A stretch of DNA of 60,866 nt, filler included, from Ionaspis alba (lineage: Eukaryota): NCBI GenBank assembly GCA_964255285.1. It is 7 parts of 7 records of this genome, joined end to end, with 100 filler letters (N's around TTAATTAATTAA, not from the genome) between each part and the next. Parts side by side here need not be neighbours in the genome. Positions count along the whole stretch, not along the records: positions 1 to 8,627 come from CAXUUL010000722.1; 6 more parts are not named here. The stretch is one strand, 5' to 3'. Below the pieces are notes generated by a model, which was not told the DNA's origin, ran no database searches, and saw only the letters and a program-made list of their open reading frames with translations. This document shows, piece by piece, positions 1 to 60,866 of the stretch (its first letter is position 1; the number at the start of each line of letters is the position of its first letter). The position numbers were made by a program, and so were the translations under genes.

Positions 1-216
1 GTGGAGAAGGTCAATGAGGAGGGGAGGAAGGGGGTGAGGGAGTTGAGGGCGGAGATGCAGGCGAGGAAGGAGAGGTTGGTGAGGAGGTGGAGGCTGCAGG
101 AGGAGATTGAGAGGTGGAGGTTGAGGGATGAGATTGGGGAGGTGTTTGCGCCGTTGCCGGAGATTGAGTGGCCGGATGAGGAGGAGGAGGGGGAAGTGGA
201 TGAGTTGGATGGATAA
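1..216 (+). CDS. 3' end of a hypothetical charged (coiled-coil-like) protein, 5'-truncated at window start
   Basis: Frame is open from base 1 to TAA at 214-216; E/R-rich helical composition with an acidic tail; no recognisable motif. Confidence 0.35.
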   Translation: MEKVNEEGRKGVRELRAEMQARKERLVRRWRLQEEIERWRLRDEIGEVFAPLPEIEWPDEEEEGEVDELDG

Positions 217-582
217 GGAGCACGACGGGATAAGGGGTGGAGGAGAGAGAGCTGTGAGAGCTTCGGGTGATGGGGTGGACCGTTTGTCGTGAGGAGCTTT
301 ACCTGGAGTAGAGGCTTGCAGGAACTTAGAATATACCCATGGAAAAGGGGAGCCGTGATGTTGCCTGATAAATGAGGCTCTACATCACGGGGCCGTCCAT
401 ATAGATACGACAGATGCGCTTAGAATAGGATTTTTCACCAATGCTTGATACCATTCTGATCGCATCAGCAATCTTAGTACTATGCACTGTTATCAGATCC
501 AGCACATCAATCCAGACATCTGCAATACCTGCGCGCTTTTTCAAACAAAAGCTCCGTATCAGCCCCAGCCAACCTCACCCCT

Positions 583-3295
583 TCATCCCAGCTTCTCAAA
601 CCTCTCCTTCGCCTTATCCCTCGTCCTCTCCAAGAACCCCTCATAACCCCCCTTCGTATTCCTCTCCGCCTCCTCAACCGCATCTCCCATCTTCCCACCC
701 TGTGCCCCGAGTCCCACACCCTGCACATACATCTCCGTGGCAATAGGCGCCGTCATGCCTTTCCCCGTTGCGCCAAGCCCTTCACCCGCAGCCCAGCCCA
801 TCTTGCCCAGAAGGGACGCACCTTTCGACGGTGCGGGCGGCGCATCGATCTCTTCGCTCGTGTCTTTCGGAGCAGGCGATTGTGACGTTGCGGTCTTCTT
901 CATGGGGAGCGAGACTTTCTTGGACGCTCCGAACGCGGCGCGACGTTCTTTGGCGCGATCGCGGTACTCGGGGGTGTCTTCTTCAAGAGGAGGTGGCAAA
1001 CCTGCTTTGACCATTTTTGCAACAGCTTTGGTCTTGAGGTCTGAGCTCTGTAGATTGTCGCGATGGAGTTGACTTAGACGCTCGTGTTTGTTGACTTCGG
1101 CTTCGGATTTGAACTGTCGGGAGCAGAGGTAGCAGCAGTTCTTGGTTGGGTCGGCAAAGGAAGCTGTGGGAGTGGATGATGACTCTGATGTCGTTGATGG
1201 CTTTGACGGCGGTTTGAGTTTTCCAGGCTCAGTCTCGTCGGCGTCGGCGTCACTGGTGTCTTGAGGCTTCACGCCGTGTAGCTCTGCGTGGCGATTGCTC
1301 CAGAATTGGAGGTGGGCAGGAGCGGTCTGTTCGAGTAAGCGACAGTCAATTCAGGGAGGACACTTGAGCAATCCTTACCTTCTTCTGCTTACTCGTATCC
1401 TTCACTTCAGCCTTTCGCTTCTTGGTCTTTGGTTCTGTTTCCTTTCCTGGTGCTACCAACCCTTCCCTTTCCGCTGCGACGGCAGCTTGATCTGCAGCAG
1501 ATTTGACACGAGTATCATTGAACTTCGATGAGTCTTCTTGTGGTGGAGCTGACACGACTAGCTCACTGACAAAGGCGTCTTCGTCCCAATAAGCCAGTCT
1601 GATAGCAGTGTTGCTCAGTGGGCTAAATGTAAACTGCTCGTGCCCCACGACAGGATTGAGAACGGGAACGAATACTCCAGCATGGATGTAGCAGACGCCA
1701 ACTGGTTTCGAAGAAATCGTGAATTTCTCGAAGGAATTGAAGCGGACCAGTGCAGCTTGAGCGTCCTATCATTGTTGGTTAGTGCAAGCTAGAAGTGGTT
1801 TTGCAGTTTGGACTCACATCCACAGAGGCAAATTCTGCAAAACCATAACGCCAGCTCTCATTGGTTCTTCTGTCACGAACGAGTAATACCCTGCGTAAAG
1901 TTCCCTCTTTTGCACCAAGATTGGCATCACCAGTAGTGGAAGCAACCTTGGCATTGGTCTTTTTCGACGATCCTACAGCCGTTGAAGTTGCTCCACCACT
2001 TGGTTTGTAGAGTTTGGCAGCACCCTTGGCAAGAAGATCTTCGCTCACGGTGGGTTCAAGACCTCGAAGGAGCAGGAACTGAGATGGTGCTCCATTTGGT
2101 GAGGCGTCACTGTCTCCATTGTTGAGGAACTCCGACGGCTTTGCCTGAGTTGTCCTACCTTGTCCAGCCGTGTCTTCTCTGGTCAGAATTGGCTTGGCAG
2201 AAAGAATCAAAGGTCCAGCTTACCGATGTGTGGAGCATGGCATTTGAAACACATCTTGCGACCTGGAAAATTGGCAAAAGTGCACTAACGTGATCGTCGT
2301 AAGCATCAAAGGTGGATAATGAATCATAAACAAGGGACTCACAATCCTGCATGTCCATTCGCCTTCTGCCTTTTCTGCACGACTTCGGTCGTCTCGTTCT
2401 CGGCTGAAAGCCACCCGTACCTTTGCTGCTTCTTCGTCACCATCCTCTGAACCTTTACCATAGAGGTATATTATTGGGTAACTGCGCTCCAGGAAAGACT
2501 TGGACTTTTCAACGCTTGGAAACCTCAAGAAGCCAAATCCACGTGACACTTCTATGGTGATGTTAGTAATGACAGGAAAGGGCTTTTAGTGAGGAATCAC
2601 TAACTCGTCTGTCGATCTCGGATGACTCTTACATCATCAAGGTCATGGACGTTATGAAATTGTTTCAATTCCTTTGATATCTGTAACCTCAAGCATTGAC
2701 CGAAGACCGGTCATATGCCATGCCTTAGCCAGGTTTCCCATGTAAACGTCGAATGACACTTAGGCTCAGCTCGTGGTAGAAGTGGAGAGTTCGAGGGTCA
2801 TGTGTTCTGGTAGGTTGGAGGGGTGGTGGCCAACGTCTTCTTCAGTCATATCCTGTGGCAGTCCGTCCATCATGACTTCTCGGCTAGGTGGACCACCATA
2901 ATATGGCGATCTGTCCCTCCGTGGACTTCGGCTTCCGCTTCGATCATCGTAACCAGGAGATCTATATCCTTCGCGATCTCTATCTCGATATCCGCCTTGT
3001 GGTCTGGACCGCATCGGCGGTGAGCGTCCACGTTGATAGCTATCGTAGTCTCTCTGGTTGTCTCTATCTCGTCGGATATCCCACTCACGAACACTGGCTA
3101 GGTCATTGCGTCCAGGTTGCATTCCGCGGGGTGGAGTCCTTGACCGGTCTTTGCAGAGCCAGAATTAGCAGACGCGCAAAGTAGCAGAGAGTCTCATCCT
3201 GTCATTCGATTACCATGCGGAGGTGTGTATCTTCTAGGTGAAGGCGATTTTCTATGGTATGAGTCCCTCGGGGAATAACGGTCGTCGTAAGACAT
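583..3295 (-). CDS. RBM5/RBM10-like RNA-binding splicing regulator (RRM, RanBP2-type Zn finger, RRM, C2H2 Zn finger, G-patch), multi-exon
   Basis: ATG at 3295 (MSYDDRYSPR, RS/RD-rich); intron 3213-3149 joins in frame to the next exon; RNP1 motifs SRGFGFLRF and WRYGFAEF; WTCRI..C Zn finger split by an intron; CYLCSRQF..HERLSQLH C2H2; G-patch KGASLLGKMGWAAGEGLG. Confidence 0.9.
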
Positions 3296-3651
3296 GTGGT
3301 TCCTGTCGTTACCTGCTTGAGAAGGCATTTGTTTGTAATTTCGAACACTTCCGTCAGTTTCGTTCTCAGACCGCATGTATGCCATGGCTCGTGAGGTCCA
3401 GACCAAATTAAGAAGAGAATGAGGTGATTGTTTTGAGAGAGAAATCTAATTAAAGTAATGAGTGAAGACCATCTAGGAAGCGGGGAGTTGGGATGGGAAG
3501 GTGAAGCGCAAGCGACCACAAAGAAAGTTTAGCTCGCCCAGGGCGCGACTCACGGGTCTCACAACAACATCGTAGATCCTTATTCAATAATCTCCTGAAG
3601 TTTTGAGGAGGGTCAGAAGTTCGATCGTCTACCATTCACTATTTGATCGAC

Positions 3652-4277
3652 ATGTCGGTTGGATCAGTTTCTTATGTAGCGTCTTCATTTGCTAGTATGC
3701 TACCTGAAGCACCGTCAGAACAGCCAAAGCCTTGTAGCCTGCAAGAGCCTTATATACATGTCGAGCTTACGCATGATCTCCTTGATGCCAGAATTGTTAT
3801 GAATAGAGTCCGGAGTTCTCAGGCTGGTGCTATTGTACTCTTTGCTGGCACGAAACCTGTCGTTGTTCTCGTGGCTTCCTATAACTGACCTGCTTTGCAG
3901 GCACAACTCGAGACAATTTTGACGGAAAGCCTGTTAAAGAATTACAATACTCTGCATACGCTCCACTTGCTCTAAGAACCATGCTCTCAATAGCTCAAGC
4001 AGTAAAACAGAAGCACGAGCTGACAGCAATCTCCATGATTCATCGTCTTGGTGTGGTTCCTATTGGCGAGGAGAGTATATTGATTGCCGTTTCATCGCCT
4101 CATCGTCAAGCAGCGTGGAAGGCTGGCGAAGAAGCATTAGAGGAGTGTAAAGCTAAGGTTGAGGTTTGGAAACTAGAAGAATTCGATGGTGAAGAAGGCG
4201 GTATATGGCGTGCCAATAGAGATGGCGCCGTCGGGGCTCCTTTGACTGAAAGAGAGCCAGTAGTGCAGAAGGGATGA
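3652..4277 (+). CDS. cnxH: Molybdopterin synthase catalytic (large) subunit, MoaE/MOCS2B family; 2 exons
   Basis: Spliced product reads GAIVLFAG-TTRDNFDGKPVKELQYSAY...HRLGVVPIGEESILIAVSSPHRQAAW..EECKAKVEVWKLE, typical of MoaE. Needs intron 3848-3900. Start is ATG 3652 or 3697. Confidence 0.92.
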
Positions 4278-4428
4278 AGTGTTGGCTACGGTTTAGCGTA
4301 TTCAGTAGGACTCCGATTTCTTTATGCTTCTATCATACGCAGGTCTTGAATTGAGCCTGGACTGTTACCATCTCCTCATTGTTGTTTTGCGGGAGATGCT
4401 AGAGCTGATAGTGCAATTAAACGGAAGC

Positions 4429-4745
4429 AAAAAGTAACGTTACCAATGGTAGGGGTTGAACTCTGAGCCTGCTGGTGACAGAGCCCAAACCCTAACCTCC
4501 CGCGATCAAACTCGAAAACGGCAAAAAACCGAGCCGAAGCGGTCACGCAGTGCTGTGCAAACGACAGGTACGATAAGCGGTTCGTTTACTCGGGGAAAAC
4601 CCCTAGCTGGCTTGCAAGGAGGTTTTCATACCGGCAGAGGAAGCACCGGGCAAGGCCCCTGGCGCACGAAGCAACCAGGATGGCTCCCGGGTCCAGACTG
4701 GCGAACGAGGGCTGCGGTGCCAGCGGCCGGTACCCCTCTTCGAAT
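4429..4745 (-). ncRNA. Candidate structured non-coding RNA, family unassigned
   Basis: Intergenic between two convergent genes; at least six helices with G-U pairs that only work on the minus strand; upstream TATA; T-runs at 4528-4523 and 4433-4429. Boundaries are approximate. Confidence 0.55.
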
Positions 4746-4768
4746 TGATAATAGGCATAGCCCTATTG

Positions 4769-4779
4769 TATAATATATA
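4769..4779 (-). promoter_or_regulatory. TATA-like element upstream of the candidate ncRNA
   Basis: Minus strand reads TATATATTATA about 30 nt upstream of the first helix (4739); no protein-coding start nearby. Confidence 0.45.
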
Positions 4780-5101
4780 CCAACCATTAGCATGAACGGG
4801 GATTATAGGGCTGAGCTTGTTTGGAGCCTCACCCTTAAAGTCAACACCTTGGCCAAGAGATAGCACAGTACCCTAACATGGACTTTACGGTATGATCATC
4901 ATATTCAGAGCTGCTTACCATACCTTTCATAGTTTAAAGACGTCGGTCCATCATGTAATAACGCGTAGGGGCTATGGATTTCTCGGATTGCTTCCTCCCC
5001 GTGAATTTAATTCAACCATCTTATTGATCTATCTTATTCATTACATTGACGTCAGGAACGACTCGGCATAGTGTGCAGGCTAAGATATTCATTGCCTAAT
5101 A

Positions 5102-6095
5102 CTACGTTGATAGTACTTTCTCTATTCTCCCTTTCTCTTGCATCCTTCGCTCCACACCTTCGATCCTATTCCCGTCTCCTCCAACAACGACCACTCTCTC
5201 CAACTTCCCATCCTTGCTTATCGTCACTCTTCCTATCATTCCTCCACCCCACTCAATTCCCATCTCCAATGCCTCTGCGTCCACTGCACTCACATTCTTG
5301 ACTTCAGTCTCGCCTCCACCTTCACTCCTTCCCACATCCGCGCCGTTACTCAAACTTATGATGGCGTCTTGACGTTTATGATAAGAAGCAATCTCGCCAC
5401 GAAGCTCCCGAACAAATCGAGTAAGGTCTTGGAGCTTGTGCTGCTTGTCGCTCTCAGCACTTAAACGCGGCGTAAATGGAATGTATTTTGCCGCGAGAGC
5501 ATGAAGAGGTATGCAAGAGGGAATCGTGTGACGGTGGATGCGGAGAGATGAGGAGGAAGGTTGCGGACGGTGAAGAAGAAGGTAGTAAGGGGTTAAGAAG
5601 GTTTTGGAATCTAGATGATGAGGACAACCAGTTGGACAAATATGGTATATAGTACATGATTGCGTGCTTACGCTGCGAGAACGCTTCGATCCTGATTCCC
5701 ACAATCCGTCCATCGTCGACGGCATGAGGATCCGGGTCTCTGGACTCAAACAAAGTGGCCCCAGCACACATGCGATAGAGGTCCTCAGTGTTCTGACGGT
5801 TCTGCTCTTTAATGCGCGCTTCGAGCTTCTGGACACGAGTGGTCCTGTCAATGGAGTGCTTTGGAGTGCTTTTGATCCAGTGAACAAGCCGTTGGGAGGA
5901 AGGGGACGAGAGAAAGGCGGCTGTTACGGTTGCACGACGGCGCGCAAGTTTCTTGACTACAAGCTCGATCAGCTAGCTACTGATTTGGCGTTTTGGTCAA
6001 GAGAACAAACTCTGTTCCCGAACAAGTATGATCTCGGCGTCGAGGGAAGCTGTCGTAGGTTGGGTCTCTGGAACCACAGACTGAGTATGCTCCAT
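5102..6095 (-). CDS. CENP-O/Mcm21-family inner kinetochore protein; 3 exons
   Basis: ATG at 6095 (MEHTQ..LDAEI); spliced motifs LYRMCAGATLFESRDPDPHAVDDGRIVGIRIE and PYYLLL..LRIHRHTIPSCIPL..LAAKY..QDLTRFVRELR match fungal CENP-O as I recall it. Confidence 0.8.
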
Positions 6096-6500
6096 CGTTT
6101 GCTGGGAATGCTTGTGGTTTAGCATCAGTAATCAGAGCCAACTGATGTTGTTATCAGACGCGGTCTTGTTGACTTTACACGCGCGCGGATATGATACGGC
6201 CCCTGAAGTCTAAGCAGGTACGACCTTCCCTACCATCATCTGCTTCACATTCTCATACAACTGAAACCCTTAGCACGCTTGTAATGTTGCGAATGATTAT
6301 AGAGATGCAGTTCCACTTCCCACTCATGCTTAGGCTGTTCTCGGTCTAATCGCGTTCCTGCCGCCACCTTCAACTAGCCGAACATCCCTGTCAGTGACGA
6401 CAATTCGGGTTTGTTCCTGACTAAGGAAATTGACAGCAAAAGAACAACGAGGCCACAGCGAAAAGGGTAGCTTGAGCAGAGGCCCTCTCCAACCACATGG

Positions 6501-8627
6501 ATGCCTACCTCATCAGGCGACACTTTCCCTGATATTTCTCACTCTATTCCATTAGAACATTTACTATCGCCTTCACAGCATCAACTCTCGAACCGGGCCA
6601 GCCTCGAAAAGGAGGCATCACATGTCCACAACATCGAGATTGCAGAAATCTCCCCTAGAGAGAGCACCTTGTCAAGAGAGCGCTATATCTCTGAATCGCC
6701 CAACAGTTCAAGACAGCCGCCAGACCTTGTACTTGTCACCGACATCCAGCCAGAAACCCAACGCTTAATCTCTTCTCATCCAGACTACGAGTCTGAACCA
6801 GACTCTTCGCAGATGGGACGCAAACCCCACAAGACGAATGCCACCTCACCAGACCAAGCAAGATCGACTAGCTCTGGCAGTCAGAACGGGCACCTCAACG
6901 GCCATCTCCACGGTCACATCAACGGGCACGCCAACGGCAATATGAACAAAAATGTGGAGATGAGGCGGAAACATATCGCCCTTGATTCCCCGACCCAGAC
7001 AGCAAATCTCATGGGTCGTGAGAGCTTTTCTTTAGATAACGAACCACCACCTACACCTTCACATGCTTCGAACACCGGCTTTTTTGATTTACCAAGACAA
7101 GACCGGAGGAATTTCCTACTTCTAGTCCTACTATATTTCCTCCAAGGAGTGCCGATGGGTTTGGCAGGTGGTTCCGTGCCATTCTTGCTCAAGAAGGCAC
7201 ATCTCTCATACGGACAGATAGGCGTCTTTACACTAGCTTCATATCCGTATTCGTTGAAGCTGCTGTGGAGCCCGATAGTGGACGCTGTTTGGAGTCCTGC
7301 ACTGGGACGAAGGAAGAGCTGGATTCTCCCTATACAGCTTTGTTCGGGACTCGGGATGATATACCTCGGTGGTCGTGCGGCTGAAATGATGAAGGCAGCC
7401 GGCGCAACGGATGGATCTGGAATTTGGAGGTTCACCCTGTGGTGGTTCTTCCTTGTGTTCTTGTGCGCGACCCAGGATATCGCTGTGGATGGCTGGGCAT
7501 TAACACTCCTTTCTCCACCAAATCTATCGTACGCCTCGACCGCCCAAACTGTCGGCTTGACAGCGGGACAGTTCTTGTCATTCACGGTCTTCCTGGCTTT
7601 CAACGCGCCCGAATTTGCCAATCGATGGTTTCGAAAGGTACCGCTTGATGAGGGCGTAATGTCTTTAGGAGGGTATCTTGCCTTCTGGGGATGGGCTTAC
7701 CTCATTGTTACAATCGGACTTGCAATCATGAAGCGGGAAGAGAAGACCAAAGAGCGAGATGGTATAATGACAGTCTATCGAAGCATGTGGGGAATACTCA
7801 AATTACGCAACATCCAGAGCATTATCATCATCCATCTCATTGCTAAGCTTGGGTTCCAAGCCAACGACGCAGCCACGAATCTCAAGTTACTGGACAAGGG
7901 CTTCAGCCAGGAGGACATGGCATTGACGGTTCTCATCGACTTTCCGTTCGAGATTAGCCTTGGCTATTATGCCGGAAGATGGTCGACTGCCTACCCGCCA
8001 ATTCATGTCTGGTGCTGGGGATTTATCGGGAGACTTGTGGCGGCGGTCATAGCTCAAGCAATTGTTCTCATATTCCCCAAAGACGGTGTCCAGACATGGT
8101 ATCTCTTGAGTGTCATTTGCTCTCATATTTTCTCAACCTTTACCAATACGGTCATGTTCGTCGCCATCAGCGCATTCCATGCTAAGATCTCAGACCCAGC
8201 GATTGGTGGCACGTACATGACACTTCTCGCAACGTGAGCTTCCCCAATCGCAGCCTATTTATGGTTTTAGACTGCTAATAATATCCAGTGTTTCGAATCT
8301 TGGAGGCACATTTCCTCGTTTCTTTATCCTTAAGCTCATCGATTACTTCAGCATCGCTACCTGCAGTCCCCCTCTCAAACCGCCGACGACCCTCAAACCA
8401 GGCGTTTCACCAATCACTTCCGCCTTCTCATGTGTAGTCGAAGCCGAGAAAGACCGATGTAGGGCTGCTGGTGGGGTCTGTGAGACCTCAAGAGACGGTT
8501 ACTATGTCATGAATGTGGTCTGCGTGATTATAGGTGTAGTGACATTCTGGAGCTATATAAGACCCGCAGCCCGGCGGCTACAGGCATTGCCGCTAAGAGC
8601 TTGGAGACTGAGTCCGGAATATGGGAC
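6501..8627 (+). CDS. Acetyl-CoA transporter 1 (SLC33A1/ACATN family, MFS); last codons cut by the contig end
   Basis: Motifs LYFLQGVPMGL, YPYSLKLLWSPIVD, GRRKSWI, CATQDIAVDGWAL, DPAIGGTYMTLLAT; intron 8234-8288, then VSNLGGTFPRFFIL..DGYY; no stop before the linker. Start could be 6501 or 6813. Confidence 0.92.
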
Positions 8628-8727
8628 NNNNNNNNNNNNNNNNNNNNNNNNNNNNNNNNNNNNNNNNNNNNTTAATTAATTAANNNNNNNNNNNNNNNNN
8701 NNNNNNNNNNNNNNNNNNNNNNNNNNN
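8628..8727. other. Artificial contig linker
   Basis: N44-TTAATTAATTAA-N44, giving stops in all six frames. Confidence 0.98.
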
Positions 8728-8757
8728 ACTCCTACGCCGAGCTCTCAATCCCCGGAT

Positions 8758-11058
8758 ATGACGTTCAGGAGAAAGCGCCAACGTGTGGCAGACGATGGCG
8801 CTGCCGTCACAACTATCAGCGATGATGAGAATGAAGACCCCTCAGACCTAGATACCTCTCGCCGAAAAATGCCCCACCAGACCTCGAAGTCACTCTTCGT
8901 CCGCTCCCTTCCTCCCACTGCTACCACAAAGAGCTTGACAGAGCACTTCTCACAATCATATCCTCTCAAACATGCGACGGTCGTCATCGATCCAGCTACA
9001 AAGAAGTCAAAGGGCTATGGATTCATCACTTTTGCTGATTCGGAAGACGCTCAAGCAGCCAAGGAACAATTCAATGGGACCTCATTCGAGGGTCGCAAGA
9101 TCAAGGTGGAGATAGCAGAACCACGTCATCGGGATGTGGATAACGAAGGCCTCAACGGACACAGAAAAAGCCAACCATCAGCCACGGCTATCAAGATCAA
9201 AGCAGATCGGGAAAAGGAGAGGCTTGAGGACCACAAACCGCCGAAGCTGATCATTAGGAATCTACCTTGGTCTATCAAGGAACCAGAACAGCTGGCATTG
9301 CTCTTCCGGAGCTACGGCAAAGTCAAGCATGCTACGTTACCAAAACAGAAGCCTGGCATGTCCGCCGGCTTTGGATTTGTTGTACTGAGAGGTCAGAAGA
9401 ACGCGGAGAAAGCATTGGCTGGTGTCAATGGGAAGGAAGTGGAGGGCAGAACGTTGGCTGTGGACTGGGCTGTTGAGAAGGAAGTGTGGGAAACACTTCA
9501 AAAGGGTGAAGAGGATGAGAACCGGGAGACTACTCCGCGCGAGAATGATGATGAAGCAAGTACCGTCAAGTCAGAGCGCGATGAGGACGAGCCTAGACTC
9601 GAAGACATTCCGCCGAGTGACGCTGAATATGGTGATTACTCGAGTGATGGAGAGGATGACGATGAGGGGGAGATGTCTAGCGATAGTCTAAAGGAGGAAG
9701 AGGAAGCTCCGCATCGGATTCAAGACAATTCATCAACTCTATTCATCCGAAACCTGCCATTCACTAGCACCGATGAAACGTTACAAGAGCATTTCAAATC
9801 TTTTGGTCCAATACGATATGCAAGAGTTGTCCTAGACCATGTGACAGAGAGGTCGAAAGGGTCTGGATTTGTATGCTTTTACGATCTGGAAGACGCCACT
9901 AATTGCCTCCGCGAAGCACCGAGGTTACAATCAGCAACCTCAGACACTAGAGGCAAGAAGACCAATGCAGGTACATCGATCATGAAGCATTCTCTTCTCG
10001 AAGACACCCACATAGATCCTAACGGTCGTTATACTATCAATGGTCGTGTCTTGCAGGTGTCTCGCGCTGTGGATAGGAACGAGGCAAATCGTCTCGCGAA
10101 TGAAGGTAGCTCTCTGAGGGATGCTCGCGACAAGGACAAGAGACGATTGTATCTCCTCTCCGAAGGCACAATAGGTACCAACTCTCCTTTATATGATACC
10201 CTATCGCCGTCAGAGGCCAAGATGCGAGAGGATAGCGCGAAGCAACGTCAGACTCTCATTAAAAGCAATCCTTCCTTGCACCTTAGTCTCACCCGGCTCT
10301 CCGTACGGAATCTTCCTCGCAGTTTTGCTTCCAAAGACCTCAAAGCGCTAGCGCGTGAGGCAGTAGTAGGTTTTGCCAAGGACGTCAAAGATGGCACCCG
10401 ACGCCAGCTGTCTAAAGAAGAGCTTTCTCGCGGGGCAGATGAGATGAGAGAGGCTGAAAAGCAGCGCAAGGCCAGAGGGAAGGGGGTTGTCAAGCAAGCC
10501 AAGATTGTGTTCGAGGGACGAGAGGGAGGAAAAGTTGCCGAAGACAGTGGGGCGGGTCGGAGCAGAGGCTACGGGTTTATCGAGTTTGTTTCCCATCGAT
10601 GGGCTCTAATGGGGCTTCGATGGTTGAACGGGCATGCAGTGGGACAGAGATCTGGTAACGGCGATGAAAAACCGGGAAACGTCATCAAGGAGAAACCGAA
10701 ACGCCTCATCGTCGAGTTTGCAATAGAAAATGCTCAAGTTGTAGCACGACGCCACGATCGGGAGGTCAAAGCGAGAGAGAGATCGAAAATCGTAGCTGAG
10801 AAAAGAGCTGCTGGAGAAATCTCTGAACCGCCAAAGAAGATTTTGTCAAAGGATACACAGATGGCTAGAACTCGGAAGGGAACGAAACGCAAGCACGTGG
10901 ATGGTGGTCGAGATTCGAATCGACCTGAACCGGTTCCTGCTCATCAGCTCCAGGGCTCTGAATCTGGCGGTTCGAGCAAGCTTGTGAAACGGCAGCGGAT
11001 CATTGGCAAGAAGAGGATGATGCGGAAGGCCAGGAGGAAGACTACTGCCAAGCAATAA
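8758..11058 (+). CDS. NOP4: Nucleolar multi-RRM protein Nop4/RBM28 (60S biogenesis), intronless
   Basis: Four RRMs (KSKGYGFITF, AGFGFV, SKGSGFVCF, RSRGYGFIEF); acidic linker; DKRRLYLLSEG, NPSLHLSLTRLSVRNLP and KRLIVEFAIEN motifs. Confidence 0.93.
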   Translation: MTFRRKRQRVADDGAAVTTISDDENEDPSDLDTSRRKMPHQTSKSLFVRSLPPTATTKSLTEHFSQSYPLKHATVVIDPATKKSKGYGFITFADSEDAQAAKEQFNGTSFEGRKIKVEIAEPRHRDVDNEGLNGHRKSQPSATAIKIKADREKERLEDHKPPKLIIRNLPWSIKEPEQLALLFRSYGKVKHATLPKQKPGMSAGFGFVVLRGQKNAEKALAGVNGKEVEGRTLAVDWAVEKEVWETLQKGEEDENRETTPRENDDEASTVKSERDEDEPRLEDIPPSDAEYGDYSSDGEDDDEGEMSSDSLKEEEEAPHRIQDNSSTLFIRNLPFTSTDETLQEHFKSFGPIRYARVVLDHVTERSKGSGFVCFYDLEDATNCLREAPRLQSATSDTRGKKTNAGTSIMKHSLLEDTHIDPNGRYTINGRVLQVSRAVDRNEANRLANEGSSLRDARDKDKRRLYLLSEGTIGTNSPLYDTLSPSEAKMREDSAKQRQTLIKSNPSLHLSLTRLSVRNLPRSFASKDLKALAREAVVGFAKDVKDGTRRQLSKEELSRGADEMREAEKQRKARGKGVVKQAKIVFEGREGGKVAEDSGAGRSRGYGFIEFVSHRWALMGLRWLNGHAVGQRSGNGDEKPGNVIKEKPKRLIVEFAIENAQVVARRHDREVKARERSKIVAEKRAAGEISEPPKKILSKDTQMARTRKGTKRKHVDGGRDSNRPEPVPAHQLQGSESGGSSKLVKRQRIIGKKRMMRKARRKTTAKQ

Positions 11059-12136
11059 TGCTGTGTCCGGGGTTGGATGGTATTTCAAGCACGAAGATGA
11101 ATAAGTCTTTGAGAGAATGGTCTACTTGATGTACCGGATGACTCTAGCTCGCCCTATTCCCCTTTTCGATGGTTCTACAGAGGGTAATTGCCATGGCGAT
11201 CATAATTATTGGTCGGCTGAGAATGCTCCAGCCCATCGTAGTGCGATGAGCCTACCGGAACACCTCCCGCCACACTCCGCGCTGAAGACGTCTGCCGTAT
11301 GGCTGCCGACCGACGGCATCCAAGATCTGTGTTCAAGAGAAAATGTGGAGCCAAGGATGCAACATGGGTGGTGAAATATACGCCCACCGTCCATCAACTG
11401 ATCGAGTTTCCTCGCTCGAACTTTCCTGAATTTTCTTTTGCCAATGTTACTTCCCACTGGCCGAGTGATACATCGCAACGGGAGTTCTCTATATCATTCT
11501 GTCCGTGTGATCGCCACGAGCTCGTTCGCATCTGCATTCTTTCGATATTCATTTGCTGCTAGATTCCGATGCTCTGCTCGACGACAATTGTTTCAAATCG
11601 TTGCTGCACAATGTAGCTTGGCGTACCACCAACATGACAGTTTGGACTTCTCTTCTTTCTTCATTGTCATGGCTGCCGATGCCGAATGTCCTTGGCATTG
11701 ATTGCATCATCGTGTGAAAGTGAAGTTTATTCCACCACCCTAAGGAGTAAAATCTTATCCAAGTTCTCGTTCTGCATCAAGCATAGTGGACAGGACATTC
11801 TTGCCGATGACTGCAAGATCAGAGAGTTGCCAATGCCGGTCTGGCGGAAGTGCGTCAGGCTCTACAAATGTGGCGGGTAGAGCACAAGAAGAGCCAGATT
11901 CCTCTAAGTGAATGCTTCAATACATATTTTATTTCTCATTGCGTCTTTGTCCAAGCATTCATAGTCCCTTGATGAATACTATTTTTGAGTATCGGTATTT
12001 CCACCCCTTTAGACCAGAGGAATCAAGATTTCCGTGTGAAGGTTCAAGTCCAGTATCTGACTGTGTGTTTTCAGAAGGCTTTGAGTGAATGCTCATTCAT
12101 GATTTTGATATCTGACTTCACTCCATTCAGAGTACG

Positions 12137-12143
12137 TATATAA
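12137..12143 (+). promoter_or_regulatory. TATA box of the small Q/G-rich protein gene
   Basis: TATATAA followed by a CT-rich tract and a probable 5'UTR intron 12274-12347 (GTCAGC..GCTAAT..AAG). Confidence 0.6.
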
Positions 12144-12425
12144 GGACAAGAAAATCTCTCTCCCTTTATCCTTCCAGCACCGAACTCGCACCAAGCTCGT
12201 ATCATTCCACAAACCCTTCTCTGCAGTACCACTTCCGGAAGCTGTCAAATATCTCCCCGCCGCATTCCTCAAGGTCAGCAGCCGCCTTCTCCGGATGTAC
12301 CTGCCTCAAGCAAAGGCGGTGAAGCAAGCTAATTCGACCCCATCAAGGCAAACCTCCGAAGCCTCCTCTCGAAGAGATCATCAGCCTTTCCAAGCCAGAC
12401 CACCACCACCACTTAGTCCCCAAAT

Positions 12426-12746
12426 ATGTGCAACTGGGAGCGCATCACTTACACCTGCGGGCACGTAGAACACCGGCGAATGTCCTATTGCCACTTCACT
12501 CGTAACGACCCCAGGCACCAACACTTCGGCGTCCATGCCGAAAGGGTCAAAACTCAGGAGACTATCGTTTGCGATAAATGTGCGAATGCGGCTGCTGCGG
12601 CTGCTGCGGCTGCGGCTGCTCAACAAGGAGGCCAGCAACAGGGAGACCAGCAACAGGGAGGCCAGCAACAGGGAGGCCAGCAACAATGGGGGCAGCAACA
12701 GGGAGGCCAGCAACAGGGGGGCCAGCAACAATGGGGGCAGCAATGA
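12426..12746 (+). CDS. Small 106-aa protein: Cys/His putative metal-binding domain, poly-Ala and Q/G-rich repeat tail
   Basis: MCNWERITYTCGH..SYCHFTRNDPRHQHFGV..CDKC resembles a small uncharacterised Pezizomycotina family (from memory); TATA box and UTR intron upstream; repeats are in frame and end at TGA. Confidence 0.75.
   Translation: MCNWERITYTCGHVEHRRMSYCHFTRNDPRHQHFGVHAERVKTQETIVCDKCANAAAAAAAAAAAQQGGQQQGDQQQGGQQQGGQQQWGQQQGGQQQGGQQQWGQQ
12588..12743 (+). repeat. Coding repeats: 11 Ala codons (12588-12620), then a 15-bp minisatellite x8 (12621-12740)
   Basis: Unit CAACAGGGAGGCCAG with variant CAACAATGGGGGCAG, encoding QQGGQ/QQWGQ. Confidence 0.95.
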
Positions 12747-13867
12747 TGAAAGGGAAGAGAAGTGGAGAGACTTCGTTGACGTGTACAAAAGTCTTTGATA
12801 ATCAGTACGGTGGCGAGCATTTTTGGAGTTATGGATTAGATTGGGCTGTGATTTTGGTCATTTGAGTAAGGTTGACGTTACTGTGAGAAGGTTTTGTTTC
12901 GCTTGCTTCTGGAGGGGATATGCGTGCATGAGTCTTTGGCTCTGAGGGAACTATTCACCTCTTTGATTGTGGAATACATCTTGGGAGCACGAAGCAGGGA
13001 ATATGTTACGATGGAAGTTCACGGTTGAGCACGGGGTTTCGGCATAGCTATTTCATTGTTCTTCGATGGCTCTGCAATGGATATGGGCTCCTAATGCCTG
13101 ACAAGAAACCGTTTCACGAAAGTATTAAGCGAATGCCCAACTACTGCAACGCTTTTCCACTCCAATCCACATCTCTTGGCCATCCTCAAGTCTTTTCACA
13201 ACCCCAAGTCCATCAATGCTGCCACCAGCTCGTCCGAAAGGGAAAACACCCAAAGCAATACTCCCCTTCCACGTCTTCACGTCCACATCCCACCATCAAA
13301 TAGAGAAAAAGCAGAAACACAAAGAATGCCCATAATGAGGGCAATTCCCTTGGCTGGAGCTCTTGGGCTTCCATTCCCGCAAGGCGCCAAGCCCAAACGG
13401 CGTCAAGCGCGGCCCAGGCAAATCAAGGCAAAAGCTGCAGGATTCCTATGTGCCTTTCGTGAATGGAAGCGGGAAGGCAACAGAGCGCCCCGTGCCGCTG
13501 CAGTAGGGGAGGGAAGAGAGGTTATTGATCCTACGACACGGGGTCCTGGCTTGAAGACTAGGGTACGTGCAGACGGTCATAGCGGTCGCATGCTCAGGGT
13601 GGGAACGGTGTGTGTACATTGGAGGATAGGGCTGAAGACTCAGAGGGCTGGTGGAGGTGGCCCTGAGTGATATGTGATATTAGAATGACCGCCGGGTATG
13701 ATTGGACATGGATACTGGAAATGCCTGGCTCGTTGGGTCACTGTAAATGCATCTGCAGCGGGGACGTTCCAAGATTCTGCAGCACACAATGCACGTGCTT
13801 GAGTAAAAAGGATTTAGGGTGGTGTGCTGCTTATTGTCCAGTGCGGGTAGGGGGACTACCTCTGCAG

Positions 13868-13967
13868 NNNNNNNNNNNNNNNNNNNNNNNNNNNNNNNNN
13901 NNNNNNNNNNNNNNNNNNNNNNNNNNNNNNNNNNNNNNNNNNNNNNNNNNNNNNNNNNNNNNNNNNN
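13868..13967. other. Scaffold gap (100 N)
   Basis: Plain N run without the linker motif; removes the 3' end of the MAPR gene. Confidence 0.95.
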
Positions 13968-14596
13968 TTGCTGAAGAAAGTCATCCAGTCATCCAATACC
14001 TTTTTCTCCTTGTCGTCCAGATCTTGCCATTCGGGACGGCAGTCTTCGGGCTTGACGGATGACATGGCTAGGGCTCGGGAGGCGTCTTTGCCGGCGAAAA
14101 CTGCATGTTGTTAGTGGGAGAGTAGCAACCAACAGACAGCACGACACGAAAGGGTATAACGCAGGGAAAGCTGCCGGGATAGAAGGCTGGCGGATGGATC
14201 TAGACAATTCTAGATACAATGCTAGACAAAGTACATGTTCATTGTGATGTCTGAGCTGAGCCCGCGGTTGTTTTGAGAGTCAATGACACCGAGAAAATGC
14301 CCATCTCTCACCCTTGTATGGACCACTGGAGGCATTGTATGACTCGTTGCCTGTGACGTCGAAGACAACACCTTTGATGGCTACCAGCGTTGGTTTGGAA
14401 GAGTCTCGGCCTATCCTCGAAGGCCAATATGTCAGGCTGCAGAAGTAGACGGGAAGGTTCTGCAAAGGGTTTATGTCATACCGTCACACTGAGCCAATTC
14501 AGCTACAGTGATTGGATCATCCTTGGGCGGATTGAGGTTAGGAGGATTCTTAGGAGCGAAGTTTCTAGGTTCCTCAACATGTCCTGACGACGCCAT
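13968..14596 (-). CDS. Cytochrome b5-like heme/steroid-binding (MAPR/Dap1-related) small protein, 3' end lost in the gap
   Basis: ATG at 14596; spliced ITVAELAQCDG-RDSSKPTLVAIKGVVFDVT..Y...GPYK-VFAGKDASRALA..W.DL...EKKVLDDWMTFF; second intron 14311-14101. Confidence 0.88.
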
Positions 14597-15116
14597 GTTG
14601 GAGGCTCTTGGGAAGACACAAGGCAGCAGATCTCTGATCAGGCGGTGCGCCTTAGATTTGGTCTTAGGCTTCTGATTGTGCGAGATATCTGGTGTTGATG
14701 TTGTCGATTCCTCGGGTGGAATGTAGGGCTGCGGAGTGATGACCGGATCTCGAAAGGGATTAGCGTCAATGGTGACAGTGGACAGTCTACTGGCCTTGTC
14801 GTCCTCCATCACCATGGAGCAATTTTGTCATAAATGAACAGATTGAGCAAATCTATGCAAGAAGTGGAAGTCGTGAGCAGATTGAGCAAAGCCGATACCA
14901 GCTCATAAAGTGTGAAGAAAGAGCTGTTTCCAATTCTGAGGCAAACATTCCACTCTTAGGGTTATAGTCCATACACAATATCAATTCGCTGCAGACTATT
15001 TCGTGATACGAAGAGTATATGCTATATTGCTCTCCTTCTGTATAAGTCTACCCGATATTTCCATTGACTCTCCACCTCCCAGCGTCCTACTCCCCTGTCA
15101 CAAAGTCTTTCCCTAA

Positions 15117-17347
15117 TTATTTCACTGGCGTTTGGACCATCAGCGTCATCAGTGAGTGAGCTACTTCTGCGGCAGCCAGAACAGTCGTCTCTCCCGGATT
15201 GTCATATATCGGAGCGACCTCTACTACATCCGCTCCGACTATGCAAACACCTTCGAGTCCATCTAGGATAGACAATAGCTCGCGAGTCGACCACCCACCA
15301 ACTTCTGCAGTCCCTGTAGCTACATGGTCACTATTAGTCGAAGTTCCACAAAGTGTGAGAGATGCTAAAGGCCATGTGAGGATCGACGATCTGCATATCC
15401 TGGTACGAATTTCTTGGTGCAGGATGCGAGCGACCACTCTTCTGCCAACAGCCGTCCGCAAGTTTCGAGGCCCAAACTGTTGGGACTCTCGTATCACGGA
15501 AATATTATGGAGATCACTTGCTTGCAAGGGAAGCACTCTGAGGGGGCTCGAATCGTAACAGCTGCATACGAAAAGGCCACAAGACGTGGAATGGAATGCT
15601 TACCAGGTGCGAATGCAGGGTCAAGGACGTCAATGTCGACCGATATGTACACATTAGAAGAGCCAACTCTGTCCTTGAGCTTCTGGACTATGCCTTGTAC
15701 GCCAATGCGGTCGATGTCCCTAGCTCTAACGATCTCGAAGCCACAGCGGAGGTCATTACGAAGATCTCCTTTGGGTCTGACGAGTGGTGCACGAATCCCC
15801 GCATGTATCGACGTGTTACGTATCAAGCCTTCTTCGTGCGCAAGGTGTAAGAACGTGCCTACGAAAGCATTACTCGCGGAACATCATCCGAGCCCCTTTG
15901 CATAAGCTCACCGTGGTTAACACCCCTGTGCAGTATGACACATCAACTCAACAAAGATTCATGGTAAGACTTGGAAAAGCTCGGTTCTGACTCACGCGTA
16001 GTGCGATATGCCACCTCCTGGACGCAGTCAGCATTTAAACCTGGTGTGTAAAGTATAGCGACTGACCCAGCACCTTGGGATCCCATGTATCTGCAACGAT
16101 GTCAGCACTTGCAGCGTCGTAGGAGAGGTACATGATAGCGAATATTCATAGGCACGCCTGAGGAGCCTTTGGAGCCTTTTATGACAGACCAATGTGCGAG
16201 TCAAAGTGGATAACAGAAACGCTACCCCAACGGTCGAAAGTGCCTCTCAGTGCAGCTAGAGTGGTTGTATGGTCCCCACCGAGTGTGATGATGCGGGGAA
16301 CCAACGACTTCGAAGTGGTATTGGCAGTTTTGCCCGAGATTACCTCCGCGAAGCGTCAGATGCAAGGCAGCTTTCGAGCACTGCGGCCAAACCATATACT
16401 CGAGGTCTGTGCTTTATGTCATCCAACGTACTTTATGTGCCTTTTCAAGCTGTTTCAAAGCAATTGTATTGTCAAGGAAGGTCAAGGGTGCATCTCCACA
16501 ATCTACGATCTTTGCCCAGCTCTCGAAAATGTTCTCTCCTATTCTCACTCAGCTTCACGCGCTCTCTTTTTCAATACACGTCTATCTTCTGTAGCACAGA
16601 GCTCACCTGTATACACACTCCAGCCAGCTCGAGCCGCCATCCTTCTTGAGCCTTGTCGGATGCCTCCAGGTCCGAACCGGGCTCCTGGTCTCGCCGTTAC
16701 ACCCTAGTATAGACGTCAGCTTACACGATCATGTCGTGTAATCAACACATCTTATGCTGTTGCAAAAATGCCGACTGGACGAAGGATGAGTGCGTCATGT
16801 AGGGGTTGTCGGCAAGTACACAGCCGCCTAGAGTCACACGAGATAGAGAAACAACATCATAACTTCGACAACAAGGTCACAAGCATCGCAAGCTGAGTCA
16901 AATTTGTTTCAAGACGAAGCTGCAATTCTATTATCCAGGCCCAGGCCATCATGGACAGGACAAGTCTAGCTGAAGGGTCTGGCGACGATGTTTGGCGCAT
17001 GGCAGGCGCATTTGATATTCAAAGGCCATTTGATGCCCATAGAGACATACCATGTCTCGAATAGCGGAAAATTGAATGCGCAGCGCAAGCCATAGCAACG
17101 ATCCAATATTGACTTACCGTGTCGAAAGGTGCTCCCAGAACCGCAATATCATATGTATCACTTTTCTCGTCCAGCCCCTCTGCAAAGCATTCAACGTAGT
17201 CCAAATTGGCAAACGTAGTCAGGCCGGCAAAGCGTGAACCAGTGATAATATCAACATTATCCAAGCCCTTGCCAAGAGGTGTTTGACGGACATCAATGGC
17301 TGTCAGGGGGGGAAATGTGATCTCCCGCGCTAAGACAAATGGAAGGA
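15117..17347 (-). CDS. Agmatinase (arginase/ureohydrolase family), many introns, 5'-truncated at the contig end
   Basis: [82 protein letters not shown]; long introns 17117-16704 and 15603-15320. Confidence 0.92.
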
Positions 17348-17447
17348 NNNNNNNNNNNNNNNNNNNNNNNNNNNNNNNNNNNNNNNNNNNNTTAATTAAT
17401 TAANNNNNNNNNNNNNNNNNNNNNNNNNNNNNNNNNNNNNNNNNNNN
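17348..17447. other. Artificial contig linker
   Basis: N44-TTAATTAATTAA-N44. Confidence 0.98.
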
Positions 17448-18211
17448 GTCCTCAAAATACGGAGCGAGAAGCTCGAACAATGGGTCCGCCATCCTTTGCA
17501 GAGATATGAACCGCTGCTCTTCACAAAAACTGGGGCTCGATACCCTCAGACCAGATTATAGGCCATGCACTGCGTGGGAAACGGCCAGCACGACGGTCTG
17601 GGCACTTCGAGGCAGAAGAAGCGCGATGCCCTACTCTTACAGGATAGCCGCGCGCCTGATCAAGTCACTCCTTGTTTTCATACGATCAGCAGCGCCATTG
17701 TATTTACAGATCACTTTAATGGCCTCAACAAGAATGTAGAGCTCATCGACTGCTACTTATGGTGATCAGAGAATGAAAATATGTTGATCTTGTTCTTGAG
17801 TCGCATGGAGTCACTCCATTAACGAACAAATATGTTCGAAGCACAATTTGTAACGTCGTTGCTCCTCTGGCCTTATCGGGACGTCGAGGCAGTATGGGCG
17901 GCAAAATGCTCATCTTTGGTACAACCCTGCATCAAGATATGCTACGAATGTTTGCTGAGCAGACCTTTCGTTTGACGCGATGCTTCATTTGCATTTCCCC
18001 TCGGCCAAAAGAAGGGGTGCAAGAGTGAATGAGAATGAGCCTTGAATTCATTTTGGTCACATCCTTGCACTCTACTCTCGGTTCATGTACTGTGCCGTGC
18101 CTCCCGATGATCAAATACGTTGCAGCATTGGCCGTTCCTTCTCCTTCAGAGTTGCGTCCTGAATTCTACACACTTCTTCTCGATTCAGTTGTCTTCTCTG
18201 GGCTTCCTACC

Positions 18212-19615
18212 ATGCAGGGACTCAGACGTCTACTTGCAAGTGCGCTCCTTGTCGTTACTGTTACCGCAGCTTCCCTGCCATTGAAAGACTCTTTCACTAT
18301 CCACCAAAGTTTGACCAGGAGAGCCAGACCAAAGGGAACTGACGGCCTTGCTAGAGCCTACGCGCGATACAGAGCCCCTGTATCCGAGGCCTTAGAGCAA
18401 GCCGTTCTTGCACAGCAGGGAACTGTCTCTGCTGTTCCAACGCCTTTCGATGTAGAGTACGTCATCCCGATCACAATTGGAGGGCAGCAATTCAAGATAG
18501 ACCTCGACACTGGATCATCAGACCTGTTAGTTCATGCTGCATCACTATCTCGCTACCTGTGTCATTAATTAATGCAATAGCTGGGTATACGCGACAGCAA
18601 TACCAGTCAGCGAAGGACGCAACAATCACTCTATCTACGATCCAACCAAATCTTCGACTTCCAGGCTACTTTCGGACCTCTCTTACTCGATTACCTACGG
18701 AGACGGCTCGTACTCCGCTGGTCAGGTCTACAGCGACAAAGTCACGGTTGGTGGGGTTTCAGTTGATGCCCAGGTATTTGGTGCAGCCAATAATGTCAGC
18801 AGTGGCTTCACGGTTGATGGTGCCATCGATGGGTTCTTTGGACTGGGTATGGATACCGGGAACCAAAGTAAGCAGTAATGACGCGCAGTCATAGATTCAA
18901 GCTACATTCATTGGGTGTTCATTTCGCTCAACTGACGTCTAAATCATAGTCAAACCAACACCCCAAAAGACCTTCTTCTCTAACGCCCGCGCCAGCCTTG
19001 CTGAACCCCTTTTCACAGCCTACCTCAACCACGCTGGACCCGGCAGCTACGACTTCGGCTTCATTTCTCCAGCAAAACGCTCGACATATATCACTTGGGC
19101 ACCCGCATTGACTACTCCCGGTAAAGCCTGGTGGGGTGTCACAAGCACGGGTTATGCAGTGGCAGCCAACAGAACCCTGACCTCCAGGCTTCTGCACACG
19201 ATTATCGATTCCGGAGACTCGTATCTAATGCTACCGCCCGATATCTGTGACGACTACTACTCTAATGCGCCGACTGCGGTAAACGATCCAGCACTAGGGT
19301 ATGTGTTCCCGTGTAAGGATACGCTACCGGATATCAAGCTCTATATTGGGTCGTACATCGCACACGTCCCGGGATGGCTGCTGAATGGCGGACCAGTAGA
19401 TGGTACTAGTGAGTGTTTCTGTTTGCACCTGGCGTGCTCGCTACTGATTTATGATAGGGTGTTCCAGCTATCTTCAGCCAATTCCCCAACGAGCTGGCAT
19501 CCCAAATGCAGTATTTGGAGACATCTTTCTGAAGACAACGTTCACGATCTTCAAATGGCCGGTAGATGGGAAGCCAGAGCTGGGATTTGTTCCTAAACCA
19601 ATTTCCGGGATTTGA
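18212..19615 (+). CDS. Secreted pepsin-like aspartic protease (A1, aspergillopepsin-like); 4 exons
   Basis: Signal peptide MQGLRRLLASALLVVTVTAA; DLDTGSSDL-WV; flap YGDGS; DGFFGLG; second motif IIDSGDS; YVFPC; FGDIFLK; TGA at 19613-19615. Confidence 0.9.
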
Positions 19616-19862
19616 TGTTACCAAATAGAACAGATTTGGATGGGATTGGGGCGGCCGATCACATGGTCCGGTTGCGAAAGCATCTGGGTCTAATAGATTA
19701 TTCGATGTCAATAGATGAGAAAACCTAGTTAGATGGTTCCGTGCATTCTAAATACTACTCTGCTCACAAGGATAACTGACAGATGGTATTGCTCTTGATA
19801 CGCTCCACGTTTAACTCCTCGCTATGCACGCTGAAGTATTTGAATCAATGGCCAAAATTAAA

Positions 19863-22800
19863 TCACTTTGGCGCTCTCTCAAGTCGTTCCTTCAGATATT
19901 TCATATGTCTCTTCATCAACAGCGCAGCGCCAGAACTCAATCGTGGTCTCTCAGGTACTGTGTCAGGCGTATTACCCGTCACTGTATCCACTGAGTTTGC
20001 CGAAGAGACTCCCTGAGAGTTGCTGCTATCAAGCAGTGTCTGGGAGTCTTCGATAACCCGCTCCAGCAATTTTGGGCCCTCGCCGTCAGAGAGATAAAGC
20101 CAGGCCAAAATTTCGTCGATGCCAGAGACTTTGTGTGACAAGGCGTGCGCTATGAAACCTTTGGACATCACGAGAGCTTTTTCCGAGTAGAGGGCCGAGT
20201 TGATGCGGGATTCTTCGGTGCCGACGAGAGCTTCAAAGCCGGCTTCGTCTATTCATCAAAGAATCAGCTGGTTCTTCTTCCACGGCGTTTCATAAGTGGC
20301 TTCAATGTCCAAGATGGCGCATCAAAGTAGTGAGACTACAGCAACTTACTAAAGTAAGGCTCCTTAACGAGCACCAAAGATTGTATGCTGACCAAAATCT
20401 GCAGCAAACTCGAGCCGTCTGCAGACCATCCCTCGTGCTTTGCGCTTTCAGGCCAAGTGCCCAATAGACTCAGCTACATCAAAGGTATCAGCAAAAGACC
20501 TGTTCTGTTTTTTTTTAAGAGCCTCCGAGAGTAATTGAGCTTACGCAGACTTTACCATCTTCGTAGAGATTTGGGTTTATCCGCCCTACTCCGTTCGTCC
20601 ACGAATGAAACTGTGCTTCGGGAGGCGAGTGTGGAAATCTCGATGAGAAATGCATATCAAATACCATGGGCGCAAATTCATATGGAGTGCCTTGAGGACC
20701 CATGATTAGAATCCGCAGGAGATCCAACCTGTCTGCCCATGTTCGAGCCCAAATTCCATCTGGTAGTGAGTTCTTCAAGATAGAATATTCTTTGCGGATT
20801 CGGCGCATCAGATTTGCAGAAAGATGGACTTCGTCTGCAAGATATTTGTGATCAACAGGCGCTGGCTCCCCGAGAACATCGAACTGGGATGGCATTGTGG
20901 AATATGTGGAGAAAGAAACCTCTGCAGGGTGTAGAATGGTGGGGCTTGCGGTGTCTGCGGCGGGCTTGCCGGTTGCATGCCCATCAATAGGAGGCTTCGC
21001 AAGAGCTTCTTTATCGTCGTCGTCGCCATCGTCATCGTCCTCATCGTCCTCCTCCTCATCATCAGTCGCCCACATTTCATCATTACCATCAACATCCTGA
21101 CGGACGCCTCCTTCATATTCGATTGTCTCTTCAATAACGTTTTCCGAGCCATCAGATTCGTCCTCCGTCCAATCGTCGGAACTGCCACTATCATCATCAT
21201 CCGAAGAAGGGTTTTCGAAGTCACTGTCATCGTCTCCGCCGACTACTGTTAATACTCGTTCCACAGGCACTTTTATATCTACGACCTCGTCAAGCGCTCC
21301 GAGTCGAACTTTCAGTAGACCGTCAAAACCAAGATCAACAATCTCGCCAAACCACCCATAGTCTGTCGTGGAATCTGAGGGGTCCATGACAGGTATAGTG
21401 CTCCCCGTCGAGTTAGAGATTGCCGAGTCCGAGACTCCTTCGTCTTGAGCTCCTTGAGACCCAGAGGAAGCACCATGACTAGCAGCGTTCAGCAGCTCTT
21501 CTGACGACATCTCAAAAGAGCCACCAGATGCTTGGTGCAGAGCCGCAGCAGAATGAAGCGCTAGTAATTGAGAAGAAGGAGCAACCATCACCAGATCTCC
21601 TCTTCGCTTCGTAAGCGCAGGGTAGGTTACAATCTCGTAGTAGGAGACCTCCGTAGTTCTGGAGCCGAGCTTTCCGAGGTATGAACCAGGCAGTAATACA
21701 CTCTGCTGGTCGTCAAAGACTCCAACCTTGGGTTCGATAAACCATCGGACGACAGCTAGACGTTCTTTGGCATTGGCCGATTGGACAACGCCAATCTCTT
21801 TCGGTCGAATAACGTCAGGCTCATCTTCAGAATTTTTACCCGACAGGGTTTCTGAGCCGTTAATGGTCCTCGACTCGTCCTTAAGGGCAACGATCTCGCC
21901 AGGCCAAACCTCGTGATCATCAACGTTAAGATGAGGAACAAGATTTATGGACGGCTCATCGGATATGGAACCATCTTGCCATTGAACAGTGACCACTGTA
22001 TCGGTTTTCTTGACCATGAACACATTCAGGTCGTAGCCCTGGGTCATTGTTCTGGGTATTCTGCGAAAAAGTGGTTGAACTTCCCCAGATCTTGTGTCTT
22101 CTTGGCCTGCATACTTGACAGCAGCTCCTGCCCCATCTTGGAAACGCACAATATCACCAACCGCTATATCTGAGCCTTGTGATGGACCGTATGTTGAATC
22201 TGAACTTAGAGGCGCACGCCCCTTGTCATACACTTTTAAGGCGCCGAAATCACCACGATCCAGCTCGACTGGTGGCGTTATTGGTGCCCGGTCTCTGTTC
22301 GTGCTAAAGACATTGCATGACAACCAATTTACACTCATCAAGTTAGTACTTGTATCAACCACGATTCCTTTTGGAGGAACTGATGGGTCATAGGCTCCAA
22401 GTACCCACTTGCCTCGGCGCAGGTTCCACTTCTTTGTAGTGACTTGCTGCCCGGGATAGCAAAATCCGATCGGAACCATGCCATCACCGGCATCCCCTCC
22501 GTTCTTGAGTTGTTGACGCTCGCTCACTGCGGCCCCAATACTCCTATTGTAGTCTGGTGTTGATAATACTTCCGGTTCCTCAAGCTCATCCGGATTCTCG
22601 ACCACGACGATAGTTCCATTTTCTAGTCGAATGGCAACCTCCTCGTAAGCCTCCCCCACTATTCCGACCCAATCTTTCTCATAGATCACATAATCCCCTT
22701 CCTGGTAATCATCAACGCACCTCAGATCGCTACCTGAAATGCCACGTAACCAGTTCTCCTTTTCTGGATATGGCCATTGATCTTTCAGGAACTCTGGATA

Positions 22801-23315
22801 AATAGGTTGCAGATCGCATTTGACAGAAGTTCTGATCACAGTCCCGCTTTCAGCATCCGATACCTGCATCTTCACCACATCACCGAAACTAAGACCGCGG
22901 TCAATAAGAATCAATTCCGATTCCGAGACAAGACTGCAACCCGAATAGGGAAGTGAAAAGTTCACAAAGACATATCCACGAGGACACTGAGTCAACGTAA
23001 GTGAATGGGAAAAGAGGAGTTAGGAATGCAGAACGGACTCGACCATCTTTAAGAGCCTGTTTCGTCAGACGTTTCGATATGCCAGCGTGGTATATGTAGT
23101 CTTTAGGCAATTCAATCATAATAGAATCAATCTTACTCTGTAGTTAGCACCCAATACAAACGGAATGAGAAACCCTGCATACATCTCGCCATGTTCGCTA
23201 TGATGCGTCAGAGCATAATCACTTCAGTCGCTCGGAACACAACTCTTACATGCACAATGCCCATTATCCAGGGTTCCTCCTTCAAAGCCACGGCATCTTC
23301 AGCGAAGAAACTCAT
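19863..23315 (-). CDS. UBE2O-like E2/E3 hybrid ubiquitin-conjugating enzyme, multi-exon
   Basis: ATG at 23315; long SH3-like N-terminal region and acidic tract; UBC domain [51 protein letters not shown]. Confidence 0.88.
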
Positions 23316-23810
23316 CGTCCTGTCTCCACTAAACACGATATCCCAGAATATAGCTATAAGTCACCGTCTCAGAAGAGCAAGGCTATAGCCTAGCTGCTTA
23401 ATATTGGAGCGTGGTTGGTTATATCGTTATAGATAATGTCGAAAGCGAATTGACCAGGATTGGAAGGCCACCTCTCGGATCGGTCCGGTAGAACGAGAAC
23501 GCCAAGCATATACTCAGCCTCATCGGCGGCTCTGTAGCTTCTGTTGCGATCGGTACTACGGCTATGCACGATTGCATCATCTACCTTGGTGATCTTGCAT
23601 ATTTACTTTTTAAAGAATGCAACAGGAACGAGGAGATGCATTAACGATAGATCATATTTTGAGGAGATCTGATCCTTATTAAAATTCTCTATATGATATA
23701 ACAATGCCTCATCCAATCACTAATCTAGAAAATCCTAAAATCGCGAAGTCAAACCTCATAAATTGGTGCACCCTCGTATATCTCGTATTCTCCGTGAATC
23801 TATAAATATC

Positions 23811-26059
23811 TCAACCAACCTTGGCCCACTTCAACTGGATAGCCACCAGAATAACCGGCAGCACGCTCACAATCTCCCCCAACCCAGCGTACTCAGGTGG
23901 TATTCTCGCATTAACGAAAGCACCCGCAGCGAGCAAGATGGCAAGCATATTGTATACAAACGACCAGGCGAAGTTGAAGACAATCCGATTGAACGAGGCC
24001 CTTGAAAGGTCGATGAGTGTAAGGATACCTTGCAGTGCAGGTCGCATAAGGACTGCATCAGCTGCACTCTGAGCGACATCCGTTCCTTCACTCATGTGCA
24101 CTCCAATGCTGGCCTGGGCAAGCGCAACAGCGTCGTTGGTCCCGTCGCCGCAGAAGAGAACGGTCTTGTTTCCGTCGTCCATGAGGGCTTTGATGTATTC
24201 TCGCTTTTCGGCAGGACTGCATCGAGATCGGACACGGGATTCCGGTATTCCGAGTTGTGAGGCGACGGCCTCCACTGCGGCTTGGTCGTCACCACTGACA
24301 ATCGAGACTTCGATATCACGTCTGCTCAGTTCGGAGACGACTTGGGAAACGTCAGGACGCAACGAATCCTCCAGTCCGAATATCGCAAGAAGCTCGTCGT
24401 CGAGTGTTACGCAAAAGACTGTGCAGCCACGGGAGAAATAGGATCGAACAATAGTATGACGTTCAAAGCCAAGCCACCGCGCATTTCCGGCACGGATTTG
24501 CTTGCCTTCCCATATTCCTTGGATGCCTTTGCCAGTCACAGACTCGATTTCCGATATCTCCGCAGATTTAACACTCTGGTCTTTGAAGTGCCGTGAGATT
24601 GCCTGGGAGACTGGGTGCTGAATGTTGGACGTCAACCCCAGAACCAAAGATGCCATCAACTCGCGAGGTAATCCAATGATTTCTTCGGCAGACACTTTCA
24701 GTTTGCCTTGCGTAAGGGTGCCAGTCTTGTCGAAGACGACACGAGTGACTTTCCTGGCTTCTGCGATAGTTTGAGCTGATTTGAAGATCACGCCACGTTT
24801 AGCAGCCACTCCGCCAGCGATGACAATGACCATAGGAACAGCTAATCCTAGTGCACAGGGACATGAGACGATGAGGACGGGAATGGCGTAGGTGATTGCC
24901 TGTACCGTAGCCGCACTCGCTGTTTGACCGCGAACGACGATTCCGATAATAATCCAGACGGTGAAAGTGATGACTGTGAGCCCGACAATGACTGGAACGA
25001 AAATGCTGGCAACGTAGTCGGCAAGTTCTTGAGACTTGGGCTTGGAGAACTTGGCTTCGTCTACCATATTTGCTATTTCGCTGATGGTGTTGTTGCTAGG
25101 CAAACGAGTCAATCGAATGACGAGCGGCGAGTTGCCGTTCACAGAACCTGCGATCACTACTGATCCACAGGATTTCGGTACAAGTTGAGCTTCGCCGGTC
25201 ACCATTGATTCATTGACCTCTCCATTGCCCGAAATAATGATACCGTCTGTCACGATGCACGAGTCCGGGACTGCTTTAAAGTAATCACCGTATTGCAATA
25301 GACGTGCATCGATTTCCACAGGCTCGCTTTCTTCGGGCTTGACGAGCAGGGCCAGTTTTGTTTGCAGAGATCTTACTGAGATCGACTCGACAGCCTTCTG
25401 ACGTGCCAAGGCACTTATAAATCGACCGAGCATGATGAGAGTCACTAGTAACGTGCTCGTCTCGAAGAACTGGCCGGTGAGAAGTGGCTGGCCCCTGACT
25501 TGGTAGGCAAACGAAACAACGGAGAAAACGTATGCCGCTGTGGTGCTAAGGACTATGAGAAGATCCATTTCGACCATGTGAGTAAAGATGAGACTCTTGA
25601 AAGCAATCGGATAGAATGGCCCTGCAACAACTACTTGAACGATAGTTGCCAAAGCCAAGGATATGGAGTCGTAAACGAGTCTATTGGGTGGAAGAGGAGC
25701 CCAAGCCATGACCAGGACCGGGATTGTAAGGAGCGTGGAGAACAGTGTCATATAGCCAGTGTGGCAGACTTCTTGACCGCCTGCCTTCAGTCCAGGATTG
25801 CTCTGGAGAGGTGCAAGCTTGATTGGACAGATGAAGCAGCGTTCAAATAGATTTCTGGCGCCGATGACTTTGGGATCGTAGGCAAAGCGAACGGTCTGAT
25901 GGTCAAGCCGTGTCTTGTCGAGAACTCCTGCTGGGAATGTCTGACCAAGGAACGTATCCATATCGCCCATCACGACCACATCCAGTTCTTGCCCGGTGTT
26001 GCTTACAACTCTTTCACATGCAAATCCAGTTGTGCGCTTGATGTTGCGTATGATATCGC
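23811..26059 (-). CDS. P1B-type heavy-metal (Cu/Cd) ATPase, PCA1-like; 5'-truncated
   Basis: TGE, SCPCALGLA, DKTGT, HP, GDGTND, TM7 YN; TM8 GLGEIVS instead of MxxSS, as in Pca1-type exporters. Confidence 0.9.
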
Positions 26060-26159
26060 NNNNNNNNNNNNNNNNNNNNNNNNNNNNNNNNNNNNNNNNN
26101 NNNTTAATTAATTAANNNNNNNNNNNNNNNNNNNNNNNNNNNNNNNNNNNNNNNNNNNN
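26060..26159. other. Artificial contig linker
   Basis: N44-TTAATTAATTAA-N44. Confidence 0.98.
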
Positions 26160-26625
26160 GGTGAAGATCGCTGTGTGGCAGTATGGGCAGTCACGGGTGC
26201 AGGTTGTGTGGAAATATTGGTAGGAAATAGGTTGGTAAGGTGAAAATTCATTGAGTATATGTAGTTCGGGAAATTCAGCGAAAGAAGTTTTGTGAGCTCG
26301 TTAGACGCCATTGGATAGGAGCGGTACCTGAGACCTATCTCAGGATAGTGCCACATTCTTCCAGAAGTTATTGCCTCGAAAGACCTAACAATAAGTCTGC
26401 ACTTATTACCACAAAGAGAACAAAGAAAACAGGAGTATCGCGGTGAGACCTTACTTTGGACGAGACACTGTCTCGAGTCTCGGTCGAATTGCTTTGGCGA
26501 AACCACGATGATCAAGTAATCTTTCCGGATTTAATTTCAAGTTGAAGATCAAGCACTCTCCAGGAGAATCAGATAATGAATTTTTGAGGGTGTGTACGGA
26601 TTCTGCCACCATTTAGGTGGATCTT

Positions 26626-27904
26626 CTACGCAGACCAAACGACCACTCGGCCGTCCACACCACTAGCTATTAAGTGTCAGATTTGCAACCTCCACGACAA
26701 CAATGCAAGCAACAAGGGTACTTACTGCTAAATTTCCTGATACTTGCACCACTCTCCTCGTATGGTCTCACCGTCGCGATGGTGTTCTGGTGAACAGTCT
26801 TGAGTTGGGTATCATCCTTGGCATTCTTTCCTTTCAAATCCATCTGCCGAAACATGTTCAGGGCAGACTCTTCTCGTTGACCACTCATTCCTGGTCTTCC
26901 CTTCGATTCCATAGAGCCTACGATCTGCCATCCTTGTTCGTTCCCTTTCAATCGATATGCTTCACAGTCCTAAATCCTTTTAGCGCTATGCGTAGAAATC
27001 GCAAGAACAATACATACGTATCCTGCAGCAATAATCTCACTTTCTCCATTCCATATCAAGCTCATGAAGGGCAAAAGCTGCGTACTGATGCTGACAACAG
27101 CCGTTGGTGGCTGATCGGGAGCACTGGGGTACACAACAGTTATACTGCTGTCATGGGCCGTGAACGCAAGCGCATTGCCACTAGGTGAAAAGGCGCAGCC
27201 ATGAACCCAACCAGCAGAATTGTTCAAGTATTCTCCACAAACTGTATTGAAGGGTAGTCTTTCACCCCACACACTAGCCTCCGGTCTTGCATCAACCCCC
27301 TTAATGAAGCTTGAGAAGACCCTAGCATGGGCATCTGTGGATCCTGCGGCCAAAAGAACAGAGTTGGGGTGCCAAGCTACTGTTGTGATGGTACTTCGAA
27401 TGGGCTTCTTCAGGTGCTTTGACACCCACCAGTCATTCTCCTCCTCAAAGTAGCAAATTGCGATTACTCTTGCTCCAGATCCTACGGCGAATTTTTTCTC
27501 TGAGGGCGACCATCGAACGAAGGTAGCAGCACGATTAATTCGAAGGAGAACCAGTGTCGGTTTCCAACCAGAAGGAGAAGGTTCCCAAACGTATGCATTC
27601 CGATCTATAAACGCTCTTGTCAGCGAAAGTAGTCCAGAATTTCCTGCCTCATCTTGCCTCAGATGGAGAAATGTTGCTCACCTTGCGAGCAGGTGACGAT
27701 TCGACCAGTACTTGGCGCGATATCGACGCCGGTCACCGTCTTGTCATGACCTTTTAGTTCATCCTGTAGTGTAAACTTGTTTCCAGATCTATGATAGAGC
27801 TCGACATTATTGTCTCGTGCCACGGCGAGTGTTTGGCGGTCCGCTGAGAACGAGTGGTCTGCGATTGGGTGGTGAAACAAGTGGTGGACTTCTGGGGCGG
27901 CCAT
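26626..27904 (-). CDS. ARC40: Arp2/3 complex WD40 subunit ARPC1; 4 exons
   Basis: LKGHDKTVTGVDIAP..RIVTCSQ-DRNAYVW..WKPTLVLLRINRAA; WWVSKHLKKPIRST; WHPNSVLLAAGSTD; TVHQNTI; TSGVDGRVVVW; TAG at 26628-26626. Confidence 0.93.
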
Positions 27905-28164
27905 TGAACTTCCGGTTCCAGCGATAGGAGGAGCTCTCTACTATCGCGGCTATGTCAATTTCCTGTTGTTGGTGGATAGGAATAGTGAGAGTGGGAGCCT
28001 CCGGAGTGGGATGTGTTTGTAGGGCTGAGCAGTCGCCAACTAAATTTCATGAGTGAACCAATGCAGTCGAGTTGTCTTGTGTCAATTGTATTCCTTGTCG
28101 ATTCGCCAGAGCAATCTCCTCCGAAGAGCTGGTCTATCTGATCTTCTGTCTACCGTGAAATATT

Positions 28165-28885
28165 ATGGCTGCTAGAACCATGCCTTCCCACAACGGTCCA
28201 CCGCAGAAAGCAACCGGGAATCCTAACCAAACGTATGTATACGCTTCGTACACGATACTTAGAATTGATACTGACCACTTTCCCAGCCTTTATCTCACCA
28301 ATCTCCCTGACAAGTTACAAAAGGAGGATTTGCGTCTATCACTCTACACGCTCTTTGCCACATACGGTCCGGTCCTCGACATCGTCGCCTTAAAAACAGC
28401 AAAAATGCGAGGGCAAGCACATATTGTCTTCCGTGATATCCAAGCAAGTACACAGGCAATGAGGGCATTACAAGGTTTCGACTTCTTCGGCAAAGAAATG
28501 GTCAGTCTCTGCCTCTTTAGTTGGGTCCATTCAGCATGTTGATGCGGTTCAGAAAATCCAATATGCGAAAGGCAGATCTGGAATCTTCAATAAGCTCGAA
28601 GGCGTATATAAACCACCATCTACTGCTCCGGCTCAGGTTATATCGACCGATCTACAGCAATCGATCTTCAATGCCCCTCCGTCATCGAGCTTGCCTGCCA
28701 TTCCGCCACCTACTGCAGGATCCGCGCCAAAAGCTTCGGAGTCGGCTGTGAATGGAACAAAAGCAGATGGAGAGGGTCCACAAGGAGTCAAACGGCGAAG
28801 GGATGACGAAAGTGATGAAGAAGAGGCACCGATGGAGGAGGACGACGATGATGTGTCGATGGAGGCATCTTCAGATGAGGAATAA
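28165..28885 (+). CDS. U1A/U2B''-family snRNP RRM protein (single RRM plus acidic tail); 3 exons
   Basis: PNQT-LYLTNLPDKLQKEDLRLSLYTLFATYGPVLDIVALKTAKMRGQAHIVF..MRALQGFDFFGKEM-KIQYAK. Confidence 0.9.
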
Positions 28886-29465
28886 GTTTCCGACGATAAA
28901 TTTCATCCTCCGATTGGATGACCCTGCTTTAGGGCCTGGGACCGCTAGGTAATCCACCTAGTTACCTGTCAGCCTGTTTCCGGCGCCACAACACATCATG
29001 GAAACCTTTACCCTCTTATTTCGCTTGTCAGAAGGTAATCCTGGCTTTCTTTATACTTTTTACTCATCCAAAGCCAACTCCTTAGGCAGATACAAGCCGA
29101 CGCTTGGTCCAACTAAGCCAATCCATATTTGCAGATACTGGAGGTTGGACACTTGGGTTGTCCCGATTATGTCGCGCATAGCGTTCACTGTGTTACACGG
29201 ATGAATAAAAAACGTTGGGACATTGGTTAAAGGGTGGTTCTGAATGGTGTTACTAGATGTCCTTTAGATTTATTCATTTCTCTTACGGTCATGCTGATTC
29301 CGCCTATTATACCAATATCCCGAATCTCAGCTTTCGATTTTTCTGGCACGATGTATTGATACACTGCATCGATGCCATGAGGAGCATTTGGACGGATATC
29401 GGATAGATTGAGGTAGAGTACCGGGACGCGGTACGTCTGAGACAGAAGGATGTCATACTCGACGC

Positions 29466-30353
29466 TTATTCGGTGATTGGACTTTTTGCCCTTTCGAATG
29501 GCAACCTGCTGTGGTCAGGATCGCTCTGGTAATCTATACAGAAGGTAGATCCGACTTCATCCACGTCCTCAATATCACTTTCCCTCTCATCTTGCTCCTC
29601 TTCGCCGGCTCCCGGTGCACTGACGCCTACCTCTCCAGAATCGGAGGGTTTAATGCTTATATGCCGTGACAGTTTGAGAAGTGGAGATTCATCCTGTACC
29701 ACTCCCTATGAGTATTGACCACGATAGCATCCATTCCGTGCATCGGAAGTGTATTCGCTAGGATAATTTTGTCTTTCGCCAGAGGCCCTGCACCCACCTC
29801 GTCATAGAATGATACATTCACATCCCATTGCGATCTTTTTACTCGAACCTCAAACTCCTGACATATATTTTTAAATTTCAAAACTGATAAGAATGCCTCA
29901 TCATCGAGTGAAGGATCATCCGTCATCTTGTACCATTCGTCGTAGTTACTACTGAAGATAGATTGTCAAGAATAGTATGCGCAGAGCTTGAGGTGGAGCT
30001 TGGCAACGCTTTCCCCGGTCATGGGCAGGATCTCCCATAATACAACAGCAAGAACCTTGAGAACTCGCTCACTCTGGTAATGCACTATAATCGTCTGAAT
30101 AATATGGATTCCCCTTCTAAAGATCCTCCAGAAGTCACCCTGAAGCCTTACGACAATAGTACGACTGGACAACCACGGCAGAGTTGTCGTAATCACGGTG
30201 CCACAGTAACCGATTGGCAGAAAAAGCAACCAATGGCCGGCAGATAAAATGATGGAAATCTGGTTTCGAGACGCGGCCCGCGCTAAAAGTGCACGGATCG
30301 GCACGCGAGCCAGTCATGGGCCAATGATCGGCACTCCAGAGCATTTCAGCCAC
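29466..30353 (-). pseudogene. Probable degraded gene of unknown family
   Basis: ORFs 30304-29966 and 29926-29657 are in the same frame, separated by one TGA; protein-like text continues in a shifted frame (29702-29466). Confidence 0.35.
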
Positions 30354-30776
30354 TGTGGCTGTGCTTTTGACTTTGCGTAGTGTTTATCATCCCGCCTCGA
30401 TTCCTTCGAGGCAGGTTTCCAAGCTCTCCAACCTCCTCGAGTGGTTTTCCACCATTCTTTTGTGATGACACTTGCATTTCGACGTACTCTACGGTCAGTT
30501 TAGAAATTAACACTGTCAATTCTCCATCATGATCTTTTTACTATAGTCAATTCATTTTTCATGTCATTAACGTTCTCCTCGGACAGAGCAAGCCCACAGT
30601 GTTCGTGCTGGCACGGGCTGCCTTGTTTCAGCAATATAGTGCAATACATTGCGATTTTCGGATTACGCGCTTCAAGAGTACTATATACGTTCATTGATTG
30701 ACTCCTTCTTCTTTAAGAACTTGTCCATGGATGGGTACTAAACCATACATATGACATCGAAGTCACGAAGAGGAAG

Positions 30777-33700
30777 ATGCGGTCGACTCCAATGGTGAGC
30801 CAGAGACATTCTGCCATCGATCTGGGAACCACTCAAGCCATCATGGAACCGAAACGCCTTTACCGACTTTCCAAGCCACGACCTATCAACTCCATGAGTT
30901 CTTTGAATCTCAAAGCCTCGGCGAACGAGTTCGGATCATCGCCGTCCTCCTCTGAGCAAACACTCTCTGTCAGCGGAGNNNNNNNNNNNNNNNNNNNNNN
31001 NNNNNNNNNNNNNNNNNNNNNNNNNNNNNNNNNNNNNNNNNNNNNNNNNNNNNNNNNNNNNNNNNNNNNNNNNNNNNNAACGAGTTCGGATCATCGCCGT
31101 CCTCCTCTGAGCAAACACTCTCTGTCAGCGGAGGTGACGTTGTCGTCACATCTCCGAGTGGAGAGTGTCGAAGCCGTCGGGAATCGCGATATGCTTTGAG
31201 AGCCCATCTCTTTGGCGCAGAGTCGGAAGTGCAAAACAACACCTGCGAAGAAGAGATCGAGGATAAAAAAGGTTTTGTGGAAGTTGCGCGTGGTGTGCGG
31301 GATCGGCTGTCCAGGACGAGCACCATAATATCGCAGCGAAGCAAACGCGGATCCATCACACCTCTCAATAGCTCTCAATCTCGGTTGCCACTGGTGTCCG
31401 ACTTCGCGCAGCAAGATCTCGAAGACCCTGAACGCGTTGTTGACCAGATAAAAGAGAAAGCATTCTACGATCGTCTCGCTGCGCTGAACCATACCTCGCC
31501 TCCCATAGACGAAGAGACCGAAATGAGTACTATCAAATCTCCAATTCGCAGACGTAGCTTATTCACACCTGGACTTGCGACACGTGTACCGGACGACATA
31601 TTGCGGAAGCCACCACCCGTGCCTCAACGTTCGACAACCCAGTTCGATCGAGACTATTACTACAATCCAAATCATTCAGAGACTTCGCCGCTCTCTGCTT
31701 TGGCATCCCTAGATCTTGCAAGTCACCACCGATTCTCGCCTGTACCCAGAGTATCTACGCCGTGCGATCTGGAATACTCACAACTTGGCGGCTTAAGATT
31801 AGGGACTCTACGCATCACCAACGGCAATGCTTCACCCGTTCCTCGTGTACGCTCACCGAATGTCTCAGATACACAACCCTCTCTGGAGATGAGATATCAA
31901 GAAGATTACTTCACTGCCTCTGAGGGTAAAGCAAGCGACGATGAAGAATCAGAATCGCTCCAGATGGTGGCACGTGGTCGCAGAGGCTGGGACACAGAGC
32001 CGGTTGATATTCCGGAATCTGCTCACCGTCGCGCAAGACTTGATGCTGAAAAATCCGAGAGGCCACTGTCTTCTGGAACAACGATAATACGTCGTGAGGG
32101 TCGCTCAAATGACGACAGTCAAATGTCTCAATCTGCCTCTCAAGATTGTTCTCCGGGATTCACTGAGGCGTACAGAGATGAGGTTGATCCAACGCCAGCT
32201 ACAACAAATAGTGCTACCGTAATTGCAGAACAGTATATAGCTGAGCTACCTCTCACCCCCTTCAAGGACTATTTCGAACCAAATTGGATAACGAACGAGT
32301 TTGAAGATCGAAACTTTGATGAAGGCGAAAGTTTAGCGACTTCGCAACCCGGCAATTCGACGTGGACATCATTCCCGAGCGAAACAGAACGAATGCATAG
32401 CATGATTGGAGCGCATGATACGAATCGGCAGATGGGCCAAAATTACTCCCCCAACGGTGTACCAGGTTGTGGTTCCGGTCCCGGCTTGATCTGTTCCTAC
32501 ACTGCCTCCGGCGAAAGTACAATGACCTCTAGACCGGTGGAGTCTGGCTCCTCGAACACCGACGTCACAAAAGCCGACAGCGGCTATGGCTCAAGCAGTC
32601 ACAGCTCGACTGCCTCTATGGGGTCAGTGAAGAGGAAACCTGTAGCAGATCATGGCAGAACTCAATCATCTCTACCGGAAACGGTACCATCGACATTATC
32701 GTCACATATCTCCGGTCCACGAGATATGCCTCCGAGACCTTCGGAGCGTCTGGGATCTGCACGAGATATTGCGATTACAACAACCACCACAGTTACCACA
32801 GACCAAATCCAGCCATCGAAGCGCTCTTCTATGTTGATGGTTCCGAAGCCAAAGTTACTCAGCTTCAACTCTCGTTCATCAGCAGGCCATTCTGCCGAGA
32901 CAATCACTACCTTAGCCTCCACAAACACTTCCTTCTCGTCAGGCTCTACTGGACAGCGGAAGTTGCAGAAACCACGGCCAAAGTCTCTCCCTCCTCCAGT
33001 GAATCGAATCACTGTTCAGGGTCAGCGGACGTTGGTTGAACTGCATATCCCTCCTGTACCAATCGACATTGCTGAAAAGCATGCTGATAGGCTCCAACGA
33101 TTTCCACTCTTAGAACATACTTTTCCAAGTTCACACCATACCGATCTAAGAGAGAACATCTCAGACCCTCTTCCAGTTTATGTTCCGATCAGGTTTCCAT
33201 CTCCAACTCGCTCAACGGAGCAGTCGCATTCGCACTCTCGCGATTCCAATGACATCGTCGTGAGGAAGTCGGATAAAAGCACGCATCGTTCGTCTCTCCG
33301 ACGAGGCTACTCGTTCAGAAGTAGGAGTTCCTCAAGGACGGAGCGTCGTTCCAGTCAACAGCAACTCCCAGGACAATGCGATGTTGCAACGGCCATAGCA
33401 GACTTTGGCGATGTTACGGAGTCCCTTGGGGCTAGTCCTTACGATGCCGCACGCACCGCAATGTGGGCGACTCCCCCAGCTGACAGAAATGCCAACCTAG
33501 CCCATCCGCATCAAATGACCGTTGCCACGCCAAGGGCAAAGAGCATGATAGGGATGAGTGGTGAACAGGCTGCTCAGCTCGCACGAATGCGAAGCCAGGA
33601 CAGACAGTCCAGTCTCTCAAGATCTGGGCGCACAACAACCAGACCGACAAGCTTGATTGTAGCAGCTTCTTTTGATATGCCCCATACGTCTTCATTTCCG

Positions 33701-34477
33701 ACAAGAAGGTCCTTCGACGACCGGGGTGGCATACCTGGGAAGCTGCCGAGGCCAAGAAGCATGTACGCGAACGTGCCTCCAATGCCAGCGTTACCTAGTC
33801 CCGAGCAGCTTCAGAAGAGAGAAGCAGAGGTCTCAAGATCACGGTCTAGAGGTTCGCAGTTGGCGACGCCCTACCAGGTCGACGAAGAGCAGAAAGCCGC
33901 TGTGGCAGACTTGGGATGGGATGAACACCGCAAAGTCTGGGCCCAACGTCGCAAGTCGGCTGGCGACGGTTTGCTTCCCAGTCTCGCCGCTTTTGGTGGC
34001 TCTCAAAACAGCAGAAACCCTAGCCGATTAAGTCATCAGCATTTCCAGCCGCAGCAAAAGTCGACTTCTCCAACTGCTTCCAACAACACCCAATATCTCG
34101 ATGTTCCCACACCACCTACGCGATGTCCTCCTCCGCCGCCCGTTCATGGCAATGATCTGTCGACCTCAAGGAATGCTTCTACACCACCAACGAGACGTCC
34201 TCCGCCGCCGCCCGTTCATGGCACCGACCTGTCGACCTCAAGGAATGGTTCTACGATATCTCTACAGAGCATGAAGTCTACAGAGAGCAACGTGCAGCGT
34301 CTTTCAGGCCGCTACGAGGGAGGTTTAAAGTTTGGTTATGAGCCTGGACTGGGCGTTGGGGGCAGTGCTGGTACGCGCAATATGAAAACTGGAGCGAGCA
34401 GAAAGAGTGTGGAAGTTAGCATGGGTTATGGGATCGATCTGAGCGATGTTCCGATTTTTGTAGCGCCCTCTTCGTGA
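30777..34477 (+). CDS. Large S/P/R-rich disordered fungal protein of unknown function, interrupted by a false scaffold gap
   Basis: After collapsing the 55-nt duplication flanking the gap, ORFs 30777 and 31196 join in frame. Conserved-looking islands RRRSLFTPGLATR, LGGLRLGTLRITNG and C-terminal RYEGGLKFGYEPGLGVGGSAGTR..DLSDVPIF. Confidence 0.8.
30979..31078. other. Scaffold gap (100 N) flanked by an exact 55-nt duplication
   Basis: 30924-30978 is identical to 31079-31133. Confidence 0.95.
34109..34252 (+). repeat. 72-bp coding tandem duplication (2 copies, 24 aa, proline-rich)
   Basis: TPPTRCPPPPPVHGNDLSTSRNAS / TPPTRRPPPPPVHGTDLSTSRNGS. Confidence 0.9.
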
Positions 34478-34767
34478 TATGGCGTTTTGAGCATTTGCGG
34501 GTGGGGATGGGGATGCAGGTTGTTGGAAAGTGATTATGGACTCATGATACACGATATGAGTTATGTATAGGTTCGGGATAATCAAGGGTACGAGAAGTAT
34601 TCTATACTCTGTATATAGTCTATATAATGCACATACGTACTATCTCACCCTACTTGGATCCCCAAAGGCTGAATTGGCGGAGCATAATTCAGTAACGGCC
34701 ACATCCATTCCTCGACCTATGAATCAATTCCACGCTTCATCAAGATATTTAGGCATTTGTCCCTATG

Positions 34768-34867
34768 NNNNNNNNNNNNNNNNNNNNNNNNNNNNNNNNN
34801 NNNNNNNNNNNTTAATTAATTAANNNNNNNNNNNNNNNNNNNNNNNNNNNNNNNNNNNNNNNNNNNN
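34768..34867. other. Artificial contig linker
   Basis: N44-TTAATTAATTAA-N44. Confidence 0.98.
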
Positions 34868-34927
34868 CCGCATTGCCAAAGCATCAATCCGTCATGGTTG
34901 AAACCTAGATTTGTATCTACTGCCCAT

Positions 34928-37900
34928 ATGAACATTGCAAAGCTTGTCCGGCAGGGTGGGCCGTCTAGGACTGATGGTCTCCCCTCCACAAGAGAACTCC
35001 TCGAAGATCCTAGCAGCTCCTATCTTCGAGAGCTGACTTCTCCAAAACATGCCGAGGCTGAGTGTGTCTTGCAAAACTCTTCTCCTTGTGTTGTAGCTGA
35101 AGCGAGTGTTTAGTCTCGTCGCTGTGCATGGACTGAACTTCGCAAACGCCAATGCGTTTGGAGTTAGGACCTGGACTGCTGGCGAGAAAGGGGCGGAGAG
35201 ACTTTGGCTCAAGGATTTCCTGCCTCACCGGCTGCCCAACGTTCGAGTGCTTCTGTTTGCCTACAATTCCAATGTCGCCTTCAATACAAGCAAGATTGGT
35301 GTTGGCAATGTTGCTGAAGACCTCTTACATAAGCTATGGACCAAGCGTCAGGTTCGAAGGACTCTGATATGAATGGAAAAGGGGAGAGGTTAATGAATTT
35401 CCTGCAATGATAGTCTGCCCCAGACCGCCCGTTGGTCTTTGTGTGCCACAGCCTTGGAGGACTTGTGGTGAAACGAGTACAGCTTGAAGCTACCACTTCT
35501 GCCTACAATGCGTTCTGTGAAGCTAAAGTTGTCTCCAGGCAATGGTGAAAGCGAGAAATCTTTCCAGATACTCTGCCATCAGCCAATCAGCCAAGAGCTT
35601 TGCATTCTTCTCCACTCCGCACCGGGGCGGCCATGGGGCAGAGGTAGGGCAAGCTGCTGCCGGTCTGGTGAGACGCCTAGGAATGAACCCTCGAACAGGG
35701 ATCTTGGAAGCGTTACGAAAAGACTCCCACATAGCTCCCGATGTCAACAACGACTTCGTTGATGGACAAGACAATTACCGTATTTGCAGTTTCTATGAGT
35801 GTAAGCCAATGCCTCCACTCACTGCATTGGTAAGTGGCTCGACCTGCCCTTAGGCGGAGTCAACGATTCAACCTCCGTGCCTCAACTCTATTACTCCCTC
35901 AATGTCACACTAACGATCATCAGGTTGTTGAGAAGTCATCCGCCATTCTTGGTCTTGGACCAGCGGAAACGAGGATCCCCTGCATAAATGCCGACCACTC
36001 TACAATATGTAAATTTGCATTCGAGGACGAAGACTACATGTTTGTTATCAATGAAATCGAAGACCTTGTTTCCTGGGCAATGAAGCAAGTTGAAGGCCTC
36101 CCAGCGGGAACAGACAGCTTTTCAAAACCCGTATCCATCTCATCCACAACCTATGAACCCCGTCTAGAGTCGAGCAACTCCTCTATAAGTCAGCACGTTC
36201 TCGCCTTAACGAATGCCAATGGCATTGATTTCTCTACCACAGACAACAATGATTATTCTCAACTTCCTTCGGTGTCGGATCGACAAGCGCGAAAAGGGCC
36301 ATTCTTTCTGGTACCTTACTTCCAGAACCCTAATTTCGTTGGGCAGGAATCAGTTCTACACTATTTGAAGCAAGTGTTCAATCCTTCAATTCACTCTCAT
36401 GTCCAGGTTGGATTGTACGGTATGGGAGGAGTAGGGAAAACACAAATAGCTCTAGCGCACGCCTACTGGTATCAGATCAATTTCCCCGAGCGATCCGTTT
36501 TTTGGATCCAGGCAAACGACGCTGATCAGCTCGTCAATTCAATGGATTTGGTCGCGGCACATTGCAAGATCTCTAGACCCGAAGACACTACTGGGGGCAT
36601 GCTAGCACGAATGAGAGACTGGTTATCAGATCCAAGCAATGGCCATTGGCTTGTCATTATCGACAGTGCTGATAACGCCGAGACATTCTCCAAGTACTCA
36701 GAGAACAGCAAAGTTGCAGTTGGGTCTCAGATCGGCGTGCATAAGCCTTCATTCATAGGAGTCGAGCATTATATTCCTGTCTCCTCTCACGGTAAAATCC
36801 TACTCACAACCAACAACAAGTCGGCAGCAGAGCAATTGATCAAGGGCGAACACATCGTCCAGGTTCACCCGATGGACAAAGCAAATGCTTCTGCGCTTCT
36901 TCGTCAACGATTGCCAGAAAAGGACATATCAGATCTCAGCATCCATCATCGAGCAAAAGTCTGGCTCAACGACGATCTCGAGAAACTTGCTCTGCACCTT
37001 GACCACCTGCCGCTGGCCCTGGCGCAAGCAGCTTCATACATGCGCGAGAATTCACAGAGTGTTGAAGAATATCTTGAGCTCATAGAGCATGACGAATCGA
37101 AGTTGACCGGTCTTCTCGCCCACGACTCGCAACGCGACGGCAGGACTGACGATCTATCGAAAGCCATTCAATCCACATGGAATGTGGGCTTTAACCAAAT
37201 CGGAACCCAGTGTAAATCAGCAGCTGACCTCCTCTCGCTCATGGCATTTTTCAGCGGGCAACGCATCCCAGAATTTCTGTTACGACACTTCCAGACTGAT
37301 GAATGGCAGCTCAAACAGCAATCTCTGAAGACCCTTCTCGCTTATTCTTTCATAACTGCCTCGGAGAACGGGACCTACGGAGTACACAGGCTAGTACAGC
37401 TTGCAATGCGTAAACGCATGTCCGCCGAAAGAACAGAACGCCGTTGGGCTGTTGAGGCACTCCGTCTCTTGTCTGACGCCTTTCCAGATGGAGAATATGA
37501 GTCTTGGGAAGTCTGCGCCGCTCTCGTCCCACACGCGTTGAAAGCCCTGAACTACAAACATTACGACCGTGATGAAGATATTATCCTCGGCACTCTTCAG
37601 GGGAGGATTAGTCACTACTATGTTCGTCAAGGACTTTTCTACCAGGCAGAAGGATGGAGCCGCAAGGCGCTGGACAACATGGCATTGGCGCCTGCTGTAA
37701 AACAGGAGAATATCTGGGCTGTCAAGTCCAACCGGGTTTTGGTGATGAAAGAATTGGGGAGGTTTGAAGACGCTGAGGATCTCGCCCAAGAAGTTTGGAG
37801 AGAGCGTAGTGCTGCTCTAGGTCCTAAACATAAGGACACTCTCAAGAGCATGGTAACGTTGAGTTTGATCTATCAGGAACAAGGGAGGTATCTCGAGGGA

Positions 37901-38866
37901 GCCAAGGCCATGCGGAAAATATTGAAGATCTTGGAGAGAACCTTGGATGTGAATCATGTTGAACTCTTTGCTGCGAAGATAAGATTATCGTCTAGTCTTC
38001 AATTTCTTGGGCAATATGCAGAAGCTGAGAATTATGTACGCCAAGCCGTGGAAGGTTACATGAAGATTCTTGGACCTCGCCATCCTCACACTTTGAAGGC
38101 TCAATGGTGCCTGGCGCGGATCTACCATGCTCAAGGCAGATATGCTAAGTCGGAGGCTGTCAATTTCGAAACTTGGACAGCCCAGAAAAAGGTTTTAGGG
38201 CCAGATCATCCCGAAACGATCAAATCCCGCCACTCCTACTCGAACGACCTTCAGGCCCAGCACAGATTTTCCGCAGCAGAATCTCACATGCGCGAGATCC
38301 ACAGCAAAGCTGTCGAGCTAGTCGGTGCCAGCCACAACTACACTCTCTTCGCTGCGTCGAGCCTTGCCTCGTGCCTAATGGCATCAAGCATAGAAACCAA
38401 GCCCTCAAACCCGGAACAATTAGCAGAAGCGGAGCATCTGTATCACCTCACATTACTTGATCGAGAGAAAGATCTTCGCCTCGATCATCCAGTAACTCTG
38501 TCTGCCAGGACCGATCTAACGATCGTGAGACGGTTGCGAGGGCAAGTCCTGCTGAGTGATCTGGAGACGACAGAGCGAATGACTTCGAGCAAGCTCAAGA
38601 TCGTGTTGGGCAAGGAGCATCCCTTCACACTACGGAGTCGAGACAATCTGGCAAGAATCTTGTGGATGCAGAAGACTAAGGAGAAGCAGAAGGAGGCTCT
38701 TCAGATAGCGAGAAAGATATTCGAAATCTCCAAGAAGCAGTTTGGTTGGAGTCAGGAACGGACGAAAGCGGCAGCGGAGCTGGTACTGGATATGTTGCCG
38801 GAAGGGAGAGAGAAGCAGGATTTGGCGGATAAAATTGCGACGAAGACGGATACTGCATCAAAATGA
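34928..38866 (+). CDS. Fungal NLR-like STAND protein: SesB-like alpha/beta hydrolase, NB-ARC, TPR repeats; 5 exons
   Basis: Spliced LVAVHGL, WLKDFLP..RVLLFAY, RPLVFVCHSLGGLVVK, FFSTPHRG, SFYE, ADHSTICKF; NPNFVGQ, P-loop GMGGVGKT, Walker B WLVIIDSAD, HLPLALAQAA, VHRLVQ; TPRs with LGxxHPxT. Start uncertain (near contig edge). Confidence 0.9.
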
Positions 38867-39492
38867 ACTACTACAGCACTACCAGCTGTTCCAATCCATG
38901 CGATATGGGACGCTCGTGATGTGGAACTCTGCAGGTTGGTACTAGCTGAAGACTGAGTTTAGCACAAGGACTGATCCATAATCACTAGTGCATAATTGGC
39001 ACGCCTGCTGCATGACCGGACAGGAAGAATCTCTCTGGTCCGTGGTTTTTGATTGCAGAATGACCATTCATTGTCTATTGAAGTCACTGGACGAGGCTGC
39101 CATCCCACTACGGCATGAGGGAATGTTGTTTTGGACCCGATTTTACAAAAGTCATTCATATGCCAGCGCTACAACTTTCAGCCTAGCTATAGGTAAGTGG
39201 TATTTGGAGTCCGTTGCATGATCGTGCAGTCTTTGCATCCGCACACCCTTGACACGTTCTTGTTTGTATGGTCGTAGTCTCAACAACACCATGTTCTCCT
39301 CCAGTCCCAGTAAACACCGGTGAGAAAGCCGTCCAATATCTAGTGACTGCCGAGTTCGCTTGCAATCTTGAGCCTCAAAGAATCTGACAGCATATATCCT
39401 GAGCCCACGTGCCACTTCGATGGTCCCGATGAAGATCTATTGAACTAAGGGCAAAATTGTGGTGAAGGAAGGACTCATAAGGGCAAAAAATT

Positions 39493-39591
39493 TAGTCCTA
39501 GTGGGGGTCGAACCCACGACATTCGCATAACATTGCCATATAGACGTGAAATCCATATAAGAACGACGCGCTACCACTGCGCCATAGGACT
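39493..39591 (-). tRNA. tRNA-Ile(UAU) with a 27-nt intron (39555-39529)
   Basis: Cloverleaf AGUCCUA/UAGGACU, D arm GCGC-AGUGGUA-GCGC, anticodon loop CU-UAU-A^A, T arm GUGGG-UUCGACC-CCCAC; downstream TTTTTT Pol III terminator. Confidence 0.95.
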
Positions 39592-39766
39592 TTCGTCATC
39601 AAATAATGTTCCTATTGTCAAGTATAATCAAATAAAATGTCTCCGCTCACGACTACAAACTGATGCTGTGCAACTCAGAGAGCTCTTGCCCTGATAATTC
39701 AGGACCCGATCGTAGCCATCGATCAACAGTCATGCGGCGCTACGAAACACTCGACCTTCCAGGAGC

Positions 39767-42700
39767 ATGGCCCTGACGCATCGCGATATAGCCATAGCAG
39801 CAACCGGTATCTTCATCGCATGGGGCTTCCTCACCCACTGGGCGCCGGTCTTGCGCTATCTGGGATACGCGTTCATAGGTGGCGCTGTATTCTCCAGCAT
39901 CGGCATTGCAGCGCTGTTTATCTTGAGCACAAGACGCAAGCAAGATGTTCAGCGCGACTTCGCCCGAAGTGCGCAGACGGCTGCCTTTGTCTCACCGACG
40001 GCCTGGCAGGCGGAAACAGACTGGCTCTTCAAGAATGCCGAGTACAAACGTGAATCCCTGTTCCCATCATCTTTCGTCGTGTCAGAGGGCATCGATGGTC
40101 TGCTCGATCTTGTCCTCAGAGACTTCGTTACCTCTTGGTACAAGAACATTACGCCGAGTCCGAGCTTTACCAATGAGATAGATAAAGCCGTGAGAATAGC
40201 ATTGGTGAATATCAGGAAGAGGATTGAAGGCCAGGACATAGCGGAGGTAATGGTTTCGCGTTTTGTCCCGATTATTACGGCCCATCTGAAGGATTTCTAC
40301 GACGCAGAGCATGCGGTCAGAGGGAAGAAGTTAAACCGCAACGTTACAGAGTCAGAAGAGCTGGATCTGGCAATTGCTTCTAAATACAAGGACGGGAAGC
40401 TTCATCCGGCGGTCTCATTGGCATATTCAGACACGAAGCTTGTGCAACAAGAATACTTAAGGAAATTGGTGCTGCGGATCATGCCATTGTTGCTCCCGGA
40501 GAGCATACTGAAGAGTCGGGCTGCTGCTGTTTTGGTGAAAGAGCTAGTGTCCTGTGCTGTGCTTGGCCCTGTTATGCAGCTACTGTCTGATCCTGATACG
40601 TGGAACCAATTGATGGAGGCATATGTATGAATTCTTGTCGTTACGTGTCTCGAACCATTTTCTAACTAGGTCAGGGTCGAACTATGCTACAAGACCGCAA
40701 GTCGGTCCGCAAACTTCGAGCGGCTCTAGACGAGCATGCTTCACCGGCTCCGAAAGCTTCAAAAATGCACACCTTCCCCAAAATATCACCACACGACGAT
40801 GAGCGGCGATTCGAGAGATTCATACGTGCTATTCGCCAATGTAACAATTTATCTGATGCGAGAAGATTCCGAAGTGAGGTGGCGAGTCAATTGAAGAGAG
40901 AGTCTATGTTGGAAGGACAAGATCATGTTTATCTTCGAAGACTGGAGACTGGCAAAAGGGTTCTCGACCAGAGAGTAGCCAAGTTAAGTGCTGTGGGGAG
41001 CTCCTCCAGGCACCAGGTTTCTCACTCCGACTTTGGCAATGGACAAATAATACCCCGTATGGCCAAAGCTTCTATTCGAGATGTCTTGCATGACGCGTCA
41101 GGCTTGTCGTATTTTATGGAGTATATGGATAGGCATCGATTGATGACACTAGTACAATTCTGGGTAGTTGTCGATGGTTTCCGCAATCCCCTAGAAGACG
41201 ACTTCTTCGAGGAGAGCCATCTTGAAACCCCAACTCATTGGGCAGAATCAGATCGACAAGATATAGCTCAGATTACTGAGGCCTACTTCACCAAACCAGA
41301 GTTGAAAGTACCACAGTCCTCTCGGGAAGTGGTTCGTCAATTCCTCAAGGCTGGCCGTGATGCAACTCCAGCTCAATATGCAAGAGCCCGCAGCGCTGTT
41401 CTCAGAGCACAATCGGCGGTCCTGGAAGAAATGGAAGAGAAACATTTTCCAGGGTTCCGCACATCTGATCTGTACTACAAGTATCTGACATCAGACGATG
41501 GGTCATCGAAAGTCATTGCTAGAGCAGCACCAAGAGTCTTGAAACCTCCTTCTGTACCGTCAATAGCAGAATCACCAACAAGAAGGGGTTTCAGTTCCCG
41601 TCCTATATCCAGAGCCAATTCTGGCCAACCGGATCTTCGGAGGAACGCTGCATCCTCCAGCGACCTGAAATCCTCCGTGAAGTCGTTCGAAGATCATGCT
41701 CCGCAGCACCAGAGACGGTCTTTTGAGGCCAACCATTCAATCCCACTATTTGACGACGACATAGAACCAGAACCGCTTGCGAGATCAACACAAAGTCTAG
41801 ATACGGATTCTCTGAACGGGGATCAGAACGGCAACAATCAAGCACAGATGGTGGAGGCAATGGAAGCCGCATTGACAACCATCATGACGGACGGTCCGCA
41901 GGATGATGATCCTAGGGATTCACTTTTCGAGTCTTCGGACATGAGCTCTTCCATATTCGATAAAGAAACCAATTCTCCCAATGGGTTTCTTGAATTCAAG
42001 AAATCCGAACCTGCAGCTCCTGGAAAGGAACGTGAACGGCCGAACTTGGCCTCTCTAGGTCTAGTCAATACTTCTTCTCGTATAGGGGTCTTTACAGACG
42101 ATGACCTCTTCGGTGATGAGGAGAAGTTCATCGAAGACGAGCATACAGATCCAGAGGAGTTCATCGATGAAAAGGAACCTGAAGACGAAATCCACGAAGC
42201 CGCTCCCGGTGATCTCGGATTAGCAGAAGCCATTTCCGCCTTGACAGTCGACATCGACCGTCTCATCGCCCAAGAATCCGTTGTCGACACTCTGACCCGC
42301 AAAGCCGAACTAACCAACAACATCGCCGAGCTACGCATCCTCGGCAAATCCAAATCGAGCCTGCAGCGTGAGATCCGGCGCAAAGAACTGCAACGCCAGC
42401 AATACATCGTACAAGAAAGCGACAACAGCTTGTACGGGCGAGCCAGCGTCGACATCAAATCCATCATGGTCGGCAAAGAAGACGACGGCCAGGAATTCGC
42501 GCTGTACGTCATCGAAGTGCGCCGCAAAGCCGGCAGCGACGATGCGCAAACCTTCGCTTCCTGGGCCGTCGCCAGACGCTACAGCGAGTTCCACGATCTG
42601 CACCAGCGCCTCCGCAGCATATACCCTACCGTCCGCACTCTCGACTTCCCACGCCGCCGCCTCATCATGAAGCTGCAGCGGGAATTCCTCCACCAGCGCC

Positions 42701-43468
42701 GCATCGCACTCGAACGCTACCTCCGCGCTCTGCTCCACCTCCCCGCCGTCTGCCGCTCGCGCGACCTCCGCGCGTTCCTCTCCCAACAAGCCATCATCTC
42801 GACCACGGATCTCGGCCGCGACGGCGAGCGCCGTGACATCGTCTCCCGCATCTACAATTCCGTCACCGACGGCATGGACGAGTTCCTAGGCAACATCCCC
42901 ATGCTCGACCAGCTGTCCATCGCAGGCCAGAATCTCATCTCGGCTGCCACGAGCCAGTACAACGCCAATCCCTCCTCAGTCGCCGCGTCCTCGACCGCCG
43001 ATATCGACGCAAGTACCAATAGTGGTGGTGGTGCTGGTTTCGAAAGCCCCGTCTCAGCAACCGCAGAAGCCCGCGCCGAACTCGACGCCTTCGACCACCC
43101 CTCCACGCTCGAACCCTTCGTCGCGCCTCTCTCCGCCCTCTTCCTCGAACTCTTCGACCTCCACCGCTCCGCAAACTGGCTGCGCGGGCGCGCCGTCGTG
43201 GTCGTTCTGCACCAGCTTCTTGGGGGGACGGTGGAGCGCAAGGTCCGCGAGACGCTCCACACACTCTTCTCGGATGCCTCGGTACTGAAGTATATCGCGC
43301 TTGCGAGAGATACGCTGTGGGTTGATGGGGTGTTGGTCCGGGATAGGAAACCGAGGACGGAGGGTGAGAGGCGGAAGAGTCGCGGGGAGGCGAGTGTGAT
43401 GCTGGCGACTTTGGTGCCGGATTTGGCGGCTGGTGTGGTGGGGAGGCAGAATGCGTTGGGGGCTGGGA
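39767..43468 (+). CDS. Mdm1/SNX13-14-25-like sorting nexin (TM, PXA, RGS, PX, nexin-C), 3'-truncated
   Basis: N-terminal TM; LRDFVTSWY (PXA); GLSYFMEYMD..LVQFW (RGS); WAVARRYSEFHDLHQRL..FP..RRIALERYL (PX); WLRGRAVVVVLHQLLGGTVE (nexin-C); one intron near 40625-40673. Confidence 0.9.
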
Positions 43469-43568
43469 NNNNNNNNNNNNNNNNNNNNNNNNNNNNNNNN
43501 NNNNNNNNNNNNTTAATTAATTAANNNNNNNNNNNNNNNNNNNNNNNNNNNNNNNNNNNNNNNNNNNN
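43469..43568. other. Artificial contig linker
   Basis: N44-TTAATTAATTAA-N44. Confidence 0.98.
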
Positions 43569-43576
43569 CCCCTAAA

Positions 43577-46170
43577 TCAAGCATACCTCACACTCGGCCC
43601 CGCCCCCCAGCCATACCCGCCTTGATACCTCGGCGGTATGGGCGGCGGCCCCTGCTGCCCACCACCCCATGCACCCTGCACCGGCTGACCTCTCCATGCC
43701 TGCGGTGGCGGATACCCATGGCCCGGCCAAGCCTGCATGGGGGGGCTAGCAGTTTTCCTTCTCGGAGCGGGCCGGCGCGGACGACGACACCGACGGACGA
43801 TGCAGCCGAGGATTAGGATCAGCAAGAGCCCACCGAGACCGGCGCCGATGCCGATGACGAGGGGTTTGTTGTCGTTGATCCAGGAGGAGACTTCTTTGAG
43901 GGTGGAGGAGTTTTTGCATTGGCCCTGTTTTTCCCTTTCCCATCAGTAACTGGTCACTTGTGACGGAAATCCCCCGCAAGAGAAAGGGATAGATAGAAAA
44001 GGTGTGGGGGGAGGGGAAGGAAGAAAGAGAGAGAGAGAGAGAGAGAAGAAGAAGAGACATACATTCGCACAAGTCCCACCCCCCCCACAAGCCGTGCCAT
44101 CCAAAAAATTCTGCTGCATACTATAGCACTCCCCAACACCAAACTGCGGACTGGCGCACGAAAGCGTACAATCCTGACTATTACAAGCATAGGTATCATT
44201 ATTGCTCGTATAGCTGCCCATCAAAGTCTTGCACTGCAAATCCCGACTCGTACACTGGCCACTGGCACAGCTCAAACCGTTCCCACAATCCTGCCCATTC
44301 GGCGCCGTGCTATCAACCGGACACGTGGCATTGGTGCCCGAGCACGTTTCCTGGGGATCGCAGGAGCCGGTGCTGGGACGACAGACGGTTCCCTGGGGAG
44401 CGAGTTGGCAACTGTGGCAGCAATCTTCGTTGGCGTCGTCGCAGACGGCGCCGGTGTTGAATTTGCAGGTTGTGGGGTTGCAGCACTTGTTGGAGCCGCA
44501 GCCGGTGGGCCCGCCGCAGTCGCAGTCTTCGCCTTCTTCGACGATGCCGTTGCCGCATTGGTGGCCGGTGATGGTCGTCACGCCCTTGTTGTCGGCGAGG
44601 CAGGTCGATTTCACGGAGTTGCGGAGCAGGGCCGAGCAGATGTTGCCTACCGTGCAGGGACTGAAGGCTGTGATGCCGACGCCGGTGGAGGGGTTCATGA
44701 TGAATTGCGCGTTGGCGTTGCAGGTGGAGCTGCTGAGGGGACAGCATTGTTGCGCGTTGACGGTGTTGCCGTCGGAGCAGGTCTGCTGGTCGCAGTCGTG
44801 CACGGCGCCGAAGGTGTGCCCGGATTCGTGCGCGATTACTTGCCATTCCGTGGAGGTGCGGGCGACGACGTTAGCGCCGCTGACGGTTTCCCCTTGCCCA
44901 GAGGTGATGTCTGAGACGCAGGCTTGGCCCAGCCAGGCGAGACCTACTTCGGCGCCGGTGGGACAGTTGGTGAGGAGGGTCCAGTAGGCGTTGTTGTCTT
45001 TGCGTTCGCCGCGCCATTGCGAGAAGGAGTTGAGGCGGGTCGTGATGGTGTTGTTGCCACCGCAGCCGACGTTCCAGGGGACGGCTTGGGGAGGGGAGCC
45101 TGGACAGGCGGGGTCCATGATGGTGAGGTTTTGGAGGCCGAGAGTGATGTTGAAGGTTTTTTCGTAGAGGTCTGAAGCGGAGTTGATTTGCATGATCACG
45201 TTTTGTCTTGCAGATTCTGTTGAATTGAAGGTAGCGGTATAGGAACAGTCGGTGGCAACACCGATCAAAGCAACCTTTCTGGTATTGGGACATCCTGCAG
45301 TGCTGCCAATGGAGGACTTGAGATTGACGCCACCAGAGTTACCGCCAGTGGGGAGTCCACTGGTATCGATTTGCCTCTTGCCGAATAACGAACGAACGTC
45401 CATGGAGCCCCAGGATCCAGCCTCACGCTTCAGCATCTTCGTATATATCGGATGCTGAGGGTCCATGTTGAAGTTGAGCTTATGCGCCGAACATGTCAGA
45501 GCGTCGTCCTCCCTTCGCTTCAACTCGATATGTTGACTTCCATCCCGTCCAACATCCGAGTCCCGAAAGACAACCATAAATTCATCATCGCTATGCTCGA
45601 GATGCGGATCCAGCGAGTGTTTCGTCTGCATGTAGTTGGACCGTAACTGAATGTGGTGAGAATCGTGCGCTATCGTAAAGGCACCCTCAAACAACGGATC
45701 GACGCCATCCCTCCGGACTGATATCCTAGCCCAGCCGACATTACTCCAACTCCCATCTCGTTCTTCTATCCACGTATGACCTCGGAATATCTTATGCTCG
45801 TTGCGATCGATCGCCTCCGTCCTGACGATGTTGCCATCCTGATCTAAATAGTTGACCGAAGCGCCCTCGGCCACGATGCCGTGACTCGGCTCGAGGGTCA
45901 GCTTTATCCGCTGCTTCTTTCTATGCAGGTTGAGTGTTATGTCGAAGTGGGAGTTGGCATGTACACGGTGTGAGGGTGTTTGTATTATAGGGTTTTCGAT
46001 GAGGGAGAGGTATTTGAGGGGTTGTCGACTTTGCGAACTCGCTGCAGGTACAACAAAGTCAGCAAACCGGCATATCAGGGTTTGAGAGTGTTCGACTACT
46101 CACCACTGGCAGTATCAAAGAGTGAGGCAATCGCCCCGACGACTGCAAAGAGTCGCCATGACAGTTGCAT
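43577..46170 (-). CDS. Fungal ADAM metalloprotease-disintegrin (ADM-B/Mde10-like), type I membrane protein; 3 exons
   Basis: Signal peptide from ATG 46170 (MQLSWRLFAVVGAIASL); KR processing site; zinc motif HESGHTFGAVHD with Met-turn FIMNP; CGNGIVEEGEDCDCG disintegrin; TM LVIGIGAGLGGLLLILILGCIV; Pro/Gly tail. Confidence 0.93.
44027..44046. repeat. (GA)10 microsatellite in the last ADAM intron
   Basis: Direct read of the GA run. Confidence 0.9.
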
Positions 46171-47605
46171 AACGAAAGGCACCGGGTGCAAGACCTGGGC
46201 CGTGAAGCGCCTTTGCTTTTTTGCCCCCCTCCAGTCTGAGAAAGAGTGCCTTTCGATATCGGTTGTCTAGGATACTATGCACAGAGTACTTCGGGAGACT
46301 AACAGGAAAGAGAGTCGACGAAAGGACAATGAGTGTATTGGTAAGATACGAAAGATGCTTAGGTGACGAAGAAGAGACAGGATTGAACGAATGAATGGAA
46401 TGGTGGTAGTGAAGATGGGGTGGCTTCTGGCTCAGCCGGCTTCCGTTTACGAGGAATAGGGCAAGTGAGGAAGTGTCAGCAATGCACACGGCTGGACCGA
46501 CCCCTGGTAACGCCTAGCACGTCTTTCTCTTTCGCTGTGCTTTTTCCTGCTTGGACGACGAGGGACAAGGCGTTGCCGCGCGGAGGGTGGCTACAAGAGT
46601 ATTAGCGGGGAATTTAGCGAGTGGATTAGTGGGTATTCCCCGGAGGATCTGTGGCAGTGGGGGGGACTATCGGGTTCAACTAAGATATTTGCATACTAGA
46701 AAAGCTGTTGGTGTTCTGTATATAGTAACAGTCATCCTCGACCACGATTACATGCAACTACAATAAAGATGCTATCTTCACAGCATTGCGAAATAGCAAA
46801 GTCCACGTTGTCATTCGCTCAAGACTTTGGAGCAAATAAAACCAAATGATATCGAGGCATAAATGCTCTCAAGGGGCGGTTGTCCAGGGGAAACAGGATT
46901 GATTTCAGGTTCATGCAAAGCATGCATCCTCCAATCGCCCTGGCCGGCACATGAAGCTTGGTGAGTGGTGGTTCTTTACTTTTGGTCGCTACATCAACAT
47001 GCAACACTCCGTTCTCCTTTTCGTGTTTCATAACTGTCCTTCTTCTCGCCATTTTCCAATCACTGTTTGTCGATATTAACGGTCGAATGCATACAAGTAC
47101 TTTCATTCCTGGCACAGATACATGGAGGATCATTGTTTCTGTCACGGCTTGCGTGTTCCAGCAGTCGATGTGGGGCGGGTTGTGTTCTTGGAGGAAGGCT
47201 GGGCGACGATGGGGAGTACGCAATCATCTGAGTAAGATAGAGGATCTCGTGACCAATAGGTGGAGTCCATCCACACAGAAGCATCAATCGGAATTGTTTC
47301 GATCCATCATGTGGAAACAAATTCGCCTTCACAAGGCCAAGGCATGACTCCGCAAAACCCGTCTATGCCCTTCAAATCAAGTCCTCAGCACCGACTCAAT
47401 TGCTTCGAACTAGGGACCAATGACATTGAAGTTTTGATTTTCATGAGATTTCCTAGATTCCCTAGCCTCCCGAAAACTTATAGACATATCCAATTCACAA
47501 TCCAATTCACAATCCCACGTCCATACCACAAATCCAAGGACATTTCCACCACCACACGATCCAAGTATATGTCCGAACCTCACCTTGCCTCCTTTACATA
47601 TCCAC

Positions 47606-49910
47606 TCACTTCTTCTTGCTCGCATGCACAATCTCAATAATCTTATCCACCACACTCGGATCCGACAACTACAACACCCCTCAATTAGCCTACATCCTCC
47701 ACCTCTTCTTAACAGAAAGAAGACACAAAACATACCGTCGAAGTATCCCCCAAAGAATCCTCCTCCCCGGACAAAATCTTCCTCAAAATCCTCCTCATAA
47801 TCTTCCCGGACCTCGTCTTGGGCAAATCATCCACCACAAAAATGGCTTTGGGCGCCGCAAACGGGCCAATGGATTTGCGCACCTGCGTGATCATGTCTTT
47901 GCGGATCTGATCGTTGGACTCGTTGCCGTCCTTGAGGGCGACGAAGGCGTTGACGGCTTGGCCGGTGAGTTCGTCGTTGATGCCGACGACGGCGGCTTCG
48001 GCGACTTGGTCTGGGAGAGGTCAATATAGGTTGATCTTTGGATAAGGGCTAGGGAAGGAAGGGCGATGGCTTACTGTGTTCTAAGAGTGCGGCTTCGATT
48101 TCCGCAGTCGAGAGGCGATGGCCGGAGACGTTGACGACGTCGTCGACGCGGCCGCGGATCCAGTAGTAGCCTTCGTGGTCGCGGCCGGCGCCGTCGCCTG
48201 TGAACTACTGATTGTCAGTATACTTGCATGTCCTTAAACGGTCGGGGGAGGACGTACGTAGTAGCCTTTGTATACATTCAGGTAAGTATCCATATATCGC
48301 TTATGGGCACCCCAAATAGTGCGCGTCATGCTAGGCCATGGCTTCTTGATCGCCAGTACACCCTCGACGTCGTTGCCGTGGATCTCTTCGCCAGAGACGG
48401 GATCGATGATAGCGGGCTCGATGCCGAAGAATGGTAGGGAGGCGCTTCCGGGCTTGGTGGGCGTGACGCCTCCCAGTGGGGTGATGACGTGGGATCCGGT
48501 TTCTGTTTGCCAGTATGTCTGGGTAGAAATGTCAGTCGGGACTGGTTGTCTAGTACAGACATGATACTCACGTCCACAACGTGTGCTTCCTCCTTTCCCA
48601 CAATCTCAAAATACCATTTCCAGACCTCGGCGGCAATGGGCTCACCGACGGATCCTAGAATACGCAGATGCTGCATGCGCGCCTTGCAGTGATGGTCACC
48701 AGCTCGCTTGAGTAATCTCAGCGCAGTAGGCGCGACATAGAACTGCGTGACCTTGTGCTTGTCAATCACATCCCAATATCTCGAGAAATTCGGATATGCC
48801 GGCGTGCCCTCGAACACCACAGTCGCGACTCCCAGAAGCAGAGGTGCATAGACGACATAGGTATGTCCCGTAATCCAGCCCACATCTCCACCACAGAAGA
48901 AAGTATCACTGTCATGAATATCAAACACATACTTCCCCGTCGCCGCGGCCCCAAGCAAATACCCCGCAGTCGTATGCATAACCCCCTTTGGCTTCCCCGT
49001 CGACCCCGACGTATAAAGCAAAAACAACGGATCCTCCGAGCTCATCGACTCGGGGGCGATATAATTCGGCCACTTCTCGACCTCCTCATGCCACCACCAA
49101 TCTCTGCCCTTCGTCCACGGGACATCGGCGCCGGTCCGCTTGAAAACCAAGCAATGGCTTACATCCGGACACTGCTTGAGGGCATCATCGACGATTTTCT
49201 TAGTTCCAATGAGCTTCCCTCCGCGCTTCCCCTCATCACTGGTAATGATAACCTTCGACTGCGCATCAATCACGCGATCCCTGAGCGAATCCGACGAAAA
49301 CCCCGCAAAGACAACCGAGTGCACGGCTCCAATGCGCGTACACGCCAAGAACGAAATCAACGCCTCAGGCACCATGGGCAGGTAGAGCGCAACCGAGTCG
49401 CCCTTCTTGACACCCATCTGCTTCAGCACATAAGCCAGCTTGCAAACATCCCTCAAAAGCTCGCCGTACGAGATAACACGCCCCTCGTTCGGATCATCAG
49501 CCTCGTAGATAATAGCCGGCTTATCAGGATTGTTCACAGCATGGCGATCGACGCAGTTATAGGAGGCATTGAGACGGCCTTCCAGGAACCAGGCGTTGTC
49601 GCCGTGCTCGAAGGAGCCCGTGTGCACGGTCTGGAAGTCTTTCTCCCAGGTCAACAGGTCGCGGGCGAGTTTACCCCAGAATTTGTCGGGGTTGTCGATG
49701 CTTTCTTTGTAGAGGGTTTTGTATTCGTCGAGACCGCTGAGGTGGGGCTTCGCGGGGTGTTTGTCGAACATTGCTTTGGGGACGTGGAAGGTGTCTGCGA
49801 AAGGATTAGTAGGGGGGCAAAGGGGGAGGAAAAAGGGGGTTTTACGGACCGACATTGTGGGCTTCGGCCACTACGGGCCCTTTGGGAGGGGGAACGTCGC
49901 CTTCGGACAT
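47606..49910 (-). CDS. facA: Acetyl-CoA synthetase (AMP-forming), multi-exon
   Basis: [84 protein letters not shown] at 47608-47606. Confidence 0.95.
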
Positions 49911-50183
49911 GTTTTTTGGTTGTGGATTGTTTTGGGAGTAGAGAGACGAGATGTTTACACGCAGTAGGAGCTCGCAGAGTAAAGGGTAGTAGTGACGAGT
50001 AAGTGAGATAAGATGACTACTACAAGAGAGACTTTGTACGAGACTGTGTGAGAGGGAGGAAAGGAGGAGATCTAAAAGCAGACTGAAGTCCAAAATGAAA
50101 TAAACCAAGCCCAAGAAACAAGGTCACACGGATCAGCGCCAATAATCAATAACCAATGATATAAGTATGTGGTCCTCTTTATG

Positions 50184-50374
50184 GATACGGAGCAAGATAC
50201 CGGTAGAGTGGACAATCGGAAGCAATTCCAAAGCTGAAAGTCGTGTGGCAGGAATCGAGAACAACATGGTGGGGGAGGCGGGGTGTGGGGTAACGCGAGG
50301 GACGCCCCGCCAAGGATCAAGAAGCTCCGACTCCGTCACTCCTGCTGGATCATCATTCGGAGATACGGAGCAAG
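50184..50374. promoter_or_regulatory. Putative carbon-regulation elements in the facA upstream region
   Basis: CGG-N6-GGA at 50201-50212 (CSRE/FacB-like); 13-bp direct repeat GATACGGAGCAAG at 50184 and 50362; clustered SYGGRG (CreA-like) sites around 50268-50310. Confidence 0.45.
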
Positions 50375-50888
50375 GGAAGAAAAGGAAGGGAGAGCTTGGT
50401 CTATGGCGCCAATCAGGTTGGAGTGCAGGAAGGTTGGGCCCAGGAACCAGAACATGCGGATTTGAAATTCCGACGACCGCCGTGATGGGACGACATGTGC
50501 ATGCTCCATCGAGCATTTCCTCGGATGTTGGTGTTGGCAATGGATTGGCTAGAAGCACTGCCCGTCTAGATCTGGAGGTTCGAGAAATCTCCTTACCACT
50601 GTGAAGGTCGTGGTTGTGCATATCTAATTCTACGATCCTAGCAACTCCTACATCCCTCGATTGACTGACATTTGTAAATTTTCCCGCAATCAACATCGTA
50701 CTTTTGGCTATGTGCAATTGAAAGTAGCTAATCGCCAAGAAAACAATCAACCCACAAAGCAGATGTGACAGCTGTACAAAGGAAGGAAGGCGTGCTCCAT
50801 CTCGTCGTCAACCTCTTCAGTCATAACCACATATCGCTCATCTCAATATCAGTCAATCTCATGACAGTTTTAGCGCAAGGTGCTTTCC

Positions 50889-52169
50889 CTAGTCAAAGGT
50901 AATGGCAGCTTTGATCGCAGACTTGTTTCTCATAGCCTCGAGGCACTCAGCCCATTGCTCGAGTTTGAAGGTCTTGTTGACGATGCCATGCACCTTGACC
51001 TTGCCACTGTCGAGGTAGTCGATAGCTGCAGGGACTAAAGGACGAGAACATCAGTTTTGCTCTTCGGGTTACAAGATGATTGAAACTTACATTTGTAGGT
51101 CTCACTGAAGGAGCCCAGGATAGTGATCTCATCCCCGAAGATCTTGGATGGTGGCCATGAGACACGAGCAGCGTTGGAATAGACACCATACACCACGAGC
51201 TTGCCACCTCTTCGCACATAGTTGATGGAGTCCTCGAGGACAGACACACTGCCGGTAGCCTCGATGACGATATCGAAGCCGTACGGGTTCTCCTCCTTCA
51301 ATTGCTTGAATTGTGGGCCTAGTCATGACTTCAGCTTCGAGAGACTTCGCCGTGTGGAATCTATACATACTAGAATCCTTGCGGGATAGCGGAACATAGA
51401 CATCTCCAGCCCCCAACTGATGTCCCAATATTAGCTCTATCATTGTCCGTGTTCGTTCGAGACTTACACTCTTCGCAAGGTCCATCTTCAAGCCCTCTGG
51501 AGCAGCGACCACGACGTGGCAACCACCGTTCTGGCGAAGAAGCTGGGCAAGCACAAGACCCGTGGGACCAGCACCCAACATGAGAATGCTCGAGCCCATC
51601 CTGAAGCAAGAGTCAGTATATAGGCGACCTCTTCTCGGAAAGATGTACAGACTTGGGAGCAATCTTGTCCAAGCCATGTGCAGCGCAAGAGGCAGGCTCA
51701 AGCAGAGTAGCTTCGACATCCGACAGGTTCTTGATCTGGAAGACCTTTCCAGCAGGATACGCACAGTACTCTGCAAAGGCTCCAGGCAGAGTCACACTAC
51801 ACAGATCAGCCAACGCTCTATCGAAGAGGATCCAATGCCAATCCTACCCGTGGGCCTCGAAGTGTTCACAAAGTAGCGCCTCGCCACGTCGGCAGTAGAA
51901 GCATTCTCCGCAGAGTTCCTAGTCAAGAGTCAATGGCATGTCATTTGACGAACAGTATAGGGGCTGTACCGAATTATCTGCCACAACCCTCATTCCAATG
52001 TCGAAAGCCTTGACATTCTTGCCAACGGCTGCGACAACTCCGACGACCTCATGTCCTACCGAATATGTTAGCAGCTACATCAGATACATACGCGAGCCAA
52101 GCTGTGTTTGTGGACTCCGCAGGCCTCCGGAAGCTCTTGGCATGGAAGAACCTTGTTGTGGGAAATGAT
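50889..52169 (-). CDS. Zinc-dependent medium-chain dehydrogenase, D-arabinitol dehydrogenase-like; many introns; 5'-truncated
   Basis: GHEVVG, structural Zn [50 protein letters not shown] at 50891-50889. Confidence 0.85.
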
Positions 52170-52269
52170 NNNNNNNNNNNNNNNNNNNNNNNNNNNNNNN
52201 NNNNNNNNNNNNNTTAATTAATTAANNNNNNNNNNNNNNNNNNNNNNNNNNNNNNNNNNNNNNNNNNNN
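52170..52269. other. Artificial contig linker
   Basis: N44-TTAATTAATTAA-N44. Confidence 0.98.
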
Positions 52270-52896
52270 GATCTTACCTTCATGGATACATTGCTGACCA
52301 ATCTATCCTCAATTCTCTGCGTCGATACGTCTCGGATCTACGCTGCTGGTAAATCCAACGGCGGCGGTTTCGTTTCTACTCTTGCTTGTTCACCACTTCT
52401 CTCATCCAGGATTGCTGCATTTGCAGCAGTCTCTGGTGCCTTCTATCAGCATCCAGATGGTGTTCCGCTCAGTGGGCACTGTCATCCTAACAGTCGCCGC
52501 AAGTCGACGCCTATGCTGGAGTTTCACGGCGGGGAGGAGTGCACGATCTGTTATCCGGGTGGAAATGGGCACCAGAGACAGTGTGTGAAGTGTGCTAGTG
52601 GTGGTGAGAGTGGTGATAAGACGTTGCCATCCATCAAGGAATGGTTGAGGATGTGGGCGGTTAGAAATGGGTGCAAGGTGGGAGAGGTTGGGATTGAGAA
52701 TAAACTCAGAGGAGACCAGGTGAGAAAGACGGCGTGGTCTTGCAGTGGTAAGAATGATGTTGTGGTCGGATATTGGGTTCGGGATTTGAAACATTGGTGG
52801 CCGAGCAAGGCGGAGAACATGGACAATCATGGGGTGACAACTGTTATTGAGGCGACCAAGATTATTATGGATTTCTTCGGAAATCATACGCTTTGA
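52270..52896 (+). CDS. CE1/LpqC-type alpha/beta esterase (feruloyl esterase or PHB depolymerase-like), 5'-truncated
   Basis: CVDTSRIYAAGKSNGGG nucleophile elbow, LAC..RIAAFAAVSGA, EFHG, WAVRNGC, HWWP, IMDFF. Confidence 0.8.
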   Translation, partial: DLTFMDTLLTNLSSILCVDTSRIYAAGKSNGGGFVSTLACSPLLSSRIAAFAAVSGAFYQHPDGVPLSGHCHPNSRRKSTPMLEFHGGEECTICYPGGNGHQRQCVKCASGGESGDKTLPSIKEWLRMWAVRNGCKVGEVGIENKLRGDQVRKTAWSCSGKNDVVVGYWVRDLKHWWPSKAENMDNHGVTTVIEATKIIMDFFGNHTL

Positions 52897-52956
52897 TAGC
52901 CCTGCTTGGGATGATATCTTTTCTACAGGATCGAGTATCTTGAGTAGCAAAAGACA

Positions 52957-53864
52957 TTACAGATAACTCCCCTTTGCAAACCTCGATCCAAAATCTGCTG
53001 CACGTGTCAGCATCTCTTTCTTCTTCGCATAATTGATCTTCACGCCTCCAATGTCCTTTTCTTTATCAAAAGCCCGCTTGCTGGGATCGTCCTCCTTCTC
53101 CTTCGGTGTCGTCTTCTTATGCTCATTGTAGAGTGACGAGTTCCGGTTTTTCTCCTATTGAACAACATTCATCAACGATCCATTCCGCACAAGCGAAACA
53201 TCTAGTTCAGCGGACGACTCACATTATATTCTCTAATTCTCCTCTCGGTCTCCCTGGCTTCAGCTTCACCGCTCGCCGCCTTATGACTTTTCTGCTCCAA
53301 GTGAGCTGGTGCCTTGATGCCCATCACTTCGTCTTCAAGTCGTTTTCGCTTCTCCTCCGGCGTCTCCGTCCATATGGTATCAATCCCGTTGCCTTTTTGA
53401 GCAGGAGCTTTTGCACCCTTGCCAGTGTTGAATTTGCGGTTGCGGAGCTTCGTAGGGTCGACTCGTGACGACCAGTCGTCCTGTTTTGGAGGCACCAGCA
53501 TCCACTCCTCCCTTTTGGGCTTTTGTACTAGTTCTTGTGCCTCCGCATCAGCGACTACTTGGCCAGCACGTTGCGTTTCTATTTCAGTGTTGATCTTGCT
53601 TGAAGCAAGTGGGAGGGCTGGTCCAAGCTCGACATCACTATCACTGTCCTCTCCTTCATAAGGGCCTTGATTCGGTCGTTCATCTAAAGGTGCTGGTGGT
53701 AATGATGGTCCTAGAACTCGTTGCCGTTTTGAAGCACTGTCGCTATCTGGCGAGCTGGAGGTTCTCCGTGGGTCGGCAGATTCCTGTTCTGCGTACTCGG
53801 CCTCTTGCTCACGTTTGCGCTTTGCAGCCAAGTGAGGGGGAAGCTCTGGTCCAACGGTAACCAT
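52957..53864 (-). CDS. DUF3752/GPALPP1-like nuclear protein; 2 exons
   Basis: VGPELPPHL, LGPSLPP, LGPALP, KREEWMLVPP, WTETPEEKRKRL, second exon DDPSKRAFDKEKD..FGSRFAKGSYL*. Confidence 0.85.
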
Positions 53865-54251
53865 AGTGAGCATATGCCGACTTTCTGAGTAGGAGGTAAG
53901 TTAATTCTGGTGATGTTTCTAATCGGCCGAGGTGGAGATTATGCATGCGGCTCAACACTAGCGTTGTCACCGAGCTTGGCAACTTCGGCTGGAGCATCCG
54001 CGACTGATATGGCGTAGCACGAGTATGTTCGATATGCGACAGCTTCCTCCAGGGGATACATACCTATACACAGACATTGGTTCCGAGCAGGCTGCTGCCG
54101 GGGCTTTGGACGTGATAATTGGAAAGTATTTCACATGATGAACCCGGCTCATTGAATATGCAATGACTACGACGGATTAGGCTCCTTGTCGAATTACACA
54201 GCTTGCTTCGATGAGCACCATCGAAGACATGTGGGCATTCAGACGGCCCTG

Positions 54252-57200
54252 ATGAGCACAGTGCAGGATGAGACCGACGTAGGTCCTGGAGAGCAATCGA
54301 TCGGATTGGAAAGCGAAAGCCACTCCTACCACGAAGATGGCGCATACTCCGAGCAACATCCGAGAGGTATGGGAACCTCACCGGAGGCGGAAGAATACGA
54401 AGTTGAAGAGCAGGTCATGAAGCCCAACGGCAATGTTCCTCGAGGTCACAAAGATATCAAGCAAGTCCAGCAAGTTGATGATACACTCTTCGATGACGGC
54501 GCAGATATATTGAACAGTTCGGTGCCTCAGAGACCATCAAGTGCTGATGGCTCTCTATCGGCGCCAGATGACACCCCTTCTATCCAGGTACTTTTGTTTC
54601 AAATTTTAGGTGTAATTTTGTGCTGATAAACTTAGAATTCCATATTGTCCTCCCAGGCCAGCGGTCTTCGATTCTCTCGTCGTGATAACAGTCCTACACC
54701 CTCCCTTCGTCCGTTCGACAGGCGCTTCCAGTCACGTCTGTCACCCTCTCCGCTCAGTACGCCTCGAGCGATTTCACCTGCATTCTTAAATCTTCATACC
54801 CGCCAATCATCCGCAACCAGTCATTTGTTCCAAGATGCAGGCGACCCAGAAACTCCTGATGCACCTTGGGAAGTTGTGAGGTGGACACGGTTGCGAAGGA
54901 TATCGGGTCAAGCGTTTTCTGAAATGGGAAAACGCAATCACGGACGTCCGACTTGTTTCGCGATATCAACGTCAATAGCACTAGGGACTTCTAAAGGCAT
55001 GATTCTCGTTTTTGATTATCATCAGAATCTCAAGGCCATCATGGGGCCGGGCACAAAAGCAATGGAGAGTGGGGCTGTCACATCGATTGCGATATCTGCA
55101 GATAATTCGACTGTTGCTGGTGGCCACGCGAATGGCAGTATCTTTACTTGGGATATCTCAAAGACCGCGAGTCCATTTCTCCAAATTTCGTCAACCGATC
55201 TTATCCGGCTCCAAGGCTCCGATATAGACGGTCATGTTTCAGGAGCCGCAGTTCTTCACATTGGCTTCCTCGGTGCCAGACATACTGCACTTGTATCGGC
55301 CGATGAGAAAGGAATGGCTTTTTCACACCTTGCTTCCCGCGGCATGGGTGTCATTGCTCGTGCTGTGAAGACCACTCGGATTTTGGGACGATATCCAGAA
55401 ATAAATCCTGATGCCCTACGTCCCAGGAAGCCAAGCACAGTTTTAGCGTTTGCATCCTTACCCTTGGGTAATTACGAACACTCTACCGATTCGCTGGGAT
55501 TGGTCGCGATGCTAACTCCTTATTTGCTTGTCATTGTCTCCACTACTCCAGTTGCACAGACGCAACACAAGGCTGCAAGACCCAAGGAAGTTGCAGCTCA
55601 CGGTGCGATGTGTGCCGCTCTTGCTTGGTTCCCGGTGGTGAAACTTGCGAAGGATAGTACAGATGACCCAGAAGACACTTCAAGAGTCAAACTTGCGTAT
55701 ACTTGGTCAAACGTACTCACTATCCTTGAAGTTGTGGAAGTTGAGCATTCCGATGGAAAGGACAAAGAAAAGCCTCCTCTTCTCCAATTTAAGCCACGGA
55801 AGAGATGGAAGGCTGAGGAAGCCATCGTGGCCATCCAGTGGCTCAGTCAGTCCGTTTTGGCCGTCATCACAATCTCCCAACAGTTCATCGTACTTGAAGA
55901 TATCGCCTTGCGAGTGACTGATTCCTCGGATCTGATCAAAAAACACATCTATCACGTGGATCTCTTCTCGCACCAGTTGAGTCAACTGGTCGAGAAATTG
56001 GATGAAGAGGACACATCCATGCATGGAGTAGTCGCAGATGCTTTTTATATGAGCTTCAAAGCCTACAAAGGTCGGCTTTTCCTCCTTGGATTCAACGACG
56101 TGTCCATGGGTACGCCGTCAAACTGGGCAGATAGATTACTTGCCCTAATGGAGCAAGGCAACTTCATTGGTGCGATTGAATTGGCAACCTCCTACTACAT
56201 CGGCGGCACTGACAAAGCTACTGTGGGACTTCCGTTGGACGATGTTTCGCGACACACACTTGTCGAGGAGAAGTTGATCGAGATGATATCCGCTTCCCTG
56301 AGATATGCTTTTGGTAAGAATCAGGAGGCAGGCTCTGCGAGAGTGACAAAAATCCAGATGAAGGAGCTCGCAGCAGCTTGTTTCGTGGCATGCCGCAGTC
56401 TCGACCACATGGATTTTCTCTTTGGCGATGTATATACCTGGTATCTGGATGGAGAAGTCCAAGATATATTCCTTCAAGTACTGGAGCCGTACATTTTCAA
56501 CGGCGATGTTAAGGACTTGCCTCCAACGATAATTAAAGATCTGATCGATCACTACGTAGAGCTTGGCCACAATGCTCGACTCGAAGAGATCTTATGTCAC
56601 TTAAATCCGGGAACAATGGACATCGATCAAATCACAAATCTTTGCAAGAAGTACCAGCTTTACGATGCCCTTCTCTATGTATGGAGTCAGGCTCTCGAAG
56701 ACTATACAACCATACTGAAAGACCTAGTACGTGTGCAAAGCGAGCGATCTGTTGCAGACGCCGATGACGATGAAGGGGGAGATCTGACTACCAAGATTTT
56801 GACATACTTGACATATGTATTGACCGGTCGGACTTATCCTATCGGCGATCCGATGCCAGAGGACAAGGCCAATCTAGCCAAAGCTGATGTCTATCATTTC
56901 TTATTCTCGGGGAAAGCGACGAACACTACAACTCAAGATACAGAACAGAGCCCAATCGGCCTCACGTTCTTCAATCTCCAACGATTACTGCAGCTGGACG
57001 CTTCAGGGCTTCTCAGTGCGCTGAACGAAGCCTTCGAGGACGGTTTCTTGAATGGACTCTCTGACACTCTCGTTAGTACGGGAAGCCTTACAGATGAGCA
57101 ACGGTTTGGCATTTCGCTGAATCGCCAGTACATCGTCAGCATTCTCCTTGAAGTCATGACAGCTCCGAGATATAGCGCTGAAGAGATCATCTATCTGGAC

Positions 57201-58661
57201 ATGTTTATAGCCCGTAACCTTCCCAAATTTCCGCAATTCATCCTCTTGTCTGGCAGTATNNNNNNNNNNNNNNNNNNNNNNNNNNNNNNNNNNNNNNNNN
57301 NNNNNNNNNNNNNNNNNNNNNNNNNNNNNNNNNNNNNNNNNNNNNNNNNNNNNNNNNNNTTATCCCAGCAATTCGTCGAGCAGTACGTTCGTTTGCTGTG
57401 CGATCATGATCCCCACCATGTCAGCGACTACGTGGACAAGTTGAAGGGCGGCGATCTGAGACTTGAGGAGGTACTGCCCGCACTTGAGAACAGTGGCGTC
57501 ATTGATGCAGCGGTCGTGCTCCTGGCAAGGGAAGGCAAGGTCAGGGCAGGTATTGATCGACTTACAAAACATCTGAAAACTCTCGAAGCTGCTTTGCTCG
57601 GACTCGTTGAAGGAATAGAATCATCTCCTGATGTTGCTAATACGCAGGAAGCGGTGAATGATCTTGTTGAATCCCTCCAAAAGTTTGAACGAGTCGGAGT
57701 CTGGCTCTGCCAAGGCCAGTCTAAATCTGTCTCCAAGTCTCAAGCAGCGTCGAAACGAAGCAAACAGAAAAGGTCCATGAATGATGAGTTGACAGCAGAT
57801 GAGCTGTTGTGGCTTGATTTGGTCGATTCGGTCGTTCAAGTAACAAGAAATGTCAGCGAGGCGTTGGAAACACTTCCAGGTACAACCAGCAAACGAGAAG
57901 TGAGCGAGAAACCATCTTCCGGGAAGTCGCAGTCACTTGAACGCTCAAGTACCTTGGCAAGTCTTCGCAACATTGTGCAAGGGACGTTCACAGCACTACT
58001 TGTTGCGACTAGTGTTCCTGATGCCGATCAAGTACGGCAGAAGGATATCTCCTTCTTACGCATTCTGCGAGCCTTCCTCAACCGTGCAGCACTATCTTCA
58101 CCATCGCTATCTAACCTACGAGCAGTGCTGGCCGCTATCTTTTCGGCATATTCATATGAGGAATCTTTGCTCGCTCTCGCTAATCGGCTTCTCGACAAGG
58201 ATCTCTTTGTCCACGTGGAAGAGGTCTCGGCGCTACGGAAACGAGGATGGCGGCCACTTGGTCAAGTATGCGAGGGATGCGGCAAGAAGGTTTGGGGTCC
58301 CGGCGCTGGTGGAGGAATATGGGATGCATGGGCGAGAACGAATCACGACATCGGCGGTGCCGAAAGAGAGGTGGAAGCAAGTGCTACGGTTTTGTTGCCA
58401 CGGGATAATGGCAAAGGCAAGGCCGTTGTGCACGATGTGGACGACAGTACAAGCCCTCTCGCAAAGCCGGAGTCAGCCCTTCCAGTACTGTCAAACATTG
58501 AGAAGGATGACAAGGACCACAGCGATCTGGGTCCTTTGGTGATTTTCTCCTGTCGGCACGTCTTCCACCGTACCTGTCTGGAGGAAATGCAGACGACTGA
58601 GGCTAGACAAAGAGGGTCTGAGGAAAGTAGGACACTTTTCTCATGCACACTGTGTACATAG
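54252..58661 (+). CDS. VPS8: CORVET subunit Vps8 (beta-propeller, alpha-solenoid, C-terminal RING), with an internal gap
   Basis: PWEVVRWTRL, IALGTSKG, GLVAMLTPYLLVIVSTTP, WADRLLALM, LEEILCHL..MDIDQ..LC...LYDAL.YVW; C-terminal CEGC..CRHVFHRTC..CTLC; intron near 54588-54635. Confidence 0.88.
57260..57359. other. Scaffold gap (100 N) inside Vps8
   Basis: Plain N run; flanks do not overlap. Confidence 0.95.
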
Positions 58662-59802
58662 ACAACATTGTTGTCCAGAATAGCCAACTTACCGATTTTG
58701 TCCAGTATTACAAGAAAATAATCCTTCTAATATTTCCCGCGACTGGCTCTCTTAATAATGTGTCAACGGCTCCGATCTTCCATCTTTTGAACACATACAC
58801 GGAGCACCAATCTTCCTAATGATACCCGCGGATATTGTCGGGCTCGACTTCTGACAGATATTCAAACAGTACCTGAAATCGAGTCCAAGCTTGATTCTCC
58901 AAAACACCGCAGTCCATTTTACCCGTGATTGTCAGAAAGCCAGCAGTTGTAAAGACAGGCGCATTTCTTGCGTGAAATTCATTCCCGCTATGAGACTTAC
59001 TGGAGTTGAAGTGGCATGTAGCCCTCACATACGCTCTTCAATCCTCTCCCAGGTCGGTGAATTAGCAGCCTCGGGAATCTGCTCTTGATGAAGGCGACCA
59101 TATGGGCTGCAAACTGTGGCCACACGCTAGAATGTTGGCTGGAGATGTCATGCAGGGTTTCCCCATCCACCTGTTCAATCGTCCCTGACCTGTGCATCTT
59201 CATATACGTAACCTACGCAACTTACACTGCTTTCTTGGCGTGTTTACATTCCCTTCTCTACAGGCTGATACCTTCCATCTGGAATCAGAAGCTCATTGTC
59301 GTGCGATGGACAACCACGACTACATGGGTGTGAAAGAGGACAATCTCAACCTCCTTTCGATCCACAAAACAATATTGTATGGATTCAAGGAGATCTGAAC
59401 CGACCTTCGGATGCAAGTGCCAATAGTGGAGTACGACCTCAGGCTAGGGATGATCAGCACCGTGCCAGTGAAGCTCAAACCCTACTTCGAGTCCATGGAT
59501 CGGGCGAGACGGCCAGCATAGAATCGGGAAGGGTTCAGCCAGCTCAACGAAGTGGTCGACTCGGCTCAGAACAGGGGGAAACGGAGACGGGTGAAAATGA
59601 AATTGTTAGAACTGATTCAGAAATCACAAGTACATTCCTATGGAGGACTTCTGAGAATAGATCATCCGGGAAATTATTCCAACGAAACTTGAGACGAAAC
59701 GAAAGAAGTGATGACTTGAACACCACATATTTTTCTCATGCTCTTCCTAAGCTAGCTTTGCTATGTACTGAGGTTATCGCAGCTCCAGCAGCTTCTGAGA
59801 TA

Positions 59803-60845
59803 TTATGCTTTGGGCTGTGCAGTTCGAGCAGGTCTAACAGTCTGTATAGGAAGCAAGCTCTTCACCTTTCTCATAATCGTAGTTTCTTCCTTCTCGAAAT
59901 AGGACCCGTTCTTCCGCACCAACTTGATAGCATCGGGAAGGGGAGCTTGCGAAGGGATTCCCTCGTCCAGCACATACTTTCCCATGAACATTTTCTCCAC
60001 AAACCGCGTCCTGATCTCCGGGGCGAGGGGTTCGAATGAAGTATCCAGAGGCTCGACAACTTCCCCTTTCTCTTCTGATTTTAGCTCGGCGTTCTTCTCC
60101 GTCATGGCTGAAGCCATGGTAAGAACGGCGTCTTTCTCGGCATCATCCCTGAATCGTATGAACTCCCCTTCCAGTAACTTCTTCGCCAAATACTGCTGTC
60201 TGATTCCACCATCAACCAATTCCGCAGGAGCCAGCTGATTCAAGCGCTCTTCGAGCATCTCTTCCTTGCCCCAGGTGCCCACAAATACCGAAGGACCACC
60301 ACCAACCAAGCTATCCACACCGGATTTAGCAAGCTCAATACTCGTCGCCGGATCATCAGGCGGTGCGTCCCTCGTTCGCATATACTCGATCTCTTCTGCC
60401 GTGTACAAGAACGGCTCGCTAGTTCCCTTTGACCCTCCCTCTGCTCCACCTCGCCTCGGCCGCCGTTCTCGAGCCTCTCCTCTACCCTCTCTCCCACCCT
60501 TTCCTCCTCTTACACCTCCTCGAGCGAGGCCCCGTCCAGCAAAGCCGCCTCTTCGCAGAAGTCCTCCTCTTTGTGAGGAGGCCCCCCTGAGAGATTTATT
60601 AAGCCCAGCACGAAAGTTTGGAGGTAGACCGATTCGTTGAGCTCCAGATGTTGGTGTCGCAGCCAAGGCTCTCAGATCCATGGGCTGGCCTCGCGCAGGA
60701 TTGGAATCGAGCCTTATGGAGCGGGATCCGGTTCCTTGGTCTCCTCCATTACGGGAATATTGCGAGGTATCTTGAGCTAGGTTTTGGACACGCTGGCTGT
60801 AAGCTTGGTTGCGTGCGAGACGGGCAGATTGGCCGGGAGATAGAG
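59803..60845 (-). CDS. RGG-rich hypothetical protein, possibly a fungal mitochondrial small-subunit ribosomal protein; first exon outside the window
   Basis: Frame is open upstream of ATG 60681 to a branch site/acceptor (GACTAAC..AAG) ending at 60846; RGG tract; C-terminal KNGSY..KVKSLL. Family assignment is weak. Confidence 0.65.
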
Positions 60846-60866
60846 CTTCGAAGACGTTAGTCAGTC

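Follow-up and report, generated by a model that had tools for sequence, protein, structure and literature searches.

An orphan candidate structured RNA in the spacer between cnxH and CENP-O of Ionaspis alba

In yeast, the Tbf1 consensus ARCCCTAA is tied to snoRNA and Ribi promoters, as described in passages of PMC5416754. In A. fumigatus and N. crassa, TBF1 motifs are reported, in part of PMC4138321, to be enriched upstream of ribosomal-protein genes and not of snoRNAs. Part of a fungal snoRNA inventory (PMC5824354) treats ACA12 of N. crassa as the snR30 homologue, and Table 1 of PMC7601244 gives m1 and m2 as motifs of the 3' hairpin of snR30/U17. Lecanoromycetes are not among the query genomes that passages of a fungal structured-RNA screen (PMC8216456) describe, and the name is missing from the main text of the snoRNA inventory (PMC5824354).

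Here we analyzed a locus of Ionaspis alba (GCA_964255285.1), for which an earlier note had proposed an independently transcribed RNA on the minus strand of 4429-4779. That proposal stays plausible and gains new promoter features; a homologue or covariation was not obtained in 80 fungal cnxH loci. We regard the locus as a reasonable candidate for an orphan ncRNA, with no family assigned and, by the tests run, not H/ACA. We lean slightly towards a real, independent ncRNA gene, for which a length of about 245 nt is the most likely, and we give an appreciable, smaller chance to there being no RNA gene at all.

The locus and the predicted fold

Positions 1-8627 of the window (the whole stretch of DNA analyzed, 60,866 nucleotides with filler) are contig C722 of an 18.3-Mb assembly of 1282 contigs. 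The candidate sits in an 825-nt spacer, on which cnxH (plus strand, ending at 4277) and CENP-O (minus strand, ending at 5102) converge. The closest named relatives of the MoaE protein are from Lecanoromycetes (83-86%). An ATTAAA at 4416, which we take to be a poly(A) signal, places the expected cnxH 3' end near 4416-4440. The genes and the predicted parts of the candidate are as follows.

3885..4277, plus: last coding exon of cnxH/MOCS2B (MoaE), converging on the candidate (Pfam PF02391, E 2.5e-31)
5102..5506, minus: last coding exon of CENP-O, upstream of the candidate on the same strand (Pfam PF09496, E 4.4e-22)
4505..4749, minus: candidate RNA core of 245 nt, three arms closed by the terminal helix 4749-4737/4518-4505 (pair probabilities 0.87-0.94; z -2.25, 1/100 shuffles)
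4628..4733, minus: arm A, closed by 4733-4726/4635-4628, with a poorly determined interior that contains an alternative 13-bp helix (ensemble folding)
4595..4627, minus: arm B hairpin (p 0.93-0.99)
4529..4593, minus: arm C hairpin, pairing the ACAG of a proposed H box and a CUUCGG element (p 0.87-0.95)
4523..4528, minus: U6 tract, a possible Pol III terminator, unpaired within the 245-nt fold (sequence, ensemble)
4448..4497, minus: 3' hairpin, whose 5' strand carries a telomere-like 10-mer (z -2.89, 0/200 shuffles)
4429..4433, minus: U5 tract, an alternative 3' end (sequence)

The block is single-copy in the assembly and, as previously described, richer in GC than its surroundings: in 100-nt windows, the GC fraction is 0.53-0.67 within 4450-4749 and 0.37-0.51 in the flanking stretches (4250-4499, 4700-5099). 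GC content downstream of the candidate TATA is the highest among 19 similar TATA sites. None of the seven reading frames overlapping the block had a Pfam match above the cut-off, and a small-ORF reading, being without Pfam support, was dropped. The public runs listed as matching the block are two DNA data sets from one study and include no RNA set; one of the two may be the source, and the other is identical to the block wherever it covers it.

Elsewhere in the window, a gene of the G-patch RBM5-like type lies head to head with cnxH (583-4277); an intron-containing tRNA gene, by eye Ile(UAU), lies at 39493-39591 (minus) and is followed by a T7 terminator tract; and a small ORF at 12417-12746 (plus) encodes an N-terminus rich in Cys and His, with poly-Ala and QQQGG repeats after it. 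No CENP-O relatives were found in viral and prokaryote collections.

We searched 80 fungal cnxH loci for homologues of the candidate. No match was obtained with blastn and one, at E 0.64, with nhmmer; a single-sequence covariance model recovered only the query in the window and these loci, and had no match across 800 kb of the candidate's own genome. Rfam scans of 19 of the 80 loci returned nothing. Because the RBM gene is kept beside cnxH in 18/80 loci and CENP-O in 0/80, so that the CENP-O linkage is broken, and because many loci are short, this search neither shows nor excludes conservation. One fungal cnxH locus has a T6 tract and a CUUCGG in its convergent spacer, on the minus strand about 400-550 nt downstream of the cnxH match; this stretch matched neither the candidate nor Rfam.

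All elements listed in the earlier note were recovered at the places given there, and the fold we prefer is a different one: its terminal helix spans the U6 tract and buries ACAGCA. The CUUCGG at 4539-4534, the U6 tract at 4528-4523, the 3' hairpin strands 4488-4479/4465-4456 and the U5 tract at 4433-4429 are all present as described. The complementary strands of the 13-bp helix 4739-4727/4649-4636 also exist, with one bulge, and the helix is displaced in the ensemble over 4760-4429; since forcing its inner pairs costs 3 kcal/mol in the 245-nt unit and 1 in the shorter form, both folds are possible. Likewise, the hairpin strands 4627-4619/4603-4595 and 4589-4582/4564-4557 are where they had been placed, and the GUAAACGA helix is displaced in the ensemble. 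The ACAGCA at 4556-4551 had been described as single-stranded, but its ACAG is predicted to be paired (p about 0.89, ensemble 4760-4429), and ACAGCA is left unpaired only where the RNA ends near 4550.

Folding stability was compared with shuffled sequences. For the whole 4429-4779 segment, the minus strand reached z -2.12 and the plus strand -1.71. The 245-nt unit had z -2.25, and including the 3' hairpin lowered this to -2.52, both with bounds picked after folding. The SRP RNA of the same genome, used as a control, reached -3.27. Among random 245-nt windows of the same sequence, 3/116 reached -2.25, and for minus-strand 220-nt windows slid across the block, z lay between -1.25 and +0.17. The description of the block as highly structured was thus overstated, its z of -2.1 to -2.5 being only marginal; only the 3' hairpin clearly beats its shuffles. 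Because of this background and the choice of bounds after folding, structure alone is weak evidence, and we treat the modelled stability as weak evidence for an RNA gene.

Of the two lengths suggested before, about 220 and about 310 nt, the first fared poorly: the 220-nt form ending at the U6 tract had z -0.66, no better than shuffles. Forms of 245 and about 305 nt fold better, and all of them run through the U6 tract. G-U pairs, which had been said to work on the minus strand only, do favor it, with 11 against 4 on the plus strand over 4749-4505 and 13 against 6 over 4749-4445 (12 against 8 in the SRP control), and the other strand retains the 4-6 pairs counted there.

Promoter-like elements and a proposed transcription unit

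The TATA-like element reported at 4779-4769 is present. Around it we found matches to a Tbf1-type motif.

4870..4875, plus: Tbf1-type RCCCTA site 1 (motif match)
4806..4811, minus: Tbf1-type RCCCTA site 2, inverted partner of site 3 (motif match; inverted repeat)
4769..4779, minus: TATA-like element, either a promoter element or a CENP-O 3'-end efficiency element (sequence)
4760..4765, plus: Tbf1-type RCCCTA site 3, between the TATA and the predicted start (motif match)
4489..4494, plus: fourth RCCCTA site, within the telomere-like 10-mer of the 3' hairpin (4488-4497, plus) (motif match)

Three RCCCTA sites thus fall within 116 bp around the candidate TATA box. Other DNA of the genome (191.6 kb and 798.1 kb, 475 sites) held no such triple cluster within 116 bp, and at least two nearby sites accompanied 0/212 other TATA boxes. 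The Poisson chance of the cluster is about 6e-5 per TATA window, uncorrected for the motif having been picked after reading the sequence. Since chance would give less than one triple cluster in the DNA searched, we read the background as random and the candidate as an outlier. From the TATA to the start of the fold is 30 nt, and the corresponding distances in the same genome are 30 nt for the SRP gene (Rfam start) and 35 nt for U1.

The genome controls do not validate a Tbf1-type promoter class for ncRNA genes. No RCCCTA was found upstream of the MRP, SRP or U1 genes of this genome; AGCCCTA followed by TATATA is not enriched genome-wide (10 matches, against 23 for the reversed control), and 0/8 other loci with this arrangement had an Rfam match. 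Of 22 pairs of RCCCTA sites (124 frames scanned), a single pair is followed by a ribosome-biogenesis gene (Npa1), and ribosomal-protein genes adjoin none of them. The Npa1 pair, on contig C5, consists of two tandem Tbf1-type sites upstream of Npa1/Urb1. Site 3, lying between the TATA and the start, is positioned such that a bound factor could clash with initiation.

The analysis shows the sequence elements and the predicted fold; from these we infer factor binding, polymerase, RNA ends and function as follows. Tentatively, the locus may be a stand-alone minus-strand unit with a Tbf1-type, TATA-containing Pol II promoter, producing an end-paired, three-armed, protein-binding RNA of about 245 nt. 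A Tbf1-type general regulatory factor would bind the RCCCTA sites and open the promoter; with TBP on the TATA box, RNA polymerase II would start near 4749-4744 and read through the U6 tract. The precursor would reach the 3' hairpin and the U5 tract near 4430 and then be trimmed to about 245 nt, with the terminal helix shielding both ends of the trimmed RNA. The absence of guide boxes and of long rRNA complementarity (next section) points to the three-armed RNA acting most likely as a protein-binding scaffold. Co-regulation with ribosome-biogenesis genes, hinted at by analogy through the promoter type, is the weakest step and seems rather improbable.

The alternative that survives best, though we think it unlikely, is that there is no RNA gene: the block would be a GC-rich spacer, arisen by chance or from a decayed single-copy insertion, between the CENP-O and cnxH poly(A) sites, and the TATATA an efficiency element for the CENP-O 3' end. 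TATATA is a 3'-end efficiency element in yeast. In this genome it occurs about equally behind the ends and before the starts of same-strand ORFs (34 against 38 of 69), so a CENP-O 3'-end role is possible for the candidate TATA. The background and sliding-window z values also fit a spacer, as does the finding of no homologue in the 80 loci or in 800 kb of the same genome. However, the triple RCCCTA cluster, the start of the fold at the canonical distance from the TATA and the strand bias would all be unaccounted for. A decayed insertion is further opposed by the terminal inverted arms having no target-site duplication and by the single copy, and a MITE was rejected on the same two counts.

More remote is a TATA-dependent Pol III transcript without A or B boxes, ending after 220 nt at the U6 tract or reading through leakily, which would make the 3' hairpin a milRNA precursor. 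The TATA is similar to the one at the SRP gene, U6 and U5 tracts are present, no other part folds as well as the 3' hairpin, and neither an A nor a B box consensus occurs in the 245-nt core; milR-1 of N. crassa, according to passages of PMC3547838, has TATA-like elements without A/B boxes. Yet the U6-terminated form folds no better than shuffles, and the U6 tract precedes the hairpin and falls within the span of the terminal helix. A TATA..TCAA pattern, tried as an ncRNA marker, was enriched (22 against 5 in the control), yet marked no RNA gene elsewhere (Rfam matches at 0/20 other loci, tRNA matches at 0/21), and we abandoned it.

Still less probable is a structured cis-element of a long CENP-O 3' UTR, 350-670 nt past the stop. 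The candidate does lie on the CENP-O strand, and conserved 3' UTR structures are known in Pezizomycotina (Table 1 of PMC8216456). Against it stand the promoter-like cluster directly upstream and the overlap that the long form would have with the expected cnxH 3' end.

Known RNA families and the snR30 lead

Rfam scans of the window and the region gave no credible match, in line with the earlier observation that hallmarks of the known classes are missing. The suggestion of a large H/ACA-like snoRNA failed on geometry. ANANNA occurs only at 4587 and 4556, each partly paired in the preferred fold, and none follows arm A in a single-stranded hinge. The sole ACA in 4749-4429 is the one at 4556, with none near 4505 or 4429 to serve as a terminal ACA, which would need a pocket 14-16 nt above it. 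A single ANANNA/ACA pair exists (4587, 4556); it spans about 25 nt, and if ACAGCA is taken as the H box, no ACA lies downstream. On these motif positions, an H/ACA reading of the candidate is not supported.

No C box (RUGAUGA) or D box (CUGA) is present in 4749-4429 on the minus strand. The U3 boxes, defined in part of PMC5832005 as A' TACTY and B AGYGA, were not seen in the candidate by eye, and Rfam gave no U3 match. For RNase P, the CR-I/P4 pattern is absent from both strands and RF00009 gave no match at E 10; genome-wide, an RNase P motif marked 21 loci, and 20 of these were scanned with 0 Rfam matches.

RNase MRP, SRP and U1 identities were rejected, as none gave a local covariance match and the genes lie on contigs C751, C923 and C1195. 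The U1 snRNA on C1195 scores 56 bits, under the Rfam cut-off of 69.5, with a recognizable 5' end and a TATA 35 nt upstream. The RNase MRP RNA on C751 is 498 nt long, with a long pyrimidine/purine-rich insertion relative to the 266-position model. Telomerase RNA (RF02462) was considered for the telomere-like 10-mer at 4488-4497 (plus), and the model match falls on contig C269 instead; there, 15449-16779 probably encodes the telomerase RNA (RF02462, 38 bits), and an 8-mer resembling the template lies about 1.2 kb upstream. Motif resemblances to U1, to an HDV-like ribozyme, to a hammerhead and to a tRNA remnant were also considered, and each was dropped because core motifs are missing or the true gene lies elsewhere. 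A Moco riboswitch in the cnxH 3' UTR was rejected for its lack of an Rfam match and the weaker folding of the plus strand.

A Watson-Crick complement of at least 10 nt to rRNA was found in none of the four heterologous fungal rDNA pieces tested, of 13 fetched, which cover part of the rRNA. The best duplex windows between the candidate and 18S fall, as read by eye, in apparent intron insertions of the heterologous 18S. Thirteen prokaryotic species-genome records contain short contigs that match a fungal rDNA primer, likely contamination, and one of them seems to hold 18S introns. Weak searches of the I. alba assembly recovered no RNase P RNA, U3, snR30 or 18S rDNA, the search for snR30 being too strict for the Neurospora m1 variant; their absence probably reflects incompleteness, introns or the weakness of the searches.

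One lead came from N. crassa ACA12 (PMC2780460), in a comparison made by eye in which about 25 RNAs were inspected. The candidate shares with it words at 4710-4700 (11 nt), 4687-4678 (10), 4641-4632 (10) and 4609-4601 (9), and the word at 4641-4632 extends to about 18/21 nt. At least three words of at least 10 nt were shared with ACA12 by 0/3040 GC-matched genome segments. Only the last two words (4641-4632, 4609-4601) are colinear with ACA12, and one word is partly present also in CD53, TER and MRP sequences. Exact m1/m2 cores of snR30 are absent from 4200-5110 on either strand, and one-mismatch cores from 4749-4429 on the minus strand. The regions with the 11-nt and the extended words pair with ES6/ES7 of one heterologous ascomycete 18S no better than shuffles (31-134/300). 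As a similarity of sequence words, the sharing is a lead that stays unexplained.

Least probable of the rivals is an RNA of a known class (snR30/U17, another H/ACA RNA, RNase P or U3) so strongly diverged that Rfam misses it. In favor of this reading are the four exact words and the failure to find RNase P, U3 and snR30 elsewhere in the incomplete assembly; against it stand the missing m1, m2, terminal ACA, CR-I/P4 pattern and C, D and A' boxes, the two colinear words only, the many RNAs eyed and the shuffle-like ES6/ES7 pairing. A further reading, for which the odds are rather poor, is that the candidate is a previously undescribed, box-less, three-armed nuclear RNA of lichen-type ascomycetes with a Tbf1-type promoter; it may derive from the variable 5' domains of snR30 or act together with them in assembling ribosomes.

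Comparison with described systems

If the preferred reading of a stand-alone unit is true, a 245-nt RNA of this kind without guide boxes would be a new RNA family, and its promoter signature would offer a handle for finding more such RNAs; if the block is not transcribed, it is merely a GC-rich spacer.

Compared with snR30/U17 of N. crassa, the candidate is similar in length (ACA12 has 296 nt) and in the four words, according to parts of PMC2780460 and PMC5824354, and a predicted local fold over 4655-4545 (z -2.30) leaves a pyrimidine-rich word shared with ACA12 in a loop. It differs in having neither the m1/m2 hairpin nor the ACA tail, and in the partly altered order of the words. With the Pol III precursor of N. 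crassa milR-1, as passages of PMC3547838 describe it, the candidate shares a TATA without A/B boxes, a hairpin and a poly-T tract. In contrast to milR-1, the U6 tract of the candidate precedes its best hairpin.

The conserved intergenic structures 1-4 of Pezizomycotina (Gao, Jones, Rivas 2021; passages of PMC8216456) are likewise orphan, stand-alone elements without full snoRNA signatures. They average 92-144 nt and show covariation in hundreds of genomes; part of the candidate, compared with them by description, could be identical to one of them. The yeast snoRNA genes with Tbf1-marked promoters (Preti et al. 2010, as cited in passages of PMC5416754 and PMC4138321) likewise combine RCCCTA and TATA before an intergenic structured RNA of 200-300 nt. 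Unlike these genes, the candidate has neither H/ACA nor C/D boxes at working positions, and it carries three RCCCTA sites where they carry one.
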